Source: an uncultured Candidatus Saccharibacteria bacterium
Lineage (GTDB): Bacteria > Patescibacteriota > Dojkabacteria > J137
Length of the DNA: 45,620 nucleotides
Assembly (NCBI GenBank): GCA_964650085.1
Contig: CAZYSE010000003.1
Coordinates: forward strand, 1,743-47,362
Reading direction: 5' to 3'
Part shown: positions 1-45,620 of the stretch, piece by piece
Position numbering within the stretch: the stretch's first letter is position 1
Layout of the letters: each line of letters opens with the position of its first letter
Program-made: the position numbers and the translations under genes
Notes under the pieces: generated by a model
What the model was told of the DNA's origin: nothing
Seen by the model: the letters and a program-made list of their open reading frames with translations, nothing else
Databases searched by the model: none

Positions 1-191
1 AGAATATTCTTCTGCATGGCTGAGATGAGCAAGTCAGCAATGTGCACAATATCACTGGTTGCATCGGATAATTCATATTCCTGAAAGCTAGTTTCCCAAC
101 CATTTGTCAATGCGACTGAACGGAGCGCTGTTAGGTCTAAAGCTTTTAATTGATTGATAAGGTTTAGTATATTCTCTATTGTTGGCTTCAT
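1..191 (-). CDS. hypothetical protein, N-terminal fragment (gene runs off the left edge)
   Basis: An ATG at 189-191 (minus), 19 nt downstream of the stop of the 211..639 gene, opens a frame. It reads MKPTIENILNLINQLKALDLTALRSVALTNGWETSFQEYELSDATSDIVHIADLLISAMQKNI... and stays open to position 1. Hand-translated; absent from the ORF track because it is truncated. Confidence 0.35.
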   Translation of the reverse strand, partial: MKPTIENILNLINQLKALDLTALRSVALTNGWETSFQEYELSDATSDIVHIADLLISAMQKNI

Positions 192-210
192 CTATGTTAT
201 TTAATATTTA

Positions 211-639
211 TTACTTTGCTTTATCATAAATTTCAGGGTCAACTTTTGCTACAAATCCCTTTGGAAGTAGTTTAAACTTTTCATGGATCTCCCAATACAA
301 CTTGTCCCATTTGGCTTTTGCATCAAAAGCCTTTTGCATATCCTCTACGTTATGTCCTGTTGGAGTGTAGTCAATACTCAAAGGTCTTGAAGAAATATAT
401 TTCTCAACCTCTTTAATAATTGCTTTAAGTTCTCGTAAGTGAAGTTTTTCTTCTCTTCTTAATTCGAACCAAATTACGTGCAAACGAATTTCATCTTCGT
501 CATAATAGCGTGTTCTTGAAATCTGTTCTCTAAACGCTTTGAGCTTGTTATCATTATCCCATCGAATAAGCGTTCTTATACTAACTTTTAAAAGTTTTGC
601 CGCTTCTGAAATTTTTATATATTTGCGTTGGCTACTCAT
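211..639 (-). CDS. MerR/excisionase-type helix-turn-helix DNA-binding protein
   Basis: The N-terminus YIKISEAAKLLKVSIRTLIRWDNDNKL is a typical MerR/HTH_17 motif. I prefer the second in-frame ATG (639, MSSQRK...) to the track start at 678. It is divergent from the HAD operon. Confidence 0.6.
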   Translation of the reverse strand: MSSQRKYIKISEAAKLLKVSIRTLIRWDNDNKLKAFREQISRTRYYDEDEIRLHVIWFELRREEKLHLRELKAIIKEVEKYISSRPLSIDYTPTGHNVEDMQKAFDAKAKWDKLYWEIHEKFKLLPKGFVAKVDPEIYDKAK

Positions 640-747
640 GATAACTTCATTGTACACCCTACAGACAATTAAGAGCAACTGTCATTGAGTAAGTTTAACA
701 TCGTCAAAATCTATTCAATTCCCAAAAAAAGCAATATAATCAACTCT

Positions 748-1350
748 ATGAACTATAAAGCCGTACTAATAGATTTTGATGGCGTTATTTGCAACAGCAA
801 GTATTTTCGTGAGGTCTATGCTGAAAAATTTGGTATGGATATTAACATTCTTACTCCATTTTTTGACAACCTAAAAGAGACTGTCGTTATTGGAAAAGGT
901 GACCTTAAAGATCAGTTAGCTGAAATCATAGATACTTGGGGTTGGAAAGGTACAGTAGACGAACTTCTAGAATTTTGGCTAACAGAAGATCCAGATATCG
1001 ATATTCGATTTATAGAAATTGCTCAAAAACTACAGGGCTTAGGTTTAAAGGTGTATCTAGCTACCGACCAGGAAAAGTACAGAGCGCAACACATTTGGGA
1101 AACGCGTGGGCTACAAAATTGGATGGATGGGAAATTTGTATCCTCCGAGATAGGCCATCATAAAGATAGAACCAATTTTTTTCACCATGTAATAAAAACG
1201 CTAGATTGTAAACCTGATCAAATTTTATTCTTTGACGATTCAGAGAAGAAGGTCTTATCTGCCAAAAGCGCAGGAGTTAAAGGATTTGTATTCAAAGACT
1301 TCGAACGGTTTGTGCACGACTTAAACAAAATTTTAAGTATAAATCTATGA
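748..1350 (+). CDS. HAD-superfamily hydrolase (phosphatase-like)
   Basis: HAD motif I is DFDGV (AVLIDFDGVICNS) and a late motif FFDDS is present. The track ORF starts at a TTG at 685; the ATG at 748 (MNYKAVLIDFDG) fits HAD N-termini. TATAAT at 735..740 sits just upstream. Confidence 0.7.
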   Translation: MNYKAVLIDFDGVICNSKYFREVYAEKFGMDINILTPFFDNLKETVVIGKGDLKDQLAEIIDTWGWKGTVDELLEFWLTEDPDIDIRFIEIAQKLQGLGLKVYLATDQEKYRAQHIWETRGLQNWMDGKFVSSEIGHHKDRTNFFHHVIKTLDCKPDQILFFDDSEKKVLSAKSAGVKGFVFKDFERFVHDLNKILSINL

Positions 1351-1679
1351 ATCCGAAGTACTCTTATCCTAAACAAACATCATTTGAAGACGAAAGTAAG
1401 CCAGTTAAGCTTCTTGAACTGTTCAACAAAGTTTTTGACGCTCTTGAGGGTAAACCTGTACAATTTACTAATTCAATTGGATACATCACACATGTCCGAT
1501 CTGGACACAGTGAACTAAACCCTGATGTTAAGATGTTGAGCTATTTTCGCGGAGGAATCTTTTCCATAATTCTTTATAATCCAAAGGAGGAGATGATTGC
1601 GGGTAGGTGGCATTACAATCTCGAGATGCCAGCAATTCAAATACAATCTACTCTCGAGAATATTGCTGAACACTTATGA
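1347..1679 (+). CDS. hypothetical protein
   Basis: 110-aa ORF with ATGA overlaps to both the upstream and downstream genes, suggesting translational coupling. No recognisable motif. Confidence 0.5.
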   Translation: MNPKYSYPKQTSFEDESKPVKLLELFNKVFDALEGKPVQFTNSIGYITHVRSGHSELNPDVKMLSYFRGGIFSIILYNPKEEMIAGRWHYNLEMPAIQIQSTLENIAEHL

Positions 1680-2116
1680 ACCACCTTGCAGTTTACTCTA
1701 AAAAGAGAAATGAAGATTACATAGATAGATTACTAAATGGTGAGGTAACCCTAGATATCAAATGGATGTATAACAAGGTCGCACCTTATCAAAAATTACA
1801 CAAGGAGGACATAATCTACATCAAAGAATCTAGCGGACCCGTTGTGGGTAGAGTACAGGTTGATTTTTTTGACTACATAGAAGTAATTGATCCTGAACAA
1901 ATCCATGATATTATGAAAACACATTTTGAAGAAATGGGATTTGAGGATGAAGCACAGTTGAAAAGATATGCGCAAAAAAAGTCTAATAAGAGATATGGAA
2001 CACTTATAAAGTTCAAAAACCCTATTAGATTTAAACATTCAGTTAAAATCCAAAAGCTTGATAGGAGAGTTTGGATAGCTGATTATATTTTACCTATAGA
2101 TTTACAAATACTTTAA
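1676..2116 (+). CDS. hypothetical protein (possibly ASCH/PUA-like fold)
   Basis: 146-aa ORF overlapping the previous gene by 4 nt. The by-eye resemblance to ASCH-type small beta-barrel proteins is weak. Confidence 0.5.
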   Translation: MNHLAVYSKKRNEDYIDRLLNGEVTLDIKWMYNKVAPYQKLHKEDIIYIKESSGPVVGRVQVDFFDYIEVIDPEQIHDIMKTHFEEMGFEDEAQLKRYAQKKSNKRYGTLIKFKNPIRFKHSVKIQKLDRRVWIADYILPIDLQIL

Positions 2117-2117
2117 T

Positions 2118-2405
2118 ATGAACCAGAATCCACAAAGCGAGCTATGGATGAAATTATTACCAGGTAATGGCGAAGGAGGACACATGTCTGGTTTATACTC
2201 GACTACTGACCAAATTATCGACCTGAGATGTAATAATAATGGCGGTTTCTGGATGCAGTATAAATACGGCCCGATATATTCAATCAGTGCAGAAGATTAT
2301 CACAAGATAGCAAAAGCTCTAAAAACCAGAACGCCTGCAGACATTATAGAAAGTATGATCTTGAAGATGGAACTAAACGAGGTAATGGTAAAAGAAGAAG
2401 CCTAA
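2118..2405 (+). CDS. hypothetical protein
   Basis: 95-aa ORF starting 1 nt after the previous stop; last gene of a four-gene plus-strand string. Confidence 0.45.
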   Translation: MNQNPQSELWMKLLPGNGEGGHMSGLYSTTDQIIDLRCNNNGGFWMQYKYGPIYSISAEDYHKIAKALKTRTPADIIESMILKMELNEVMVKEEA

Positions 2406-3037
2406 TTGTCTTCCTCAAGTTCTTCAAATGCTTCCCCGATTCTTCTTCGGAACAGAAAGAGTATGCTTGCAGTTACGACAACAATCTCTAGACCTATAAT
2501 AAAGTAGATCTCCACCTTACTTCGCACCACTGATTCGGTACAGTCTAATAATCTAGTAGATGACCCAAACTTACCTGCCGTACTTTGATATAGTGAATCC
2601 TGACTTTCAGCACTCAAAAAAATCCCTTCTTTTTCAAGAACAGAAGCTATGTCCACTGGTTGATTAAATTCCTCAACTAACTTGTCTAGAAGACTTCTTT
2701 TAGTTTGAGTTGCATCCCTACAATTTAACTCTACTTTGCTCTCTGGGTATTTATCTGAAATGATTAAGAAATCAAACACATATTCGTCTGTAGAAAACAT
2801 AGAATAAGTTATTCCATTGACAATGTCGTCAGTTTTGAAGATTGAGCTAGGTGTTAATGTAATGTCTACAAGATCACCTAAAGGGAAATCTAAAGTATAG
2901 TCACTTTGGCTTTCAATGGTTTGTTTGCCTACAGAAAGAAGTTGGATATTCTCAGAATTGAAAAACAAAATACCTACGATTGATAATCCTAAGACTACCC
3001 AAACAAATGCTAATGTATCTAGATATTTCCCTTTCAT
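2402..3037 (-). CDS. bitopic/two-TM membrane protein, unknown function
   Basis: Hydrophobic helices at the N-terminus (LAFVWVVLGLSIVGILFF) and C-terminus (IYFIIGLEIVVVTASILFLF). It starts 2 nt after the stop of the upstream 3040..5325 gene and is the last gene of the envelope operon. Confidence 0.55.
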   Translation of the reverse strand: MKGKYLDTLAFVWVVLGLSIVGILFFNSENIQLLSVGKQTIESQSDYTLDFPLGDLVDITLTPSSIFKTDDIVNGITYSMFSTDEYVFDFLIISDKYPESKVELNCRDATQTKRSLLDKLVEEFNQPVDIASVLEKEGIFLSAESQDSLYQSTAGKFGSSTRLLDCTESVVRSKVEIYFIIGLEIVVVTASILFLFRRRIGEAFEELEEDN

Positions 3038-3039
3038 TC

Positions 3040-5325
3040 TTAGTAGACTATTAACGCCATTCTATTGGCAAATGACCAGTAGTAATCAAAAGTTCCAACA
3101 TCGATCCAGAATGGTCCAAACCAAGGGTCATTTAAATAAAAACTTGTAGGTGCCTCTACTGGTCCTGTAAAACCTGTTACTACTCCACCGTGCATTCCAC
3201 TAAATGCATGAACATAAGTTCCATCGTCCGAGGTCCAAGAAATATTCGCTCCGCTACTAACACCATTGTATCTCCAAATTACAACAGGTCGACCTTGTTG
3301 CACTTCTCTAGCTAAATCAGAAACATTCCAGCCAACTCTAGGATCTGAAGATATTCCTCGTGCTGCGAAAATGTTTTGTATCGGTGGGTAATACACTCCA
3401 TAGCCCCAGCTACCATCAGCGTTTCCAACGTATTCAGCATATGGATTTCCCGTCCATGAATCTGAAACTCTATTTGCATCGTATCCAATTTCTGCAATTA
3501 AACCTGTAGCATCTGCGGAGAAACCCTTGTATGCTAACACCATCTTTGCGGTGTAAATGTTACAAGAGAAACTACCCGCAGGTTGATAGTAAATAGGCAT
3601 TGTAAACACATAAACATTAGATCTGGTTGTAAAACTGAATGATTCTGTAGTAGCACTTGGTAATCCGTGAATGGATTTTATACCTGCAGCTATTTGCACC
3701 GTATAAACAGTATTAAACGCCATAGGTTGCAAAACTGCATAGACCATTGTGTTCCCTTCCCATCTAAATACTCCAGGAACTCCAGGAGTGACAGTCAGCT
3801 TACTTTGAGCATCAGCTGTATCTACTGGTTGGTCAAAAGTAATTTTAATATCTGCATATTCACTTACATATGTAGAACCGTTTCTAGGTAAATGATCGAT
3901 CATTCCTACCTTACCTACAGTTTTGAAGTCATAGATAATTTCTTTATCTGTTACACCATCCATTTTGCTACGCATTCCACTTTCGAATTTGACTTTGTAA
4001 GGCGTATCTTTTGGAAGTGGAGCAACATTAACAAAATTTAGTGTTTTGTCATCGTCCCATTTAAATTCTCCTTCGATTGCTGGCTCAATAGTAACTTTTT
4101 CCTCTACACTTTCTTTGTTCATTTCTTCAGAAAATACGATTTTGATCTTCTCATCGGATCTCACGATGTTACCAGTAGGTGCAAATGTATCAATCAACGG
4201 CTCTTTAACAGTAGTAAATTTAAGATCTTTGACTTTAACAATATCGCTAGTTTCAACTATTTCTTTCGTAGCAATGTTTACACGTTTTGGTTGGTAGAAG
4301 ATTGTGACTGTGTACGCCTTACCTTGATCAAGTAATTCCTTTGGAGTAAGTTTCAAAACTTTATCAGGAGTAAATTCTAATTCGAAATCTACAACAGGCA
4401 CCGATTTGAAGCTCCACTCGACAAGATCACGACTTTCTCTATCTAGTTTTAAATAGATGCTGTCTTCACGCTTTACATTATCTGCGTTGTTTTCAGGAAA
4501 AGTAGATTCAATCAAAGGTAGTGGGGGAGCTACGAACGCAAAACCGTATTCGTGCTGAGTAGGGTCAGTAAATTTTTTAATACCAGAAATGTATAGTACG
4601 TAACGCTGGTTTGGATATGAAGAAATATCAATAATAAACTTTCCTTTTCTTGTAAGAGCTTTATTTCCCAGATATGGTTCCCATTCCCAATAACCTTCAA
4701 TTTCCGGAGTAATCGTAGGTTTAAGCGTTGAAACATCTACAGGAAGATTAAAGAACACTTCTATTGGTTCATCATAATCAGGTAATGCTTGAGCATATTT
4801 TGGATAATGGCTCTGTAGTTCTGGGTGTCTAAATACATAAGATCCCAAGAATAATCCAATGAAAGATAAAATCAAAATTACATTGAATAACGCAAACCTT
4901 TTCTTACTGAATCTCGATTCGTATAAACCAATAGTTATTTGAAACAGATTCCCAATCACAAAAAGTCCAAGTATTACAAGCATCGCCCCTGCATAAATAT
5001 TGAAGTCAACTTTACTTAAATAGTAAGTGATGTCCTCAGGTGCCGTTATATCCAAGTACAACCAGCAAATTAGGTAGGCAGCAATTGACTGTACTCCAAT
5101 TATTGCTAATATAATTTTGAGGGTTTGCTTGTTTATTCTAGAGTAGAATTTCTTCGGAAAATGAAGAATTCCTTGATGTGCTTTTAGAGCACCTTTTTCT
5201 GCTTTTGAAAATAGAAAAAATACTGGGTAAAAGGTTTTTGAAGCAACTTTCTTACCTTTTGATTTAAAAGGAGATGTTTTTACTTCCTTAACCGGATCTT
5301 TTTGGTTCTTTCCGTTAATCTCCAT
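3040..5325 (-). CDS. membrane protein with Ig-like repeat domains and a C-terminal C39-like cysteine peptidase domain
   Basis: The N-terminal region of about 170 aa has 3-4 TM helices. The middle has repeated beta-rich modules of SbsA-type Ig-like style (e.g. IKIVFSEEMNKESVEEKVTIEP, IKITFDQPVDTADAQSKLTVTPGV). The C-terminus (about 3043..3603), PIYYQPAGSFSCNIYTAKMVLAYKG...GRPVVIW...HGGVVTGF...NDPW, matches the Peptidase_C39_2 pattern. Confidence 0.7.
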   Translation of the reverse strand: MEINGKNQKDPVKEVKTSPFKSKGKKVASKTFYPVFFLFSKAEKGALKAHQGILHFPKKFYSRINKQTLKIILAIIGVQSIAAYLICWLYLDITAPEDITYYLSKVDFNIYAGAMLVILGLFVIGNLFQITIGLYESRFSKKRFALFNVILILSFIGLFLGSYVFRHPELQSHYPKYAQALPDYDEPIEVFFNLPVDVSTLKPTITPEIEGYWEWEPYLGNKALTRKGKFIIDISSYPNQRYVLYISGIKKFTDPTQHEYGFAFVAPPLPLIESTFPENNADNVKREDSIYLKLDRESRDLVEWSFKSVPVVDFELEFTPDKVLKLTPKELLDQGKAYTVTIFYQPKRVNIATKEIVETSDIVKVKDLKFTTVKEPLIDTFAPTGNIVRSDEKIKIVFSEEMNKESVEEKVTIEPAIEGEFKWDDDKTLNFVNVAPLPKDTPYKVKFESGMRSKMDGVTDKEIIYDFKTVGKVGMIDHLPRNGSTYVSEYADIKITFDQPVDTADAQSKLTVTPGVPGVFRWEGNTMVYAVLQPMAFNTVYTVQIAAGIKSIHGLPSATTESFSFTTRSNVYVFTMPIYYQPAGSFSCNIYTAKMVLAYKGFSADATGLIAEIGYDANRVSDSWTGNPYAEYVGNADGSWGYGVYYPPIQNIFAARGISSDPRVGWNVSDLAREVQQGRPVVIWRYNGVSSGANISWTSDDGTYVHAFSGMHGGVVTGFTGPVEAPTSFYLNDPWFGPFWIDVGTFDYYWSFANRMALIVY

Positions 5326-8281
5326 CTGTAAATGATACCTTATTCCAGTTATTATAGGTAGTTTCTAATGTAGAATACACTACAGGCCCTCTATCTTCTC
5401 TAAAAATAAAGTTACCTGTATAGTCGAACAAACCTCTGATTTTTGTACTATCAAACACTGGGAAGCCATGCGGGTGGCTCAAATATGTTAAGACTTGTGG
5501 TTTAGATAGTACGTCACCTTTTGTAGGATAATTTTGATTAAATCGAGAGAACAATTCGTCTAGAGGAAACCAATATGAGTCTGCTCCATTGTTAGGAAAT
5601 TCCCAAATATTTAGTCTTTCACCTGTCCAGGTATTAATATTGTTCCTACTAGGTAAAAACGGAGTTGTTGTCGCAGATAGATTCCATGGAATAATTGTAC
5701 TGCCTGTCCATGCTGGGTTCAGAACTCCTCCCGTTCTACCTGAAGAGTCGAGCACAAACCCTTTGTTTGAAAGCGCTTGCAAAAGTGCTATGCTAGTCAT
5801 CCAACCACCTGACCTAAACATAGTTGGTCTAGGTAAACCATGTTCAGCAAACTTATCTATACTCCATTGTAGTATTTTTTCATTTTCTGCTTGTGTGTAT
5901 GCATCTAAGGAGGTTTCGTCTCGATTGCTTCCAACAATTTGAGCTTCGGGTCGCTTGGTTACACCAACTTCTTCAAGTAAATCCGCATAGTAATGTAAAT
6001 GTAATCCAATTGCATCTCCTTGTCCTCTTCTTTGGTTCACTAAATTTACATAATATTGTGCGCTTGCAGGGTCGACAGAGTAAATCGAGTATTGATTTTT
6101 TACGAAGATTCTCGGATTGAAAAAATGTGTTACAGGTACTCCATACTTGGAAGAAATATCAAATATATCATTAGATTCGTATGCCCCTACACCCCAACCT
6201 TCCCAGTCCATAGTCCACGTTAAGTAAAGCGGATAACTAACATAGAAAGGTATTTTGTAAGTATTATATACGTTTATACTGTCTCTAAGTTCTATAGCCG
6301 TTGCCTCGACTGTATAGTAACCTGGATTTAAATTTGTAGTATCAATATCTGATGCATATGTAAGACCGTCTGCACTTGTCATTTCACCCTGAATATCTGT
6401 ATTTTCTACTTTGTAAATTATGTATTCTACATTTTTATTTTCGACTGGGACTTTAACACTGAAAGTAAGTCTTGGATTTTCAGGATAATCTTTTAGGAAC
6501 CACCTCTTATTAGTGCTTGCTTCGAAGGCATGTTGCGTTTTGTCGCCTAAATTTACATCGACAGCATTATCTATCCCGGCTTGATCTTGTGGTGCTGGAG
6601 ATAATTCTGAATAGTCGTTTCCGTAATAAATGAAGTACTGCAAATCACCAGGATTGTATTTAAACAACACAGCTGTTCTATCTGTGTTTGGATCTCTAAT
6701 AATTATTGGTACTTCTTTATAAGTTATTGCATCGTACTCCACAACTCTTATATCTTCGCCAGAGTGTTTCCTTAGACGGTTTTCTTGCACAACAGCCGAG
6801 TGATTCAAGGTTATTTTGGACCATCGTTGTGAAAGGAAAATTTGATCACTTGTGAGGTCTTCTACATTTACTTTTTGGTAGTATCTAAAATTGTCTTCGT
6901 ACCACTTTTCTGCAGAGCTGTTAATTACGAAACCACGCTCAACTTCATTTACGTTTACATTTAAGTCTTTACCACTTACGACTCTGTTGTCAGTGATGAC
7001 TAAGAAAAACGTTGCCCCAACTATGAACGCTAAGAGGAAAGGCAATACAATATTAACAAAGTAAAAATCTGTATTAAGATAGCCATCTAAAACGTAGTAA
7101 GCACCAATAATTTTTTCTTTTACAAAAATTATTAAAGTGGTGAGTGCAAGTACTCCAATGTAAAAGAATAAAACATACATGAATCTATCAAACCTCCACT
7201 CAACTTCTGCATATTGCGCATCCATGTAGTATTTGAAAACTAATAGTAGCGCAGTATGAATTACAAAGTAAGATAATGCGTTTTTACTAATAAACGTAAC
7301 TAATCCTCGAACACGATTGAATAGTGTTTCGATTCGTAAAACGGTAAAAAGCACTATTAAAGAAAGCGCTATGCTTAGTAGTACAAATCCGATTTGTGGT
7401 GGAAAACGATGACTGAATACAGAGTACCCAAAAAGAGTGTCCGGAATAACAAAATTTAGTAATACAGAAATTATTGTTAAACTTCCAACAAGGCCTAGTA
7501 ACATCATAAGTTGCTTTCTAAATGCTGCTTTAGATAATTCGGCTCGTTGAGATAGAAGCTTTCCAATAAATAGCCCTGTTAGGAATATAGGGAAGTATTG
7601 TAAAAAAGGAAATGTGTGAACGTTACCATGTCCAGAAAATAGTGCCTTAATTAGGTTTAACCTATCCTGCCCCAAATCAACTTGATATAGAATAGTTCCT
7701 ACAAAATACGAGATTGCTCCAGCAATTACTAGGATTCTGTAGTCTTTTAATAAAAATTTGTAAACTCTTCTAAAAAGTAACAAGCTTAAGCTAAACACTA
7801 CAAAAGTCACTAAGAATTCTGTGAATTCAGGGACTCTTAGTAGTAGAATTATTTGGAGAATATCAGTAACTATTGCTTCGCTGGTGTTTGTAGTAAAAGC
7901 TAGACCATAAGCAAACAATGAAAGAGCAGCAAGAACATAATACGCAAGTAAAATTTGAAGTGTTCTTTTCAAAGATTTTAATTGTCGGTGCCTAAGATTC
8001 CTTCTACTATTTGCTTCGAGAGAAATAGTTGTAAAGTAGCTGGTAGATCCGGAAACTAGCAAGAAAAGTGTGAAAGATATGGTTCCCCCAAATGCACCTA
8101 CTAGAAACGCAATCTGACTTGCTCCTTCTTTGTGGCTGAAAACAATTGCTACTACGTGAGTAACAATCATAAAGAGTACAGCTAAGGCACGAGTAATATC
8201 TATAGAAAATATACGTCTTGAATTTCCTTCTCTGATCTTTTCGATATTCCTTGTTGTTTTAAGTTTCAAAAATTTCTTCAT
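5315..8281 (-). CDS. fusion protein: multipass acyltransferase-like (DUF1624/acyltransferase_3-like) membrane domain, beta-rich middle region, C-terminal CE4-like polysaccharide deacetylase-like domain
   Basis: The N-terminal region of about 440 aa has about 10 TM helices and begins IDITRALAVLFMIVTHV, as in heparan-glucosaminide/acyltransferase-3-type proteins. The C-terminal part (about 5318..6214) has NodB-like motifs by eye: TWTMDWEG (TFDDG-like), HLHYY (HxxH-like) and MFRSGGW (RxPxG-like). It overlaps the next gene by 11 nt. Confidence 0.6.
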   Translation of the reverse strand: MKKFLKLKTTRNIEKIREGNSRRIFSIDITRALAVLFMIVTHVVAIVFSHKEGASQIAFLVGAFGGTISFTLFLLVSGSTSYFTTISLEANSRRNLRHRQLKSLKRTLQILLAYYVLAALSLFAYGLAFTTNTSEAIVTDILQIILLLRVPEFTEFLVTFVVFSLSLLLFRRVYKFLLKDYRILVIAGAISYFVGTILYQVDLGQDRLNLIKALFSGHGNVHTFPFLQYFPIFLTGLFIGKLLSQRAELSKAAFRKQLMMLLGLVGSLTIISVLLNFVIPDTLFGYSVFSHRFPPQIGFVLLSIALSLIVLFTVLRIETLFNRVRGLVTFISKNALSYFVIHTALLLVFKYYMDAQYAEVEWRFDRFMYVLFFYIGVLALTTLIIFVKEKIIGAYYVLDGYLNTDFYFVNIVLPFLLAFIVGATFFLVITDNRVVSGKDLNVNVNEVERGFVINSSAEKWYEDNFRYYQKVNVEDLTSDQIFLSQRWSKITLNHSAVVQENRLRKHSGEDIRVVEYDAITYKEVPIIIRDPNTDRTAVLFKYNPGDLQYFIYYGNDYSELSPAPQDQAGIDNAVDVNLGDKTQHAFEASTNKRWFLKDYPENPRLTFSVKVPVENKNVEYIIYKVENTDIQGEMTSADGLTYASDIDTTNLNPGYYTVEATAIELRDSINVYNTYKIPFYVSYPLYLTWTMDWEGWGVGAYESNDIFDISSKYGVPVTHFFNPRIFVKNQYSIYSVDPASAQYYVNLVNQRRGQGDAIGLHLHYYADLLEEVGVTKRPEAQIVGSNRDETSLDAYTQAENEKILQWSIDKFAEHGLPRPTMFRSGGWMTSIALLQALSNKGFVLDSSGRTGGVLNPAWTGSTIIPWNLSATTTPFLPSRNNINTWTGERLNIWEFPNNGADSYWFPLDELFSRFNQNYPTKGDVLSKPQVLTYLSHPHGFPVFDSTKIRGLFDYTGNFIFREDRGPVVYSTLETTYNNWNKVSFTDGD

Positions 8282-8284
8282 ATT

Positions 8285-9703
8285 TTAATTTTCATCTGGG
8301 ATTTTTGTAGCCCAATTTATCTTGTCATCAATACTCATTCCGAGAGCATACTCTGTGGCTGCTTGTAAAAATGGAAATAAGCAGTACAAAAAAATATTAA
8401 CCAATCCTAATGGCAAGAACAATAAAACCGTAATTATTATTGTTACTAAAGACATCTTACTATTTTCTAAGGTTAATTTGAACACCCAGGGGCTTCCGAT
8501 TATAAGCAGAACAAAGCTTATATATGAGAGTGAGCTTAACAAACCGGCTGTTGGGCTTAAAAAAAGAAAAAGAATAATAGCGGCTGGAAGTGCTTTCAAA
8601 AGAATTGTTACATCTAGGAAGTAAATAAGCTTAAGTGTTTTCGAAAACAAATTCATTTTAGCGCTTAGTATAGATTTAATTGCATCAGGGAAAACGATAA
8701 TACCCCAACCCCATCTATGGATTTGCTTGTATTGTTCAACATGGGTTGCTAAATAGTTTTCTGACTCGATACAATCAACGGAAATTGGAATGAAAAAGGA
8801 TCTGCATTCAAAGTCACCGTCAAAATATTTAAACGCCCGCCAGTATATTGGCGAATCGTCTATTGAAATGGAGGTGTCCCAGTAGTTAATTGCGACTAAT
8901 GTTTTAAGTGGGATAGTAAAGCAAGAAAACGTATATCGGTTTTGATTTTCCGTAAAAGCAGAAGACAATGTCCCAATGCTTATCCCAATAGATACAATTC
9001 TTATCGCAACAGGAACTCGGTTTATATTGTTGTCGAATTTGTAAATTCCAGTTTGGTAGAAAACATTTTTCCTCTTTGAATCTTTTAGCCATTCATAAGC
9101 TACTCTTGCAAAGTAATTCTTATGGAATACAGTATCCGCATCAGGTGATGTAACTAAGAAGTCTTCGATCTTCATATTTGAAGATTCCAGATATTCAACA
9201 GCTACTCTGACTGCATTTGTTCTATTAGCTGCAGCACCTGCAACTTCCATCTTGCCTAAATAGTGTTCGACTATCAATAACTTGTCCCCAATAGTTTTCT
9301 TGAAGTAACTCTCAAGCTGACTTTTTAATGTTACAAAATTCTCGTTAGCTTCTATGGATACTGAGACAAAAAGCTTGTTAATATCATAGTTTTGATTCAG
9401 AATTGAATCAATATTTCGCTTAACTATCGATACGTCTTCTTTGTTTACTGGAATAGCAATCAATTGGTATGGAAGGTCATTTTCAATCATACTAAGCCAG
9501 TTAACTTCAATTTCTTTTCGATATTGATTGTACCCACTAATAACACCGTAAAGAAGGTTAAACGATTTAAAAGTTCCGTAGAAGATGTATGTTGCAAAAA
9601 TCACATAGAAGAAATCCTGTCCCTGCGACAAAAATATGACTGGCAGAATTAGAATTGCAAAGTAAGAGGCAAATGGAAATATCTTAAGAAAATTTTCTTT
9701 CAT
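8285..9703 (-). CDS. membrane-embedded processive family-2 glycosyltransferase (cellulose/PNAG/hyaluronan-synthase-like)
   Basis: N-terminal TM helices are followed by a GT2 core: IAIPVNKEDVSIVKRNIDSILNQNY, the DxD-like SPDADTVF, and the Q-x-x-R-W motif QIHRWGWG. C-terminal TM helices follow. Confidence 0.75.
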   Translation of the reverse strand: MKENFLKIFPFASYFAILILPVIFLSQGQDFFYVIFATYIFYGTFKSFNLLYGVISGYNQYRKEIEVNWLSMIENDLPYQLIAIPVNKEDVSIVKRNIDSILNQNYDINKLFVSVSIEANENFVTLKSQLESYFKKTIGDKLLIVEHYLGKMEVAGAAANRTNAVRVAVEYLESSNMKIEDFLVTSPDADTVFHKNYFARVAYEWLKDSKRKNVFYQTGIYKFDNNINRVPVAIRIVSIGISIGTLSSAFTENQNRYTFSCFTIPLKTLVAINYWDTSISIDDSPIYWRAFKYFDGDFECRSFFIPISVDCIESENYLATHVEQYKQIHRWGWGIIVFPDAIKSILSAKMNLFSKTLKLIYFLDVTILLKALPAAIILFLFLSPTAGLLSSLSYISFVLLIIGSPWVFKLTLENSKMSLVTIIITVLLFLPLGLVNIFLYCLFPFLQAATEYALGMSIDDKINWATKIPDEN

Positions 9704-9733
9704 AACTAATTTTAGCGTATGAAAGGTAAAAAG

Positions 9734-10648
9734 CTATTTAATTACCGAGAAAACCCATAACGACAAAAGTGCAAAACATATTCCAGCAAGCCAGAATCGC
9801 TGTACCATTTTAGTTTCTGGCCATCCAATTGCTTCAAAATAATGATGAATAGGAGCTATTCGGAAAAGCTTCTTTTTTCTGAATTTTAATGAAAGAATTT
9901 GAAGTGCACTGGAAGTAACTTCTGCCCAAAATGCTAATCCCATAATCACAAATATATCTACTGTATTGGTAATAATTGCAAACATAATCAATGCATATGC
10001 GATAGGGAAAGTACCTGTCCCTCCCATAAAAACTCTTGCAGGATTAATATTGAAGTATAGATAAACAATACATGATCCAATTAATAAGCCAATAATAGGA
10101 AGTAGCTCAGTATGACCAGTCATAACTGATATTACCAGGTATGTAGTTAAGGCTATTAAATATAGCCCTGTCGCAAGTCCATCTGCACCGTCGATAATTT
10201 CCATTCCATAAATTGCTACCACCATAAAAAAGCCACCAATAAAAATGGATAGTGCATTAACTGGTATTAAAATTCCAAAAATCGTAAGTGAAGTCAATCC
10301 ATAGTGATCCTGCAACAAAATCAACGGAAGTATTGTGATAATATAAAGCACTACTAGCTTTCCCATTCTCATTCCAAAACTGTTGTCCAGCGCTTTCAGT
10401 GTTGTGCTTAGCTTTCTGCCGTATGTTAGTAATCCTTCAGCTAACCCAAAAATCGTATAAATTACAAAAGGCAATACAAACACAAGCTTTAAATTCGTAT
10501 CTGTCAGTAAAATAAGCGACAGTATAGCCACAGTTACAGAAATCATTAGTCCGCCCAAAGTTGGCGTCCCAAATTTGTGACCGTGTATTTTCATGAATTC
10601 TTCATTTGTTCGATCAGGCATTAAAATTACTTTCACAACCAAATTCAT
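9734..10648 (-). CDS. mraY: phospho-N-acetylmuramoyl-pentapeptide transferase (MraY)
   Basis: MraY motifs are present: KFGTPTLGG, DGADGLATG and APIHHYFEAIGWPETKMVQRFW. The annotated ATG probably truncates TM1 (see findings). Confidence 0.85.
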   Translation of the reverse strand: MNLVVKVILMPDRTNEEFMKIHGHKFGTPTLGGLMISVTVAILSLILLTDTNLKLVFVLPFVIYTIFGLAEGLLTYGRKLSTTLKALDNSFGMRMGKLVVLYIITILPLILLQDHYGLTSLTIFGILIPVNALSIFIGGFFMVVAIYGMEIIDGADGLATGLYLIALTTYLVISVMTGHTELLPIIGLLIGSCIVYLYFNINPARVFMGGTGTFPIAYALIMFAIITNTVDIFVIMGLAFWAEVTSSALQILSLKFRKKKLFRIAPIHHYFEAIGWPETKMVQRFWLAGICFALLSLWVFSVIK

Positions 10649-10800
10649 TTTGTAGAGAAGTTGGATAAGAATTGGAGCCCAAACTGCAGTTGCGAAAAAA
10701 CCTATTAAAACAGCGGTATTGTATTAAGCATAAATAGTTTTTAAACAAATTATTATTACATAAGTAGAGCAGAGTGTACAATCTGTTTAGAAGCTAGAAT

Positions 10801-11715
10801 TTACTGTGCAAAATGAATAAATCCATTCTTTGATTCAATATTTTGATAGTTTTCGAATATTACTAAGTCACCAATTTTCAATGTAGAACCTTCTGCACTT
10901 ATCACTAGAGTTTTTCCACTTGCGGTGACGACAGAAGGCATACCTGCTAATTGGAACGTAGAAAACTTACCAACAATAATAAAGTCCTCGATTACACTTT
11001 CTGGAACTACTGATTCTGTAAACAAATAAGTAATGTTGTCGCTTTTTAGTAAGTTATCTTGTGCATCTGTCAATTTCTCCTCTCCGGCAAAAAGCTTAAC
11101 GTTTTTTACAATTTCGTTATCGGCTTCGATTTGAACACTGTTAACAAAGGTAATATTTGTAGGCAAAAGTACATTATCAAGCTTAATAAAATACCCATTA
11201 CTTGACTTATATATGGAGTTATCAAACTCAAAGCTGTTGCCAACTGAATCACGTACTGTAGATCCAGCATCGGTACTCGAGATTCTAATAACTTGACCTT
11301 CTAGAGTTGTTAATTCCCTCAACTTATTTAAATCTTGAGATGGAGTTAGTTTAACAATGTGAAGCGAAATAATTTTTCTTAGTTTATGGAGAAGTTCTGG
11401 CGTTTGAAGCTTTGTCGTATCCTCAGGGGAGATTCCTGAAAAACTTTCGTTAGTTGTTGCGAAAACTAAAAGATTTTCTCCATTTTTAAGTGTATTGTCT
11501 AAATTGGTTCGTGTTGCATTGTCTAGGAAAATTGAAAAGTCTGGTATGGTTGAGAGGTTGTCGTAAATGCTTTTACTTTCATCTATTGAATACCCCGCGT
11601 ACCTCGTTTCTATATTCGAATTCACAGTTTTATTAAATACAAAAAATGTAATACCTGCGAGAGCAACGAGTAGTATTATTGATAGCAAAGTTTGATTTTT
11701 GGTTATGAATTTCAT
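10801..11715 (-). CDS. membrane-anchored fasciclin (FAS1) domain protein
   Basis: An N-terminal TM helix (LLSIILLVALAGITFFV) is followed by a FAS1-like pattern: IPDFSIFLDNATRTNLDNTLKNGENLLVFATTNESF. I prefer the ATG at 11715 (MKFITKNQ) to the TTG at 11742. Confidence 0.65.
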   Translation of the reverse strand: MKFITKNQTLLSIILLVALAGITFFVFNKTVNSNIETRYAGYSIDESKSIYDNLSTIPDFSIFLDNATRTNLDNTLKNGENLLVFATTNESFSGISPEDTTKLQTPELLHKLRKIISLHIVKLTPSQDLNKLRELTTLEGQVIRISSTDAGSTVRDSVGNSFEFDNSIYKSSNGYFIKLDNVLLPTNITFVNSVQIEADNEIVKNVKLFAGEEKLTDAQDNLLKSDNITYLFTESVVPESVIEDFIIVGKFSTFQLAGMPSVVTASGKTLVISAEGSTLKIGDLVIFENYQNIESKNGFIHFAQ

Positions 11716-11785
11716 ACTGGTCAATTGTAATAATTTAAGCAAAATTGTACAAGGTAAAAACTACTAGTCATGCGATAATATTTTT

Positions 11786-12778
11786 ATGAAAACATACACA
11801 TTTAAAATTGAAGGCACACATTGTGCTGCGTGCGAGATAATCATTGAGCGCGAGGTTAAGAAGTTGCCCGGTATCTTAGGTATTGAATACAAGCATGGAG
11901 GTGAAGAAGTAGTTGTCAGTTTTGATGATTCTAAGATAGAAGATATTAATAGTCAGATAAAAAACGTATTAGAAAAAAACGGCTACAAAATTGATGAGGG
12001 AGTTGTTGGAATAAGAAATAAGAAAAAAGAATGGTTTGATGCAATAATGATAGCTGTATCTGTAATTTCAATCTATGTAATTCTGCAAAACCTTTTGAAA
12101 ACGGATTTTACTGTTTCGGGAGAAATTAATTTTATTAGCATCTTTATTATAGGAATTATTGCTTCAGTCTCTACTTGCATGGCGGTAGTTGGGGGAATAG
12201 TTTTGAGTTTATCTTCTCAATTTGCTAAGAATGGCAAGTTCACTCCAATAATTTCATTTCATGTTTCGCGATTGCTATCATTTTTTATACTTGGTGGTGT
12301 AATTGGAGCAATCGGCAGTGTATTGCGACCTACCTTGGCTTTTCAAGGTGCATTAGAAATCATTTTGTTCATAGTGTTTGTAGTGTTAGGCTTAAACCTA
12401 CTTGGATTTAATGTTTTTAAATTTGGACTATCAAAAAAAATCGGTGCAAAATCTATTAGTTTTTTGAGTAAAACTACATCTTCAACTATAGGCAATCTAT
12501 CGGCTATTGCAGCAGGTGCTGTAACCTTTGTTTTGCCGTGTGGATTCACGCAAGCTGCTCAATTCAGTGCAATTGGTTCAGGCAGTTTCTTGTCGGGAGG
12601 TTTAATAATGTTAGTGTTTGCTTTAGGAACTTTTCCCGTACTAGCGATAATTAGTTTTTTGTCAGTTAGATTTATCCAACCAACTTTCTACAAAGCGTCT
12701 GGGTTAATAATCATTTCATTCGCATTTATTAATGTTTTACAAAACTGGGAGAAAATACGAGTAGGCTTAGGATTTTGA
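11786..12778 (+). CDS. heavy-metal-associated (HMA) domain fused to a TauE/SafE- or DsbD_2-like membrane transporter domain
   Basis: The N-terminal ferredoxin-like HMA domain has the metal-binding motif GTHCAACE (GMTCxxC type). It is followed by about 6 TM helices that include a VLPCGF motif. Confidence 0.65.
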   Translation: MKTYTFKIEGTHCAACEIIIEREVKKLPGILGIEYKHGGEEVVVSFDDSKIEDINSQIKNVLEKNGYKIDEGVVGIRNKKKEWFDAIMIAVSVISIYVILQNLLKTDFTVSGEINFISIFIIGIIASVSTCMAVVGGIVLSLSSQFAKNGKFTPIISFHVSRLLSFFILGGVIGAIGSVLRPTLAFQGALEIILFIVFVVLGLNLLGFNVFKFGLSKKIGAKSISFLSKTTSSTIGNLSAIAAGAVTFVLPCGFTQAAQFSAIGSGSFLSGGLIMLVFALGTFPVLAIISFLSVRFIQPTFYKASGLIIISFAFINVLQNWEKIRVGLGF

Positions 12779-12807
12779 TTTTTATAGCCTTTATACCTTT
12801 GAGCTTT

Positions 12808-15237
12808 TTATAGTAATCCCAACTGTTCGGTATCAGGCTTCGCTGGAGCATTCTTAGTCTTTGGTTGTGCTTCAAATTTGTTCAAGATTTCTTTTGCCCG
12901 CTTTACCACTTCTTTTGGGACCCCCGCCAGTTCTGCTACGTGAATACCATAACTCTTATTAGCTTTACCCTCGACAATTTTATGAGTGAATACTATTTCT
13001 TTTCCATCATCGTATACATCAACAGAAAGGTTTTTAATGTTGTCTTTTAATTTTTCCATATCGGTAAGTTCGTGATAGTGGGTAGCAAAAAGGGTTATTG
13101 GTTTAATTTTATCAGATAAAAATTCAACTATAGACCATGCTATTGCTACGCCATCGTAAGTACTTGTTCCTCTTCCAACTTCGTCTAAAATCACAAGGGA
13201 ATTTTTCGTAGCATTGTTTAAAATGTTTGCTGTCTCGACCATTTCTACCATAAATGTAGACTCGCCACGCGATAAATTGTCCGATGCCCCAACTCGTGAA
13301 TATATCTTATCTACGGGTAAAAAACTGAATTCTTTTGCTGGAACGAAAGAACCTATCTGAGCCATAAGGTAAATAAGAGCAACTTGTCTGATAAACGTAG
13401 ATTTACCAGACATGTTAGGTCCTGTTATGAGATTTATAGTTTTGCTATTGGATATTTCGAAATTATTTGGAACAAATTCATGTACTATTTCTTCTATGAC
13501 TGGATGACGAGCTTCAATCATTCTTACAGTAATTGAAATTGTAGGCTTTGAATAGCTTTTTTCTCTTGCAAGTTTACCTAATGAAGAAAAGATGTCTAAT
13601 TCCGCTACTACTTCAGCTGCTTTAGAAATTAGTAGTTTATCCTCAGCAATTTTTTCAATTATGCTTCTAAAAACTTCAACTTCTAATTTGAAAAGTTTAT
13701 CATTTGCAGTTAATATTTTTTCCTCAAGTTCTTTAAGTTCTTGTGTAATATATCGTTCTGCATTTGCTAGAGTTTGTTTTCTTATGTAGTCTTGTGGAAC
13801 TTTGGCAACATGACTCCTAGTAACTTCGATGTAGTAGCCAAAGACGCTGTTGAAAGAAACCTTTAGAGAAGCTATTCCCGTTCGCTCTACTTCTCGAAGC
13901 TGAATATTATGCAGGTGCTCTTTTGAATTTTTTGTTATGCCTTTGATTTCATCTATTTCTGGATCATAGCCAATTTTGATTACATCTCCATTATTTAGGT
14001 CAACTGATGCTTCTTCATTAATTGATCTCTCAATTAAGTCTATTACACTTTGTATCTCAGTTCGTTTTTGGAATACATGTAAATACTCGTCAAAAAGATT
14101 GCCATTTGCTATTAGTGAAGACTCAAGTTGTAAAAACAATGAAAGGCTGTATTTCAATGCTAACAAGTCTCTAGGATTAGCTGAAAATAATGAAATACGA
14201 GAGTTGATTCTCTCCAGATCCGACACAGATTTTAGGAGCTCTTGAATTTCTTCACATTCAAATCTGTTATCTTTAAAATATTCTGTTTTGCTGTAACGTT
14301 TTTCTAGATCTTGTGTATTTAGAATTGGTCGTAGAATCCATCCTCGCAAAGTTCTTTTCCCTAGGGGATTTACACACTTATTAATTGTAGAATTCAACGT
14401 AGGATTTTCTTGGCCAGTAGATGTGTAGAAAAGTTCTAAATTTCGAATTGTATTTAAGTCCAATTTTAAATATTCATTTTGAATGATGTTTCGTATTCTT
14501 AGCAAATTGTTTGGTTCTGTTCTTAAACAATCTTTTACATACTTCAGTAAAGAACCAATAGAAATATATTCGTCGGGAATATTTTTTAAACCAAAGCCAG
14601 CAATAGTTTTAATCTTAAACAATGATTTTACAAGATCTGTAGTATCTTCTTCGTCAAAGAATTCTTTTTTAAGCACGTTAAAGTAAATATCATTTTGTTG
14701 TAGTTTCTGAATTAAGGTTTCGTTTTCTAATATAACTACTTCTTTTACCGAAGCTCTTTTTATTTCGTTAATCAGCTCATCGAGGTTTCTGGATGTCAAA
14801 GTACAAATTTCAGCTCCATTGACGTCTAAATATGAAAGGTAATTATCTTCTTTATTTATCAATAAAGATCCAACAAAATTGCTTTTATCACTCTGTAAAG
14901 ACTCTTCGTCTGTGATAGTTCCAGGTGTTATTATTTGAGTAACTTGTCTTTCTACTAGTTTCCCGGGAGTAGCTTCTTCTACTTGATCAGCAATTGCTAC
15001 TTTACATCCAGCTTCTAGAAGTTTAGGCAAATAGTTATCCAAAGAGTGATGTGGAATTCCTGCCATAGGCCTACGCTTATCGTCTTTTCCTCTACCAGTT
15101 AATGTGATACCTAAAATATTAGAAAGTTGTACAGCATCATTGTCAAATGCTTCGTAAAAGTCACCGAGTCTGAAAAAAACAATGAAGTCTTTATAGTCTT
15201 GCTTAATCTTTTCGTACTGTTCCTGCATTGGAGTCAT
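12808..15237 (-). CDS. mutS: DNA mismatch repair protein MutS
   Basis: The canonical N-terminus MTPMQEQYEKIKQDY..FFRLGDFYEAF, the Walker A motif GPNMSGKST, and DEVGRGTSTYDG and FATHYHEL are all present. Confidence 0.95.
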   Translation of the reverse strand: MTPMQEQYEKIKQDYKDFIVFFRLGDFYEAFDNDAVQLSNILGITLTGRGKDDKRRPMAGIPHHSLDNYLPKLLEAGCKVAIADQVEEATPGKLVERQVTQIITPGTITDEESLQSDKSNFVGSLLINKEDNYLSYLDVNGAEICTLTSRNLDELINEIKRASVKEVVILENETLIQKLQQNDIYFNVLKKEFFDEEDTTDLVKSLFKIKTIAGFGLKNIPDEYISIGSLLKYVKDCLRTEPNNLLRIRNIIQNEYLKLDLNTIRNLELFYTSTGQENPTLNSTINKCVNPLGKRTLRGWILRPILNTQDLEKRYSKTEYFKDNRFECEEIQELLKSVSDLERINSRISLFSANPRDLLALKYSLSLFLQLESSLIANGNLFDEYLHVFQKRTEIQSVIDLIERSINEEASVDLNNGDVIKIGYDPEIDEIKGITKNSKEHLHNIQLREVERTGIASLKVSFNSVFGYYIEVTRSHVAKVPQDYIRKQTLANAERYITQELKELEEKILTANDKLFKLEVEVFRSIIEKIAEDKLLISKAAEVVAELDIFSSLGKLAREKSYSKPTISITVRMIEARHPVIEEIVHEFVPNNFEISNSKTINLITGPNMSGKSTFIRQVALIYLMAQIGSFVPAKEFSFLPVDKIYSRVGASDNLSRGESTFMVEMVETANILNNATKNSLVILDEVGRGTSTYDGVAIAWSIVEFLSDKIKPITLFATHYHELTDMEKLKDNIKNLSVDVYDDGKEIVFTHKIVEGKANKSYGIHVAELAGVPKEVVKRAKEILNKFEAQPKTKNAPAKPDTEQLGLL

Positions 15238-15356
15238 AACAAAAAGTTTAAAGGTATAAAGATAAAAGCTAAAAACATAATTTGAAGATTATAAAGTCTA
15301 AACCGAAAAATGCAAACATCAGAAAGTTTTTAATTCAATTTTTTACCTTTGAGTTT

Positions 15357-15545
15357 TTAAGCCTTTTCTCTGTATGTAGCATCTTCGTACTGAATATCCT
15401 TACCTCCTTGCTTCTTAACCCCCTTCTTACCTGTTTTGCTAACACTAGCTTGGTAGGAAACTAAAAGTATAATAGCAGCTACAATTAATAGACAAATGAA
15501 TCCACAGCAACAAACTGTAAGGAACGATGAAAAAATTTCGAACAT
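15357..15545 (-). CDS. small single-pass membrane protein with a poly-Cys TM helix
   Basis: 62 aa with the TM segment FLTVCCCGFICLLIVAAIILLV followed by a Lys-rich tail. Same orientation as mutS and upstream of it. Composition is similar to the small proteins at 29396 and 29595. Confidence 0.45.
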   Translation of the reverse strand: MFEIFSSFLTVCCCGFICLLIVAAIILLVSYQASVSKTGKKGVKKQGGKDIQYEDATYREKA

Positions 15546-15654
15546 AAATTTTAGGTAAACTTAATATTATACACTTTACAAATCAGCCTATAATTATTTT
15601 TTATAAGTAAAAGTGAAAATTGATGTAGAATGTTTAGTTATTTTTTCGAAATTT

Positions 15655-15960
15655 ATGAGCACAAGTTACGAAACAACATTAGAAGTTCTAGAGAAAGAGA
15701 TAGGTTCTCTAACACTTACGTATAGAAGCGTATTGGCTGATATTGCTTTTGTAGAATCTTGTAGAAAAGAGTCACCGGTAGTTGCCCTCGCAAATATTGC
15801 GGAGACTTTCAAGGATTATATTGTTAGAGAAGTAGATTCTTCGGTTGCACAAATTGATCTTGAAATATTTGTCTTGTCGTTTCGACAGCTGTACCCAATG
15901 AGACAAAGCGGAGATGCTTTCCTTATTGCATCCTTGGCTGAAACAGATACCGATCAATAA
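15655..15960 (+). CDS. hypothetical acidic protein
   Basis: The track ORF starts at a GTG at 15613; the first ATG in frame is at 15655 (MSTSYETT...). No recognisable motif. Confidence 0.4.
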   Translation: MSTSYETTLEVLEKEIGSLTLTYRSVLADIAFVESCRKESPVVALANIAETFKDYIVREVDSSVAQIDLEIFVLSFRQLYPMRQSGDAFLIASLAETDTDQ

Positions 15961-16060
15961 CTGGGCCTCTTAAGTACTTAGAGAAACCTATTTGGTTTAT
16001 GTTCAGATTTACAAAATCTTGTTGTATAATCTTGGTTGATGTTGAGTAGATATACTTGAT

Positions 16061-16135
16061 TGAGTAGTAGCTCAATGGTTGAGCAAGCCGCTGTTAACGG
16101 CAAGGTTGTAGGTTCGAGTCCTACCTACTCAGCCA
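16061..16135 (+). tRNA. tRNA-Asn (anticodon GUU), CCA encoded
   Basis: Hand-folded cloverleaf. Acceptor tgagtag/ctactca; D arm gctc-aatggtt-gagc; anticodon arm agccg-ctGTTaa-cggca; variable loop aggtt; T arm gtagg-ttcgagt-cctac; discriminator g followed by cca. Confidence 0.9.
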
Positions 16136-16263
16136 TAAAGTACAATAAAATTGACTTCATGACTTCGCCAGATGTAATTCCCCCAATGTTTCGTTGAAGC
16201 ACTGTACTGCATGAGCAGTGAAGTGAACTTGTTCTACTTTAAATTTACTACGCATCGCAACAT

Positions 16264-16272
16264 TGGTATAAT
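16264..16272 (+). promoter_or_regulatory. extended -10 promoter element (TGgTATAAT) upstream of the DUF262 gene
   Basis: The sequence cattGGTATAATttg reads TGgTATAAT and lies 44 nt upstream of the ATG at 16316. Confidence 0.4.
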
Positions 16273-16315
16273 TTGATTACAAATAGGCAATTTATCAATT
16301 TAGAATTTTAATAGC

Positions 16316-17983
16316 ATGGGATTATACAGAGATGAGACTATAAGCAAAATAATTGAAGGAGTCAATGATAAATACTTCTTGCCGGATATACAAAGACCTT
16401 TTGTTTGGAAACAAGAACAGATTTATGCCCTCTTTGACTCGATTATGAGGGGGTATCCTATTAGTACTTTTTTATTTTGGCATGTAAGTAAGGAATATCT
16501 TGTAGAAAATAGGATAAAAAAATTCCCATTTGTTAAAAACAACAAAGAATTAAGTGTCGAAGATTTAACTTATCAAAACACCGAGTATTCTTTAGTTTTG
16601 GACGGACAGCAAAGAATTACATCATTATTTATTGCTTTGAAGGGTTCTTATTATGAAAGAAGAAAGGAAAAAGAACTTTTCTTTAATATTTTAACAGGTA
16701 CAGAAGAAAATGATGATGGGCTACTTTATGAATTTAAATTTCTAGAAAAGGATAATGAAACTTTTTTCCAGGATGATGGGGCTATTTGGCTAAATGTAAA
16801 AAGGATATTCGAATGTGCTAGAACAGAAGATAAGTTTGATTTAAGAGAGCGAGTTACTAATATCTTAAGCGCGAATGACGATAAGAAAATCGCTGAGAAG
16901 AATATAGATATTTTATATGACAGGCTAAAAAGTCAACAAATTATTAACTTTTACCCAGAAGAGGAAAAAAACTACGATCGAGTTTTGGACATATTTGTTA
17001 GAACTAACTCCGGCGGTACGAAACTTACGTACTCTGATCTTTTATTTTCTACAATTAAGCTTCGTTGGAGAGAAGCAAGAGAGAATTTTGCTAATATTAT
17101 AAAGGATATGAATGGGGAGGATTTTGATTTTGATACTGATTTTATACTTAAGACCTGTTTTGTATTCTTTGCAGAAACTCAGCAAGATGTTAAATACAGC
17201 AGAAAAAATGTAGATGATGAAGTTAAGATCCAACTAATAATTGATAATTGGTGCAAAATCACAGAGTCATTAAGAATAGCTAGGGACTTGTTAATTAGAG
17301 CCAAAATCAATCACACAAAGCTTCTATCTAGTAACAATGCTATTATACCGATTGCTTATTTTATCTATAAGTATGGATTTAAGGGCTTTGGCGACTCAAA
17401 CCAACATAAAATCATATCACCAGACATTGAGAATGGGCTAAAACAGTTTTTATTGTCTTCATTGCTATCAAGTCTTTTTGGTGGTCAGGCAGACACAATT
17501 CTCTACTCACTAAAGCAGGTAATAGACAATCAAAATGAAGAAATCTTCCCTCTTAAAGAAATTAAAGCTTCCCTTATCAAACGAAATAAGACTCTTGATA
17601 TTACAGAGGAGTTTTTAGACAGCGTTCGTTATCAAGATAAAAACAGCTATTTAATTTTAAATTTACTCTACCCAAATATTGAGCTGAAAACGGTTTCTAA
17701 AACCAATTTGCCAGAGCAAGACCATTTGTTTTCTAAGTCGGAACTCATGGAAAATGGATATAACGGTGAAGAAATAAATTCTATATATAATATTCGTTAT
17801 CTTGGTGCTACCAGTAATAAGAAAAAAACTGATACCCCATTTGAGGAGTGGTATCCAACTATCTCTGAACAGGAAAAAGAAAACCACTACATACCACAAG
17901 GGAGCTGGACTTCCAAAAATTACCAAGATTTTATTTCTGAGAGAAAGCAGTTGTTTCTTGCTAAGTTAAAAGCAGCTATTTAA
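16316..17983 (+). CDS. GmrSD-family DUF262 (ParB-like NTPase) / DUF1524 (HNH-like nuclease) protein, putative type IV modification-dependent restriction or related defence enzyme
   Basis: N-terminal DUF262 hallmarks are present: FLPDIQRPFVWKQEQIYALFDSIMRGYPISTFLFW and LDGQQRITSLFIAL. The C-terminal DUF1524-like motif is EQDHLFSKSEL....IYNIRYLGATSNKKK. Confidence 0.75.
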   Translation: MGLYRDETISKIIEGVNDKYFLPDIQRPFVWKQEQIYALFDSIMRGYPISTFLFWHVSKEYLVENRIKKFPFVKNNKELSVEDLTYQNTEYSLVLDGQQRITSLFIALKGSYYERRKEKELFFNILTGTEENDDGLLYEFKFLEKDNETFFQDDGAIWLNVKRIFECARTEDKFDLRERVTNILSANDDKKIAEKNIDILYDRLKSQQIINFYPEEEKNYDRVLDIFVRTNSGGTKLTYSDLLFSTIKLRWREARENFANIIKDMNGEDFDFDTDFILKTCFVFFAETQQDVKYSRKNVDDEVKIQLIIDNWCKITESLRIARDLLIRAKINHTKLLSSNNAIIPIAYFIYKYGFKGFGDSNQHKIISPDIENGLKQFLLSSLLSSLFGGQADTILYSLKQVIDNQNEEIFPLKEIKASLIKRNKTLDITEEFLDSVRYQDKNSYLILNLLYPNIELKTVSKTNLPEQDHLFSKSELMENGYNGEEINSIYNIRYLGATSNKKKTDTPFEEWYPTISEQEKENHYIPQGSWTSKNYQDFISERKQLFLAKLKAAI

Positions 17984-18008
17984 TTGCTGATGGCTCACAC
18001 TTAAACCA

Positions 18009-18407
18009 TCACTGTACAGAAGCAATTGCCTGAACAAGGTTGCTAAAGAATTCGTTTCCTGAAAGTTGTTCTGTATCAATTTCTCCTTCCAAATTCACAG
18101 GGTACTTATCTTGAGTTAAGAAAGCTGAGATTAATCCACCCACTATTACCTCTTTAACTTTGTCTTGGTCGGTCTGGTCTAGATAAAGCATATCCCGAAA
18201 GTAGCTTAAAAAAATAAAGCCTGTGATGAAGTCCAAATTTGCTTTAGGGGTTACTCTCTCCATTAGTGTAGATCTCGCAGCCTCGACAATGATAGCCTTG
18301 TTAGCTTGAATAATCCGATTAACACGTTCTGCAGCTTCTATTTCAATTGTAGTTATTTCGTCTTGTAAATTCTCCATTGTGTAATTATAACCACCAAATT
18401 TTAACAT
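18009..18407 (-). CDS. hypothetical protein
   Basis: 132-aa ORF convergent with the DUF262 gene. An alternative start is MENLQ at 18377. No recognisable motif. Confidence 0.45.
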   Translation of the reverse strand: MLKFGGYNYTMENLQDEITTIEIEAAERVNRIIQANKAIIVEAARSTLMERVTPKANLDFITGFIFLSYFRDMLYLDQTDQDKVKEVIVGGLISAFLTQDKYPVNLEGEIDTEQLSGNEFFSNLVQAIASVQ

Positions 18408-18484
18408 CTACATGGTTTTTTAGTACTAAATATATACTAATAACTTCCAATTTAGTAATATATACCCCAGTTTAAACATTTTTA

Positions 18485-19150
18485 ATGAACAAATATTTAA
18501 TAATTGATTTTGATAGCACAATAAACAAACTGGAAGCACTAGACGAACTGGCTAAGATCGTAGACCTAAAAAATGGTTCGTCTGAGGTATCAGAAAAGAT
18601 CGCAGCAATTACTGAACTAGGAATGAAAGGTGAGATAAGTTTTGACGAATCTCTAACTAGAAGAATGGATATTCTTAAGTTTGATAAAAACGATTTAGAA
18701 GCTTTGGTGTTGAAATTAAAAGAAAATTTTACCGATTCTTTTATTTCTAACAGGGCTATTTTAAAAGAGCTAGCCGATTCAATAATTGTAATTTCAGGAG
18801 GCTTTAAGGATTTTATAGTTCCTGCTTTGAACGACTTTGATATTAAACCAGGGAACATATACGCTAATACTTTCGAATTTGATTCAAACGGAGTTTGTAT
18901 TGGTTTCGATGCTTCTAATCCTTTAGCTTCAGATCAGGGAAAGGTTAAAACTGTTTCTAAAATTAACCTACAAGGTCAAATCGTAGTAGTTGGAGATGGA
19001 TTCACCGATTATCAGATTAAGGACAAAGGAATGGCAACAAAGTTCGTTGCTTTTGTAGAGAATGTTAATCGACCCAATGTTGTAGCAAATGCAGATTTTG
19101 TAGCAAACAACTTTGATCAAGTTTTTAAATACTTCAAAAATCTTGATTAG
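18485..19150 (+). CDS. HAD-IB family hydrolase, phosphoserine-phosphatase-like
   Basis: Motif I is LIIDFDSTI, motif II is ISGGFKDFI, and the late motif is VVVGDGFTDYQ, as in the SerB/HAD-IB family. Confidence 0.65.
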   Translation: MNKYLIIDFDSTINKLEALDELAKIVDLKNGSSEVSEKIAAITELGMKGEISFDESLTRRMDILKFDKNDLEALVLKLKENFTDSFISNRAILKELADSIIVISGGFKDFIVPALNDFDIKPGNIYANTFEFDSNGVCIGFDASNPLASDQGKVKTVSKINLQGQIVVVGDGFTDYQIKDKGMATKFVAFVENVNRPNVVANADFVANNFDQVFKYFKNLD

Positions 19151-19224
19151 TTAGTGTCTTCAAACGTATACTAAACTATAGTAGAATGAGTTTAATCTCA
19201 TTTTATTACTGAATAATTTTAGGA

Positions 19225-19284
19225 TTATATAGAACTTTACTTATCCTCGTATCAGGTACGGGGTTATATAGAAACTTTACTTAT
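19225..19284. repeat. 20/21-nt direct repeat upstream of the YggT-like gene
   Basis: The sequence ttatatagaactttacttat (19225..19244) repeats as ttatatagaaactttacttat (19264..19284). The copies are identical except for one extra A and are separated by 19 nt. Confidence 0.7.
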
Positions 19285-19296
19285 TATTGATATCTT

Positions 19297-19632
19297 ATGG
19301 AGCAGCGAACTACTACTACAGTCGTGAGGCAAGTTAATCCTTTTTCATATATTATGAGCACTCTCGCTAGTATTGTTTGGTTTATAATCGCTCTTATAAT
19401 GCTATTGATTGCGATAAGAATTGTTCTATTGCTTCTAGGTGCTGGTAATGCAGGAATTGTAAACACTATCTATGACTGGTCAAATATTTTCGTAGGACCA
19501 TTCGCTGGTATTTTCCCATCTACAACATACAACGGTAGCTTTTTTGATGCTGCTGCCTTAATTGCGTTTGTTGTTTACGGAATTGCAGGAGTGGTAATTA
19601 CATGGATACTTAGATTTTTTTCAAGAGCATAA
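19297..19632 (+). CDS. YggT-like small membrane protein
   Basis: Two or three TM helices. The pattern AIRIVLLLLGA....IVNTIYDWSNIFVGPFAGIFP resembles YggT-family proteins. Confidence 0.5.
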   Translation: MEQRTTTTVVRQVNPFSYIMSTLASIVWFIIALIMLLIAIRIVLLLLGAGNAGIVNTIYDWSNIFVGPFAGIFPSTTYNGSFFDAAALIAFVVYGIAGVVITWILRFFSRA

Positions 19633-19635
19633 CAA

Positions 19636-20259
19636 ATGAAAGAAATACAAGAAAACTTATTCGAAACAGTTGAGAAGTTTAAACCTTTTGAGATTTTGCC
19701 TGCAACATCGAAAAGGTCTTGGATTGAAGTAAGAGAAGATGTACGTGAACAAGTTCAAAAACTTGAGACTGCCATTCTCGCGTACGAAGATCAATCTACT
19801 GTTGAGGCAGAGGCTGCTCTGAAACAGTTTGAAGCTCGTGATCATGGGGACAGCATTTCAAACATGTATGTAAAGTTCCGAAAATTTTTGAAACTTGTAC
19901 TGGAAATGTATCTAATTGGTGGTTATGGTGCCGATATGTACGCAGATGAGTTTAGAGAAGGGTACCGCGAAGTTACCGCTGGATATTATGGAAGTTATTT
20001 CAAAATTAATGCAGAAGGTAAGAAAGTAATTGATGCCGTTATAAGTGACATAGAAGGTTTAGGCGACCAAGCTTCTGTTATAGAAAAAGAAATCAACTTA
20101 TTGAGTGTTGTTGAGAATCCTAATACAGATAGAGAAAAGTTATACAAACTGTGGGATGAAGTTAAGAAACTGCCAGAATCGCAAAAGAAGGCTGAGCTTA
20201 ACGATTTAATCAAGAAAAAGTTAAGCGAAACCAATACTCAGTTCTTAGATACCTATTAA
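19636..20259 (+). CDS. hypothetical helical protein
   Basis: 207-aa ORF starting 3 nt after the previous stop. No recognisable motif. Confidence 0.5.
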   Translation: MKEIQENLFETVEKFKPFEILPATSKRSWIEVREDVREQVQKLETAILAYEDQSTVEAEAALKQFEARDHGDSISNMYVKFRKFLKLVLEMYLIGGYGADMYADEFREGYREVTAGYYGSYFKINAEGKKVIDAVISDIEGLGDQASVIEKEINLLSVVENPNTDREKLYKLWDEVKKLPESQKKAELNDLIKKKLSETNTQFLDTY

Positions 20260-20269
20260 TAGATTCTAC

Positions 20270-20602
20270 TCAACAATTGATCCATGGGAAGGCAGCTTCA
20301 AAGGCCTTCTCTATTTTTTGAGCCCATTCCGTTTGCAAATGGTAAGTTTGTAGAGTTTTACATGCATCCATAAATCTTGTTACACCTTCATGTGTATCAA
20401 TAGGATATTTTAACTTTAATCCTGCAAGCCGAATATGTGTAACACAAAGCGAAACAGTGTTGTCGTCTGTTGAACCAAAATATAGTTTCATTAAAGATTC
20501 TTGCAGCTCTCGTCTGTCGTGTGGGGTTAGAGATTCTATAGGAACGACATTATTTTCTAGCAGCGGAGCAACAGGAAGAGTTAGGATTCCATCTGAATTC
20601 AT
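20270..20602 (-). CDS. hypothetical protein
   Basis: 110-aa ORF downstream of the kinase-like gene on the minus strand. No recognisable motif. Confidence 0.45.
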   Translation of the reverse strand: MNSDGILTLPVAPLLENNVVPIESLTPHDRRELQESLMKLYFGSTDDNTVSLCVTHIRLAGLKLKYPIDTHEGVTRFMDACKTLQTYHLQTEWAQKIEKAFEAAFPWINC

Positions 20603-20656
20603 AAAATAAGATAACCATTTAGGATGTTACCACTTCGAATTGTTTCTATCAATCTA

Positions 20657-21424
20657 CTATAAAACTAGAGCGGTCCTATATTTACGAATGACATCAATGT
20701 AATACAAACTATAGATGTCCTGCCTTAGCTTATCGATATACGCAAGGACCTCTGAGTGTTCTGAGTTTTCTGCTTTTAAACCAAAATGAACAGTAAATTC
20801 TGTAAGAATGTTGAGCAGTTCGTCTTGTTTGGCTCTATCATTTGTAGTAAAAAGCGAGTCTTCAAAATCATGAGGTATTATTCTTGAGTTGTTAATATCT
20901 ACCGCAAAGTTTTTCAGCTTTGCATCACCATGAATGAAGTTTCTCGAATGAATGTTAACTAGTTGAGACACCACTAAAGATATTGCCTTATACAAACCTT
21001 CTTTTATATTAATCTCTAACTTAGACAACGGGATAACGTTCATTAGTTCTGTAATCATAATTGAATCAACTCCCTGTTTACTATATCCTACAAGAGTAAA
21101 AGTTGTGATCTCTGGTATACTTTGACGAATAATTAGTTCCTTAGAAACCGATGTATTAGTTGAGGGTTTGATTACAACTGTCTTTCTCTGGCCAGAGGGG
21201 CTGACTAAAGCCGCAATAAAGATTCGATTTCTGCTGGTAGCCTTTGAGAATATAAAATTATCAAGTTGAGAATCTTGTCCTTCTACTTTGCAATGTTCGA
21301 AATTAGGATCAGAAAAAGTAACTAAACCTTGCTCAATTTGCTTGTTTAGCTGGTCTATCACAGCTTGTTCGTACGCGCTTTCGTCAAAGTCGGAATCTGC
21401 ACCTATTAGTTGATTTGAGTTCAT
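20657..21424 (-). CDS. minimal protein-kinase-like fold protein
   Basis: The catalytic-loop-like motif FIHGDAKLKNFAV (H-x-D-x-K-x-x-N) is followed by IIPHDFEDS (DFG-like). Upstream, VVIKP may be a VAIK-like Lys. At 255 aa it is about the size of RIO/Bud32/Kdo-kinase-type minimal kinases. Confidence 0.55.
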   Translation of the reverse strand: MNSNQLIGADSDFDESAYEQAVIDQLNKQIEQGLVTFSDPNFEHCKVEGQDSQLDNFIFSKATSRNRIFIAALVSPSGQRKTVVIKPSTNTSVSKELIIRQSIPEITTFTLVGYSKQGVDSIMITELMNVIPLSKLEINIKEGLYKAISLVVSQLVNIHSRNFIHGDAKLKNFAVDINNSRIIPHDFEDSLFTTNDRAKQDELLNILTEFTVHFGLKAENSEHSEVLAYIDKLRQDIYSLYYIDVIRKYRTALVL

Positions 21425-21551
21425 ATAAATATTCTATCAGCATTTAGCGACTATTACACTCACCGTAGTAAATTCAACGGTTACCCTTTGATAAGAAACC
21501 TTTACAGATATAGCTTTTCACTGTAAAATCCTTTCAATTAACGACTAATAT

Positions 21552-22766
21552 ATGTCTATACAATTTCCAGCGGGTAGCGACCATAAAATGCATCATCAAT
21601 ATATGATTTCCGATGAAGCAATTTCAGGAGCAAACAGCTACGAACTTCCGCAATTTTTAGATAAATACGAGACTCAGTATTACAGAATTGCACAGTTACT
21701 ATCAGGTGTAATTGCTAGAAGTTGTGAGTTACGTGATAATTCAGCAGAATCTAGATCCGAGTTTCTTGATAAATGCAGAAATTTCAGATTTAACTGGGAG
21801 TATATTCTTACTAGATTATCAAACCGAGGAATCGAGACTACACAAATTAATGATTACTTGCAGAAACTAAGTGCCATTATACTTGCTTTGATTTTAGACG
21901 AACTAAAGCAATTAGTCGAATTTGATGATATACAAAATGTATCTTCAGAACAATATTATGAATGGCCATTAGAAGTTCAAGACATGGTCGATATGATAAG
22001 TGAAACCGATGCTGATAGAAATCTTAAAGCGTATTCTCGAATACAGGAGTTCCTAGCGGGACTAATTGATGATGAAAGCACTATGGTGACCATTTTTGAA
22101 GAAACTAATGAAAACATAGTCTTACAGAGTGCACAGATTACGGAAGAAGATGCAGATGGTGATATTGCACCCAAAGTTGATAGATTTGCTTACGCGGAAG
22201 AATTGCTGATGTCAATCATCAACATCCTGAATACTGGGGAAACAAATTATGCTGCTGAATATACTATTCAAAACATTCTCCAAACTGGATCGTCAAGGGA
22301 CGATACTGCTCTTCCTGAATTGAGCGCAGGTGAAATGATCAGGGTAGAAGGCAATAAAGCAACTCTTAGCTGGTTAGCACTTTCGGAACGCTTGAGTGGC
22401 TACTTTCCAGCAGATGCAACAGACTTAGGGCTATCTAATACAAGTCTATACAATTTTCCTGATTCACTTGTTGTAGAAACTGGCATTCCACAAATAGATC
22501 CCGAGTTCTACATTTGTACAATAATTGAACTTCAACTAGCGCTAGCTATGAATTTAAGAAGATATGTAAACTCATACATAGAGATATATAGTTTAGAGGA
22601 TCCGGAAATTATTGAAGAAGTTGAAGTAAAGGAAGTGTTGTTTATTGCAAAAAGAATTTTAGCTGAAATTGAACAGGACATGTATGCACAGTTCCGACAA
22701 AGTGAGCAAACAAAGGTTATTATAAGAAACTCAAACAATAGTGAGCTAGAAATCGAGATTTTGTAA
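21552..22766 (+). CDS. hypothetical acidic protein
   Basis: 404-aa ORF divergent from the kinase-like gene. Strongly acidic, with no TM helix and no recognisable motif. Confidence 0.5.
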   Translation: MSIQFPAGSDHKMHHQYMISDEAISGANSYELPQFLDKYETQYYRIAQLLSGVIARSCELRDNSAESRSEFLDKCRNFRFNWEYILTRLSNRGIETTQINDYLQKLSAIILALILDELKQLVEFDDIQNVSSEQYYEWPLEVQDMVDMISETDADRNLKAYSRIQEFLAGLIDDESTMVTIFEETNENIVLQSAQITEEDADGDIAPKVDRFAYAEELLMSIINILNTGETNYAAEYTIQNILQTGSSRDDTALPELSAGEMIRVEGNKATLSWLALSERLSGYFPADATDLGLSNTSLYNFPDSLVVETGIPQIDPEFYICTIIELQLALAMNLRRYVNSYIEIYSLEDPEIIEEVEVKEVLFIAKRILAEIEQDMYAQFRQSEQTKVIIRNSNNSELEIEIL

Positions 22767-22808
22767 TGAATATATAAGTGATACAATACTTTAGATTAAC
22801 TTAAAACT

Positions 22809-24131
22809 ATGTCAAACCTACTACCGGAATCAGAAAAAGTAGCCATTAAAGACCTTTCAAAACACGTAGGCAATTCAGTAAGTTCTGAAGCTTGGGTTTC
22901 TAACAGTCGATCTTCAGGAAAGATTGCTTTTCTTCAACTTAGAGATGGTTCTGGTTTTGCACAAGCAGTTGTTGAAAAATCAAAAGTATCTGAAGAAGTT
23001 TGGAATCACGCGGAAAGTTTGACTCTAGAATCTTCTGTGAGAGTAACTGGAGTTGTATCAAAACACCCTAAATTCGATCAGTTTGAACTTCAAGTAACCG
23101 AAATTCATCCTTTAAGCATTGCACCAGAGTATCCAATAGGTAACAAAGATCATGGACCAGATTTTTTATTTGAAAAAAGAGACCTGTATTTAAGATCAAA
23201 AACTCCATGGGCTGTTTTAAGAATTCGTGACCAAATATTCAGAAGTATTACAAATTTCTTCCATGAAGAAGGATTTATTCGATTTGATACGCCAATTCTT
23301 CAACCAACAAGCGCAGAGGACACGAGTCAACTTTTTGAACTAGATTACTATGAAGAAAAAATGTATCTTACCCAATCAGGTCAACTTTATCTTGAGGCAG
23401 GAATCATGGGATTTGGAAAAGCCTATGACTTTGGACCTGTTTTTAGAGCAGAAAAAAGTAAGACACGAAATCACCTTTCTGAATTTTGGATGATGGATGC
23501 AGAAATGGCATTTTATGATCAACAGATGAATGAAGATGTTCAAGAAAGAATGGTAAAGCGAATAATTAGCGATTGTTTAGAGCATTGCAAAGAGGAGCTA
23601 AAGATTCTTGAAAGAGATACAACAATTCTGGAGAGATGCGTGAATGAGAAATTTATCAGAATGAAACATTACGATGCGAAGAAGTTCTTAGAGACAGAAA
23701 AAGGAATGACTGTGGTTTACAACGATGATATGACAACAGAAGAAGAAATTGAAATTGGAAATCATTTTCAAATACCAGTATTTATTGAGGATTATCCATT
23801 TGCTGTAAAAGCATTCTATATGAAGCGATATACAGATGAAAGAGGTATGGCAAGAGCTACAAACGCAGATTTAATAGCTCCAGAAGAAGCTAGAGAAATT
23901 ATTGGAGGTAGTCAAAGAGAAGATGATTATGAATTGCTACATAGTGAATTGGTAGCTAGAGAATATAAACTTGAAGACTATGAATGGTATTTGGCTGTCA
24001 GAAAATTTGGTAGCGTTCCTCATGCTGGTTATGGATTAGGATTAGAAAGAATGGTCAGATGGGTCTCTGGTGTTCATCATATTCGAGAAACTATCCCTTT
24101 CCCGAGAACTACGATACTTAGAAGGCCATGA
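22809..24131 (+). CDS. asnS: asparaginyl-tRNA synthetase
   Basis: Class IIb pattern with an OB-fold N-terminus (KIAFLQLRDGSGFAQAVV). Motif 2 is FRAEKSKTRNHLSEFWMMDAEMAF, which is Asn-type rather than Asp-type. Motif 3 is HAGYGLGLERMVRWVSGVHHIRETIPFPR. Confidence 0.85.
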   Translation: MSNLLPESEKVAIKDLSKHVGNSVSSEAWVSNSRSSGKIAFLQLRDGSGFAQAVVEKSKVSEEVWNHAESLTLESSVRVTGVVSKHPKFDQFELQVTEIHPLSIAPEYPIGNKDHGPDFLFEKRDLYLRSKTPWAVLRIRDQIFRSITNFFHEEGFIRFDTPILQPTSAEDTSQLFELDYYEEKMYLTQSGQLYLEAGIMGFGKAYDFGPVFRAEKSKTRNHLSEFWMMDAEMAFYDQQMNEDVQERMVKRIISDCLEHCKEELKILERDTTILERCVNEKFIRMKHYDAKKFLETEKGMTVVYNDDMTTEEEIEIGNHFQIPVFIEDYPFAVKAFYMKRYTDERGMARATNADLIAPEEAREIIGGSQREDDYELLHSELVAREYKLEDYEWYLAVRKFGSVPHAGYGLGLERMVRWVSGVHHIRETIPFPRTTILRRP

Positions 24132-24218
24132 GCTGTGTGCCTTGTGCTATGAGTAAGATTAACAGAAAGTTGTATTGAGACACAATGACAATCCACTGCG
24201 CAATAGCTAGAATTGCTT

Positions 24219-24578
24219 ATGCAGGATTTCAACAACTTAACAATTTACCAGGATTCTTATAATTTAGTATTAAAGATTTACAAGCTCACAGAAAGGTTTC
24301 CTAAAGCTGAAAAGTTTAATATTACATCTCAGTTACGCAGATCCAGTCTTTCAGTTACTTTGAATATTGCAGAAGGATCAAGTAGGGGAGGGGACAAAGA
24401 GTTTTCTCGATTTTTACAGATCTCTTTGGGTTCACTTGCAGAACTCCTAGTGATAGTACAGCTGTCAACTGAATTAAAATTTATCAACACTATTGAGCAG
24501 GAAGAACTCGTTCAGTCTTATGTAAAATTGAGAAAGATGATAATATCTCTTCGAACTAAAATATTGAATAATTTTTAA
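24219..24578 (+). CDS. four-helix-bundle protein (23S rRNA intervening-sequence protein / Avd-like family)
   Basis: Family pattern: YQDSYNLVLKIYKLTERFPKAEKFNITSQLRRSSLSVTLNIAEGSSR...FLQISLGSLAEL. I prefer the ATG at 24219 to the TTG at 24213. Confidence 0.8.
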   Translation: MQDFNNLTIYQDSYNLVLKIYKLTERFPKAEKFNITSQLRRSSLSVTLNIAEGSSRGGDKEFSRFLQISLGSLAELLVIVQLSTELKFINTIEQEELVQSYVKLRKMIISLRTKILNNF

Positions 24579-24580
24579 AT

Positions 24581-25474
24581 ATGCAAGAATCAAAAGACCA
24601 AAAGCTCAGTATCCCTAGCCCACAGCTCATCTCCATTCAAGGAAACATCGGCTCTTTTTCTCACATCGCGGCAACAAATTTATTTGGATCAGGAATTCAA
24701 CTTTTAGAACGTGATTCCTTTAAAGAAGTGTTTGATGATCTAAAAAACGATCGTTGTGAATCCATTGTCATACCTATAGAAAATTCAACTTATGGATCGA
24801 TATTCCAGAACTATGACTTGCTAGGATCAAACGATTTCGAAATATATAAAGAAGTGTATCTAAAAATCAAATTTCATTTAATTGGGTTACCTGCTAGTAG
24901 TTTTGAAGATATTGTAGAACTACATTCGCATCCAGTTGGACTTGGGCAAATTTCAAAATTCCTAGAAGAAAACAGACAGATAAAGGCAATAGAGTTTCCT
25001 GATACTGCAGGTGCAGTAAAAATGGTAAAAGAAACTAACGATTTAACCAAAGCTGCTGTAGCCAGTAAATTTGCTTCAAATATTTACGGAATGCAGATAC
25101 TAAAGGAAGATATTCACGAAAACCAAAACAATTACACAAGATTCTTTGCACTAAGGAAACGAAAAAATATTGAACAGCTCACTGCCCAAAGCCCAAAGCT
25201 GGCAAAAGCAAAAACTACAATCAAATTTCAGTTGGGAGAAGAATCAGGTAGTTTGTATAAATGTATTGGTGCTTTTGCAAAAAGAGATCTTGCATTGGTT
25301 AAAATAGAAAGTCGCCCAATTATAAATACGCACTGGGAATTCACATTCTACTTGGACATCAAAGCAGATTTGAATGGAATAGAAATGCAAGAAGCAATTG
25401 AAGAAATGAAACTATACTCTAAAGATTTTAGCGTTCTGGGATGTTATGATAAAGGAGTATACATTGATACGTAA
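24581..25474 (+). CDS. pheA: prephenate dehydratase (PDT domain + ACT domain)
   Basis: PDT-like GNIGSFSHIAA...ENSTYGSI...NYTRFFAL is followed by an ACT domain with SGSLYKCIGAFAKRDLALVKIESRP. It starts 2 nt after the previous stop. Confidence 0.8.
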   Translation: MQESKDQKLSIPSPQLISIQGNIGSFSHIAATNLFGSGIQLLERDSFKEVFDDLKNDRCESIVIPIENSTYGSIFQNYDLLGSNDFEIYKEVYLKIKFHLIGLPASSFEDIVELHSHPVGLGQISKFLEENRQIKAIEFPDTAGAVKMVKETNDLTKAAVASKFASNIYGMQILKEDIHENQNNYTRFFALRKRKNIEQLTAQSPKLAKAKTTIKFQLGEESGSLYKCIGAFAKRDLALVKIESRPIINTHWEFTFYLDIKADLNGIEMQEAIEEMKLYSKDFSVLGCYDKGVYIDT

Positions 25475-25479
25475 TAAAT

Positions 25480-26922
25480 ATGAATTCACTAGAAATACCT
25501 AAAATTGCAGGAATGCTTGAGACTGTTGAAAAAATCAAAATGGGCGAAATCAAAGTCGTTGATTTAGTTAAAGAGCACTTATCTAGAGCACATCAAATTA
25601 ATCCTGAGATAAACGCTTTTATTACTATTCTAGATGAGGCTTTATCACAAGCAGAAGAAACAGATAGAAAGATCGAAGCTAAAGATCCAGAAGTAATGAA
25701 CAAAAAGCTTTTAGGAATTCCCTTCACTGTAAAGGATTTATACTTAGTAGAAGGCACTCGAACTACTTTTTCATCAAAGTTGATGGAGGATTTTGTCGCT
25801 CCATACACAGCAACAGTTGCACAAAGATGTATTGACGAAGGTGCAATTTTAATTGGGAAATGTAACTCAGATCCTTGGGGATTTGGAGGAAGTGGGGAAA
25901 ATTCAGGATATGGTCCTACAAAGCATCCATTAGATTTCTCAAGAACACCTGGAGGATCAAGTTCTGGTTCAGCAGCATCTTTGTTGGCGGGAGTTGGATT
26001 CTTTGCGTTGGGAACAGATACAGGAGGTTCAGTTAGGCTACCAGCTTCTTTCTGTGGATTGTATGGCTTAAAACCGACGTACGGACGAAATTCTAGGTAT
26101 GGCATAGGTGCAATGGGCTCTTCATTTGATACTCCTGGGTTCTTTACGCGAAATATTGAAGACATGGAAGTTCTTGAAGAAATCATGGCTGGAAAGGATT
26201 TAAACGACGCAACTACAAGTGAAATTCAATATGCTCAAGGCTCAAGACCTAAAGCCCAAGGCTCAATTAAAATAGGTGTTCCTAAGGAATTCTTTTCAGA
26301 TTCTATTGATGCAGATGTGAAAGCAAGTATTGATTCATTTATATCAAAACTTAAAAATAATCCGAACGTTGAAGTTGTAGATTGTTCATTACCTTCTGCT
26401 CAACATGCACTAGCTGTTTACTATATTCTTGTACCCGCAGAGATTTCTTCAAATCGAGCAAGATACGATGGAGTAAGGTTTGGCAAAAAAACAGCAGATA
26501 ATTACGAAGAAAATCTTTTTGGCTCTCGAAGTAAATACCTAGAAGACGAAGTTAAACGTAGAATTTTAATTGGAACATATGCACTTAGCAAAGGATATTC
26601 AGATAAGTACTACAAACAAGCAAGTTTAGTGAGAGCCAAGATTGCTAAAGAATTTGATGAAGTCTTAAAAACAGTTGATTTTATACTTTCTCCTGTTTCA
26701 CCAACATCTGCTTTCAAACTAGGAGAAAAAATGGACGATCCGGTTCAAATGTATTTAGTGGATGTGTTTACAGTAACTGCAAATATCACTGGAAACCCTG
26801 CACTTAGTATCCCTATTGGCACTGACAAGAACAACCTTCCTGTTGGAATTCAAATCATTGGTAGTAAGTTTTCTGAACCTAGAATCTTTGAAGCTGCGAA
26901 ACAGTTTACAAACAACAACTGA
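25480..26922 (+). CDS. gatA: Asp-tRNA(Asn)/Glu-tRNA(Gln) amidotransferase subunit A
   Basis: The amidase signature GGSSSGSAASLLAG...GTDTGGSVRLPASFCGLYGLKPTYG is present, and the length and termini are typical of GatA. Confidence 0.85.
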   Translation: MNSLEIPKIAGMLETVEKIKMGEIKVVDLVKEHLSRAHQINPEINAFITILDEALSQAEETDRKIEAKDPEVMNKKLLGIPFTVKDLYLVEGTRTTFSSKLMEDFVAPYTATVAQRCIDEGAILIGKCNSDPWGFGGSGENSGYGPTKHPLDFSRTPGGSSSGSAASLLAGVGFFALGTDTGGSVRLPASFCGLYGLKPTYGRNSRYGIGAMGSSFDTPGFFTRNIEDMEVLEEIMAGKDLNDATTSEIQYAQGSRPKAQGSIKIGVPKEFFSDSIDADVKASIDSFISKLKNNPNVEVVDCSLPSAQHALAVYYILVPAEISSNRARYDGVRFGKKTADNYEENLFGSRSKYLEDEVKRRILIGTYALSKGYSDKYYKQASLVRAKIAKEFDEVLKTVDFILSPVSPTSAFKLGEKMDDPVQMYLVDVFTVTANITGNPALSIPIGTDKNNLPVGIQIIGSKFSEPRIFEAAKQFTNNN

Positions 26923-26956
26923 TTAGTTTATCCTGTAATGTATAGCACTTTTACCA

Positions 26957-27667
26957 ATGGCTGAAATTCAGGTCTACAAAAATAGGAATACATTCGTACG
27001 GAACTATTCGGGTATTCTTCTGAAAGTAATTATACCAGTTTTCTTTGTCTCAGTAGCAGTTTGTTTACTTCTGATCATTACTTACGGCAAAAGCACCATT
27101 GAAACAGTTCAAGCCGATAACCAAGTGTACGTACAGACTGAATATAGTTTTTCCCCGTATACCATTACAACTGAAGCTCCAAAGCTAAATAGATTAGAAT
27201 CTGAAAACTACGAGTTTAATTCATCTACAACACATTCCGATAAACGAGGCTACTTGTTTGACATGTATTTTAAAGATAATAATTCGCCACTTTACGGGAC
27301 GGGCGATTTATTTGCTGCAGCCTGCGATGCGTATGGTGCACCAAAAGAGTGCGTTACTGTAGTAGCTATCGCTAAGCATGAAACTGATCTTTGCAAATAC
27401 CAGAACTCATTCGAGATGAATAATTGTTGGGGTTGGGGAGGCGGTGGCGTACATAGAGTTGCATTTAATGATATTGGTGAAGGAATTTTTACAGTTACTA
27501 GAGTTTTAGTACAACAGTACGGTATTAGATATATGCTGGATCCATCGCTAATGGAAAGAGTATTTTGCGGACCAGATCCAGAATGTCACGAATGGGGATA
27601 CAGAGTAAGAAGTTTGATGACTGAGTTGAGAAATTATGCGATGAATAAAGGGATAGAATTAAATTAG
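26957..27667 (+). CDS. membrane-anchored exported protein, possibly a glucosaminidase (GH73/FlgJ-like) cell-wall hydrolase
   Basis: The N-terminal TM helix is LLKVIIPVFFVSVAVCLLLII. The C-terminal AAACDAYGAPKECVTVVAIAKHETDLCKYQNSFEMNNCWGWGG loosely follows the pattern ..YG.P...laQa.lESg.G.....NN.FG. The assignment is weak. Confidence 0.45.
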   Translation: MAEIQVYKNRNTFVRNYSGILLKVIIPVFFVSVAVCLLLIITYGKSTIETVQADNQVYVQTEYSFSPYTITTEAPKLNRLESENYEFNSSTTHSDKRGYLFDMYFKDNNSPLYGTGDLFAAACDAYGAPKECVTVVAIAKHETDLCKYQNSFEMNNCWGWGGGGVHRVAFNDIGEGIFTVTRVLVQQYGIRYMLDPSLMERVFCGPDPECHEWGYRVRSLMTELRNYAMNKGIELN

Positions 27668-27690
27668 GTTATGTAGGTTGTAGGATATAC

Positions 27691-27768
27691 GATGTAAGAT
27701 GACCGCATAAAATCTTAGTCATGTACTGAAGACTGATACTGATAACCAACACACTAATATCTTACATC
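27691..27768. repeat. 10-bp perfect inverted repeat (GATGTAAGAT / ATCTTACATC) enclosing 58 bp, related to the flanks of the 38302..38655 gene
   Basis: The arms are gatgtaagat at 27691..27700 and atcttacatc at 27759..27768. The same words flank the four-helix-bundle gene: gatgtaagat at 38271..38280 and atcttatatc at 38658..38667. Confidence 0.6.
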
Positions 27769-27795
27769 ATAGATCTTAAGTCATACATCCCAATA

Positions 27796-29097
27796 CTACT
27801 TCTCCAAAATATCGCTAAGTTTCCTAATACTCTTAAACGTTTCCACTTTTGAAAAGCCCATTCGCTTAGCTTCTTTTTCTCTCTTTTCTTGCAGAACAAC
27901 TTTTCTAATTTCACCTGTTAAGCCAACTTCCCCAAAAGTAACAGTATCGTTTTTAACTTTTTGACCTTTTATAGATGATTCTATAGCTTTAATGATGGCT
28001 AAATCCAACGCCCTGTCTGATGTTTTAAATCCACCGGTTATGTTTACATAAATATCAAACTCGCCGGTAGCTAACCTCAAGTTCTTGTCTATAACTGCGA
28101 GCAAAATATACAATCTATTCAAATCAAATCCAGAACTTGCTCTTCTTGGATTGCTAAAGTACGTTTTAGTAGCAAGTGCCTGAACCTCAATTACAAAAGC
28201 TCGGTTACCTTCTAAAACCATAGAATATACCGATCCTTCATTCTCTGGTTTATCTTTGCTAAATAAATCTTTTGTATCCAACAATTCTTTTAAACCATTC
28301 TCCGTCATCTGGAAAAGTCCGACTTCGTCTGTTGGGCCAAATCGATTTTTTTCAACTTTGAGAATTCTTAGATCTGATGTTTTATCTCCTTCAAAGTACA
28401 AAACCGTGTCAACAATGTGTTCTAATAGTTTCGGCCCAGCAATTTCTCCAGATTTAGTTACGTGTCCAATAATAATACTTGTGATTCCATACGCTTTTGA
28501 AATGTTAGTAAGCATACTTGTACATTCGCTTACTTGAGATACAGAGCCTTGCATAGACGTAAGCCCTTCGCTATAAACAGTTTGAATAGAATCAACAATC
28601 AATACATCTATTTCGTTTTTGTTTTCTTCAATATAATTTATTATGTGATTGATTTCGTACTCCTGTATGAAATCTACGTTTTCTGCTTTAAGTTTAAGTC
28701 TTTTTAATCTCTGGTAAATTTGTTCTGGAGATTCTTCTCCACAAATGTAAGTTACTTTGTACTTTCTTGTAGAGAGCTTATCGGCAATTTGGGAAGAAAG
28801 CGTAGATTTACCAATTCCTGGAGAACCCGATAGCAATATCACCTGTCCGCGTACAAGCCTTCCACCCAAAGCGTTATCGAGTTCGTCTATTCCAGTTTGA
28901 ATAGTTTCTATGCTACTTTCTTTAAACTCAAATTTTTTTAATTCTCTTGTAAGTTTAGTTTCTTTTTTTCCACGCGATCTGATTACACTAGCTTCAGATT
29001 TACTTGCAGATTCCTGAACGGTGCCCCATTCGTGACAAGAGTCGCATTTTCCTTGCCACTTGGAGTATTCTTTGTTGCAGTTCGAACATTTAAACAT
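27796..29097 (-). CDS. radA: DNA repair protein RadA/Sms
   Basis: Contains the N-terminal zinc finger FKCSNCNKEYSKWQGKCDSCHEWGT, Walker A GSPGIGKST, the KNRFG motif, and a Lon-like C-terminal domain. Confidence 0.9.
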   Translation of the reverse strand: MFKCSNCNKEYSKWQGKCDSCHEWGTVQESASKSEASVIRSRGKKETKLTRELKKFEFKESSIETIQTGIDELDNALGGRLVRGQVILLSGSPGIGKSTLSSQIADKLSTRKYKVTYICGEESPEQIYQRLKRLKLKAENVDFIQEYEINHIINYIEENKNEIDVLIVDSIQTVYSEGLTSMQGSVSQVSECTSMLTNISKAYGITSIIIGHVTKSGEIAGPKLLEHIVDTVLYFEGDKTSDLRILKVEKNRFGPTDEVGLFQMTENGLKELLDTKDLFSKDKPENEGSVYSMVLEGNRAFVIEVQALATKTYFSNPRRASSGFDLNRLYILLAVIDKNLRLATGEFDIYVNITGGFKTSDRALDLAIIKAIESSIKGQKVKNDTVTFGEVGLTGEIRKVVLQEKREKEAKRMGFSKVETFKSIRKLSDILEK

Positions 29098-29178
29098 ATG
29101 GATTTTTAGAATTTGGGTTTTAGTTATTTGATTTTATTTTATGTATAATGATACTAGATATACTAGTTATTTCAAAAT

Positions 29179-29361
29179 ATGAAGAAATACTTAACATACT
29201 CAATATTCTTAGTAATTTTGGGACTTTTTGCTTTTTCTTTCTATTTAGTTTTGACAGGTAAGTGGAAGAGTCTGTGCTGTATTAGCGACGGCATAAATAG
29301 AAATACAGATAGTGTTCTACTTCAGAATACTATTTGTCGTGATGTACTATGTTTGAGTTGA
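29179..29361 (+). CDS. small membrane-anchored Cys-containing protein
   Basis: 60 aa with an N-terminal TM helix (IFLVILGLFAFSFYLVL) followed by a tail with 5 Cys. First of four consecutive anchored proteins. Confidence 0.35.
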   Translation: MKKYLTYSIFLVILGLFAFSFYLVLTGKWKSLCCISDGINRNTDSVLLQNTICRDVLCLS

Positions 29362-29395
29362 TTTTTATAAAGTAATTATTTATTAATTAACACAA

Positions 29396-29593
29396 ATGAA
29401 TGGAAAATTTTGGCTCGGTTTATTAACTGGAATGTTATTGCTTTGTATTTTATGCTTCTGTTGTTTTGTAATTACAGCAGTGATTTTTTGGAATAACCCA
29501 TCATTTAGAACATCATTTGATGCTAGTTACTGTTACGGCTTAGCAGAAGGAGGAGTATCATCTACAGAAGATCCATTAGGTATTTGTAACTAA
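29396..29593 (+). CDS. small poly-Cys TM protein, paralog of 29595..29792
   Basis: 65 aa with TM segment LLLCILCFCCFVITAVIF. The tail FRTSFDASYC...DPLGICN aligns with FRDSYC...DPLGYC of the next ORF. Confidence 0.45.
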   Translation: MNGKFWLGLLTGMLLLCILCFCCFVITAVIFWNNPSFRTSFDASYCYGLAEGGVSSTEDPLGICN

Positions 29594-29594
29594 T

Positions 29595-29792
29595 ATGGAG
29601 GAAAGTACGAAAGCCAAAGGCAACTATAAATCTCTACTCGTTGTAGTTGGAGTCATTATACTTTGTTGCTGTAGCTGCTGTAGCTTATTAGTAATTGAGC
29701 GAATATTTTTATCACGAGATTTCCGAGACAGTTATTGTCTAAGAAAAACTGCACAAACTGATCCATTGGGGTATTGTGCTGAATATTATTAA
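29595..29792 (+). CDS. small poly-Cys TM protein, paralog of 29396..29593
   Basis: 65 aa with TM segment VVVGVIILCCCSCCSLLVI and tail FRDSYCLRKTAQTDPLGYCAEYY. It starts 1 nt after the previous stop. Confidence 0.45.
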   Translation: MEESTKAKGNYKSLLVVVGVIILCCCSCCSLLVIERIFLSRDFRDSYCLRKTAQTDPLGYCAEYY

Positions 29793-29805
29793 TTAAAACA
29801 TTTTT

Positions 29806-30507
29806 ATGAACCCAGTTCTAGTAAAAATCCTTAGAGTGCTGCTCGCTGTGATTTTAGGTTGCTCTTTATTCTTTGTTGGCTTATTTGCAGGTGCAAAACT
29901 CTTTCCAGAGGTAAGAGAAGTTGTAAGGGATGTAGATAGAAATGATGAACAAGAAGGTAACTCGGATACCGATTCTGATAATGATACTTCAGAAGATAAC
30001 GACGAGGTTCCTGATGAAGATGTCTTCGCAAGATACACTGTTACTTGTGGGGATGTATACACTCAAGGTTTCGATACTGTTGATTATATGAATAACGATA
30101 ATGAAACACTAGAATTAGACACTATGGCAACTGATCTAATCATTGAAGCAAGATTTGCTGGTCAAGAAGTAAGAAGTTTAATGCCTTGCACTACGAATGC
30201 TCCTGCTAATGTCATCTCTTCTGAATTTTATGTTTACGTAGCATGTGTAGATAGTTGTATTGTACCAATCGGTTATGGAGTTGGGTTTATGGACTCTGGT
30301 GATTTTGAACAAGCTTACTACCAAACTGAGTATGTTCTACCTTACGGTATTTGCAACAGCGTTGTAGAGCTAAACTCAAATCCTCATATAACGATCGAGT
30401 GTATGGGCGGAGATGGTGGTTTCGCAGCAAAAGAACAAGTTCAATTAGACTTAAGTACAAATTCAGGAAGAAGCACGCACTACGAAGAAGAAACAATGGA
30501 GATTTAA
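29806..30507 (+). CDS. membrane-anchored protein with an acidic linker and a Cys-containing extracytoplasmic domain
   Basis: The N-terminal TM helix is LLAVILGCSLFFVGLFAGA, followed by a D/E/S-rich linker (DTDSDNDTSEDNDEVPDEDV) and a domain of about 160 aa with 7 Cys. That domain includes LPYGICN, which echoes the DPLGICN tail of the small paralogs. Confidence 0.5.
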   Translation: MNPVLVKILRVLLAVILGCSLFFVGLFAGAKLFPEVREVVRDVDRNDEQEGNSDTDSDNDTSEDNDEVPDEDVFARYTVTCGDVYTQGFDTVDYMNNDNETLELDTMATDLIIEARFAGQEVRSLMPCTTNAPANVISSEFYVYVACVDSCIVPIGYGVGFMDSGDFEQAYYQTEYVLPYGICNSVVELNSNPHITIECMGGDGGFAAKEQVQLDLSTNSGRSTHYEEETMEI

Positions 30508-30540
30508 TATAAGTGTGACGAACTAAGGCTAAGATTTAGG

Positions 30541-30579
30541 CTCTAGGTTTTAAGTCTACAAAATGCTTAAGACCTAGAG
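30541..30579. repeat. 14-bp stem hairpin / palindromic element upstream of leuS
   Basis: The arms ctctaggttttaag (30541..30554) and cttaagacctagag (30566..30579) pair over 14 bp with one G-U and an 11-nt loop. No T-run follows. Confidence 0.6.
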
Positions 30580-30654
30580 GGTATAACTGTTAGACTACTA
30601 TTCCATTCGCCTTGTGGCAAGTGTTATCATTATTCGTAATTTATACTTTTCTTT

Positions 30655-33600
30655 ATGAACCGATACACACCTAAAGACATCGAAAATAAATGGATCGAAA
30701 AGTGGTCAAATGATCATCTTTATAAAACAAAGAAAACTGAAGACAAAGATAAGTTCTATTCACTGTATTCATTCCCTTACCCAAGCGGAGATGGCTTACA
30801 TGTAGGACATGCTGAGGGAATGGTTGCTAATGATATAGCAGCTAGGTTTAATAGAATGAAAGGAAAAAACGTTTTAATTCCAATGGGTTGGGATTCTTTT
30901 GGATTGCCAGCAGAGAACTTTGCAATTAAAACAGGTGTACCTCCACAAGAAAGTACTGAAAAAGCTATAAAAAGCTTCATTGATCAAATTAAAAGACTAG
31001 GAATTTCTGTTGATTGGGATTTAGAGCTTGGAGCACATAGACCTGATTATTATAAATGGACTCAATGGATCTTCTTGCAGATGTACAAAAAAGGTATAGC
31101 CTATAAGAAGAATGCCCCTGTAAATTGGTGCCCTAAAGATCAAACAGTTCTAGCCAATGAACAAGTTATTGATGGAAGATGCGAGCGATGCGATTCACTT
31201 GTAGAAAAGAAAGACATGAACCAATGGTTCTTCAAAATCACTGATTATGCAGAAAGACTTGTTAAAGATTTAGATAAAGTAGACTGGCCAGAAAGTACAA
31301 AAGCTGTTCAAAGACATTGGATTGGTCAGAGTGAAGGGACGAATGTTAAATTCCAAATCGCAAATTTTAAAGAATTGCATGATAAATCCATTCAACTTGA
31401 TCCAAGTATCGAAATTAGAATGGCAACTACAGCGGATGCTGCAGGTATTGGATTTGTTCGTGCGATGGGTTGGAGAGATAACAACACATCAACATCTACA
31501 GGAGTGGATATAGATTTTCTTGAAAGAGTAATGGGTTTCACCATTCCACTTTCTGAAGATACAATTGAAGTAACTAGAAAGTATATTGCAAAGAATCCCT
31601 CATGCCACATTGTTGCTCAAAAAGATGATCTGATTGTTGGATGGATTGGTTTGACCTTTGAAGAAGATGGCAAAATTTCATTTGGTGTATACACACATCC
31701 TGATTATAGGGGACAAGGCATAGGCAAAGCCTTAATGGAACATGTATTTCAAAAATATCCAAATGTTGCTTTCAAAATTGACGTAACAGAAACAAACACT
31801 AAGGCTATCGACCTTTACAAAAAGCTAGGATTTAATATAACAGGTAAATCTAAATGGCTAAAAGCTGAATTTCCAGAAAAATTCTTACCATTGGTCGACA
31901 TGGAAAGAACCCCGTTTGTTGAAGTATTTACAACACGAATCGATACTATTTTCGGGTGTACTTTCCTTGTTGTAGCTCCGGAACATTCGATAATAAAAAA
32001 TCTAAAATCAGAGATTTCCAATCTTGAAGAAGTTGAATCTTATGTTGAGGCAGCTAAAAATAAGACAGATTTGGAACGTCAAAGCCAAAAGGAGAAATCA
32101 GGAGTCGAAATCAAAGGAATCAAGGCTGTAAATCCTTTCAACAATGAAGAAATTCCGATTTTTGTAGCAGACTATGTTCTAAACACTTATGGTACAGGAG
32201 CTATTATGGCTGTTCCTGCTCATGACGAAAGGGATGGGGAGTTTGCTAGAAAATATAATATTCCAATCAAAATCACAATTTCAGAAAACTTTGAGGGAAG
32301 TAGTTTTCCAAGTGGTCAGACGTACTATGTTATTCCAAAGAAAAGCCTTACTAGTATAGAAACTTTGAAAAATGAAATAGAGCATATAGAAGTTTTCGAA
32401 AAAGATTCTAATGTTTACGTAAGACTAACAGCGGATGAGGATATTATAAAATCATTCCAGAACAATCTCACCAACTCACTAAGCGGAGTTCAGGATGAGA
32501 TGTTAATCTTGTACAACAACAAATTTGTTCAGCTAACACCTGAACAATTTAAAGCTGCAGTAGCAAATGAGATTCAAGAGCTACCAGAGCAAACACATAG
32601 TTTTCTTACTAATGAAGATACAAAAATCTGGGAATTAATTGAACCTTTCAAAGATCGTATTTTTACAACAAACCCAGGAGTAGTAATTAACTACGGAGAT
32701 TACTTTAGATTATCTACAGCAGATGCGACTGAAAAAATGCAATCATGGCTTGAAGAAAAAGGTTTAGGATTTAAGAAAACAACTTTCAGATTGCGTGACT
32801 GGTTACTTTCTAGGCAAAGATATTGGGGTTGCCCAATTCCAGTTGTCTACGATCCTGAAGGAAATCCACATCCGATGGATGAGAAAGACTTGCCTTTGGT
32901 ACTTCCAACAGATGTTGATTTTAAACCAACAGGCGAATCACCAATTAAAAGTTCGGAATCATTCAAAAAATTAGCAGAAGAAAAATACGGAAAAGGTTGG
33001 TACTTCGAAGCAGACACTATGGATACATTTGTAGATTCAAGTTGGTACTTTATGCGTTACGCAGACAATGGGAACAACGAAGAAATTTTCACAAAAGAAA
33101 ACGTTAACTACTGGAATCCAGCAGATCTATACATGATTGGAGCAGAACACACAGTTCTTCACTTAATGTATGCCAGATTCTTTACAAAATTTTTATTTGA
33201 CGAAGGTTACATTGGCTTTGATGAACCATTCGCAAAACTAAGGCACATGGGAATAATTTCTGGACCAGACGGAAGAAAGATGAGCAAAAGATGGGGAAAT
33301 GTTATTAATCCAAACGACGAAGTTGATAAGTACAGTGCAGACACAGTCAGAATGTACGAAATGTTCATGGGCCCATTAGAGGAACCTAAACCATGGAATG
33401 ATAGCTCAGAAAGTGGTGTATTCAGATTCTTATCGAGAGTTTGGGATCTATCAGACAAAGTTGATTCGAAAACTCAATCACCAAAACAAGACTCTGAAGT
33501 AAATAAATTGATTGGAAAAATTGATAAAGATACACAGAACCTGGCTTTCAACACAGCGGTTGCTAAGTTTATGGAATTTGTAAACTTTGCAGCTAAAGAA

Positions 33601-33939
33601 ACTAGCTTATCTAAATCGGTATTTGAAACTTTTTTAAAGTTACTTGCACCATATGCACCATTCATAACAGCAGAGCTTTGGTCTAAATTAGGTAACTATG
33701 AATCCATACACCTGCAGTCATGGCCTTTGGTTGATGAAAGTAAATTTTTAAACGAAAACGTTAATCTTGCAGTTCAATTTAATGGAAAGAGCAGGGGACT
33801 AGTTTCTGTAAATCCAGATACTACTGAAGAAGAGGTGATGGCGTTAGTTAGAGCGGATGAGAAACTTGCAAAATACATTACTGGAGAGCCTAAAAAGGTA
33901 ATATTCGTTAAAGGGAAGATCATAAACATTGTTCTTTAA
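30655..33939 (+). CDS. leuS: leucyl-tRNA synthetase with two large in-frame insertions (GNAT domain and an unknown module)
   Basis: Class I motifs HVGH (HIGH) and KMSKR (KMSKS) are present. Editing-domain motifs TTRIDTIFG and AVPAHDERD, plus RLRDWLLSRQRYWG, confirm LeuRS. At 1094 aa it is much longer than typical bacterial LeuRS, which I recall as roughly 800-880 aa. Confidence 0.9.
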   Translation: MNRYTPKDIENKWIEKWSNDHLYKTKKTEDKDKFYSLYSFPYPSGDGLHVGHAEGMVANDIAARFNRMKGKNVLIPMGWDSFGLPAENFAIKTGVPPQESTEKAIKSFIDQIKRLGISVDWDLELGAHRPDYYKWTQWIFLQMYKKGIAYKKNAPVNWCPKDQTVLANEQVIDGRCERCDSLVEKKDMNQWFFKITDYAERLVKDLDKVDWPESTKAVQRHWIGQSEGTNVKFQIANFKELHDKSIQLDPSIEIRMATTADAAGIGFVRAMGWRDNNTSTSTGVDIDFLERVMGFTIPLSEDTIEVTRKYIAKNPSCHIVAQKDDLIVGWIGLTFEEDGKISFGVYTHPDYRGQGIGKALMEHVFQKYPNVAFKIDVTETNTKAIDLYKKLGFNITGKSKWLKAEFPEKFLPLVDMERTPFVEVFTTRIDTIFGCTFLVVAPEHSIIKNLKSEISNLEEVESYVEAAKNKTDLERQSQKEKSGVEIKGIKAVNPFNNEEIPIFVADYVLNTYGTGAIMAVPAHDERDGEFARKYNIPIKITISENFEGSSFPSGQTYYVIPKKSLTSIETLKNEIEHIEVFEKDSNVYVRLTADEDIIKSFQNNLTNSLSGVQDEMLILYNNKFVQLTPEQFKAAVANEIQELPEQTHSFLTNEDTKIWELIEPFKDRIFTTNPGVVINYGDYFRLSTADATEKMQSWLEEKGLGFKKTTFRLRDWLLSRQRYWGCPIPVVYDPEGNPHPMDEKDLPLVLPTDVDFKPTGESPIKSSESFKKLAEEKYGKGWYFEADTMDTFVDSSWYFMRYADNGNNEEIFTKENVNYWNPADLYMIGAEHTVLHLMYARFFTKFLFDEGYIGFDEPFAKLRHMGIISGPDGRKMSKRWGNVINPNDEVDKYSADTVRMYEMFMGPLEEPKPWNDSSESGVFRFLSRVWDLSDKVDSKTQSPKQDSEVNKLIGKIDKDTQNLAFNTAVAKFMEFVNFAAKETSLSKSVFETFLKLLAPYAPFITAELWSKLGNYESIHLQSWPLVDESKFLNENVNLAVQFNGKSRGLVSVNPDTTEEEVMALVRADEKLAKYITGEPKKVIFVKGKIINIVL

Positions 33940-33956
33940 CTTTTAGCTTTTCGAGC

Positions 33957-34478
33957 ATGAAAGTTACTATTTACAACGCAGTTTCGTTAGATGGATACAT
34001 TGCAACATCCGAGGGTGATACTTCATGGGTAAATGACTTAGAAGTATTTGATAGAGCTCTAGCTAAGGCAAATGTTGTAATCTACGGACGAACAACTTAC
34101 GAATATTTAGTGGATTCGGAGTCCTTTCCCCTCGGAACTATTAAGAACATAGTTTGCACAACAAGACCTGGAAAATATTCAGAAATAATTGAAGCTGAAT
34201 TCTCAGATTTAAAACCAGAAGTTCTATTGCGACAGCTAGAATATCAAGGAACTCAAAAAGTAATTATTGCTGGAGGCGGACATACAAATGCTTCATTTAT
34301 TGCTACAAATCTTGTTGATGAAGTAATTACAGACGTGCACCCCATACTTTTGGGTTCAGGAGTCAAGTTGTTTGAAATAGACGATTTAGCAGTCAAACTT
34401 GAGCTAATCTCCTCTAAAAAATTGAATGATGGGATAGTACAGATAAAATATAAAGTCGTGAAGGAGGATGTTGAATGA
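33957..34478 (+). CDS. dihydrofolate-reductase-like (RibD C-terminal domain) family protein
   Basis: The pattern KVTIYNAVSLDGYIA...VIYGRTTYE...IIAGGGHTNASFIATNLVDEVITDVHPILLGSGVKLF is typical of RibD_C/DHFR-like reductases. Confidence 0.65.
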   Translation: MKVTIYNAVSLDGYIATSEGDTSWVNDLEVFDRALAKANVVIYGRTTYEYLVDSESFPLGTIKNIVCTTRPGKYSEIIEAEFSDLKPEVLLRQLEYQGTQKVIIAGGGHTNASFIATNLVDEVITDVHPILLGSGVKLFEIDDLAVKLELISSKKLNDGIVQIKYKVVKEDVE

Positions 34479-35071
34479 TTATAACTTCAATCCAGCAAGC
34501 CAAAAAAGACGAAGAAAAAGTAAATATATTTCTTGATGGAGAGTTCTGGAGCTCTTTTACCAAAGACGATCTAATCAAGTTTGGGTTTTTCAAAGGGTTT
34601 GAGATTTCCATTCAAGATGCAGAAGAGCTAAAAAAGAAATCAAGAATTTCTAAAGTTAAACTTCAAGCGCTTAGACATTATTCAGGTGTTTTAAAAGCAG
34701 AAAAGGATATTCGTACTTATTTATACAAGAAAAATTTAGAAAAAGACGAAATAGAAGAGGTCATCGAATACCTTAATAAGCATTCCATTATTGACGACCA
34801 ACGTTTTGCCAACGCTTTCGCAGAATCTAAATTACGTCAAAAAAAGTACTCGATAAATAAAATTATTGCCGAGCTTAAGAAAAAAGGTATAACTGAAGAG
34901 AAAATTAAAAAAATCGAAGGGCTAAAAACTGAGAATACCGATGAGAATCAAAACGATGCAATTAAGAAATATATTGAAAAGAATCCCAGTCTTTCAAAAG
35001 AGAAGTTAATCCAAAGATTATTAATGCGAGGATTTAAATACTCGAGTGTTAAAGAAGCTTTGGGCTCATAA
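34475..35071 (+). CDS. recX: RecX-like regulatory protein
   Basis: ATGA overlap with the previous gene and an AAGGAGGA Shine-Dalgarno sequence upstream. It shows a three-repeat helical pattern with N-terminal VNIFLDGEFW, IDDQRFANAF, and repeated L..KGI/F blocks typical of RecX. Confidence 0.6.
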   Translation: MIITSIQQAKKDEEKVNIFLDGEFWSSFTKDDLIKFGFFKGFEISIQDAEELKKKSRISKVKLQALRHYSGVLKAEKDIRTYLYKKNLEKDEIEEVIEYLNKHSIIDDQRFANAFAESKLRQKKYSINKIIAELKKKGITEEKIKKIEGLKTENTDENQNDAIKKYIEKNPSLSKEKLIQRLLMRGFKYSSVKEALGS

Positions 35072-35190
35072 TTTTTAGCTTTCAGCTTTAAACCTTTTAG
35101 CTTTTTCTGGTATCCTATAGTGTTCTCAGAATAGCCCAAAAATGCTATAAGCGAAGCTTTAAACATGCTAAATAATTACTATAGGCATGT

Positions 35191-35196
35191 TATAAT
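35191..35196 (+). promoter_or_regulatory. -10 box (TATAAT) for the RNase P RNA gene
   Basis: A perfect TATAAT lies 5-8 nt upstream of the predicted 5' end of rnpB. Confidence 0.45.
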
Positions 35197-35200
35197 ATAA

Positions 35201-35613
35201 CGTTCATTCCGTTGGACTACTGGGTAGAATACGCAAGTTTTACTACTCGGAGGAAAGTCCGGACTTTAATTCGGTTTCGTACGATACTTCGGTATTAACG
35301 AAATAAGCACCTCGAAGCTCGAAGGAAACTTATTGAGCACACAGGTTGGGAGTAATCTCAGGGAGAAAAGGGCAACAGAAAGATACTGCCGAACCGCAAG
35401 GTGGCGATGGTGAAATAGTGTTCTACTTCGTCTTAGGACTTCGTAGAATTCTCCGAAGCATTTATGCATAGGAGAAAGGTAAGAGCTCACTAAGTTTAAT
35501 AGTAATATTAAGCTTCGGTAACCCCTGCTTAAAGCAACCCCAAGCAAGTTTACTTGCGTAAGGGCTTAGAGAAATTGTCCTTAAAACAGAATCCGGCTTA
35601 TGAGAATGAATAC
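35201..35613 (+). ncRNA. rnpB: RNase P RNA, bacterial type A
   Basis: The universally conserved P4 strands GGAGGAAAGTCCGGAC (5') and ACAGAATCCGGCTTA (3') are present, as is GGTAAGAGCTCAC (J11/12-P12 region). The terminal P1 pairing is ttcattc/gaatgaa. Ends are approximate (about +/-10 nt). The ORFs at 35266..35547 and 35613..35822 on the minus strand are therefore spurious. Confidence 0.9.
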
Positions 35614-35614
35614 T

Positions 35615-35640
35615 AAACCGCTTTAACGAGCGGTTTCTTA
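35615..35640 (+). terminator. hairpin terminator after rnpB
   Basis: The sequence aaaccgc-tttaacga-gcggttt forms a 7-bp stem followed by cttatt. Confidence 0.5.
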
Positions 35641-35676
35641 TTGCTTTGTAATCGTCTGTAATCTAAGATATTTAGT

Positions 35677-36591
35677 ATGACAGAAAAAGTAAGTGACTTA
35701 ATAAAAATTCCAAGGTTCCTTCTAGCCGCTGTAGTAAGCTTTATAGGTGGCCGGGAGGTACTGCGATCGTTTCTTAACGGCAATACTTTAAGTGATGTAG
35801 AAGCAGTAAGTGTAATAGACACAGTTAGAGCTTTAGAAATTCAATCTCATCAACTAGACCTTGGAGGAGGAGGATATGTACGTTTCAATGAAAAGGTTGT
35901 TTCTAGAAGTGATTACCTGCAAAATATATTCTCACTAGTTATCCTGTTGAACAAATTTGGTGCGGAGTTTCAAATACAAGCAACATCTACTAACCAGACA
36001 TTGCTTTTTAGCGGAGATATGCCAACGGACGCAGAAATTCGTGAGGCTTTCGAAGCTATACTTCAAAATGACGAAATACAGTCAATAGTTACTAAGGTCT
36101 ACATACCTGAGAGCGTAATATCGGAACTTGGAGATGAATCTACTTTGCCGGAGTTAGTTTCTATTAAACCTGATGAAGTAAATTATGCGTTTGATGAAGC
36201 GAAACAATTACTCGCTAATTCATACAATGTTGACACCACTAACTACTCAGTAGATATTGACGAGCAGATTGATACACTTGGCATAGAATTTACATTTAAT
36301 AACGGCAGTAGAGTTGAGAAGATACAAACTTCATCATTTGGAATCTATGATGCAGATGGAACACTAGTTGGTTATGTGCGTATAACTCACTACAACAATA
36401 ATAGGAGTACATACTATTCCGTCTCTCACTCTGCGATAGACAATTCAAGAGACATAGTAGGCGTAGGCCAAAAAGTAATTCCATTTGCTTCACAAGTAAT
36501 TCTTAACGTACCAAGCTTTACAGTTTGGAGAATTGATCAAAAGATCATGGCAGAAGATCGAACTCCTAAAACCACTTTAAATGTTCCTTAG
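35677..36591 (+). CDS. hypothetical protein
   Basis: 304-aa ORF with a possible N-terminal hydrophobic segment (FLLAAVVSFIGG). No recognisable motif. Confidence 0.5.
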   Translation: MTEKVSDLIKIPRFLLAAVVSFIGGREVLRSFLNGNTLSDVEAVSVIDTVRALEIQSHQLDLGGGGYVRFNEKVVSRSDYLQNIFSLVILLNKFGAEFQIQATSTNQTLLFSGDMPTDAEIREAFEAILQNDEIQSIVTKVYIPESVISELGDESTLPELVSIKPDEVNYAFDEAKQLLANSYNVDTTNYSVDIDEQIDTLGIEFTFNNGSRVEKIQTSSFGIYDADGTLVGYVRITHYNNNRSTYYSVSHSAIDNSRDIVGVGQKVIPFASQVILNVPSFTVWRIDQKIMAEDRTPKTTLNVP

Positions 36592-36612
36592 TAATTTCCA
36601 ATAGCACACTAA

Positions 36613-36789
36613 TTATTTTTCTACAGCTAAACTTAGCTCTTTGATCCTAGTTTCAAGCTCACTTAACTCTAATTTGATAAGTTCAGATCTTGCCAGACCT
36701 GTTAGTTTAACTAGTTGATCAACAAGCTCGATTCTGTATCTTTCCATCTGAGCAGCCCATATTACCATTGGGTCTGAAAGTTGCTCCAT
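36613..36789 (-). CDS. small coiled-coil protein (58 aa), not in the ORF track
   Basis: Hand translation gives MEQLSDPMVIWAAQMERYRIELVDQLVKLTGLARSELIKLELSELETRIKELSLAVEK*. The ATG lies 1 nt after the glyQS stop codon, suggesting translational coupling. Confidence 0.35.
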   Translation of the reverse strand: MEQLSDPMVIWAAQMERYRIELVDQLVKLTGLARSELIKLELSELETRIKELSLAVEK

Positions 36790-36790
36790 A

Positions 36791-38260
36791 TTATTGAGTC
36801 AAACCATTCAAAACATATTCTCTAACCTCTGCTACAGGAATTCTAACTTGTTGCATAGAATCTCTTTCCCTTATAGTTACAGCGTTATCTGTTGCAGTAT
36901 CAAAGTCTACTGTAATGCAGAATGGTGTACCCACTTCGTCTTGTCTTCTATATCTTTTACCAATTGATGCAGTTTCATCGTACTGTGTCATCACATCAGA
37001 CTTTAATAAGTTTTGAATTTCTCTAGCTTTTGCTTGGAGTTCAGGTTTTTTAGATAGTGGCAGAATTGCTACTTTTACAGGAGCTAATGACTTTTTAAGT
37101 TTTAGTACTATTCGAGTATCTTCAGGGACATCACCCTCAGCAGCTTTGATAACTTCTTGCGTCCAGGCTTCTTCCAATACCATCATAAAACATCTATTCA
37201 AACCCACGGAGGTTTCAACAATATGTGGGGTAAATCTTACATTCTTTTCTTGATCAAAATAATCTAGCTTCTCACCTGAGAAGTTAGTGTGTTGAGTTAA
37301 ATCGTAATCACTTCTTGCATGAATACCTTCTAATTCTTTAAATCCTCCTAAAGTTCCAAAGTTATATTCAATATCATAAGCGGCAGAAGCGTAGAAAACC
37401 AATTTTTCGTGTTTTTTGAATCTCAAGTTATCTGGATTAATTCCCAATACTCTTACATGCCAGTCCATTCGAGCTTGTTTCCATTCTTCAAATATTGCTT
37501 CTGTTTGTTCAGGACTATGGAAGTATTGCATTTCCATTTGTTCAAATTCTCTAGTTCTAAAGATGAATTGCCTTGCTACAATTTCGTTTCGAAAAGCTTT
37601 TCCAACCTGAGCAATACCAAAAGGAAGTTTTAATCGCATTGTCTCTTGTACATTTTTGTACTGTAAATAGATTCCTTGGCAAGTCTCAGCTCGAGCATAA
37701 ACCACGTTATCATCATTGAACTGTGCATCAGTTGAACCTAAATTTGTTTTCAGCATTAAGTTAAAGTTTCGTGGTTCAGTTACATCGTTACCATCGGGAC
37801 TTTTAATTCCATTATCTTTAATAATCTGTGATATTTCTTCAGGTGTCTTTTTATCCATATCCACCTTCTCGCCCTTTTGCTCAAACCATTCCTCAACAAG
37901 GTGGTCAGCTCGATAACGTTTATGCGTCTTTTTATCTTCTACTAAAACATCAGAGAATCCTGCAGCATGACCAGAAGCTACCCAAGTCTTAGGATGCATA
38001 AATATTGCAGAATCGAGTTGAACAACATCAGATCTTTCTTGAACTACAGCTTTTTCCCATTCTCTTTGAATATTATTCTTAAGTAGAACTCCCATTGGAC
38101 CATAATCAAATACAGCTGATAATCCTCCGTAGATTTCGCTAGAAGGGTATACGAATGCATTCTCTTTAGCCCAGGAGCGGAATTGATCCAGAGTCGTCAT
38201 TTTGATTGCAGCTGTTAGCGGTTGGCTGTTAGCTGTTGGCTTGCTTTCTGTATTTTCCAT
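36791..38260 (-). CDS. glyQS: glycyl-tRNA synthetase (alpha2 dimeric type)
   Basis: The N-terminal FVYPSSEIYGGLSAVFDYGPMGVLLKNNI, class II motifs (FRNEI..R.FIFRTREFEQMEMQYF) and an anticodon-binding C-terminus are present. The conserved region starts near the second Met (38200). The first 20 codons are low-complexity repeat sequence, so the true start may be 38200. Confidence 0.9.
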   Translation of the reverse strand: MENTESKPTANSQPLTAAIKMTTLDQFRSWAKENAFVYPSSEIYGGLSAVFDYGPMGVLLKNNIQREWEKAVVQERSDVVQLDSAIFMHPKTWVASGHAAGFSDVLVEDKKTHKRYRADHLVEEWFEQKGEKVDMDKKTPEEISQIIKDNGIKSPDGNDVTEPRNFNLMLKTNLGSTDAQFNDDNVVYARAETCQGIYLQYKNVQETMRLKLPFGIAQVGKAFRNEIVARQFIFRTREFEQMEMQYFHSPEQTEAIFEEWKQARMDWHVRVLGINPDNLRFKKHEKLVFYASAAYDIEYNFGTLGGFKELEGIHARSDYDLTQHTNFSGEKLDYFDQEKNVRFTPHIVETSVGLNRCFMMVLEEAWTQEVIKAAEGDVPEDTRIVLKLKKSLAPVKVAILPLSKKPELQAKAREIQNLLKSDVMTQYDETASIGKRYRRQDEVGTPFCITVDFDTATDNAVTIRERDSMQQVRIPVAEVREYVLNGLTQ

Positions 38261-38301
38261 ATTGTAATTAGATGTAAGATATATGATTTAAGTTCTAAGA
38301 T

Positions 38302-38655
38302 TTATGCATTTAATTTCTTTAATAGATTTATTAGTTTTCTTTTAATAACATTTATTGCAGAATTGAATTTACTATATTCAAACTCTGTTAAATAATTTAG
38401 TTCAAAGCTTGCTAGTAATAAATACTCAACCTCTGTAGCAGAACCTAAGCTTATCGATATGTATCTTGCAAAAAGTTTCTGGCTTGATGCTGTTGATCCT
38501 TCTGCTATATTTGTAGGGATTGATAACCCTGCTCTTAGCAATTGATCTACTAGTCTGTACTTCTCAGCTTTATCAAACTTATCACACAGCTTATACAATT
38601 CCTTAATTAGATGGTGCGATTCTTTCCAAACTTCAAGCTTTTTAAAATCGATCAT
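38302..38655 (-). CDS. four-helix-bundle protein (23S rRNA intervening-sequence protein / Avd-like family)
   Basis: Family pattern: LEVWKESHHLIKELYKLCDKFDKAEKYRLVDQLLRAGLSIPTNIAEGS...ISISLGSATEVEYLL. Paralog of 24219..24578. Confidence 0.8.
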   Translation of the reverse strand: MIDFKKLEVWKESHHLIKELYKLCDKFDKAEKYRLVDQLLRAGLSIPTNIAEGSTASSQKLFARYISISLGSATEVEYLLLASFELNYLTEFEYSKFNSAINVIKRKLINLLKKLNA

Positions 38656-38693
38656 AAATCTTATATCCTAAATCCTAAGACCTAGAATATAAC

Positions 38694-38743
38694 AAAAAAC
38701 CGCCCCAAGACCTATGTACCGTAATACATAAATCCTGGGACGG
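38694..38743 (-). terminator. intrinsic terminator of the T-box leader
   Basis: On the minus strand, ccgtcccagga...(inner hairpin atgta-ttacgg-tacat)...tcttggggcgg forms an 11-bp stem with two G-U pairs. A T6 run follows. Confidence 0.7.
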
Positions 38744-38910
38744 TTGTTAAAACATATTCATGCAAACTCTATATGAGCCTGCGGTGAGTCCCTAAGGGAT
38801 CACTTTGTGACTTGTCGAACCGCGGTTCCACCCAATTTCCTTATTATTTCTAATAAAGCACTTTTGTGTTTATTTCAGCTCCAGCATGCCATTGCCTTCA
38901 ACGCTATCTT
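38744..38910 (-). promoter_or_regulatory. T-box riboswitch leader (tRNA-Gly type), body upstream of its terminator
   Basis: The minus strand contains AAATTGGGTGGAACCGCGG (38820..38838), matching the T-box consensus AANNNGGGUGGNACCGCG. An antiterminator can form: UUGGG [UGGAACC bulge] GCGGUU ... AACCGU CCCAG, and its 3' strand overlaps the terminator 5' strand. UGGA matches the U73-CCA end of bacterial tRNA-Gly. Two GGC-A (Gly codon plus purine) occurrences lie in the 5' hairpin region (gaaGGCAatGGCAtgc). Confidence 0.75.
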
Positions 38911-38916
38911 CCAATT

Positions 38917-38925
38917 ATTATATCA
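38917..38925 (-). promoter_or_regulatory. extended -10 promoter (TGaTATAAT) for the T-box leader
   Basis: The minus strand reads ggtcaTGATATAATaattgg, placing the transcription start near 38910. Confidence 0.45.
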
Positions 38926-38985
38926 TGACCAAAAATATTCTAAAACTGTCTTTCGCACATAGCCCAAAGCTCTGAGCTCTCAGCT

Positions 38986-39525
38986 TTATTCAATTACAAC
39001 TTCAATTTCTACAACTTTTTGTTCTGATCCATCCATTGCACTTTCAGAATAAAATCTTAATACTGCTTTATCTCCACTTGATAAGCTAGTCAAATCGATT
39101 TCTTTTGTAAATATTCCAGGGTTGCCAATGTCAGATGGTAAGTAGTTTAGAAATCCAGAATCTACAGTTGTTCCTCCTGATGATATTCTGAAATTTACTG
39201 TGTTTTCAAAGAATCCTTGTGCTATACCATAAACTGTAAATACACTATCAACCACAGATCTGTCGCAAGGAAAGAATACAATTAAACCTCCATCTTCCGC
39301 AACATTGTTACAACTAACTCGAGAGAATTCGCTAAAGTCAGGCAAAACTATTGGTTCGCCTTCTTCAGAAATGCTACCTAACATTGCTTCTAAATTTGTA
39401 AGCTTTTGTTCTACTTGAGCAAGTCTTCCATTACTGTTGTGTAGGTTTACTCCAAGGATAGTAGATACGATGGTTAGAGCAATTATTAAGACAAAAACTA
39501 GAGCGGTGAGTATAAATCTTTTCAT
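38986..39525 (-). CDS. membrane-anchored protein with a Gmad2-type Ig-like domain
   Basis: An N-terminal TM helix (ILTALVFVLIIALTIVSTILGV) and a short coiled coil precede VFTVYGIAQGFFENTVNFRISSGGTTVDSG...AVLRFYSESAMDGSEQKVVEIEVVI. This resembles the Gmad2/GerM-associated Ig-like pattern. Confidence 0.5.
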   Translation of the reverse strand: MKRFILTALVFVLIIALTIVSTILGVNLHNSNGRLAQVEQKLTNLEAMLGSISEEGEPIVLPDFSEFSRVSCNNVAEDGGLIVFFPCDRSVVDSVFTVYGIAQGFFENTVNFRISSGGTTVDSGFLNYLPSDIGNPGIFTKEIDLTSLSSGDKAVLRFYSESAMDGSEQKVVEIEVVIE

Positions 39526-39614
39526 AATGGTGTTTTAACTAGAACTATTCTATTACAATTAGCTTTTTACTTCTACTAATAGCGGTATACAATGAGCTGA
39601 CAAGCATAGCAATA

Positions 39615-40106
39615 CTATGCAATAGATTCAACGGCTCTTGTAATAACGTCATTCTCCAAGTATGAACCATAATCGGACATTCCTAGTAGGGCTAAATGCC
39701 ATATAATTTTTTTATATTGTCTCAACTGAGCACCCGGCTTTTCATTAACTTGATGATATGATTCTAATTGTGGAGAAGGGGTAATTTTTACTCTAGCTAT
39801 AAGCTCTTCTAAAATAGATTGAACATCAAGCTCTGCGAATGAGTCACTCCCATCATCTTTTTCTTTAAATTGATTTATGACTTCATGTTCCTTTGGTGTT
39901 AGGTCTAACTCTGTAGCAACATAACTCTGTAATGCTGCTGCGTTTTGAGCTAATAGTGTCTTAAGTTCGCTAGTTATAAAAACATTGTAATTGCCTTGAA
40001 TTAATATCAACTTATCTTCTAAACCCTGAAGTCTGTCAGCATTATTTTGGAAGTAATCAGATAATACAATTGCAGCATCATCGTATTCAGGATCTCTATC
40101 GTTCAT
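39615..40106 (-). CDS. hypothetical acidic protein
   Basis: 163-aa ORF starting 17 nt downstream of the dUTPase-like gene. No recognisable motif. Confidence 0.5.
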   Translation of the reverse strand: MNDRDPEYDDAAIVLSDYFQNNADRLQGLEDKLILIQGNYNVFITSELKTLLAQNAAALQSYVATELDLTPKEHEVINQFKEKDDGSDSFAELDVQSILEELIARVKITPSPQLESYHQVNEKPGAQLRQYKKIIWHLALLGMSDYGSYLENDVITRAVESIA

Positions 40107-40123
40107 AAATATTGATTTAATAA

Positions 40124-40669
40124 TTAAACTTGTATTTCCTCTTCTTTAGTATATACCCTTCCGCCTTTCCATTGTCCACGATACATTACTCCCTCACCAT
40201 CTACTCGGTGGAACTCAAATTGAGCAAATCTACAACCTAACTCCATTTTAAAAGGAACACCAGAAAGATTGATTATTGGCACAACAAACGGGCCTTGATA
40301 GCCTGGATCGGCTTTGTACCCAAGTACCATGATTCCATTAGCTAAAACGTTATACCTCGCTACAAACCTTGCTACAATCGCTTGTGGCACATCCATGGTT
40401 TCTACGGTTTTGAATTGATAGTATTTATTAGGCTGTAGCTCGAACCAATTGTTATCGTTACCCACTTGGTATTCAGCAACTTTTTTGTATTCTCTTGTTT
40501 TTCTTGTTGTTTTACCTAGAAATGCTTCTGATTCAGTATCCATCTCCCAAATTTCTCCTAAACGAACATCGATAGCTGCACCTTCCGGTTCTACTAACCC
40601 ATCTCCATCGCCAATGTCTCTTCCGGTTAACCAATTATTTTCTAAGACTTCTGCAATTGGTACTATCAT
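40124..40669 (-). CDS. dCTP deaminase/dUTPase-superfamily protein (divergent)
   Basis: The beta-barrel trimeric dUTPase-fold pattern is present: AAIDVRLGE..., LQPNKYYQFKTVETMDVPQAIVARFVAR..., and KADPGYQGPFVVPIINLSGVPFKMELGCRFAQFEF (G-x-x-D-P-G-Y-x-G ... I/AQ). The canonical RSS and Dcd catalytic Glu positions look substituted by eye. Confidence 0.6.
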   Translation of the reverse strand: MIVPIAEVLENNWLTGRDIGDGDGLVEPEGAAIDVRLGEIWEMDTESEAFLGKTTRKTREYKKVAEYQVGNDNNWFELQPNKYYQFKTVETMDVPQAIVARFVARYNVLANGIMVLGYKADPGYQGPFVVPIINLSGVPFKMELGCRFAQFEFHRVDGEGVMYRGQWKGGRVYTKEEEIQV

Positions 40670-40727
40670 GACAAAAAAATCAAAAAACTAAAATCAAAAA
40701 AATAACGTTTTAACTCAATTTCTAGCT

Positions 40728-41441
40728 TTATTCGTGAGCAACATGTTGTTCTGCACAAGCTTCACACTCACAATGACAATGTCCGTCCTGGTCTTCTACA
40801 CAGTTTTCGCAATCGCAATCCTCACAGCCTTCGCATCCACATGGGCATGATTCTTCTGCATCTAAGCTAGGTAAGAAATCCTCAATATATCTATCTGCAC
40901 ATTCATTAATTACCTCTTGTGCTGATTCTAAACCGAAGAAACCTTCAACTTTACAAGTACCTGGTTTCTTCATGTCTTTGTAATGTTCCCAGTAATATGT
41001 AGCTTCCTTAACCCAGTATTCACCTAAATCTTCAATTGTTTGAATATGATCTGCTCTTTTATCATCATTTAACACTGCAATAATTTTGTCGTCAACTTCA
41101 CCACCATCAACAAATTTCATCACACCAATAATTCTTGCTTCTACCAAAGAACCAGGAATTAAAGGTTCGGCAACATTTACTATTACAATATCCAGTGGAT
41201 CGCCATCTTCATCCCAAGTTCTTGGAATAGCTCCATATGTGAAAGGATAGGCTAGGCTTGAATATCCTACTCTGTCTAGCTTTAGATGACCCGTCTCAGT
41301 AATAATTTCGTATTTATTGATTGAATTTGAATTTACTTCAACAATAGCATTTACCACTGTTAATTCTGCACCAGTGTAAGGTGGAACAATGTGTAATAGA
41401 TTAGGCATGTATGATGATGGAGTGATTGGTAAGTTTGCCAT
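40728..41441 (-). CDS. ppa: family I inorganic pyrophosphatase with a Cys/Glu/His-rich C-terminal tail
   Basis: PPase core: NAIVEV...NKYEI...LDRV...YGAIPRTWDEDGDPLDIVIV...ARIIGVMKFVDGGEVDDKIIAV. An extra C-terminal tail of about 50 aa reads SCPCGCEGCEDCDCENCVEDQDGHCHCECEACAEQHVAHE. Confidence 0.85.
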   Translation of the reverse strand: MANLPITPSSYMPNLLHIVPPYTGAELTVVNAIVEVNSNSINKYEIITETGHLKLDRVGYSSLAYPFTYGAIPRTWDEDGDPLDIVIVNVAEPLIPGSLVEARIIGVMKFVDGGEVDDKIIAVLNDDKRADHIQTIEDLGEYWVKEATYYWEHYKDMKKPGTCKVEGFFGLESAQEVINECADRYIEDFLPSLDAEESCPCGCEGCEDCDCENCVEDQDGHCHCECEACAEQHVAHE

Positions 41442-41599
41442 AATTGAGAAAGGTTAAAAATTAAAAAAATCAAAGGTTTAAAAAGGTTTATAATTTGATA
41501 TACCTTTCAGCCTTTACTCTTTGATTTTATCAGATAAATTTCGTTTCTGCATCGAACGATTGTAGCGTATAATGCAAATATACTTCTTAAACTAATAAT

Positions 41600-42088
41600 A
41601 TGGAAAATTTAGGATATATTGAAGCTGTTATTAAAACAGAGGATGCAGCTAAGTTCACGCAGTTAGTGAATGAAGTTTGTCGTGCCGAGGATTTTTATCT
41701 TTCGGAAATAATTCCTAGAATTAATGGAGATGTGACTTCTAAACTTCATTTGACTTTTCTTTACGGAATTGTAGATGAAAAAATAGATAGAGCAGAGGTC
41801 GACGCAAAGTTAGCTGCACTAGACATCAAAACATTGAAGTTAGGTAAGCTTTTCTTGAAAAATGGGTATAAGGGTGAATATCAAATATTAATGGTGGAAG
41901 TTATTGATGAAGATGGGAAATTAGCGACAACAGCAAAAAGCTTTAACTCATTTGATCAAAATCCATTCAACAGGTACGAGTTCAGACCACACATTACTTT
42001 AGCTTATGTTCAACCTACTTTTTTATTAAAAGGTGAGTTTGACTATCCAAAAGAGGTTGCTATCGAACAAATTAAATACAACAAGTAA
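41600..42088 (+). CDS. 2H phosphoesterase superfamily protein (LigT / 2'-5' RNA ligase-like)
   Basis: Two H-x-T/S-x motifs occur at the expected spacing: KLHLTFLYG and RPHITLAYV. The size of 162 aa is typical. TATAAT at 41568..41573 lies upstream. Confidence 0.6.
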   Translation: MENLGYIEAVIKTEDAAKFTQLVNEVCRAEDFYLSEIIPRINGDVTSKLHLTFLYGIVDEKIDRAEVDAKLAALDIKTLKLGKLFLKNGYKGEYQILMVEVIDEDGKLATTAKSFNSFDQNPFNRYEFRPHITLAYVQPTFLLKGEFDYPKEVAIEQIKYNK

Positions 42089-42116
42089 AGCACATCTTGG
42101 AACTTGATCGGTAAAG

Positions 42117-42557
42117 TTGTACACTTTACTTGTGGACTCATTTTCATTCGGACAAAAACGCACAATATATATCACACTAATACTTTTAGTGGCTCTTAAT
42201 CTCTTGGCCTTAATTCAAGGTTTTAGTAGGGCTTCAGAACCTGAAACTGTTATGGAGGAAGTGTTGTTAGTTCAAGAATTAGAATCGCCAACGATAACTT
42301 TAATCTCTCCCGTCACTACCCAACTCGAAACTACAGAAAGCTCTATAGTAGTTTCATTTAGATCTACTGGAGATAGCGTTTTCGTAAATGGTAATCAACA
42401 AAATTTGAGTAGGAATAATGAATACGAAACACAGGTATTATTAACCGAAGGGAGCCAACTAATAACAATTGAAGCTACAAATAACGACGATAAAAAGGTT
42501 TTCTTGGATATACTAGTGAATAAAATCACCAACCCACAATCCTTTTCAGTTAATTAA
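42117..42557 (+). CDS. membrane-anchored hypothetical protein (TTG start)
   Basis: The N-terminal TM helix is IYITLILLVALNLLALIQGF, followed by a beta-rich, Ig-like-looking ectodomain. The only in-frame start that includes the TM helix is the TTG at 42117. Confidence 0.45.
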   Translation: MYTLLVDSFSFGQKRTIYITLILLVALNLLALIQGFSRASEPETVMEEVLLVQELESPTITLISPVTTQLETTESSIVVSFRSTGDSVFVNGNQQNLSRNNEYETQVLLTEGSQLITIEATNNDDKKVFLDILVNKITNPQSFSVN

Positions 42558-42623
42558 CACTCCTCGCAATCGTGCAATTGTAAGCAATGCACGGTATAAT
42601 GCTCAAATCTTAAACACGAATTT

Positions 42624-43697
42624 ATGAATTTAAAACTAGGAATAGTTGGATTACCTAATGTAGGAAAATCCACGTTATTTAATGCACTAACTAAGCAAAG
42701 CGTTCCTGCAGAGAACTATCCTTTCTGTACAATTGATCCTAACGTAGGTATTGTTGCAGTTGCAGATAAAAGGTTATTCGACATTGCTGATATAGCAAAA
42801 CCAGCTCGAACAACACCGGCAGTGATTGAATTTGTTGATATTGCAGGACTTGTTAAAGGAGCTGCAAGCGGAGCAGGCTTAGGCAATAAGTTTTTGAGCC
42901 ATGTCAAAGAAGTTGATGCTATTGTGCAAGTTATTAGAGCATTTGATAATTCGAATATCACACATGTCGAAAATTCAGTAAATCCAACTAGAGATATCGA
43001 ATTAATAAATACCGAATTAATTTTAAAGGACTTAGAAACTATAGCTAATAGACAAATGGGCATCGGGAGCAAAGCAAAGTTCGATAAAGTTTTAGGTGCT
43101 TTAGCCGAACATTTAAAAGAATTGTCAGATCATCTAGAGCAAGGAAAACTTGCTAAAGATTTTCCACATCATGATGACGAAGATGTGATGAAAGAACGAA
43201 AAGGTTTATTTCTGATTACAGACAAACCAGTTATTTTCTTAGTAAACGCAACAAAGGATGCCGATATGGAGCCATTGCAAGAGATTCTGAAAAATCAAAA
43301 CTACATTACAATGGACATTAAAACTGAATACGATTTAGCTACAATGGACGAAGAAGACAGAAAAATGTTTATGGGTGAATTAGGTCTACAAGAAACTGGA
43401 CTAGAACGGTTAACTCGAGCAGCATATGACTTGTTAGGACTAATTTCTTACTTCACAGAAGGACCAGAAGAAGTAAGAGCATGGACAATTGAAAAAGGTT
43501 GGAAAGCACCTATGGCCGGAACTGCTATTCATACAGACTTTTTAAAGAAATTTATTGCTTGCGATGTTTGTTACTATCAAGATTACTTGGATAACAATGG
43601 TTGGAATAATTGTAAGACTGTTGGCAAAGTGAGATTAGAAGGAAAAGATTATGTGGTCAAAGATGGCGATATAATCGTATTCCGACACGGTAGTTAA
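42624..43697 (+). CDS. ychF: redox-regulated ATPase YchF (Obg-family GTPase-like)
   Basis: G1 motif GIVGLPNVGKSTLFNALT, then FCTIDPNVG and VDIAGLVKGAS. The C-terminal TGS/YchF domain includes RAWTI.KG..AP.AAG.IHTDF. Confidence 0.9.
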   Translation: MNLKLGIVGLPNVGKSTLFNALTKQSVPAENYPFCTIDPNVGIVAVADKRLFDIADIAKPARTTPAVIEFVDIAGLVKGAASGAGLGNKFLSHVKEVDAIVQVIRAFDNSNITHVENSVNPTRDIELINTELILKDLETIANRQMGIGSKAKFDKVLGALAEHLKELSDHLEQGKLAKDFPHHDDEDVMKERKGLFLITDKPVIFLVNATKDADMEPLQEILKNQNYITMDIKTEYDLATMDEEDRKMFMGELGLQETGLERLTRAAYDLLGLISYFTEGPEEVRAWTIEKGWKAPMAGTAIHTDFLKKFIACDVCYYQDYLDNNGWNNCKTVGKVRLEGKDYVVKDGDIIVFRHGS

Positions 43698-43744
43698 ACG
43701 TACAGTTGTTTCGGTTCTTTGTATCTTTAATCTTTAACCTTAAT

Positions 43745-44482
43745 TTAAGGATTTTCCATTCTTATGTCGTTCTTATCTACAAAGATGAAAGTAATTCCTT
43801 CTGTATTAAGAAATTTGCTTAAAAACTCACTTCTAAATAGAGCTTCTGTGTAGTCTTCTTTTAACTCAATCCTAAAAGTGTTTTCATCGAGCTGAACAAC
43901 GGTAAATCTACCATCAGAATAATTAGTAGCACGAATGTAAAGCCTAAAATCTATAGGCTCAATCGTTTCTTCTCCTTCATAAAATGTATCTGATTCCGAT
44001 TCAAAGAATGGGTTCAGAGGATCTACTTCATTTTCTAGCTGGGTAAAGTATTCTTCGGGTGATAAGGTTGTATTTTCATCAAGATCTTTTAAAACCACTT
44101 CTACATCAAGAAGTGATAGACCTTTAGAGTACACTATACTATTTACCAAATTAGACAATGAAAGACTATCAGCATTTTCGCTACGTAATATCATAAGGAT
44201 TTTTTTACCGTCTAAGTCATATAATTTGTACTGTAAAATTACAGTTCCATTAGCAGTTTCTAATCGAAGCTCCTCAACTCCTTCTGCAATTTGTGTTGGT
44301 CTTAGATTATTAATACCACCAAAAACGATTGCTAATCCCAACAGAATTACTATCGCAGTTATTGTTGCAAAAACAAAAGAAGAAAAGCTTATTTGCTGGT
44401 ACCACTTTTTCTGTTCAGAAGACTCTTCTTTAAACTTTAGTTTTGACTTAGATTCTTTTTTTTCTAAATTGGTAGTGTTCAT
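43745..44482 (-). CDS. membrane-anchored hypothetical protein
   Basis: A Lys-rich N-terminus and TM helix (FVFATITAIVILLGLAIVFGG) precede an acidic ectodomain. Its start overlaps the M23 gene stop by 4 nt. Confidence 0.5.
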   Translation of the reverse strand: MNTTNLEKKESKSKLKFKEESSEQKKWYQQISFSSFVFATITAIVILLGLAIVFGGINNLRPTQIAEGVEELRLETANGTVILQYKLYDLDGKKILMILRSENADSLSLSNLVNSIVYSKGLSLLDVEVVLKDLDENTTLSPEEYFTQLENEVDPLNPFFESESDTFYEGEETIEPIDFRLYIRATNYSDGRFTVVQLDENTFRIELKEDYTEALFRSEFLSKFLNTEGITFIFVDKNDIRMENP

Positions 44483-45620
44483 AAGTTACAGAATTTTTTT
44501 ACCCAAGGAGTAGAGTCTATTTCATTTCCAGCGAAATATTCATTAGAAACCGCATCACTACTTATAATAGCAAAATGTAAGTGTGCATTGTTGACACTAA
44601 AGCATCCATCCGTGTTTTCTGCACGCACACTCCATGGTTCCCAATTCTTATCGCCGTACTTGGTGTTTTGAGAATAGTTAGTCTCAACCCCAAGTTTACC
44701 ATCATAAATTGTTGCTAGGGTTTGACCCTTTGCAACTCTTTGACCCTCATTTACCTTTAAGCCTTCAACATGAACAAACCTCCAAAGCCTTCCTAAATCA
44801 TCCAGCATATGTATTACAAATCCACCATCATAGTAACTTTCGGATTGATCAGGTAATTTTATGAAACCACAAATGGAACCGACAGGTATATAAGCGTTTA
44901 GTGTTTCAACGGGGTCTCTGATTTCAATTATTGTACCGTTTATTGGAGCTACAACAGTTTGACCAGGAGCAGTGATGTCAGTTGGCATTTGCTGATACTG
45001 GTTATAGATATTACTCTTGGAATGAGAGAAACCACACGTCCCAAAAGCATTGCAACCTTGAGAATTTTGGGAAATTCTTGTAGGATTTGTTACTGGACAA
45101 GCAAAATCCCCTTCTAAAATATCATCATCTGTACCCGAACCAGGTAAACAAACGGCTGGATTTTCACCTTGGTACATGTATTGAATAGGGTCTAAAGTAC
45201 AAGATCCAAAAGGTTTTCCTTCTCCATAGCCATCGTAACAGTCCTCATACCTCAGTTCAAAGTGCAAGTGAGGCCCAGTTGTCCTTCCAGTTGTTCCAAC
45301 GTATCCAATCACCTCCCCAGCTTTTATAGCCATTCCAGGAAATAGTCCTTGCTCAACCTTTGCCATATGCTGGTATCCTGTCCAAACATCTTTATCGGAA
45401 GTAAATTGAGTATGTTTAATAACAACAAAGTTTCCTGCTCCTTGATTGTATCCAGGAGAATCAGGTACTTGATTAGAGCCATCAGGTGGTTGCGTAGCAT
45501 CGTTGCTCATCCTATCTATTATTCCATCGGCAGCAGCTACAATTGGAGTAGAAATTGCTGCAACTAGGTCAACTCCACTATGCTGATTATTTCCATGACT
45601 TTGCGAAATTAATAATGGAA
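44479..45620 (-). CDS. tandem M23/LytM-domain metallopeptidase, 5'-partial (continues past the right edge)
   Basis: The frame stays open upstream of the track ATG (45510) to the window end. There it encodes ...HGNNQHSGVDLVAAISTPIVAAADGII, the M23 HxxxD motif. GTTGRTTGPHLHFELRY follows. A second LytM-like module (TDITAPGQTVVAPINGTII ... NNAHLHFAIIS) lacks the first His. Confidence 0.8.
   Translation of the reverse strand, partial: PLLISQSHGNNQHSGVDLVAAISTPIVAAADGIIDRMSNDATQPPDGSNQVPDSPGYNQGAGNFVVIKHTQFTSDKDVWTGYQHMAKVEQGLFPGMAIKAGEVIGYVGTTGRTTGPHLHFELRYEDCYDGYGEGKPFGSCTLDPIQYMYQGENPAVCLPGSGTDDDILEGDFACPVTNPTRISQNSQGCNAFGTCGFSHSKSNIYNQYQQMPTDITAPGQTVVAPINGTIIEIRDPVETLNAYIPVGSICGFIKLPDQSESYYDGGFVIHMLDDLGRLWRFVHVEGLKVNEGQRVAKGQTLATIYDGKLGVETNYSQNTKYGDKNWEPWSVRAENTDGCFSVNNAHLHFAIISSDAVSNEYFAGNEIDSTPWVKKFCNL

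What the first reader, a model, noticed from the sequence alone, without database searches (positions are those of the whole stretch)
2402..10648. mraY heads a five-gene envelope operon resembling an Ica/Pga-type exopolysaccharide synthase-modification machine
Five minus-strand genes are packed with gaps or overlaps of -11 to +30 nt. In order they are: a bona fide MraY; a membrane GT2 with the processive-synthase Q-x-x-R-W motif (QIHRWGWG); a 988-aa fusion protein; a multi-TM protein with several Ig-like repeats and a C39-like cysteine peptidase domain; and a two-TM protein. The 988-aa fusion joins a roughly 10-TM acyltransferase-like domain, a beta-rich spacer and a CE4 (NodB)-like deacetylase-like domain.

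A processive GT2 plus a deacetylase plus a membrane acyltransferase is the logic of IcaA/IcaB/IcaC and PgaC/PgaB (poly-N-acetylglucosamine). Here the last two functions appear fused in one polypeptide. The set is linked to mraY rather than to the usual dcw (murD/ftsW/murG) neighbours.

This could be an undescribed surface glycopolymer system, with the C39-like/Ig protein as a surface-processing or attachment component.
Basis: partly seen in the sequence, partly recalled or inferred. Interest (0 to 1): 0.6.

Follow-up and report, generated by a model that had tools for sequence, protein, structure and literature searches.

The report
CPR envelope sugar-tailoring gene pair
The five tightly packed envelope genes are real, but only two of them (a membrane acyltransferase fused to a deacetylase-like domain, and a surface cysteine-peptidase-like protein) always travel together across the tiny uncultured CPR/Patescibacteria bacteria. 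They form an undescribed cell-surface tailoring module. The link to mraY and to the polysaccharide synthase is local to this genus.

Summary
Five minus-strand genes lie at 2402-10731, spaced +30, +3, -11 and +2 nt, and every domain call is verified.

The "one Ica/Pga-like machine headed by mraY" reading is only partly supported.
- g3 (AT3 acyltransferase, TM11, beta-sandwiches, NodB/CE4-fold barrel) and g4 (3 TM, Big_5 stalk, YvpB/C39-like domain with conserved Gln-Cys-His-Asp) are adjacent in 36/36 fetched loci. They are also adjacent in 65/67 species-representative loci. These span Dojkabacteria, WWE3, CPR2, CPR3, Wirth-, Berkel-, Gottesman- and Magasanikbacteria.
- mraY is adjacent only in this genus.
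- The HAS/BcsA-fold GT2 is adjacent in only three genera, yet occurs in 270/301 Patescibacteria genomes. g3 occurs in 25/301.
- Elsewhere the pair sits beside ArnC/PgfS-like GT2 and ArnT-like GT-C genes.

mraY is the genome's only MraY. It is a variant with altered catalytic residues (DD to EG, N to E, D to G). Its missing start codon is a 4-nt gap in this assembly.

Best reading: a CPR-restricted extracytoplasmic module that deacetylates and acylates amino sugars. It has OatA/OafA architecture, with a NodB fold replacing SGNH. The substrate is unknown.

The parts
9734..10731 (-). g1: MraY-family phospho-sugar transferase, variant 'type A'. The true ORF is about 333 aa from the ATG at 10731. 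The window lacks 4 nt between 10717 and 10718, which breaks the frame.
   Evidence: TIGR00445 gives 143.6 bits against a cut-off of 192. It is the only MraY-like hit in the genome. Same-genus orthologs are 333 aa and start MLNTITTA. Contigs of runs X2, X3 and X5 carry the AGTG insertion. Motif changes are DD to EG, N to E and D to G.
10752..10780 (-). Promoter-like site (TGTACA-N17-AATAAT with an upstream TG) ahead of mraY. It is conserved in the three genomes of the genus.
   Evidence: Consensus scan (itself no better than chance) and upstream sequences of G001 and G002. Inferred, not shown.
8285..9703 (-). g2: membrane GT2 with a hyaluronan/cellulose-synthase-like fold (2 N-terminal TM helices, GT-A domain, QxxRW interface helix, 3 C-terminal helices).
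   Evidence: PF13632 at 33.4 bits. Invariant D188, D190, D282, D283, Q327, R330, W331. AF2 pLDDT 87.4. Foldseek hits 7sp8/7sp9/9yq2 with TMq 0.54-0.57, plus BcsA, HAS1 and Chs1.
7112..8215 (-). g3 N-terminal AT3 (TmAT) acyltransferase domain, residues about 23-390, with R31-X10-H42.
   Evidence: PF01757 at 51.6 bits and PF07786 at 30.4 bits. R/K31 and H42 are conserved in 89/89 full-length homologs. The motif is defined in PMC7448272.
6986..7063 (-). g3 extra transmembrane helix (TM11, residues about 407-432). It would place the C-terminal part outside the membrane.
   Evidence: Hydropathy peak at 411-429. The outside placement is inferred by analogy with the 11th TMH of AT3-SGNH proteins (PMC7448272).
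6236..6904 (-). g3 beta-sandwich spacer (residues about 460-682).
   Evidence: The AF2 model is all-beta over fragment residues 27-242, with pLDDT above 90.
5318..6235 (-). g3 C-terminal NodB/CE4-fold barrel (residues about 683-988). D692, H761, H763, R823, W827, N898, D901, L934 and H936 are invariant; E694, D767, D845, S847 and R849 are conserved in at least 90% of sequences.
   Evidence: AF2 pLDDT 94.8. Foldseek hits: 3rxz, 3qbu (HpPgdA), 8t0j (ArnD), 2cc0, 6h8l (PdaC), 4m1b, with TMt 0.6-0.73. Conservation in 105 sequences. DUF2334 24.2 bits and Polysacc_deac_1 13.8 bits, both below cut-off.
4840..5115 (-). g4 membrane anchor: three TM segments (residues 71-162) after a Lys-rich N-terminus.
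   Evidence: Hydropathy.
3625..4773 (-). g4 stalk of Ig-like domains (Big_5 x3, with a Big_10-like match).
   Evidence: Pfam PF13205 at 100.4 bits in 3 stretches.
3043..3600 (-). g4 C-terminal YvpB/C39-like papain-fold domain with Q581, C588, H712 and D733.
   Evidence: PF13529 at 62.3 bits. The tetrad is conserved in 32 orthologs across the phylum. The profile hits PDB 3erv 'putative C39-like peptidase' at E 1.6e-22.
2402..3037 (-). g5: bitopic-loop protein (TM at 8-26 and 177-195, with about 150 aa outside). It is a variable third member of the module.
   Evidence: No Pfam, NCBIfam or PHROG match. Homologs follow g4 in 10/37 and 10/80 loci.

Best explanation
The five genes are probably one transcription unit in this genus, but they are a juxtaposition rather than one conserved machine.

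The conserved functional unit is g3 plus g4, with g5 as a variable third partner. It is restricted to CPR/Patescibacteria and works outside the cytoplasmic membrane.

g3 is built like OatA/OafA. It has a 10-TMH AT3 domain that passes an acyl group from cytoplasmic acyl-CoA across the membrane (R31-X10-H42). An 11th helix follows, then an extracytoplasmic catalytic domain. Here the usual SGNH domain is replaced by two beta-sandwiches and a NodB (CE4-like) metal-hydrolase barrel.

g4 is anchored by three helices. It holds a YvpB/C39-like Cys-His-Asp domain on a stalk of Ig-like domains.

Most likely mechanism (inferred):
- The NodB barrel removes N-acetyl (or O-acetyl) groups from hexosamine residues of an envelope glycoconjugate.
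- The AT3 domain supplies an acyl group for re-decoration of the same polymer.
- g4 cuts or transfers a peptide or acyl moiety on it.

My estimate for the substrate:
- About 35%: a surface glycan decoration delivered from polyprenyl-phosphate sugars by GT-C enzymes (Arn/Lgm/Pgf-like logic, as in other CPR classes).
- About 25%: peptidoglycan.
- About 15%: the polymer made by the neighbouring HAS-like GT2.
- The rest: unknown.

g1 is the genome's housekeeping MraY, a variant form. g2 is a phylum-wide synthase-like GT2. Both were brought next to the pair only in this lineage.
For: Shown:
- g3 is followed by g4 on the same strand in 36/36 loci with room (window, 19 Dojkabacteria, 16 from other classes).
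- The same holds in 65/67 GTDB species-representative loci that have AT3 upstream.
- In about six lineages the AT3 part and the TM-beta-NodB part are separate adjacent genes, a Rosetta-stone link.
- AT3-less paralogs lack g4 (L155, L174, L178, L183).
- The AT3 motif R/K-X10-H is present in 89/89 full-length homologs (motif from PMC7448272).
- The NodB fold is confident, and the invariant residues lie at or next to the C-terminal ends of predicted beta-strands (fragment positions 252, 321/323, 383, 496).
- The g4 Gln-Cys-His-Asp tetrad is conserved in 32 orthologs. The domain is homologous to 3erv.
- mraY is adjacent only in the genus. GT2 is adjacent in 5/37 and 4/80 loci. GT2 is present in 270/301 phylum genomes against 25/301 for g3.
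- PMT_2 GT-C genes lie next to the pair in 11/37 and 27/80 loci. The best NCBIfam match of the e12 subgroup representative is ArnT (63.8 bits); the e13 representative has no NCBIfam match. A PgfS/ArnC-like GT2 lies upstream in 8/80 loci.
- This genome has one MraY, and MurG, FtsW and the Mur ligases are on other contigs.
Against: - No biochemical data exist for any member of either family.
- The NodB domain is below Pfam thresholds for both CE4 and DUF2334.
- The outside location of the NodB domain rests on topology inference only.
- In this genome no GT-C or ArnC-like GT2 lies next to the pair.
- The 3-nt GT2-g3 junction in three genera could still mean real coupling to the GT2 product.
- The role of g4 (peptidase, acyl- or transpeptidase, or even glycosylation acceptor) is open.
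Confidence: 0.6

Rival explanations
1. One reading: a single Ica/Pga-like, synthase-dependent exopolysaccharide machine. The processive GT2 (g2) polymerises and exports a GlcNAc-type polymer. The NodB domain of g3 partly de-N-acetylates it (like IcaB/PgaB) and the AT3 domain O-acylates it (like IcaC). g4 and g5 process or anchor it. mraY is co-regulated.
For: - g2 has the D, DxD, DD and QxxRW motifs and a HAS/BcsA-like fold.
- g2 ends 3 nt before g3. The same g2-g3-g4-g5 order occurs in three genera: the own genus, G005 and G006.
- The AT3 plus CE4-fold plus GT2 content matches IcaA/IcaB/IcaC (established knowledge; IcaC as an AT3 protein is noted in PMC12423673).
Against: - The g2-g3 adjacency is absent in 32/37 and 76/80 loci.
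- g2 homologs occur in 270/301 Patescibacteria genomes, whether or not g3-g4 is present.
- Elsewhere g2 has unrelated, variable neighbours.
- g2 has no match to the PgaC_IcaA equivalog model.
- mraY linkage is genus-specific.
- In other classes the partners of g3-g4 are ArnC/PgfS-like GT2 and GT-C genes.
Confidence: 0.15
2. A peptidoglycan-dedicated tailoring trio. g3 combines OatA-like O-acetylation with PgdA/PdaC-like N-deacetylation of the glycan strands. g4 is a papain-fold endopeptidase or amidase acting on stem peptides. This would explain why glycan-acetyl chemistry and peptide chemistry are always encoded together, and why the pair sits beside mraY here and beside mltG in some relatives.
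For: - Foldseek hits include the peptidoglycan deacetylases HpPgdA, PdaC, SpPgdA and BA0330.
- Peptidase_C39_2 is listed among the enzymatically active domains of endolysins of phages infecting Gram-positive hosts (PMC8223927).
- OatA is an AT3-fused peptidoglycan O-acetylase (PMC7448272 and PMC12423673).
- The genome has a full set of peptidoglycan genes.
- MltG lies two genes (cluster c12 between) to three genes upstream of g3 in five relatives (L034, L035, L037, L038 and, with two intervening ORFs, L027).
Against: - Peptidoglycan genes are near-universal in the phylum, while the pair is in only about 8% of sampled genomes.
- The recurrent neighbours are GT-C and polyprenyl-phosphate-sugar GT2 genes, which peptidoglycan tailoring does not need.
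- The mraY adjacency is confined to one genus.
- No SGNH domain is present to perform OatA-type transfer.
Confidence: 0.2
3. The adjacency has no functional meaning. g3, g4 and g5 are independent surface proteins kept together by chance or by shared regulation, and the NodB and C39-like domains are non-catalytic binding modules.
For: CE4 pseudoenzymes exist (BA3943, PDB 6hm9/6hpa, appear among the Foldseek hits). Neither family has a characterised member.
Against: The pair is conserved across many CPR classes at 28-40% identity. Candidate catalytic residues are invariant in both proteins. Fusion and fission of AT3 and NodB both occur.
Confidence: 0.05

Closest known systems
OatA / OafA / OafB (AT3-SGNH fused O-acetyltransferases of peptidoglycan and O-antigen)
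   Same: Same architecture: a 10-TMH AT3 domain with R/K-X10-H in TMH1, then an 11th TMH, a linker and an extracytoplasmic catalytic domain in one polypeptide (PMC7448272).
   Different: The fused domain is a NodB/CE4-fold barrel preceded by two beta-sandwiches, not an SGNH hydrolase. The AT3 reviews I searched list SGNH and racemase fusions but never mention a deacetylase fusion. An obligate papain-fold partner gene follows.
IcaADBC / PgaABCD poly-N-acetylglucosamine systems
   Same: Same gene content in the window: a QxxRW membrane GT2, a CE4-fold domain and an AT3 membrane acyltransferase (like IcaC).
   Different: The synthase is not conserved next to the modifying genes. There is no match to the PgaC_IcaA model and no IcaD/PgaD/PgaA counterparts were seen. 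The modifying pair is far rarer than the GT2 in the phylum.
Arn / Lgm / NaxD-type and Pgf-type lipid-carrier surface glycosylation (ArnC or PgfS GT2, ArnD or NaxD deformylase/deacetylase, ArnT or PgfM GT-C)
   Same: In other CPR classes the pair is flanked by a PgfS/ArnC-like GT2 (166.8 and 122.7 bits) and PMT_2 GT-C genes, one subgroup of which best matches ArnT (63.8 bits). ArnD is among the best structural matches of the NodB domain (8t0j, TMt 0.64).
   Different: All scores are far below the equivalog cut-offs. CPR have no lipid A. The NodB domain is predicted to be outside the membrane, whereas ArnD works at the cytoplasmic face. An AT3 domain and a C39-like protein are not part of those pathways. 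None of these partners is adjacent in the window.
CE4 peptidoglycan/chitin deacetylases (PgdA, PdaC, HpPgdA) and DUF2334 (PF10096)
   Same: Same NodB barrel fold. Conserved Asp, two His, Arg and an L-x-H motif sit at or next to strand ends.
   Different: Below the Pfam thresholds for PF01522 and PF10096. The His residues are spaced HxH. The first motif is T-x-D-W-E-G rather than TFDD.
YvpB / PDB 3ERV 'putative C39-like peptidase' (Peptidase_C39_2) and PCAT double-glycine peptidase domains
   Same: Clear homology (E 1.6e-22 to 3erv). The Gln-Cys-His-Asp tetrad is conserved.
   Different: Here the domain caps a membrane-anchored Big_5 stalk and is genetically tied to an AT3-NodB protein. YvpB itself is uncharacterised. 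There is no ABC transporter context.
Chlorella virus hyaluronan synthase / BcsA (membrane-integrated processive GT2)
   Same: For g2: same motif set and overall predicted fold (TMq 0.54-0.57 over the full length).
   Different: Only 12-16% identity and fewer C-terminal helices. There is no PilZ domain or partner subunits. The product is unknown and processivity is untested.
MraY (TIGR00445)
   Same: For g1: best family match, K-x-GTPTxGG loop, PxHH(Y/H)FE motif, sole copy in a genome with MurG, FtsW and Mur ligases.
   Different: Score below the cut-off. The canonical DD, N and D positions read EG, E and G. A second, canonical-motif type exists in sister genera.

Membership tests
AT3 / TmAT acyltransferases (PF01757) | Pfam score above the gathering threshold | tested here: met
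   48.5 bits (whole protein) and 51.6 bits (N-terminal 440 aa) against a cut-off of 31. The match covers profile positions 3-324 of 326.
AT3 / TmAT acyltransferases (PF01757) | R/K-X10-H motif in TMH1 (essential in OafA) | tested here: met
   R31 and H42 are separated by 10 residues. R/K and H are present in 89/89 full-length homologs. The motif is defined in PMC7448272.
AT3-SGNH fused subfamily (OatA/OafA) | C-terminal SGNH hydrolase domain after an 11th TMH | tested here: not met
   An extra TM is present at 411-429. The C-terminal domain is a NodB fold, with no SGNH match in Pfam or Foldseek.
CE4 / NodB polysaccharide deacetylases | NodB (beta/alpha) barrel fold | tested here: met
   AF2 model pLDDT 94.8. 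Foldseek hits 3rxz, 3qbu, 8t0j, 2cc0, 6h8l, 4m1b and 7fbw have TMt 0.60-0.73 and probability 1.00.
CE4 / NodB polysaccharide deacetylases | Sequence membership (PF01522 above threshold) | tested here: not met
   Polysacc_deac_1 scores 13.8 bits against 23.1. DUF2334 scores 24.2 against 26. The PDB profile search matches 3rxz only at E 0.05-0.2, over the Arg-motif region.
CE4 / NodB polysaccharide deacetylases | Asp-His-His metal triad plus catalytic Asp/His and Arg motifs | tested here: inconclusive
   D692, H761, H763, R823 and L934-x-H936 are invariant and E694 is conserved as E/D in 105 sequences. They lie at or next to predicted strand ends. The spacing is HxH, and the 3D geometry could not be measured because no coordinates were accessible.
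Ica/Pga PNAG system | Synthase of the PgaC/IcaA family | tested here: not met
   g2 has no NCBIfam match, including TIGR03937. Only the general GT2 family PF13632 (33 bits) and fold-level similarity to HAS/BcsA were found.
Ica/Pga PNAG system | Synthase and modifying genes conserved as one locus | tested here: not met
   g2 is adjacent to g3 in 5/37 and 4/80 loci. g2 is present in 270/301 genomes against 25/301 for g3.
Ica/Pga PNAG system | Small synthase partner (IcaD/PgaD) or export porin (PgaA) | not tested
   No candidate was seen among the five genes. g5 has no family match, and I made no dedicated search.
Processive membrane GT2 (HAS/BcsA/chitin synthase type) | D, DxD, (E/D)D and QxxRW motifs | tested here: met
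   D188, D190, D282, D283, Q327, R330 and W331 are invariant in 19 homologs.
Processive membrane GT2 (HAS/BcsA/chitin synthase type) | Fold with a GT-A domain packed on interface and TM helices | tested here: met
   Model pLDDT 87.4. CvHAS TMq 0.54-0.57 over about 470 aligned columns. BcsA, XlHAS1 and Chs1 are also among the top hits.
Processive membrane GT2 (HAS/BcsA/chitin synthase type) | Processive polymerisation and translocation | not testable with these tools
   Needs biochemistry. QxxRW also occurs in non-processive lipid glycosyltransferases (own knowledge).
MraY (TIGR00445 equivalog) | Score above the curated cut-off | tested here: not met
   143.6 bits against 192.05. The canonical-motif type B of sister genera is also below the cut-off, at 156-176 bits.
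MraY (TIGR00445 equivalog) | Three catalytic Asp residues (DD pair and the MGD Asp) and the Asn before DGxDGL | tested here: not met
   An alignment of 30 Dojkabacteria MraY sequences shows GLAEGLL, MEIIDGADGL and FMGGTGT in place of GGFDDVL, VNxxDGMDGL and QMGDVGS.
MraY (TIGR00445 equivalog) | K-x-GTPTMGG loop and PxHHHxE motif; sole copy alongside MurG, FtsW and Mur ligases | tested here: met
   HKFGTPTLGG and APIHHYFE. One MraY-like hit plus a WecA-like PNPT. Peptidoglycan genes are present.
Peptidase_C39_2 (YvpB-like) | Pfam score above threshold and homology to 3ERV | tested here: met
   62.3 bits against 24. The profile hits 3erv at E 1.6e-22.
Peptidase_C39_2 (YvpB-like) | Gln/Cys/His/Asp catalytic residues | tested here: met
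   Q581, C588, H712 and D733 are conserved in 32 orthologs across classes.
Arn/Lgm/Pgf-type lipid-carrier glycosylation | Polyprenyl-phosphate-sugar GT2 and GT-C transferase in the same locus | tested here: not met
   Absent from the window. GT-C is present within 4 kb in 27/80 loci and a PgfS/ArnC-like GT2 in 8/80 loci elsewhere. The own genome has only weak matches on other contigs.

The most novel reading that the evidence does not exclude
g3 and g4 together form a new class of trans-membrane acyl-transfer system. The papain-fold Cys-His-Asp domain of g4, not an SGNH domain, receives the acyl group exported by the AT3 domain as a thioester and transfers it onto an amine freshly exposed by the fused NodB deacetylase. 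The net reaction would be an N-acyl exchange (HexNAc to HexN-acyl) on the CPR cell surface. Precedents for papain-fold acyltransferases are BtrH, arylamine NATs and LRAT-type enzymes (own knowledge). This reading would explain three observations: AT3, NodB and the C39-like gene are inseparable, no SGNH domain is present, and AT3-less NodB paralogs lack g4.
Probability: 0.1. Interest if true: 0.8.

Novelty: new variant of a known kind. Interest (0 to 1): 0.5.

Why it matters
CPR/Patescibacteria are a large share of bacterial diversity. They live attached to host cells and their envelope chemistry is almost unknown.

A two-gene module restricted to this group, conserved from Dojkabacteria to Microgenomates-type lineages, marks a surface modification that these organisms keep despite extreme genome reduction. 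It combines an acyl exporter, a deacetylase fold and a surface cysteine hydrolase.

The module also extends the known repertoire of AT3 fusions beyond SGNH and racemase domains. It gives a concrete, expressible target (the soluble NodB and C39-like domains) for finding out what polymer covers these cells.

The analysis also corrects two tempting over-readings. mraY does not head a dedicated polysaccharide operon. The missing mraY start codon is a 4-nt gap in this assembly (an error or a rare variant), not an unusual initiation mechanism.

Tried and rejected
- Full-length AF2 of the 988-aa protein failed. I modelled residues 441-988 instead, so the AT3/NodB interface was not seen.
- Model coordinates are not exposed to the Python box, so Asp-His-His distances could not be measured.
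- Sequence searches of g2 and g4 against the PDB as single sequences gave nothing useful. The g3 profile gave only a marginal CE4 hit.
- PHROGs gave no informative match.
- Word-indexed homolog searches for g4 and g2 were truncated by candidate overflow, returning 10 and 19 hits. Whole-genome searches replaced them.
- The promoter/terminator scan was no better than shuffles.
- No RNA run holds the locus, so co-transcription is untested.
- Literature searches for DUF2334, YvpB, and Patescibacteria with deacetylase and acyltransferase found no functional study.
- I looked for a GT2 versus g3 co-occurrence signal and rejected it. GT2 is present in 270/301 sampled genomes, so its presence carries no information.
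- I considered g1 as a dedicated initiating transferase for the polymer and rejected it. It is the only MraY-type gene in a genome with a peptidoglycan pathway. Type A and type B MraY mostly replace each other among 41 relatives.

Full report
**Observation**

The window comes from a 1.16-Mb, 103-contig genome.

Five minus-strand ORFs occupy 2402-10648. Their spacing is +30 nt (g1-g2), +3 (g2-g3), -11 (g3-g4) and +2 (g4-g5).

- g1 is a GT4/MraY-family protein.
- g2 is a Glyco_trans_2_3 GT2.
- g3 has Acyl_transf_3/HGSNAT_cat over residues 26-384 and a sub-threshold DUF2334 match over residues 705-873.
- g4 has three Big_5 stretches and Peptidase_C39_2 (residues 576-735).
- g5 has two TM segments and no family match.

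Hydropathy gives three TM segments in g4, two in g5, and an extra helix at residues 411-429 of g3, after the AT3 core.

**Is g1 a bona fide MraY, and is there another?**

g1 scores 143.6 bits on TIGR00445, against a cut-off of 192. It is the only MraY-like gene in the genome. The second hit (44 bits, contig C15) is a WecA-like transferase.

MurG (C12), FtsW (C2) and five Mur-ligase-domain genes (C52 x2, C76, C27, C5) are present but scattered. There is therefore no dcw cluster from which mraY could have "escaped". g1 must be the housekeeping enzyme.

Among 41 relatives there are two MraY types.
- Type B carries the canonical GGFDDVL, VNxxDGMDGL and QMGDVGS motifs.
- Type A, which includes g1, reads GLAEGLL, MEIIDGADGL and FMGGTGT. 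The changes are DD to EG, N to E and D to G.
- Both types keep the GTPTxGG loop. Type A keeps PxHH(Y/H)FE, while type B reads PxH(H/Y/L)H(F/L)(Q/E).
- The two types mostly replace each other. Both are present only in G016, G021 and G024.

The start codon missing in the window has a simple explanation.
- Same-genus orthologs are 333 aa and begin MLNTITTA.
- The window has that ATG at 10731, but out of frame.
- Contigs from three other public runs carry four extra bases (AGTG after + strand position 10717) that restore the frame.
- In the best-holding run the contigs break exactly there.

This is an assembly error or a minor variant, not an unusual start.

**Is the gene order conserved?**

In 20 loci from the same genus, family, order and class, g4 follows g3 in all 19 that have room. 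mraY is adjacent only in the two same-genus genomes. g2 is adjacent only there and in G005 and G006.

In a sample of 301 Patescibacteria genomes, the g3 C-terminal half occurs in 25, mostly as open frames of about 960-1000 aa. In 16 of 16 such loci from other classes, g4 lies immediately downstream.

A scan of GTDB species representatives found 121 loci, all apparently CPR. Some carry obviously automated labels such as "Gammaproteobacteria". They include WS6/Dojkabacteria, WWE3, CPR2, CPR3, Wirth-, Berkel-, Doudna-, Gottesman-, Magasanik- and Chisholmbacteria. Of the 80 loci kept, 67 have an AT3 part upstream and at least 1 kb downstream. Of those, 65 have g4.

Three further points tie AT3, NodB and g4 together:
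- In about six lineages the AT3 part and the TM-beta-NodB part are separate adjacent genes.
- AT3-less paralogs of about 560-600 aa are common.
- In the four AT3-less loci with full flanks (L155, L174, L178, L183), the paralog is not followed by g4.

The conserved unit is therefore AT3 plus NodB plus g4.

The third gene varies:
- a g5-like two-TM protein in 10/37 and 10/80 loci;
- an AI-2E-family transporter plus a small protein in 6/37 and 8/80 loci;
- a PMT_2 GT-C glycosyltransferase in 11/37 and 27/80 loci.

The representative of the GT-C subgroup that follows g4 on the same strand best matches ArnT; the convergently oriented subgroup has no NCBIfam match. In 8-9 of the 80 loci a PgfS/ArnC-like GT2 and a PRK07233-type FAD oxidoreductase lie upstream.

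**The GT2**

g2 homologs keep D188xD190, D282D283 and Q327xxR330W331. The AF2 model (pLDDT 87.4) is most similar to Chlorella virus hyaluronan synthase (TMq 0.54-0.57, E about 1e-9). It is next most similar to BcsA, Xenopus HAS1 and yeast Chs1.

However, g2-like genes occur in 270 of 301 Patescibacteria genomes. They occur in all 41 close relatives, at positions unlinked to g3-g4. Examples are G003 (524 kb against 52 kb) and G007 (97 kb against 607 kb). Their neighbours are variable. g2 is a phylum-wide gene, not a dedicated partner of the pair.

**The fusion protein g3**

The AT3 domain has R31-X10-H42, conserved as R/K and H in 89/89 full-length homologs. This is the motif shown to be essential in OafA. 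In AT3-SGNH proteins an 11th helix places the fused domain outside the membrane (PMC7448272).

The model of residues 441-988 is very confident (pLDDT 94.8, pTM 0.90). It shows an all-beta region followed by an alpha/beta barrel. The best structural matches (TMt 0.60-0.73) are CE4/NodB proteins:
- the M. smegmatis putative deacetylase 3rxz;
- H. pylori PgdA;
- Salmonella ArnD;
- CE4 acetylxylan esterases;
- PdaC;
- BA0150.

D692, H761, H763, R823, W827, N898, D901, L934 and H936 are invariant in 105 sequences. E694, D767, D845, S847 and R849 are conserved in at least 90% of them. The key residues sit at or next to the C-terminal ends of predicted strands.

Sequence-level membership of CE4 or DUF2334 is below threshold, and I could not measure the metal-site geometry. 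The fold is there, and plausible ligands are conserved.

Two reviews of AT3 proteins list SGNH and racemase fusions and never mention a deacetylase fusion.

**g4 and g5**

The C-terminal domain of g4 is homologous to PDB 3ERV, an uncharacterised YvpB-like "C39-like peptidase" (E 1.6e-22). It is weakly homologous to a PCAT double-glycine peptidase. Q581, C588, H712 and D733 are conserved in 32 orthologs from across the phylum.

Peptidase_C39_2 is listed among the catalytic domains of endolysins of phages of Gram-positive hosts (PMC8223927). I found no functional work on YvpB. g5 has no detectable relatives outside these loci.

**Interpretation**

Shown:
- the anatomy of the five genes;
- the deep conservation of the g3-g4 pair;
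- the lineage-specific nature of the mraY and GT2 adjacency;
- the fold assignments.

Inferred:
- the NodB domain and the C39-like domain are extracytoplasmic;
- they act on the same acetylated amino-sugar glycoconjugate;
- the AT3 domain supplies an acyl group.

The recurrent ArnC/PgfS-like GT2 and GT-C neighbours in other classes point to a decoration built from polyprenyl-phosphate sugars, in Arn/Lgm/Pgf-like logic. I rate this the most likely ancestral context, at about 35%. Peptidoglycan tailoring is about 25%. None of these can be settled without biochemistry.

**Novelty**

The module works like the AT3-fused acyltransferases and the CE4 deacetylases but is not a member of any described system. 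It fails the defining SGNH feature of OatA/OafA. It fails the locus-conservation and synthase-family features of Ica/Pga. It lacks the Arn/Pgf partners in this genome. I class it as a new variant of a known kind and rate it of moderate interest.

Noticed in passing
window 10698-10731: The window lacks 4 nt (AGTG after + strand position 10717) that contigs of three other public runs carry. With them, mraY starts at the ATG at 10731 and encodes TM1 (MLNTITTAVLIGFF...). In the best-holding run the contigs break exactly here. The start codon that is missing in the window is therefore an assembly error or minor variant.
   Followed up: yes
window 9734-10648; loci L087-L116: Dojkabacteria have two MraY types that mostly replace each other. 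Type B has the canonical DD / N / D catalytic positions. Type A (this gene) reads EG / E / G. Three genomes (G016, G021, G024) carry both.
   Followed up: partly
G000 contig C15, locus L002:1225-2487 (-): A 420-aa WecA/TagO-like polyprenyl-phosphate GlcNAc-1-P transferase (ECA_wecA, 52.8 bits) is the genome's second PNPT. It could initiate a lipid-linked glycan.
   Followed up: no
window 8285-9703 and 270 of 301 sampled Patescibacteria genomes: The HAS/BcsA-fold GT2 is close to universal in the phylum, as frames of about 500-560 aa. A second paralog of about 560-600 aa is also present (own genome C2:40533-41423). Its product is unknown, and it may be a core CPR envelope function.
   Followed up: partly
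e.g. G003:C1:535382-536848, L155, L174, L178, L183: Many genomes carry a paralog of the g3 C-terminal half (TM, beta-sandwiches, NodB; about 560-600 aa). It has no AT3 domain and no g4 next to it.
   Followed up: partly
L071, L075, L076, L078, L080 and L134, L138, L148, L152, L160, L166: In other CPR classes the g3-g4 pair is embedded in a larger set: a PRK07233-type FAD oxidoreductase, a PgfS/ArnC-like GT2, AT3-NodB, Big_5-C39, and a PMT_2 GT-C.
   Followed up: partly
G010:C1:261725-264694: The g3 homolog of genome G010 is broken into several frames with an internal stop. It appears to be a decaying copy.
   Followed up: no
window 10801-12778: A 313-aa TM-anchored Fasciclin-domain protein and a divergent DsbD_2 protein with an N-terminal HMA domain lie upstream of mraY. 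They keep this position in the three genomes of the genus.
   Followed up: no

Follow-up and report, generated by a model that had tools for sequence, protein, structure and literature searches.

The window, a stretch of 45,620 nucleotides from contig CAZYSE010000003.1 of an uncultured Candidatus Saccharibacteria bacterium (in the GTDB lineage a member of the Dojkabacteria, CPR/Patescibacteria), contains a leuS gene encoding a leucyl-tRNA synthetase (LeuRS) of 1094 amino acids, with RadA, two unassigned ORFs, a RibD_C protein and RecX as neighbours (Table 1). The protein scored 899.7 bits against the bacterial LeuRS family TIGR00396 (leuS_bact, cutoff 548.4), placing it within that family, and its AF2 model superposed on bacterial LeuRS structures with TM 0.78-0.84 (normalised to target). 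As the initial annotation had stated, the reading frame is uninterrupted and all LeuRS landmarks were located: HVGH, KMSKR, TTRIDT and AHDERD, together with RLRDW (residues 712-716) and RQRYWG (residues 720-725). Within the HVGH signature, G51 was invariant in an alignment of 70 sequences (alignment A2), and H49, V50 and H52 were nearly so. The LeuRS scaffold around the insertion described below is otherwise complete, with its synthetic and editing motifs intact and a model that matches solved LeuRS structures.

Table 1. Features of the leuS gene in the window, and the insertion hot spots of Dojkabacteria-type LeuRSs.
Feature	Position in window	Strand	Remarks
leuS ORF, insertion host	30655..33939	+	1094 aa, stop codon included, ORF uninterrupted
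HVGH (HIGH) signature, synthetic site, residues 49-52	30799..30810	+	motif and alignment A2
Insert N-terminal linker ANFKELHDKSIQLDP, residues 236-250	31360..31404	+	predicted flexible, pLDDT 64-77, residues 241-243 <50
Complete GNAT N-acetyltransferase domain, residues 251-418	31405..31908	+	beta1 SIEIRMA to last strand LPLVDM
GWRDNN, opening of alpha1-alpha2 motif GW.DNN....TG.T.E[FY]L	31468..31485	+	clade-specific; presumed acceptor-site wall
R352-G-Q-G-I-G357, acetyl-CoA pyrophosphate-binding motif (R/Q-x-x-G-x-G/A)	31708..31725	+	motif match, alignments
LYKKLGF, with Y388	31813..31833	+	Y388 aligned to catalytic Tyr117 of E. coli YjaB (2kcw)
C-terminal junction T419-P420, last GNAT strand to CP1 strand	31909..31914	+	two residues
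CP1 editing domain, remainder, residues 421-556	31915..32322	+	PF13603, profile 22-154
TTRIDT editing motif, residues 426-431	31930-31947	+	T427 and T431 invariant in alignment A2
AHDERD editing motif, residues 522-527	32218-32235	+	D524 and D527 invariant in alignment A2
Second insertion of the window, hot spot B, ~residues 545-690	32287..32724	+	orphan; low model confidence, pLDDT 46-72
KMSKR (KMSKS) signature, residues 875-879	33277..33291	+	invariant in alignment A2
Hot spot 1 (GNAT site of the window)			holds GNAT or Ham1
Hot spot 2			holds NUDIX or methyltransferase
Hot spot 3			holds alpha/beta-hydrolase
Hot spot 4			holds nucleotidyltransferase

Residues 236-419 (31360-31911) constitute an insert that is in frame at both junctions. 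The insertion point lies at the tip of the first CP1 hairpin, 6-10 residues upstream of TTRIDT (T426/T427/T431), and inside the Pfam model of the LeuRS editing domain (between profile positions ~21 and 22) rather than in the ribbon leading into CP1 to which it had initially been assigned. At the same place the LeuRSs of T. thermophilus and E. coli show no more than a short hairpin loop, FPVEGKEVRIPVFTTRPDT and FNVNDYDNTLTVYTTRPDT. In the syntenic relative L001, which is 82-85% identical at the nucleotide level, 12 nt stand opposite window positions ~31367-31918 (552 nt), and SNSKSQIE takes the place of residues 236-422. The ~184 extra residues agree with the coordinates of the insert and with the original estimate of about 185. 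In L001 itself, two stop codons interrupt leuS at hot spot B.

The insert was matched by Acetyltransf_1 (PF00583, cutoff 20.7 bits) with 64.2 bits in the whole protein (E 1.6e-17) and 67.8 bits in the excised segment (E 1.3e-18), and Acetyltransf_7 and Acetyltransf_10 likewise exceeded their cutoffs on it, bearing out the proposal of a whole GNAT embedded in frame in LeuRS. An AF2 model of the domain (pLDDT 92.2, pTM 0.85) displayed its elements in the order of the GNAT fold, beta1-alpha1-alpha2-beta2-4-alpha3-beta5-alpha4-beta6-7, and when used as a Foldseek query it matched solved GNATs with E 1e-10, probability 1.00 and TM 0.6-0.7. The domain begins at residue 251, as originally placed, but its fold continues beyond the suggested end at ~405 to ~418, the last strand being LPLVDM. 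It aligns end to end with free-standing GNATs of 171-174 aa; these start at beta-1 and have no counterpart of the linker at residues 236-250. At the other end, strands 406-418 and 421-426 come one directly after the other (pLDDT 86-93), and the two-residue junction between them is predicted to be rigid.

The motifs expected of an acetyltransferase were located in the domain, including the acetyl-CoA loop that had been recognised at the outset. Within this loop R117, G118, G120 and G122 were invariant in alignment A3, and the motif was invariant in alignment A5 too. Residue Y388 was invariant in alignments A3, A4 and A5; substitution of the corresponding tyrosine in YjaB (Y117A/F) abolishes activity (PMC6199490). 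In the alpha1-alpha2 motif the G, W and G were invariant, and the N and T nearly so, across nested and free-standing members, while the position equivalent to the general base of RimI (E103) varied among clade members (D, E, G, Q or T). The domain is acidic (pI 5.9). Taken together, the insert is a whole, well-folded GNAT with its cofactor and catalytic motifs intact, and it would be expected to transfer acetyl groups.

The contig is derived from a metagenome, which is what might favour an artefact of assembly or annotation, with a GNAT gene chimerically joined into leuS. However, both junctions are in frame, the GC, GC3 and RSCU of the insert match those of the host gene, and a homologous GNAT is found at this site in at least nine LeuRS clusters. 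These come from several sources, and four of the LeuRS-GNATs were traced to independent assemblies (SRR30545107, DRR350540, SRR31724217 and JAGQLF010000041). Since independent assemblies show one and the same architecture, an assembly chimera was rejected, and the artefact reading is effectively refuted. Repeats around the insert were of chance level only (11-23 nt), with no terminal or direct repeats flanking it; this, together with the host-like composition and codon usage, ruled out a mobile element or recently acquired foreign DNA. An intein was excluded as well, in keeping with the initial view that there is neither intein nor frameshift: the insert begins ANFKE and ends MERTP, followed by FVEV, splice-junction residues are absent, and a Pfam search of the protein returned no Hint/intein family.

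The LeuRS-GNAT architecture is not a singleton. Searching public LeuRSs for the same insertion point, as the initial annotation had proposed, identified the homologous GNAT in at least nine clusters, one of which (MCA9387057.1/A0A955RM68) is annotated as leucine--tRNA ligase only. The insert-plus-flanks search, limited by its word index, had returned no other LeuRS-GNAT and so given the appearance of a singleton; full-length and exhaustive representative searches yielded at least eight more clusters. When GTDB genomes were scanned with a profile of alignment A5, the P0019 contig was the only match. The same GNAT clade was found free-standing in other CPR bacteria (e.g. Woesebacteria), nested in a valyl-tRNA synthetase (ValRS; P0181) and nested in an aconitase-family protein (P0199, homoaconitase/IPM-dehydratase-like, LeuC-like), and the alpha1-alpha2 motif is common to all of these and the LeuRS-nested copies. 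Three loci with free-standing homologues (L006-L008) shared no conserved neighbourhood and therefore provided no functional clue from context; one of these copies has a LeuRS-NUDIX gene 3.5 kb away.

Presence of the module is polymorphic among close relatives. For each GNAT-bearing LeuRS, a GNAT-less relative is much closer (59-97% identity in the core, 79-97% for six of nine) than any GNAT-bearing one (at most 67%), except for the pair P0039/P0045. This pair (P0039 with GNAT, P0045 with GNAT and NUDIX) forms a trio with P0098 (NUDIX only) whose cores are 92-97% identical; identity along them is mosaic, suggesting that cassettes are gained or lost by recombination between alleles. The GNATs of different LeuRSs are only 38-53% identical, yet they are nearer to each other (E 1e-47 to 1e-28) than to free-standing copies (E <=1e-24), from which it follows that the insertion is old and patchily retained; a single recent gain in the lineage of the window was thereby ruled out. 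Moreover, the inserted GNAT is under purifying selection in the pair P0039/P0045, with a dN/dS of 0.154 compared to 0.10-0.165 for the LeuRS core. Since near-identical LeuRS alleles lack the GNAT and its clade occurs elsewhere, the module is optional and probably has an acceptor specificity of its own.

The GNAT is one case of a lineage habit in which optional extra enzymes are placed at four fixed LeuRS loops. In Dojkabacteria-type LeuRSs these four insertion hot spots accommodate six or more enzyme families (Table 1), with up to four cassettes per protein, in combinations that vary and differ even between near-identical LeuRS alleles. The LeuRS of the window carries a second insertion at hot spot B, ~118 aa extra relative to the 796-aa P0012, which had no Pfam match and no alignable homology to the common 126-aa domain of this site (P0011). 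A literature search found no description of a LeuRS-GNAT or of multi-site LeuRS insertions, so the loading of LeuRS with optional enzymes at four fixed loops is apparently undescribed. The initial claim of an undescribed LeuRS-GNAT fusion thus stands as far as published papers go, but not as to its uniqueness, given the public clusters and a curated family of isoleucyl-tRNA synthetases (IleRS) with GNAT.

That family, NF040702 (ileS_w_GNAT, isoleucine--tRNA ligase, N-acetyltransferase domain-containing), likewise joins a class Ia synthetase and a GNAT in one polypeptide of ~1100 aa, and its curators treat it as a distinct architecture; there the synthetase is IleRS, here LeuRS. The window protein scored 77.6 bits against it (cutoff 1999), via the shared class I core only, and is not a member; a literature search found no paper on this IleRS-GNAT. 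Appended domains known so far from aminoacyl-tRNA synthetases usually sit at a terminus and are usually binding modules with no catalytic role, and the alpha/beta split LeuRS of Aquifex aeolicus indicates that the LeuRS body tolerates interruption near CP1. The inserts described here are likewise extra modules on a synthetase core with an interrupted body, but they are whole small enzymes in internal loops and are polymorphic between close alleles.

By sequence, the GNAT is nearest, among characterised enzymes, to acetyltransferases of protein N-termini or lysines. The best sequence and profile matches were rimI (TIGR01575), 6wqb, 4pv6 (Ard1), 9mto and 2kcw (YjaB), and also Naa50; E. coli YjaB was the closest solved sequence match, and RimI and PRK10562 were among the top NCBIfam matches. 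Although RimI (bS18-alanine N-acetyltransferase) was the best-scoring named family, its 48.6-51.3 bits fell below the equivalog cutoff of 86.4. RimI, Ard1 (Naa10), Naa50, YjaB and YiaC have the cofactor motif and the catalytic tyrosine (Y388, YjaB Y117) in common with the window GNAT, which differs in belonging to a separate CPR clade with the GW.DNN...TG.T motif and in being nested rather than free-standing. Phosphinothricin acetyltransferase (PAT), YncA/MddA and ArsN1 were among the top fold neighbours (TM 0.6-0.7), with scores far under the family cutoffs (e.g. ArsN1a, 33 bits against 170), the comparison being by fold and profile score only. These enzymes N-alpha-acetylate a free amino acid, preventing its misuse.

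The initial annotation had also suggested action on Leu-tRNA in the manner of TacT or AtaT, which found no specific support. The TacT/AtaT/ItaT toxins share the GNAT fold, and N-alpha-acetylation of an aminoacyl group is chemistry that a LeuRS-tethered GNAT could perform. However, none of them appeared in PDB sequence matches with E<=0.01, in the best 60 profile matches or in the top 50 Foldseek matches, and no antitoxin gene was found among the neighbours of leuS, to which the GNAT domain is internal. A toxin of this type was rejected on the grounds of this lack of similarity, the lack of an antitoxin and the acidic domain.

We give an even chance to the reading of the insert as an optional cassette, an active N-alpha-acetyltransferase of RimI/NAT-like type for which LeuRS serves as carrier; that it is active, what kind of acceptor it uses and that it is independent of LeuRS chemistry are what we infer. 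LeuRS would charge and proofread tRNA-Leu as usual, and the tethered GNAT would bind acetyl-CoA via R352-GQGIG357 and, with Y388 as general acid, acetylate an amino group, with the alpha-amino group of a peptide or amino acid as the likeliest target. Choice of the acceptor would rest with the conserved alpha1-alpha2 loop of the GNAT itself (GW.DNN...TG.T), and LeuRS would contribute expression, stability and location at the translation apparatus. Because the same loop motif recurs in free-standing, ValRS-nested and aconitase-family-nested copies, specificity should lie in the GNAT. Such a domain could also be catalytically dead, an ORF that was captured and is either tolerated as a passenger of a permissive loop or acts as a structural spacer only, and both its optional presence in close relatives and the variable RimI E103-equivalent position would fit. 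This is very improbable, given a GNAT dN/dS of 0.15 that equals that of the LeuRS core, a fold predicted at high confidence, and the invariance of R-x-x-G-x-G, the catalytic tyrosine and the acceptor-loop motif across members only 38-53% identical. It is improbable too, if not to that degree, that the GNAT is a built-in lysine acetyltransferase that responds to acetyl-CoA and tunes charging to the energy state by modifying LeuRS itself or neighbouring translation factors. Lysine acetylation regulates E. coli LeuRS activity. The matches to YjaB, RimI and PRK10562 would also fit this reading, YjaB, RimI and YiaC being demonstrated lysine acetyltransferases (PMC6199490). Yet the likeness to these enzymes is mainly in cofactor-binding motifs, no target lysine was found, near-identical alleles may have or lack the module, and free-standing and otherwise-nested copies have the same acceptor loop.

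Several observations stand against a neutral carrier and are those expected if the GNAT were coupled to quality control by LeuRS, N-alpha-acetylating species that pass the adjacent editing site and so removing them permanently from the activation/editing cycle. Such species might be non-cognate amino acids that editing releases (e.g. norvaline, isoleucine, homocysteine), inhibitors of aminoacyl-adenylate type, or (mis)charged tRNA-Leu. All three hosts of the GNAT clade (LeuRS, ValRS and the LeuC-like dehydratase) handle branched-chain amino acids, which hints at a substrate link; the site lies 6-10 residues upstream of T426/T427/T431, with a predicted-rigid two-residue C-terminal junction, as expected if position mattered; the fold neighbours YncA/MddA, ArsN and PAT N-acetylate free amino-acid analogues; and the other LeuRS inserts (NUDIX, Ham1, esterase-type hydrolase, nucleotidyltransferase) are from 'house-cleaning' families acting on nucleotides or esters, classes that LeuRS handles. 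In addition, the GNATs MccE and RimL acetylate aminoacyl-nucleotide antibiotics. TacT, AtaT and ItaT are established as GNATs that acetylate aminoacyl-tRNA (PMC7367177, PMC7595197). Nevertheless, we consider coupling somewhat doubtful: the module is missing from LeuRS alleles 89-97% identical in the core, free-standing copies keep the acceptor-loop motif, the domain is acidic and without similarity to the toxins, and acetylation of correctly charged Leu-tRNA would be wasteful. An extension of this idea, which we regard as unlikely, is that LeuRS in Dojkabacteria and some neighbouring CPR lineages is a four-slot platform whose cassettes jointly limit damage, on the enzyme itself, from the by-products and mis-substrates of aminoacylation. 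Its targets might be non-cognate amino acids, aminoacyl-adenylates or Ap4A, non-canonical NTPs, and aminoacyl esters or thiolactone. In such a platform the GNAT next to the editing pocket would N-acetylate products discarded by editing or, alternatively, use aminoacyl-CoA formed at the class I thiol site that Jakubowski described (PMC5370406), and either role would constitute a new layer of translational quality control.

Aminoacyl-tRNA synthetases rank with the most conserved enzymes. Whole catalytic domains nested three levels deep (a GNAT in CP1 in a Rossmann fold) are unusual, the more so when they are swapped between near-identical alleles. If the cassettes are independent passengers of LeuRS, as in the carrier reading, ultra-small genomes would be shown to pack accessory enzymes inside essential genes, with the warning that annotation pipelines hide such enzymes as "leucine--tRNA ligase". 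If they are instead coupled to LeuRS chemistry, they would represent a new kind of proofreading or detoxification on an editing domain, with relevance to the control of mistranslation and to resistance against antibiotics that target LeuRS. In both cases, nature has validated the four permissive loops as insertion sites for LeuRS engineering.

The product of leuS scored 899.7 bits against the model for bacterial-type leucyl-tRNA synthetase (LeuRS; TIGR00396, cutoff 548.4), and each motif quoted by the initial annotation, which had described an intact frame with all LeuRS landmarks, was located in it. The LeuRS body of the predicted model superposes on solved bacterial LeuRS structures (target-normalised TM 0.78-0.84), and the surrounding genes are of a housekeeping kind (GatA-type amidase, RadA, a RibD_C protein, RecX and a class II synthetase). 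The Pfam match to the editing domain (CP1) begins at profile position 22. Because positions 1-21 (WIGxSEG...), with which the matches of intact relatives begin, fall ahead of the insert, the GNAT acetyltransferase is placed within the first CP1 hairpin and not, as first proposed, in the ribbon leading to CP1, giving a GNAT within CP1 within the Rossmann fold. At this point the solved LeuRSs of T. thermophilus and E. coli have no more than a short loop (FPVEGKEVRIPVFTTRPDT and FNVNDYDNTLTVYTTRPDT, respectively), in agreement with the initial annotation, so that the insertion site precedes the T-rich editing motif by 6-10 residues.

Coordinates of features in the window, in LeuRS proteins and on contigs of relatives
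Feature	Location	Details
leuS ORF	30655..33939, + strand	uninterrupted, 1094 aa
GNAT insert	31360-31911	residues 236-419
Second insertion, site B	32287-32724	~118-aa orphan, pLDDT 46-72
Prephenate dehydratase gene	24581-25474	PF00800, E 3e-54
tRNA-Asn (GTT)	16061-16135
tRNA-synt_1	residues 12-224
Acetyltransf_1	residues 301-393	E 1.6e-17
LeuRS editing domain	residues 421-556
HVGH	residues 49-52
TTRIDT	residues 426-431
AHDERD	residues 522-527
RLRDW	residues 712-716
RQRYWG	residues 720-725
KMSKR	residues 875-879
Hot spot A, CP1 hairpin bearing window GNAT	P0012 ~233-243	GNAT; Ham1/ITPase (P0087, P0091); GNAT + Ser_hydrolase tandem (P0130); unknown 46-72-aa pieces
Hot spot B, past AHDERD	P0012 ~355-383	NUDIX; methyltransferase (P0127); common 126-aa unknown domain
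Hot spot C, past RQRYWGxPIP	P0012 ~434-447	alpha/beta-hydrolase
Hot spot D, ahead of ...LYMIGAEH segment	P0012 ~513-521	nucleotidyltransferase (PF14907/PF10706)
leuS in-frame TAG and TGA	L001 5992-5994, 6010-6012	six codons apart
PheRS beta subunit	L008 9417-10525	nested NlpC/P60 peptidase domain
Gene directly downstream of leuS	L002 5981-6622; L004 5951-6595	faint-to-weak ATE_C match (P0039/P0098 lineage)
Free-standing clade GNAT	L006 5001-5528	3.5 kb downstream of LeuRS
LeuRS with NUDIX insert	L006 1-1475

The excised segment matched Acetyltransf_1 (E 1.3e-18, 67.8 bits, cutoff 20.7), Acetyltransf_7 and Acetyltransf_10, all above cutoff, bearing out the assignment to the GNAT fold. Since residues 251-418 align end to end with free-standing GNATs of 171-174 aa (P0131-P0133, one cluster being named N-acetyltransferase of Candidatus Woesebacteria), the insert corresponds to a whole small gene with a 15-residue N-terminal linker and a 2-residue C-terminal junction. 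AlphaFold2 modelling of the GNAT, from nested and free-standing copies aligned together, gave pLDDT 92.2 and pTM 0.85 with the secondary-structure elements in canonical order. In the full-length model (pLDDT 86.2, pTM 0.72) the GNAT part is predicted with confidence and the N-linker with little order (residues 241-243 below pLDDT 50), and the final GNAT strand (406-418) leads almost straight into CP1 strand 421-426. In alignments of the LeuRS-embedded GNATs with close relatives (A3 and A5) the cofactor loop (R352-GQGIG357) does not vary; in A4 some clade members have single substitutions. The tyrosine of LYKKLGF (Y388) is unchanged throughout A3, A4 and A5. Its counterpart in YjaB is Y117, and mutating that residue eliminates acetyltransferase activity (PMC6199490). 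Nested GNATs are mostly acidic (pI 5.0-6.9 in 8 of 9; 5.9 for the window domain). Both a clade-specific alpha1-alpha2 motif (GW.DNN....TG.T.E[FY]L) and a C-terminal LP...M strand, which we presume to line the acceptor site as in related acetyltransferases, are equally conserved in nested and free-standing members.

A syntenic contig from a different study (L001, ENA ERZ23795167; 82-85% DNA identity) aligns up to window position 31366 and again from 31919, with 552 nt in the window against 12 nt in L001 (...KFQISNSKSQIEIFTTRIDT...); the insertion is real, with clean limits. The insert resembles the rest of leuS in GC, GC3 and synonymous codon usage (RSCU correlation 0.83, versus 0.72 +/- 0.07 for control chunks), and a search for terminal repeats found none flanking it. 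An intein, already discounted in the initial annotation, was rejected on the absence of a Hint/intein match from the Pfam results. A chimeric join was dismissed because LeuRS-GNATs come from four independent assemblies (SRR30545107, DRR350540, SRR31724217, JAGQLF010000041), the remaining clusters deriving from ENA, Logan and JGI sources.

A short-query search had suggested that the window protein is a singleton, a reading overturned by full-length and exhaustive searches. The former recovered the window protein (P0010, NCBI) and seven further 90%-identity clusters with Acetyltransf_1 in LeuRS (P0013, P0019, P0020, P0021, P0039, P0044 and P0045), answering the initial call to look for the same insertion in public LeuRSs; P0019 (MCA9387057.1/A0A955RM68) is annotated solely as "leucine--tRNA ligase [Candidatus Dojkabacteria bacterium]". 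When 1.8 billion representatives were searched exhaustively, the top three matches were LeuRSs (P0020, E 8.5e-47; P0130, E 1.9e-37; P0021, E 7.5e-28), above every free-standing GNAT. LeuRS-nested GNATs are only 38-53% identical among themselves and are mutually closer than to any free-standing copy in that search. For the pair P0039/P0045 (dS ~0.23), GNAT dN/dS was 0.154 versus 0.10-0.165 in LeuRS core segments, and the domain is under selection.

In a tree built from the trimmed LeuRS core, the proteins that carry a GNAT are interspersed with plain LeuRSs. The closest GNAT-less relative of each shares 59-97% core identity (89% for the window, with P0011; 93% for P0019; 97% for P0039), much above its GNAT-bearing relatives, which, the P0039/P0045 pair excepted, share at most 67%. 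Within the trio P0039 (GNAT), P0045 (GNAT and NUDIX) and P0098 (NUDIX only), at 92-97% core identity, segmental identities are mosaic, with a clean block boundary at the GNAT. The insertion is optional and old, and is most simply explained by an ancient insertion allele, repeatedly lost or swapped via homologous recombination in conserved flanks.

When 120 relatives were aligned to the plain 796-aa LeuRS P0012, with domains taken from precomputed and re-run Pfam, nested enzymes of Dojkabacteria-type LeuRSs (P0010-P0130) fell in four fixed loops. All four are occupied in P0073 (1400 aa), and insert combinations differ between close relatives. The site-B insert of the window LeuRS had no family match, and comparison with the 126-aa domain that most relatives have at this site detected no similarity. 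In L001, the nearest relative, two in-frame stop codons fall within the site-B domain and leuS is called as two ORFs (370 and 471 aa); possible explanations are a split LeuRS, decay of the insert or errors (contig coverage 4.8x). Origin by split, capture and refusion is compatible with insertion of a whole ORF and with this break at hot spot B.

GNATs of the same clade are also nested in a ValRS (P0181, 1252 aa) and in a homoaconitase/3-isopropylmalate-dehydratase-like protein (P0199, 1041 aa), and each of the three host families works on branched-chain amino acids. By eye, P0181 has a possible HAD-like segment downstream of its GNAT; P0199 also bears N-terminal NUDIX and Acetyltransf_3 domains. 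In genome GCA_040384045.1 (L006) a clade GNAT stands free near a NUDIX-bearing LeuRS. Another CPR synthetase with a nested enzyme is the PheRS beta subunit of L008, where a peptidase domain lies between B3_4 and B5. The gene following leuS in L002 and L004 could be a tRNA-dependent transferase adjoining LeuRS, ATE_C being an aminoacyl-tRNA-protein transferase fold. In the window itself, the prephenate dehydratase gene adjoins the GatA-type amidase, such an amino-acid-biosynthesis enzyme being somewhat unexpected in a CPR genome, and tRNA-Asn was the sole RNA gene found.

Among NCBIfam models the window GNAT ranks rimI first (51 bits, below the cutoff of 86.4), followed by PRK10514 and PRK10562, and its nearest solved protein by sequence is E. 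coli YjaB (2kcw, E 1.7e-9), with RimI next. The best matches of a clade profile were protein N-terminal acetyltransferases (6wqb, E 6e-20; 7wx5; Ard1, 4pv6; RimI, 9mto; Naa50). A fold search returned many GNATs with similar scores, including a RimI-like protein, PA4794 and the amino-acid-analogue acetyltransferases YncA, ArsN and PAT. The initial annotation had pointed to toxins that acetylate aminoacyl-tRNA; none is among the matches listed for the sequence, clade-profile and fold searches.

We give roughly even odds to an optional, active, RimI/NAT-like N-alpha-acetyltransferase cassette with its own acceptor specificity, in which LeuRS would be the carrier and the cassette itself would set the choice of acceptor. 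True coupling of the GNAT to LeuRS chemistry, the main rival, is possible though less probable; it is favoured by a location next to the T-rich motif, by the predicted rigid C-terminal junction, by the branched-chain theme of the three hosts and by the other cassettes being directed at nucleotides or esters. A lysine-acetylation switch built into the protein seems unlikely, a dead passenger, to be set beside the dN/dS values, very unlikely, and an artefact, given the independent assemblies, scarcely credible. A more exotic reading, in which the GNAT would use aminoacyl-CoA, is conceivable because a thiol site of class I synthetases, LeuRS included, can aminoacylate CoA (PMC5370406).

Full-text literature searches found no description of a LeuRS-GNAT, in line with the initial annotation, or of CPR synthetases with enzymes inserted at several sites. 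The nearest curated concept is an IleRS with a GNAT domain (NCBIfam NF040702), and the LeuRS-GNAT falls among synthetases with accessory domains, an already known kind. More surprising than the GNAT alone is a four-slot LeuRS with swappable enzyme cassettes.

What the first reader, a model, noticed from the sequence alone, without database searches (positions are those of the whole stretch)
38694..38925. T-box riboswitch (tRNA-Gly type) with a truncated Stem I region and a very large antiterminator loop
On the minus strand the sequence AAATTGGGTGGAACCGCGG fits the T-box consensus. The canonical antiterminator can be drawn: helix A1 UUGGG/CCCAG, the 7-nt bulge UGGAACC, and helix A2 GCGGUU/AACCGU. 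Its 3' strand is the 5' strand of a strong terminator (11-bp stem plus U6).

The bulge reads UGGA, which pairs with U73-CCA, and U73 is the bacterial tRNA-Gly discriminator. The downstream gene is glyQS, and GGC-A occurs twice in the 5' hairpin region.

Two features are unusual. First, only about 85 nt separate the predicted TSS (extended -10 TGATATAAT) from the T-box sequence. That is too short for a full Stem I with distal platform, and recalls the ultrashort Stem I of actinobacterial ileS T-boxes. Second, about 70 nt carrying two small hairpins are inserted in the A2 loop, which is normally only a few nt.
Basis: partly seen in the sequence, partly recalled or inferred. Interest (0 to 1): 0.6.

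Follow-up and report, generated by a model that had tools for sequence, protein, structure and literature searches.

The report
Minimal glycine T-box with expanded antiterminator
The leader of the glycyl-tRNA synthetase gene in this tiny uncultured (CPR, probably Dojkabacteria) bacterium is a real tRNA-sensing T-box switch whose tRNA-reading arm has shrunk to one small hairpin; its oversized antiterminator loop is a recent insertion that a close strain lacks.

Summary
On the minus strand, 38925..38694 holds a promoter and a short Stem I: a K-turn plus a 4-bp helix capped by the hexaloop AUGGCA. Then come a 13-nt linker, AAGUG-Stem III-AA, the T-box core, an antiterminator (A1 UUGGG/CCCAG, bulge UGGAACC, A2 GCGGUU/AACCGU closed by G.U) and an overlapping 20-bp terminator with U6.

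Rfam RF00230 gives only 28 bits against a threshold of 93. A covariance model built here finds the same architecture before glyS in 22 of 27 genomes of the family, and also in other classes of the phylum. All five helices covary. In eight of ten non-Gly leaders the triplet at loop positions 3-5 matches the downstream synthetase. The genome's tRNA-Gly(GCC) has U73, which matches UGGA.

There is no distal Stem I platform and no Stem II. This combines the "ultrashort" Stem I known from translational actinobacterial ileS T-boxes with a transcriptional, Stem II-less glycine T-box.

The 72-nt A2-loop insert occurs only here and, as 49 nt, in one sister genome. A near-identical strain in metagenomes lacks it. 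23 nt of it are a copy of a twin-hairpin repeat dispersed in this genome only. The closest precedent is staphylococcal stem Sa.

The parts
38917..38944 (-). Sigma-70-type promoter: -35 TTTAGA (38944..38939), 16-nt spacer, TG-extended -10 TGATATAAT (38925..38917). The inferred TSS is near 38911.
   Evidence: One search gives 10 of 12 matches with TG before the -10. In 35 of 52 related glyS leaders a -10-like box ends within 25 nt upstream of Stem I.
38877..38905 (-). Minimal Stem I. It reads: base helix AGC/GCU, a K-turn-like GA motif (GUU bulge, G.A and A.G pairs), the 4-bp helix GGCA/UGCU, and the hexaloop AUGGCA.
   Evidence: RF00230 aligns the K-turn and base and deletes 75 distal positions. 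Both helices covary in 31 and in 27 relatives.
38888..38890 (-). Specifier codon GGC. It occupies positions 3-5 of the hexaloop A-U-GGC-A (38892..38887).
   Evidence: xUGG(C/A)x loops precede glyS across the family, class and phylum. The same loop register gives the cognate codon in 8 of 10 non-Gly leaders. It is complementary to the GCC anticodon of the own tRNA-Gly.
38864..38876 (-). 13-nt single-stranded linker GAAAUAAACACAA. It leaves no room for Stem II or a Stem IIA/B pseudoknot.
   Evidence: Sequence. RF00230 deletes 40 positions here.
38836..38863 (-). Stem III (38858..38839, 7 bp) with its flanking purines: AAGUG on the 5' side (38863..38859) and AA on the 3' side.
   Evidence: Stem III covaries at all 6 modelled pairs. 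The RRRxG-Stem III-AA motif is described in PMC7583486.
38818..38835 (-). 5' half of the antiterminator: A1 UUGGG (38835..38831), T-box bulge UGGAACC (38830..38824) and A2 GCGGUU (38823..38818).
   Evidence: The bulge is UGGA in 50 of 51 glyS leaders. It pairs with the U73-CCA end of tRNA-Gly.
38746..38817 (-). 72-nt lineage-specific insert in the apical loop of A2. In the antiterminator state it folds into two hairpins.
   Evidence: A2 loop lengths from the model alignment: usually 0-16 nt, against 72 here, 49 in sister genome G001 and 8 in G002. A near-identical strain in metagenome runs X13 and X4 lacks it.
38788..38810 (-). Copy of a dispersed twin-mini-hairpin repeat, UCAC-AAA-GUGA / UCCC-UUA-GGGA. 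This is the part of the insert that G001 lacks.
   Evidence: The own genome has 8 copies and the 26 other genomes of the family have none. All copies are intergenic. No Rfam family matches them.
38735..38745 (-). 3' half of the antiterminator: A2 AACCGU (38745..38740) and A1 CCCAG (38739..38735). The pair G38823.U38740 is the wobble at the base of A2.
   Evidence: A1 and A2 covary. The base pair of A2 is G.U in 26 of 31 and in 24 of 27 relatives.
38694..38745 (-). Intrinsic terminator: a hairpin of about 20 bp (38745..38698) plus a U6 tract. Its 5' strand is made of the A2 and A1 3' strands.
   Evidence: The full-leader MFE is the terminator state, -79.7 kcal/mol, against -56.2 for the enforced antiterminator. 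The same arrangement is found in 44 of 52 glyS leaders.
38302..38655 (-). 117-aa four-helix-bundle (23S rRNA IVP / Avd-like) ORF, inserted between the terminator and glyS.
   Evidence: PF05635 at 114 bits and TIGR02436 at 108 bits. It is absent at this place in G001 and G002, where glyS follows the terminator directly.
36791..38260 (-). glyS/glyQS (dimeric-type glycine--tRNA ligase), the regulated gene. The likely true start is ATG 38200.
   Evidence: NF003211 at 594 bits. The N-terminus aligns with relatives from MTTLDQFRSWAKEN onward.

Best explanation
This is a functional transcription-attenuating T-box riboswitch specific for tRNA-Gly(GCC). It controls the operon made of the four-helix-bundle ORF and glyS.

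Transcription starts about 5 nt before a minimal Stem I. A K-turn sits at its base, and a 4-bp helix presents the specifier GGC in a hexaloop, A-U-GGC-A. That loop looks like an anticodon loop: a U before the triplet and a purine after it.

The tRNA anticodon pairs with this loop. It could pair as 5 bp, UGGCA with U33-A37 of the tRNA (inferred).

After a 13-nt linker comes a fully canonical discriminator: AAGUG-Stem III-AA, A1, the bulge UGGAACC, and A2 closed by a G.U wobble. If the tRNA is uncharged, its U73-CCA end pairs with UGGA and stabilises the antiterminator. RNA polymerase then reads through into the ORF and glyS. If the tRNA is charged, or absent, the more stable 20-bp terminator forms and transcription stops at the U6 tract near 38694.

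The leader has neither the distal Stem I platform that binds the tRNA elbow nor a Stem II. This reduced design is shared by glyS leaders through the family and occurs in other classes of the phylum.

The 72-nt insert sits at the tip of helix A2, where extra RNA is tolerated. It is a recent accessory expansion. One layer is shared with a sister species. A second layer is a copy of a genome-specific twin-hairpin repeat.

Shown here: anatomy, conservation, covariation, the codon and discriminator matches, and the strain polymorphism. Inferred: tRNA binding, the switch itself, and neutrality of the insert.
For: Rfam and own genome
- RF00230 aligns the K-turn base, Stem III and the T-box core at E = 3.5e-4.
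- This is the only T-box-like hit in the 1.16-Mb genome.

Covariance model R1
- It finds one such leader in 69 of 221 genomes of the class and in 22 of 27 of the family.
- It finds one in 34 of 401 sampled genomes of the phylum.

Covariation
- 90.4% and 95.6% of cells are paired, against 37-55% when partners are slid.
- 21 and 23 of 24 pairs show compensatory changes, across all five helices.

Specifier and discriminator matches
- 52 leaders lie before GlyRS, and the bulge is UGGA in 50 of 51.
- Loops are xUGGCx or UUGGAA.
- The loop triplet matches the downstream synthetase in 8 of 10 non-Gly leaders: GAC-AspRS three times, AUC-IleRS twice, UGC-CysRS, CGC-ArgRS and ACC-ThrRS. The fourth bulge base changes with them: UGGC, UGGU, UGGA.
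- The own tRNA-Gly(GCC) has U73 and the anticodon loop UUGCCAA.

Switch anatomy
- A terminator overlapping the antiterminator is found in 44 of 52 leaders and here.
- The discriminator-only MFE equals the proposed antiterminator, -34.0 kcal/mol. The full-length MFE is the terminator.
- The promoter lies directly before Stem I.

The insert
- It is absent in G002 and in nearly all relatives.
- A strain with an identical promoter, Stem I and terminator 5' strand lacks it.
- 23 nt of it belong to a repeat found only in this genome.
- Precedent for an A2 insertion in a working glyS T-box: stem Sa (PMC9177973).
Against: - No experiment or RNA-seq was available. All sequencing runs that hold the locus are DNA.
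- RF00230 is far below its gathering score.
- Published work holds that a truncated Stem I barely binds tRNA without Stem II (PMC7583486). Binding by this leader alone is therefore unproven, and a protein or other helper cannot be excluded.
- An alternative local helix, GCGGU/ACCGC, inside the insert competes with A2. It is only 4-5 kcal/mol less favourable.
- The alignments used for pair counts were fitted to the model, which favours the structure.
- The insert's stems are well conserved between G000 and G001, while Stem III differs between them. This could mean the insert has a role.
Confidence: 0.78

Rival explanations
1. The A2-loop insert is a functional module rather than tolerated extra RNA. 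Like staphylococcal stem Sa, it would tune tRNA binding or isoacceptor choice. Alternatively it would bind a protein or a second ligand, or act as a folding decoy through the GCGGU/ACCGC helix that delays antiterminator formation.
For: - The part shared by G000 and G001 (UUCGACAAG..CUCACCGCAGGCUC.UA.AGAGUUUGCAUGA) is nearly identical, while their Stem III sequences are unrelated. Differences in the GGCUC/GAGUU hairpin fall in its loop.
- The insert raises the predicted stability of the antiterminator domain from -20 kcal/mol in G002 to -34/-35 kcal/mol.
- Stem Sa is needed for full read-through and for discrimination between tRNA-Gly isoacceptors (PMC9177973).
Against: - It is absent from the sister genome G002, from about 50 other glyS leaders, and from a strain with an identical promoter, Stem I and terminator strand.
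- One third of it is a copy of a dispersed intergenic repeat.
- Only two genomes carry it, so covariation cannot be tested.
Confidence: 0.2
2. The leader is a decaying or disabled T-box. The insert, the competing helix and the inserted ORF would have uncoupled sensing from termination, so glyS is expressed constitutively or from another promoter.
For: - The enforced antiterminator is 23 kcal/mol less stable than the terminator state.
- A competing helix exists.
- A foreign ORF of about 350 nt now separates the leader from glyS.
- G000 has lost every other T-box, whereas relatives keep 1-8.
Against: - Every conserved element is intact: K-turn, UGGCA loop, AAGUG/AA purines, the 17-nt T-box, the G.U wobble, and full A1 and A2 complementarity.
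- The terminator being stronger than the antiterminator is normal for T-boxes.
- No minus-strand promoter was found between the terminator and glyS. The essential single-copy glyS therefore depends on read-through.
- Small ORFs sit at the same place in many relatives that have normal leaders.
Confidence: 0.08
3. The minimal leader does not work as RNA alone. tRNA capture would need a lineage-specific helper, for example a K-turn-binding L7Ae/YbxF-type protein or another factor, that replaces the missing elbow platform and Stem II.
For: - Reviews report barely detectable tRNA binding by truncated Stem I without Stem II, and mention K-turn-binding proteins as possible helpers (PMC7583486).
- The K-turn is retained in most, though not all, minimal leaders.
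Against: - Some family members (G023, G013) have a plain 7-bp hairpin without a K-turn and are otherwise identical.
- No candidate protein was looked for or found here.
- The GGC:GCC pairing is the strongest possible codon-anticodon pair, and Gly T-boxes already dispense with Stem II (PMC7583486, PMC11404447).
Confidence: 0.2

Closest known systems
Class I transcriptional glycine T-boxes of Bacilli (B. subtilis / G. kaustophilus / O. iheyensis glyQS; Rfam RF00230)
   Same: - Regulates the glycyl-tRNA synthetase gene.
- GGC specifier and UGGA bulge for U73.
- K-turn at the base of Stem I and no Stem II.
- RRRxG-Stem III-AA motif.
- A1, 7-nt bulge and A2 with a G.U wobble.
- Mutually exclusive intrinsic terminator.
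   Different: - Stem I ends at the specifier. The codon sits in a terminal hexaloop, not in an internal Specifier Loop with an S-turn.
- The distal AG bulge and apical loop, which form the elbow-binding double T-loop platform, are absent.
- There is a 72-nt insert in the A2 loop.
- It scores 28 bits against the 93-bit Rfam threshold.
Ultrashort (US) Stem I translational ileS T-boxes of Actinobacteria (M. smegmatis / M. tuberculosis ileS; bioRxiv 10.1101/2023.02.28.530422, PMC7583486)
   Same: A short Stem I replaces the long one. The Specifier Sequence lies in the terminal loop and there is no elbow platform.
   Different: - US T-boxes are described as regulating only ileS.
- They act on translation through a sequestrator.
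- They need a Stem II S-turn and a IIA/B pseudoknot to bind tRNA.
- This leader regulates glyS, uses a terminator, and has only a 13-nt linker instead of Stem II.
Stem Sa of staphylococcal glyS T-boxes (PMC9177973)
   Same: A lineage-specific insertion of tens of nucleotides (42 nt) in the antiterminator/terminator domain, on helix A2, of a glyS T-box. That T-box also escaped standard detection tools.
   Different: - No sequence relation was seen.
- Stem Sa is conserved in all staphylococci and contributes to function.
- The insert here is restricted to two genomes, is polymorphic between close strains, and is partly made of a dispersed repeat.

Membership tests
T-box riboswitch (tRNA-sensing leader, RF00230 sense) | Specifier triplet in Stem I that matches a codon of the amino acid of the regulated gene | tested here: met
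   GGC lies in the hexaloop at 38890..38888 before glyS. The same loop register gives the cognate codon in 8 of 10 non-Gly leaders.
T-box riboswitch (tRNA-sensing leader, RF00230 sense) | Conserved T-box sequence forming a 7-nt bulge UGGN-ACC, with N complementary to the tRNA discriminator base | tested here: met
   The bulge is UGGAACC. The own tRNA-Gly(GCC) has U73. The core occurs once, against 0.01 expected. UGGA is found in 50 of 51 glyS leaders.
T-box riboswitch (tRNA-sensing leader, RF00230 sense) | Antiterminator (A1/A2) mutually exclusive with an intrinsic terminator | tested here: met
   The A2 and A1 3' strands form the 5' strand of a 20-bp hairpin followed by U6. The same is found in 44 of 52 relatives. 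A1 and A2 covary.
T-box riboswitch (tRNA-sensing leader, RF00230 sense) | Discriminator details: RRRxG-Stem III-AA purines and a G.U wobble at the base of A2 | tested here: met
   AAGUG precedes Stem III and AA follows it. G.U is present in 26 of 31 and in 24 of 27 relatives. The motif is as described in PMC7583486.
T-box riboswitch (tRNA-sensing leader, RF00230 sense) | Long Stem I with a distal AG bulge and apical loop (the tRNA-elbow platform) | tested here: not met
   The RF00230 alignment deletes 75 Stem I positions. The promoter ends 12 nt before the Stem I base. The hairpin is 29 nt long.
T-box riboswitch (tRNA-sensing leader, RF00230 sense) | Rfam RF00230 gathering score (93 bits) | tested here: not met
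   It scores 28.1 bits. Insert-free relatives reach 50-56 bits.
T-box riboswitch (tRNA-sensing leader, RF00230 sense) | tRNA-dependent, charge-sensitive read-through | not testable with these tools
   This needs in vitro transcription or reporter assays. Only DNA runs hold the locus.
Ultrashort-Stem I (class II, translational ileS) T-box | Short Stem I with the specifier in its terminal loop | tested here: met
   The hexaloop AUGGCA sits on a 4-bp helix above a K-turn.
Ultrashort-Stem I (class II, translational ileS) T-box | Stem II with an S-turn, plus a Stem IIA/B pseudoknot | tested here: not met
   Only 13 nt lie between Stem I and the AAGUG purines.
Ultrashort-Stem I (class II, translational ileS) T-box | Sequestrator/anti-sequestrator control of the ribosome-binding site; regulates ileS | tested here: not met
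   A terminator hairpin plus U6 lies 39 nt before the next start codon. The regulated synthetase is GlyRS.
Stem Sa-type antiterminator insertion (staphylococcal glyS) | Insertion located in the A2 / apical part of the antiterminator of a glyS T-box | tested here: met
   72 nt lie between the A2 strands.
Stem Sa-type antiterminator insertion (staphylococcal glyS) | Conserved throughout its lineage and required for full function | tested here: not met
   It is present only in G000 and G001. It is absent in G002 and in a near-identical strain. Function was not testable.

The most novel reading that the evidence does not exclude
CPR/Patescibacteria carry a widespread class of transcription-terminating T-boxes that I found described in none of the papers searched. 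These leaders would recognise their tRNA with only two RNA contacts: an anticodon-loop-like hexaloop (N-U-codon-R) on a K-turn, and the discriminator. They have neither the Stem I elbow platform nor Stem II. Current structural work treats that combination as insufficient for tRNA binding. They would be the smallest natural tRNA-sensing switches, about 100 nt without the terminator. They serve Gly and also Asp, Cys, Arg and Thr synthetase genes. The locus studied here adds that the tip of A2 accepts a polymorphic 72-nt insert.
Probability: 0.45. Interest if true: 0.8.

Novelty: new variant of a known kind. Interest (0 to 1): 0.6.

Why it matters
T-box structural work rests on two rules. Transcriptional T-boxes grip the tRNA elbow with a long Stem I. 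T-boxes with a truncated Stem I need Stem II and act on translation.

This leader and its many relatives keep a terminator and lack both. If they work as RNA alone, they define the minimal requirements for co-transcriptional tRNA recognition. They would also give a compact scaffold for engineered tRNA sensors.

Standard annotation (Rfam RF00230) misses them, so the regulatory repertoire of CPR bacteria is under-counted.

The insert polymorphism is a natural experiment on how much extra RNA the antiterminator tip tolerates.

Tried and rejected
- The RF00230 alignment closes A1 with the CCC at about 38797..38795 (GAUCCCUUAG) and ends at 38792. I rejected this. That CCC lies in the genome-specific repeat, is absent in G001 and G002, and does not overlap the terminator.
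- An alternative A2' helix, GCGGU/ACCGC, was considered. It would also place about 45 unpaired nt opposite the T-box bulge. I kept it only as a possible folding competitor.
- The search for related loci with a GlyRS alignment in genome contigs gave 80 loci, mostly Bacteroidota. The best named hit was Candidatus Dojkabacteria at 59% identity. None had a T-box core upstream.
- A metagenome-contig scan with the 21-nt Stem I sequence gave six chance hits in unrelated coding regions.
- The look-up of encoding contigs with the upstream 179-aa protein found nothing on record.
- Only DNA sequencing runs hold the locus, so there is no transcript evidence.
- Rfam found no family for the twin-hairpin repeat.
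- My first heuristic counts of loops and terminators were too strict. They were replaced by alignment-based loops and a better terminator scan.
- Literature searches for T-box together with CPR, Patescibacteria and related names found no paper in the held library. This is not proof that none exists.
Full report
**Observation**

Read on the minus strand (coordinates), the region holds the following elements in order:
- an extended -10 promoter: -35 TTTAGA at 38944..38939 and TGATATAAT at 38925..38917, 10 of 12 matches;
- a 29-nt hairpin at 38905..38877;
- a 13-nt linker;
- AAGUG, then a 7-bp Stem III (38858..38839), then AA;
- the T-box sequence AAAUUGGGUGGAACCGCGG (38838..38820);
- 72 nt of extra sequence;
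- AACCGUCCCAG;
- a hairpin of about 20 bp followed by U6 (38745..38694).

The core GGGTGGNACCGCG occurs once in 45.6 kb, against 0.01 expected by chance. The TSS-to-T-box distance is about 75 nt.

The next gene is not glyS. It is a 117-aa four-helix-bundle (23S rRNA IVP / Avd-like) ORF. GlyRS follows it (NF003211, 594 bits) and probably starts at ATG 38200.

**Rfam**

RF00230 does not reach its gathering score. With a permissive threshold it gives 28.1 bits against 93, E = 3.5e-4. It aligns the K-turn base of Stem I, Stem III and the T-box core, and it deletes 75 Stem I positions and 40 Stem II positions. Its closure of A1 uses a CCC inside the insert, which I consider an artefact (see "The large A2 loop"). 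This is the only T-box-like hit in the 1.16-Mb, 103-contig genome.

**Relatives**

A BLAST of the leader against 100 related genomes found the T-box core before glyS in many of them. From eight of these I built a covariance model, R1, with five helices: Stem I base, the small upper helix, Stem III, A1 and A2.
- R1 finds, as a rule, one match per genome in 69 of 221 genomes of the class and in 22 of 27 of the family.
- It finds a match in 34 of 401 genomes sampled across the phylum.
- Of the 99 leaders collected, 52 lie before GlyRS on the same strand.

Pair counts on the class sample (31 leaders) and on a separate phylum sample (27 distinct leaders):
- 90.4% and 95.6% of cells are paired, against 37-55% when partners are slid by 1-3 columns.
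- 21 and 23 of 24 pairs show compensatory changes.
- All five helices covary.

The alignments were fitted to the model, which favours the structure, but the margin is large. The closing pair of A2 is G.U in 26 of 31 and in 24 of 27 leaders. This is the wobble pair that structural work identifies as the steric sensor of the aminoacyl group (PMC7583486). The RRRxG-Stem III-AA purine motif described in that review is also present.

**Which tRNA**

The genome's tRNA-Gly(GCC) has U73 and the anticodon loop UUGCCAA. It has no encoded CCA. UGGA therefore pairs with U73-CCA, and GGC pairs with GCC.

The specifier is the second GGCA, in the hairpin loop A-U-GGC-A. The first GGCA is the 5' strand of the 4-bp helix. 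Across glyS leaders the loop reads (A/U/G)UGGC(A/G), or UUGGAA for the GGA codon. The bulge is UGGA in 50 of 51.

As an independent test of the loop register, I identified the genes behind ten non-Gly leaders. Loop positions 3-5 gave the cognate codon in eight:
- GAC before AspRS, three times;
- AUC before IleRS, twice;
- UGC before CysRS;
- CGC before ArgRS;
- ACC before ThrRS.

The fourth bulge base changes accordingly: UGGC for Asp, UGGU for Ile and Arg, UGGA for Cys and Thr. In the two failures (ValRS and one IleRS) the model had visibly misaligned Stem I.

**Stem I is short by design**

The hairpin reads AGC | GUU | GA | A-GGCA [AUGGCA] UGCU-G | GA | GCU. That is a K-turn (3-nt bulge and tandem G.A pairs) directly followed by four pairs and the loop.

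The -10 box ends 12 nt before the base helix. In 35 of 52 related glyS leaders a -10-like hexamer ends within 25 nt upstream of the hairpin, often with a good TTGACA at the right spacing. The RNA therefore cannot contain a distal Stem I. The 13-nt linker leaves no room for Stem II or the IIA/B pseudoknot.

Canonical long T-boxes do exist in this class. RF00230 exceeds its threshold in 20 of 221 genomes. Some glyS leaders of another family in the class carry AGUGAAA-type motifs upstream, which suggests a longer Stem I. The minimal form is thus a derived reduction, not an ancestral oddity.

The invariant U before the codon and the usual purine after it give the loop the look of an anticodon loop (U33, the triplet, R37). 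UGGCA is complementary to tRNA positions 33-37. Whether the contact extends beyond 3 bp is inference only.

**Switch**

For the discriminator domain alone, the minimum-free-energy fold is exactly Stem III + A1 + bulge + A2:
- -34.0 kcal/mol here;
- -35.5 in G001;
- -20.0 in G002.

For the whole leader, the minimum-free-energy fold is the terminator state at -79.7 kcal/mol. The enforced antiterminator gives -56.2. This is the usual T-box relation.

A terminator hairpin that uses the A2 and A1 3' strands and ends in a U run is found in 44 of 52 glyS leaders. A few leaders outside the class look translational instead: UCCCU pairs with an AGGAG before the start codon.

**The large A2 loop**

In the model alignment the A2 loop has 0-16 nt in nearly all leaders. 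The exceptions are 72 nt here, 49 nt in sister genome G001, 41 nt in one truncated locus and 23 nt in one other. Sister genome G002 has 8 nt in that alignment, about 9 by eye.

G000 and G001 share UUCGACAAG...CUCACCGCAGGCUC(loop)GAGUUUGCAUGA. G000 has in addition the 23 nt UCACAAAGUGAUCCCUUAGGGAC (38810..38788).

That piece is one of eight copies of a twin-mini-hairpin repeat in this genome:
- it is absent from all 26 other genomes of the family, and a reversed-pattern control gives 0;
- all copies are intergenic;
- no Rfam family matches them;
- the copies differ by compensatory changes in both mini-stems: UCAC/GUGA against CCAC/GUGG, and UCCC/GGGA against CCCC/GGGG.

Metagenome contigs from runoff and bioreactor samples (X13, X4) include a strain with the following features:
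- its promoter and Stem I are identical to the window (38877..39000, no differences);
- its terminator 5' strand is the same;
- only 73 nt lie between Stem I and the A2 3' strand, against 132 nt in the window;
- that middle part aligns collinearly, at 82% identity, with G002's short-loop leader.

X4 holds both forms. The insert is therefore a recent, layered expansion at the tip of A2, present in some close strains and absent in others.

The best precedent is stem Sa, a 42-nt insertion in the antiterminator of staphylococcal glyS T-boxes. Those leaders also escaped standard detection (PMC9177973). Stem Sa, however, is conserved and functional in its lineage. A competing local helix, GCGGU/ACCGC, exists in G000 and G001 but is 4-5 kcal/mol less favourable.

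**Comparison with what is known**

The discriminator and the lack of Stem II match Bacillus-type glyQS T-boxes. The Stem I matches the "ultrashort" class. That class is described as translational, restricted to ileS, and dependent on Stem II (bioRxiv 10.1101/2023.02.28.530422; PMC7583486).

I did not find the combination seen here in the held literature: an ultrashort Stem I, no Stem II, a terminator, and glyS or other synthetase genes as targets. That is a limited library.

Earlier AI notes of this scan report the same reduced design in other CPR genomes. They agree with my results but are not independent evidence. Earlier notes also call this genome Dojkabacteria. The best named GlyRS relative I found is a Candidatus Dojkabacteria MAG at 59% identity.

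**Verdict**

This is a real glycine T-box, and a member of a reduced CPR variant of the family. It carries an accessory insert in the antiterminator loop that a close strain lacks. Function as a tRNA-dependent antiterminator is inferred, not shown.

Noticed in passing
window 38788-38810; own genome C1:40485-40506, C6:22560-22581, C12:12442-12463, C15:4746-4767, C42:8763-8784, C49:5356-5377, C63:1389-1410: A dispersed twin-mini-hairpin repeat, (C/U)CAC-AAA-GUG(G/A) followed by (U/C)CCC-UU(U/A)-GGG(A/G). It has 8 intergenic copies in this genome and none in the 26 other genomes of the family. Each copy is enclosed by a different outer helix, and the mini-stems show compensatory changes. Four copies share a longer unit, GATGTCATGGTGAGGcaCCG...AACCATACATC. 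No Rfam match. Its nature is unknown (REP- or MITE-like, or a structured RNA).
   Followed up: partly
window 38261-38700: A 117-aa four-helix-bundle (23S rRNA IVP / Avd-like) ORF sits between the T-box terminator and glyS. The sister genomes G001 and G002 have glyS directly after the terminator. In 19 of 44 related leaders more than 100 nt, often a small ORF of 69-250 aa, lies between the terminator and glyS. This spot looks like an insertion hotspot placed under T-box control.
   Followed up: partly
window 38200-38260: The annotatable 489-aa glyS frame starts at 38260, but relatives align only from ATG 38200 (MTTLDQFRSWAKEN). The 60-nt extension holds a GCTGTTAGC-type simple repeat (38210-38241). 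That repeat attracts many unrelated metagenome contigs at high depth.
   Followed up: partly
window 38745-38876 versus metagenome runs X13 and X4: Strain polymorphism. A contig with a promoter, Stem I and terminator strand identical to the window has 73 nt instead of 132 nt between them, with a different Stem III and a short A2 loop. Run X4 holds both forms. This suggests recombination that swaps the middle of the leader.
   Followed up: partly
L129 (G083:C21), 1359-1477 and 1501-1622, minus strand: Two minimal glycine T-boxes in tandem before one glyS gene.
   Followed up: no
L186 and L187 (other classes of the phylum): These minimal glyS leaders have no U-run terminator. The A1 3' strand UCCCU can pair with an AGGAG just before the start codon, so they are probably translational versions of the same minimal design.
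   Followed up: no
L142, L205, L141 (AspRS); L139 (CysRS); L140 (ArgRS); L207 (ThrRS); L148, L156 (IleRS): Short-Stem I leaders with the codon in a hexaloop (GUGACA, AUUGCA, AUCGCA, CUACCA, CUAUCA) precede other aminoacyl-tRNA synthetase genes in the class and phylum. The Ile leaders are longer (135-155 nt) and may keep a Stem II.
   Followed up: partly
own genome versus class: G000 has a single T-box-like leader, whereas relatives in the class have 1-8 RF00230 matches, and 20 of 221 genomes have one over the Rfam threshold. T-box content varies strongly between these small genomes.
   Followed up: no
L114 / L019 (G011:C11), about 270-600 nt after the leader: A 109-aa ORF starting MPNHVHILIQ lies between the T-box terminator and glyS. 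From memory this resembles the HxH motif of IS200/RAYT-type transposases. Not checked against any library.
   Followed up: no
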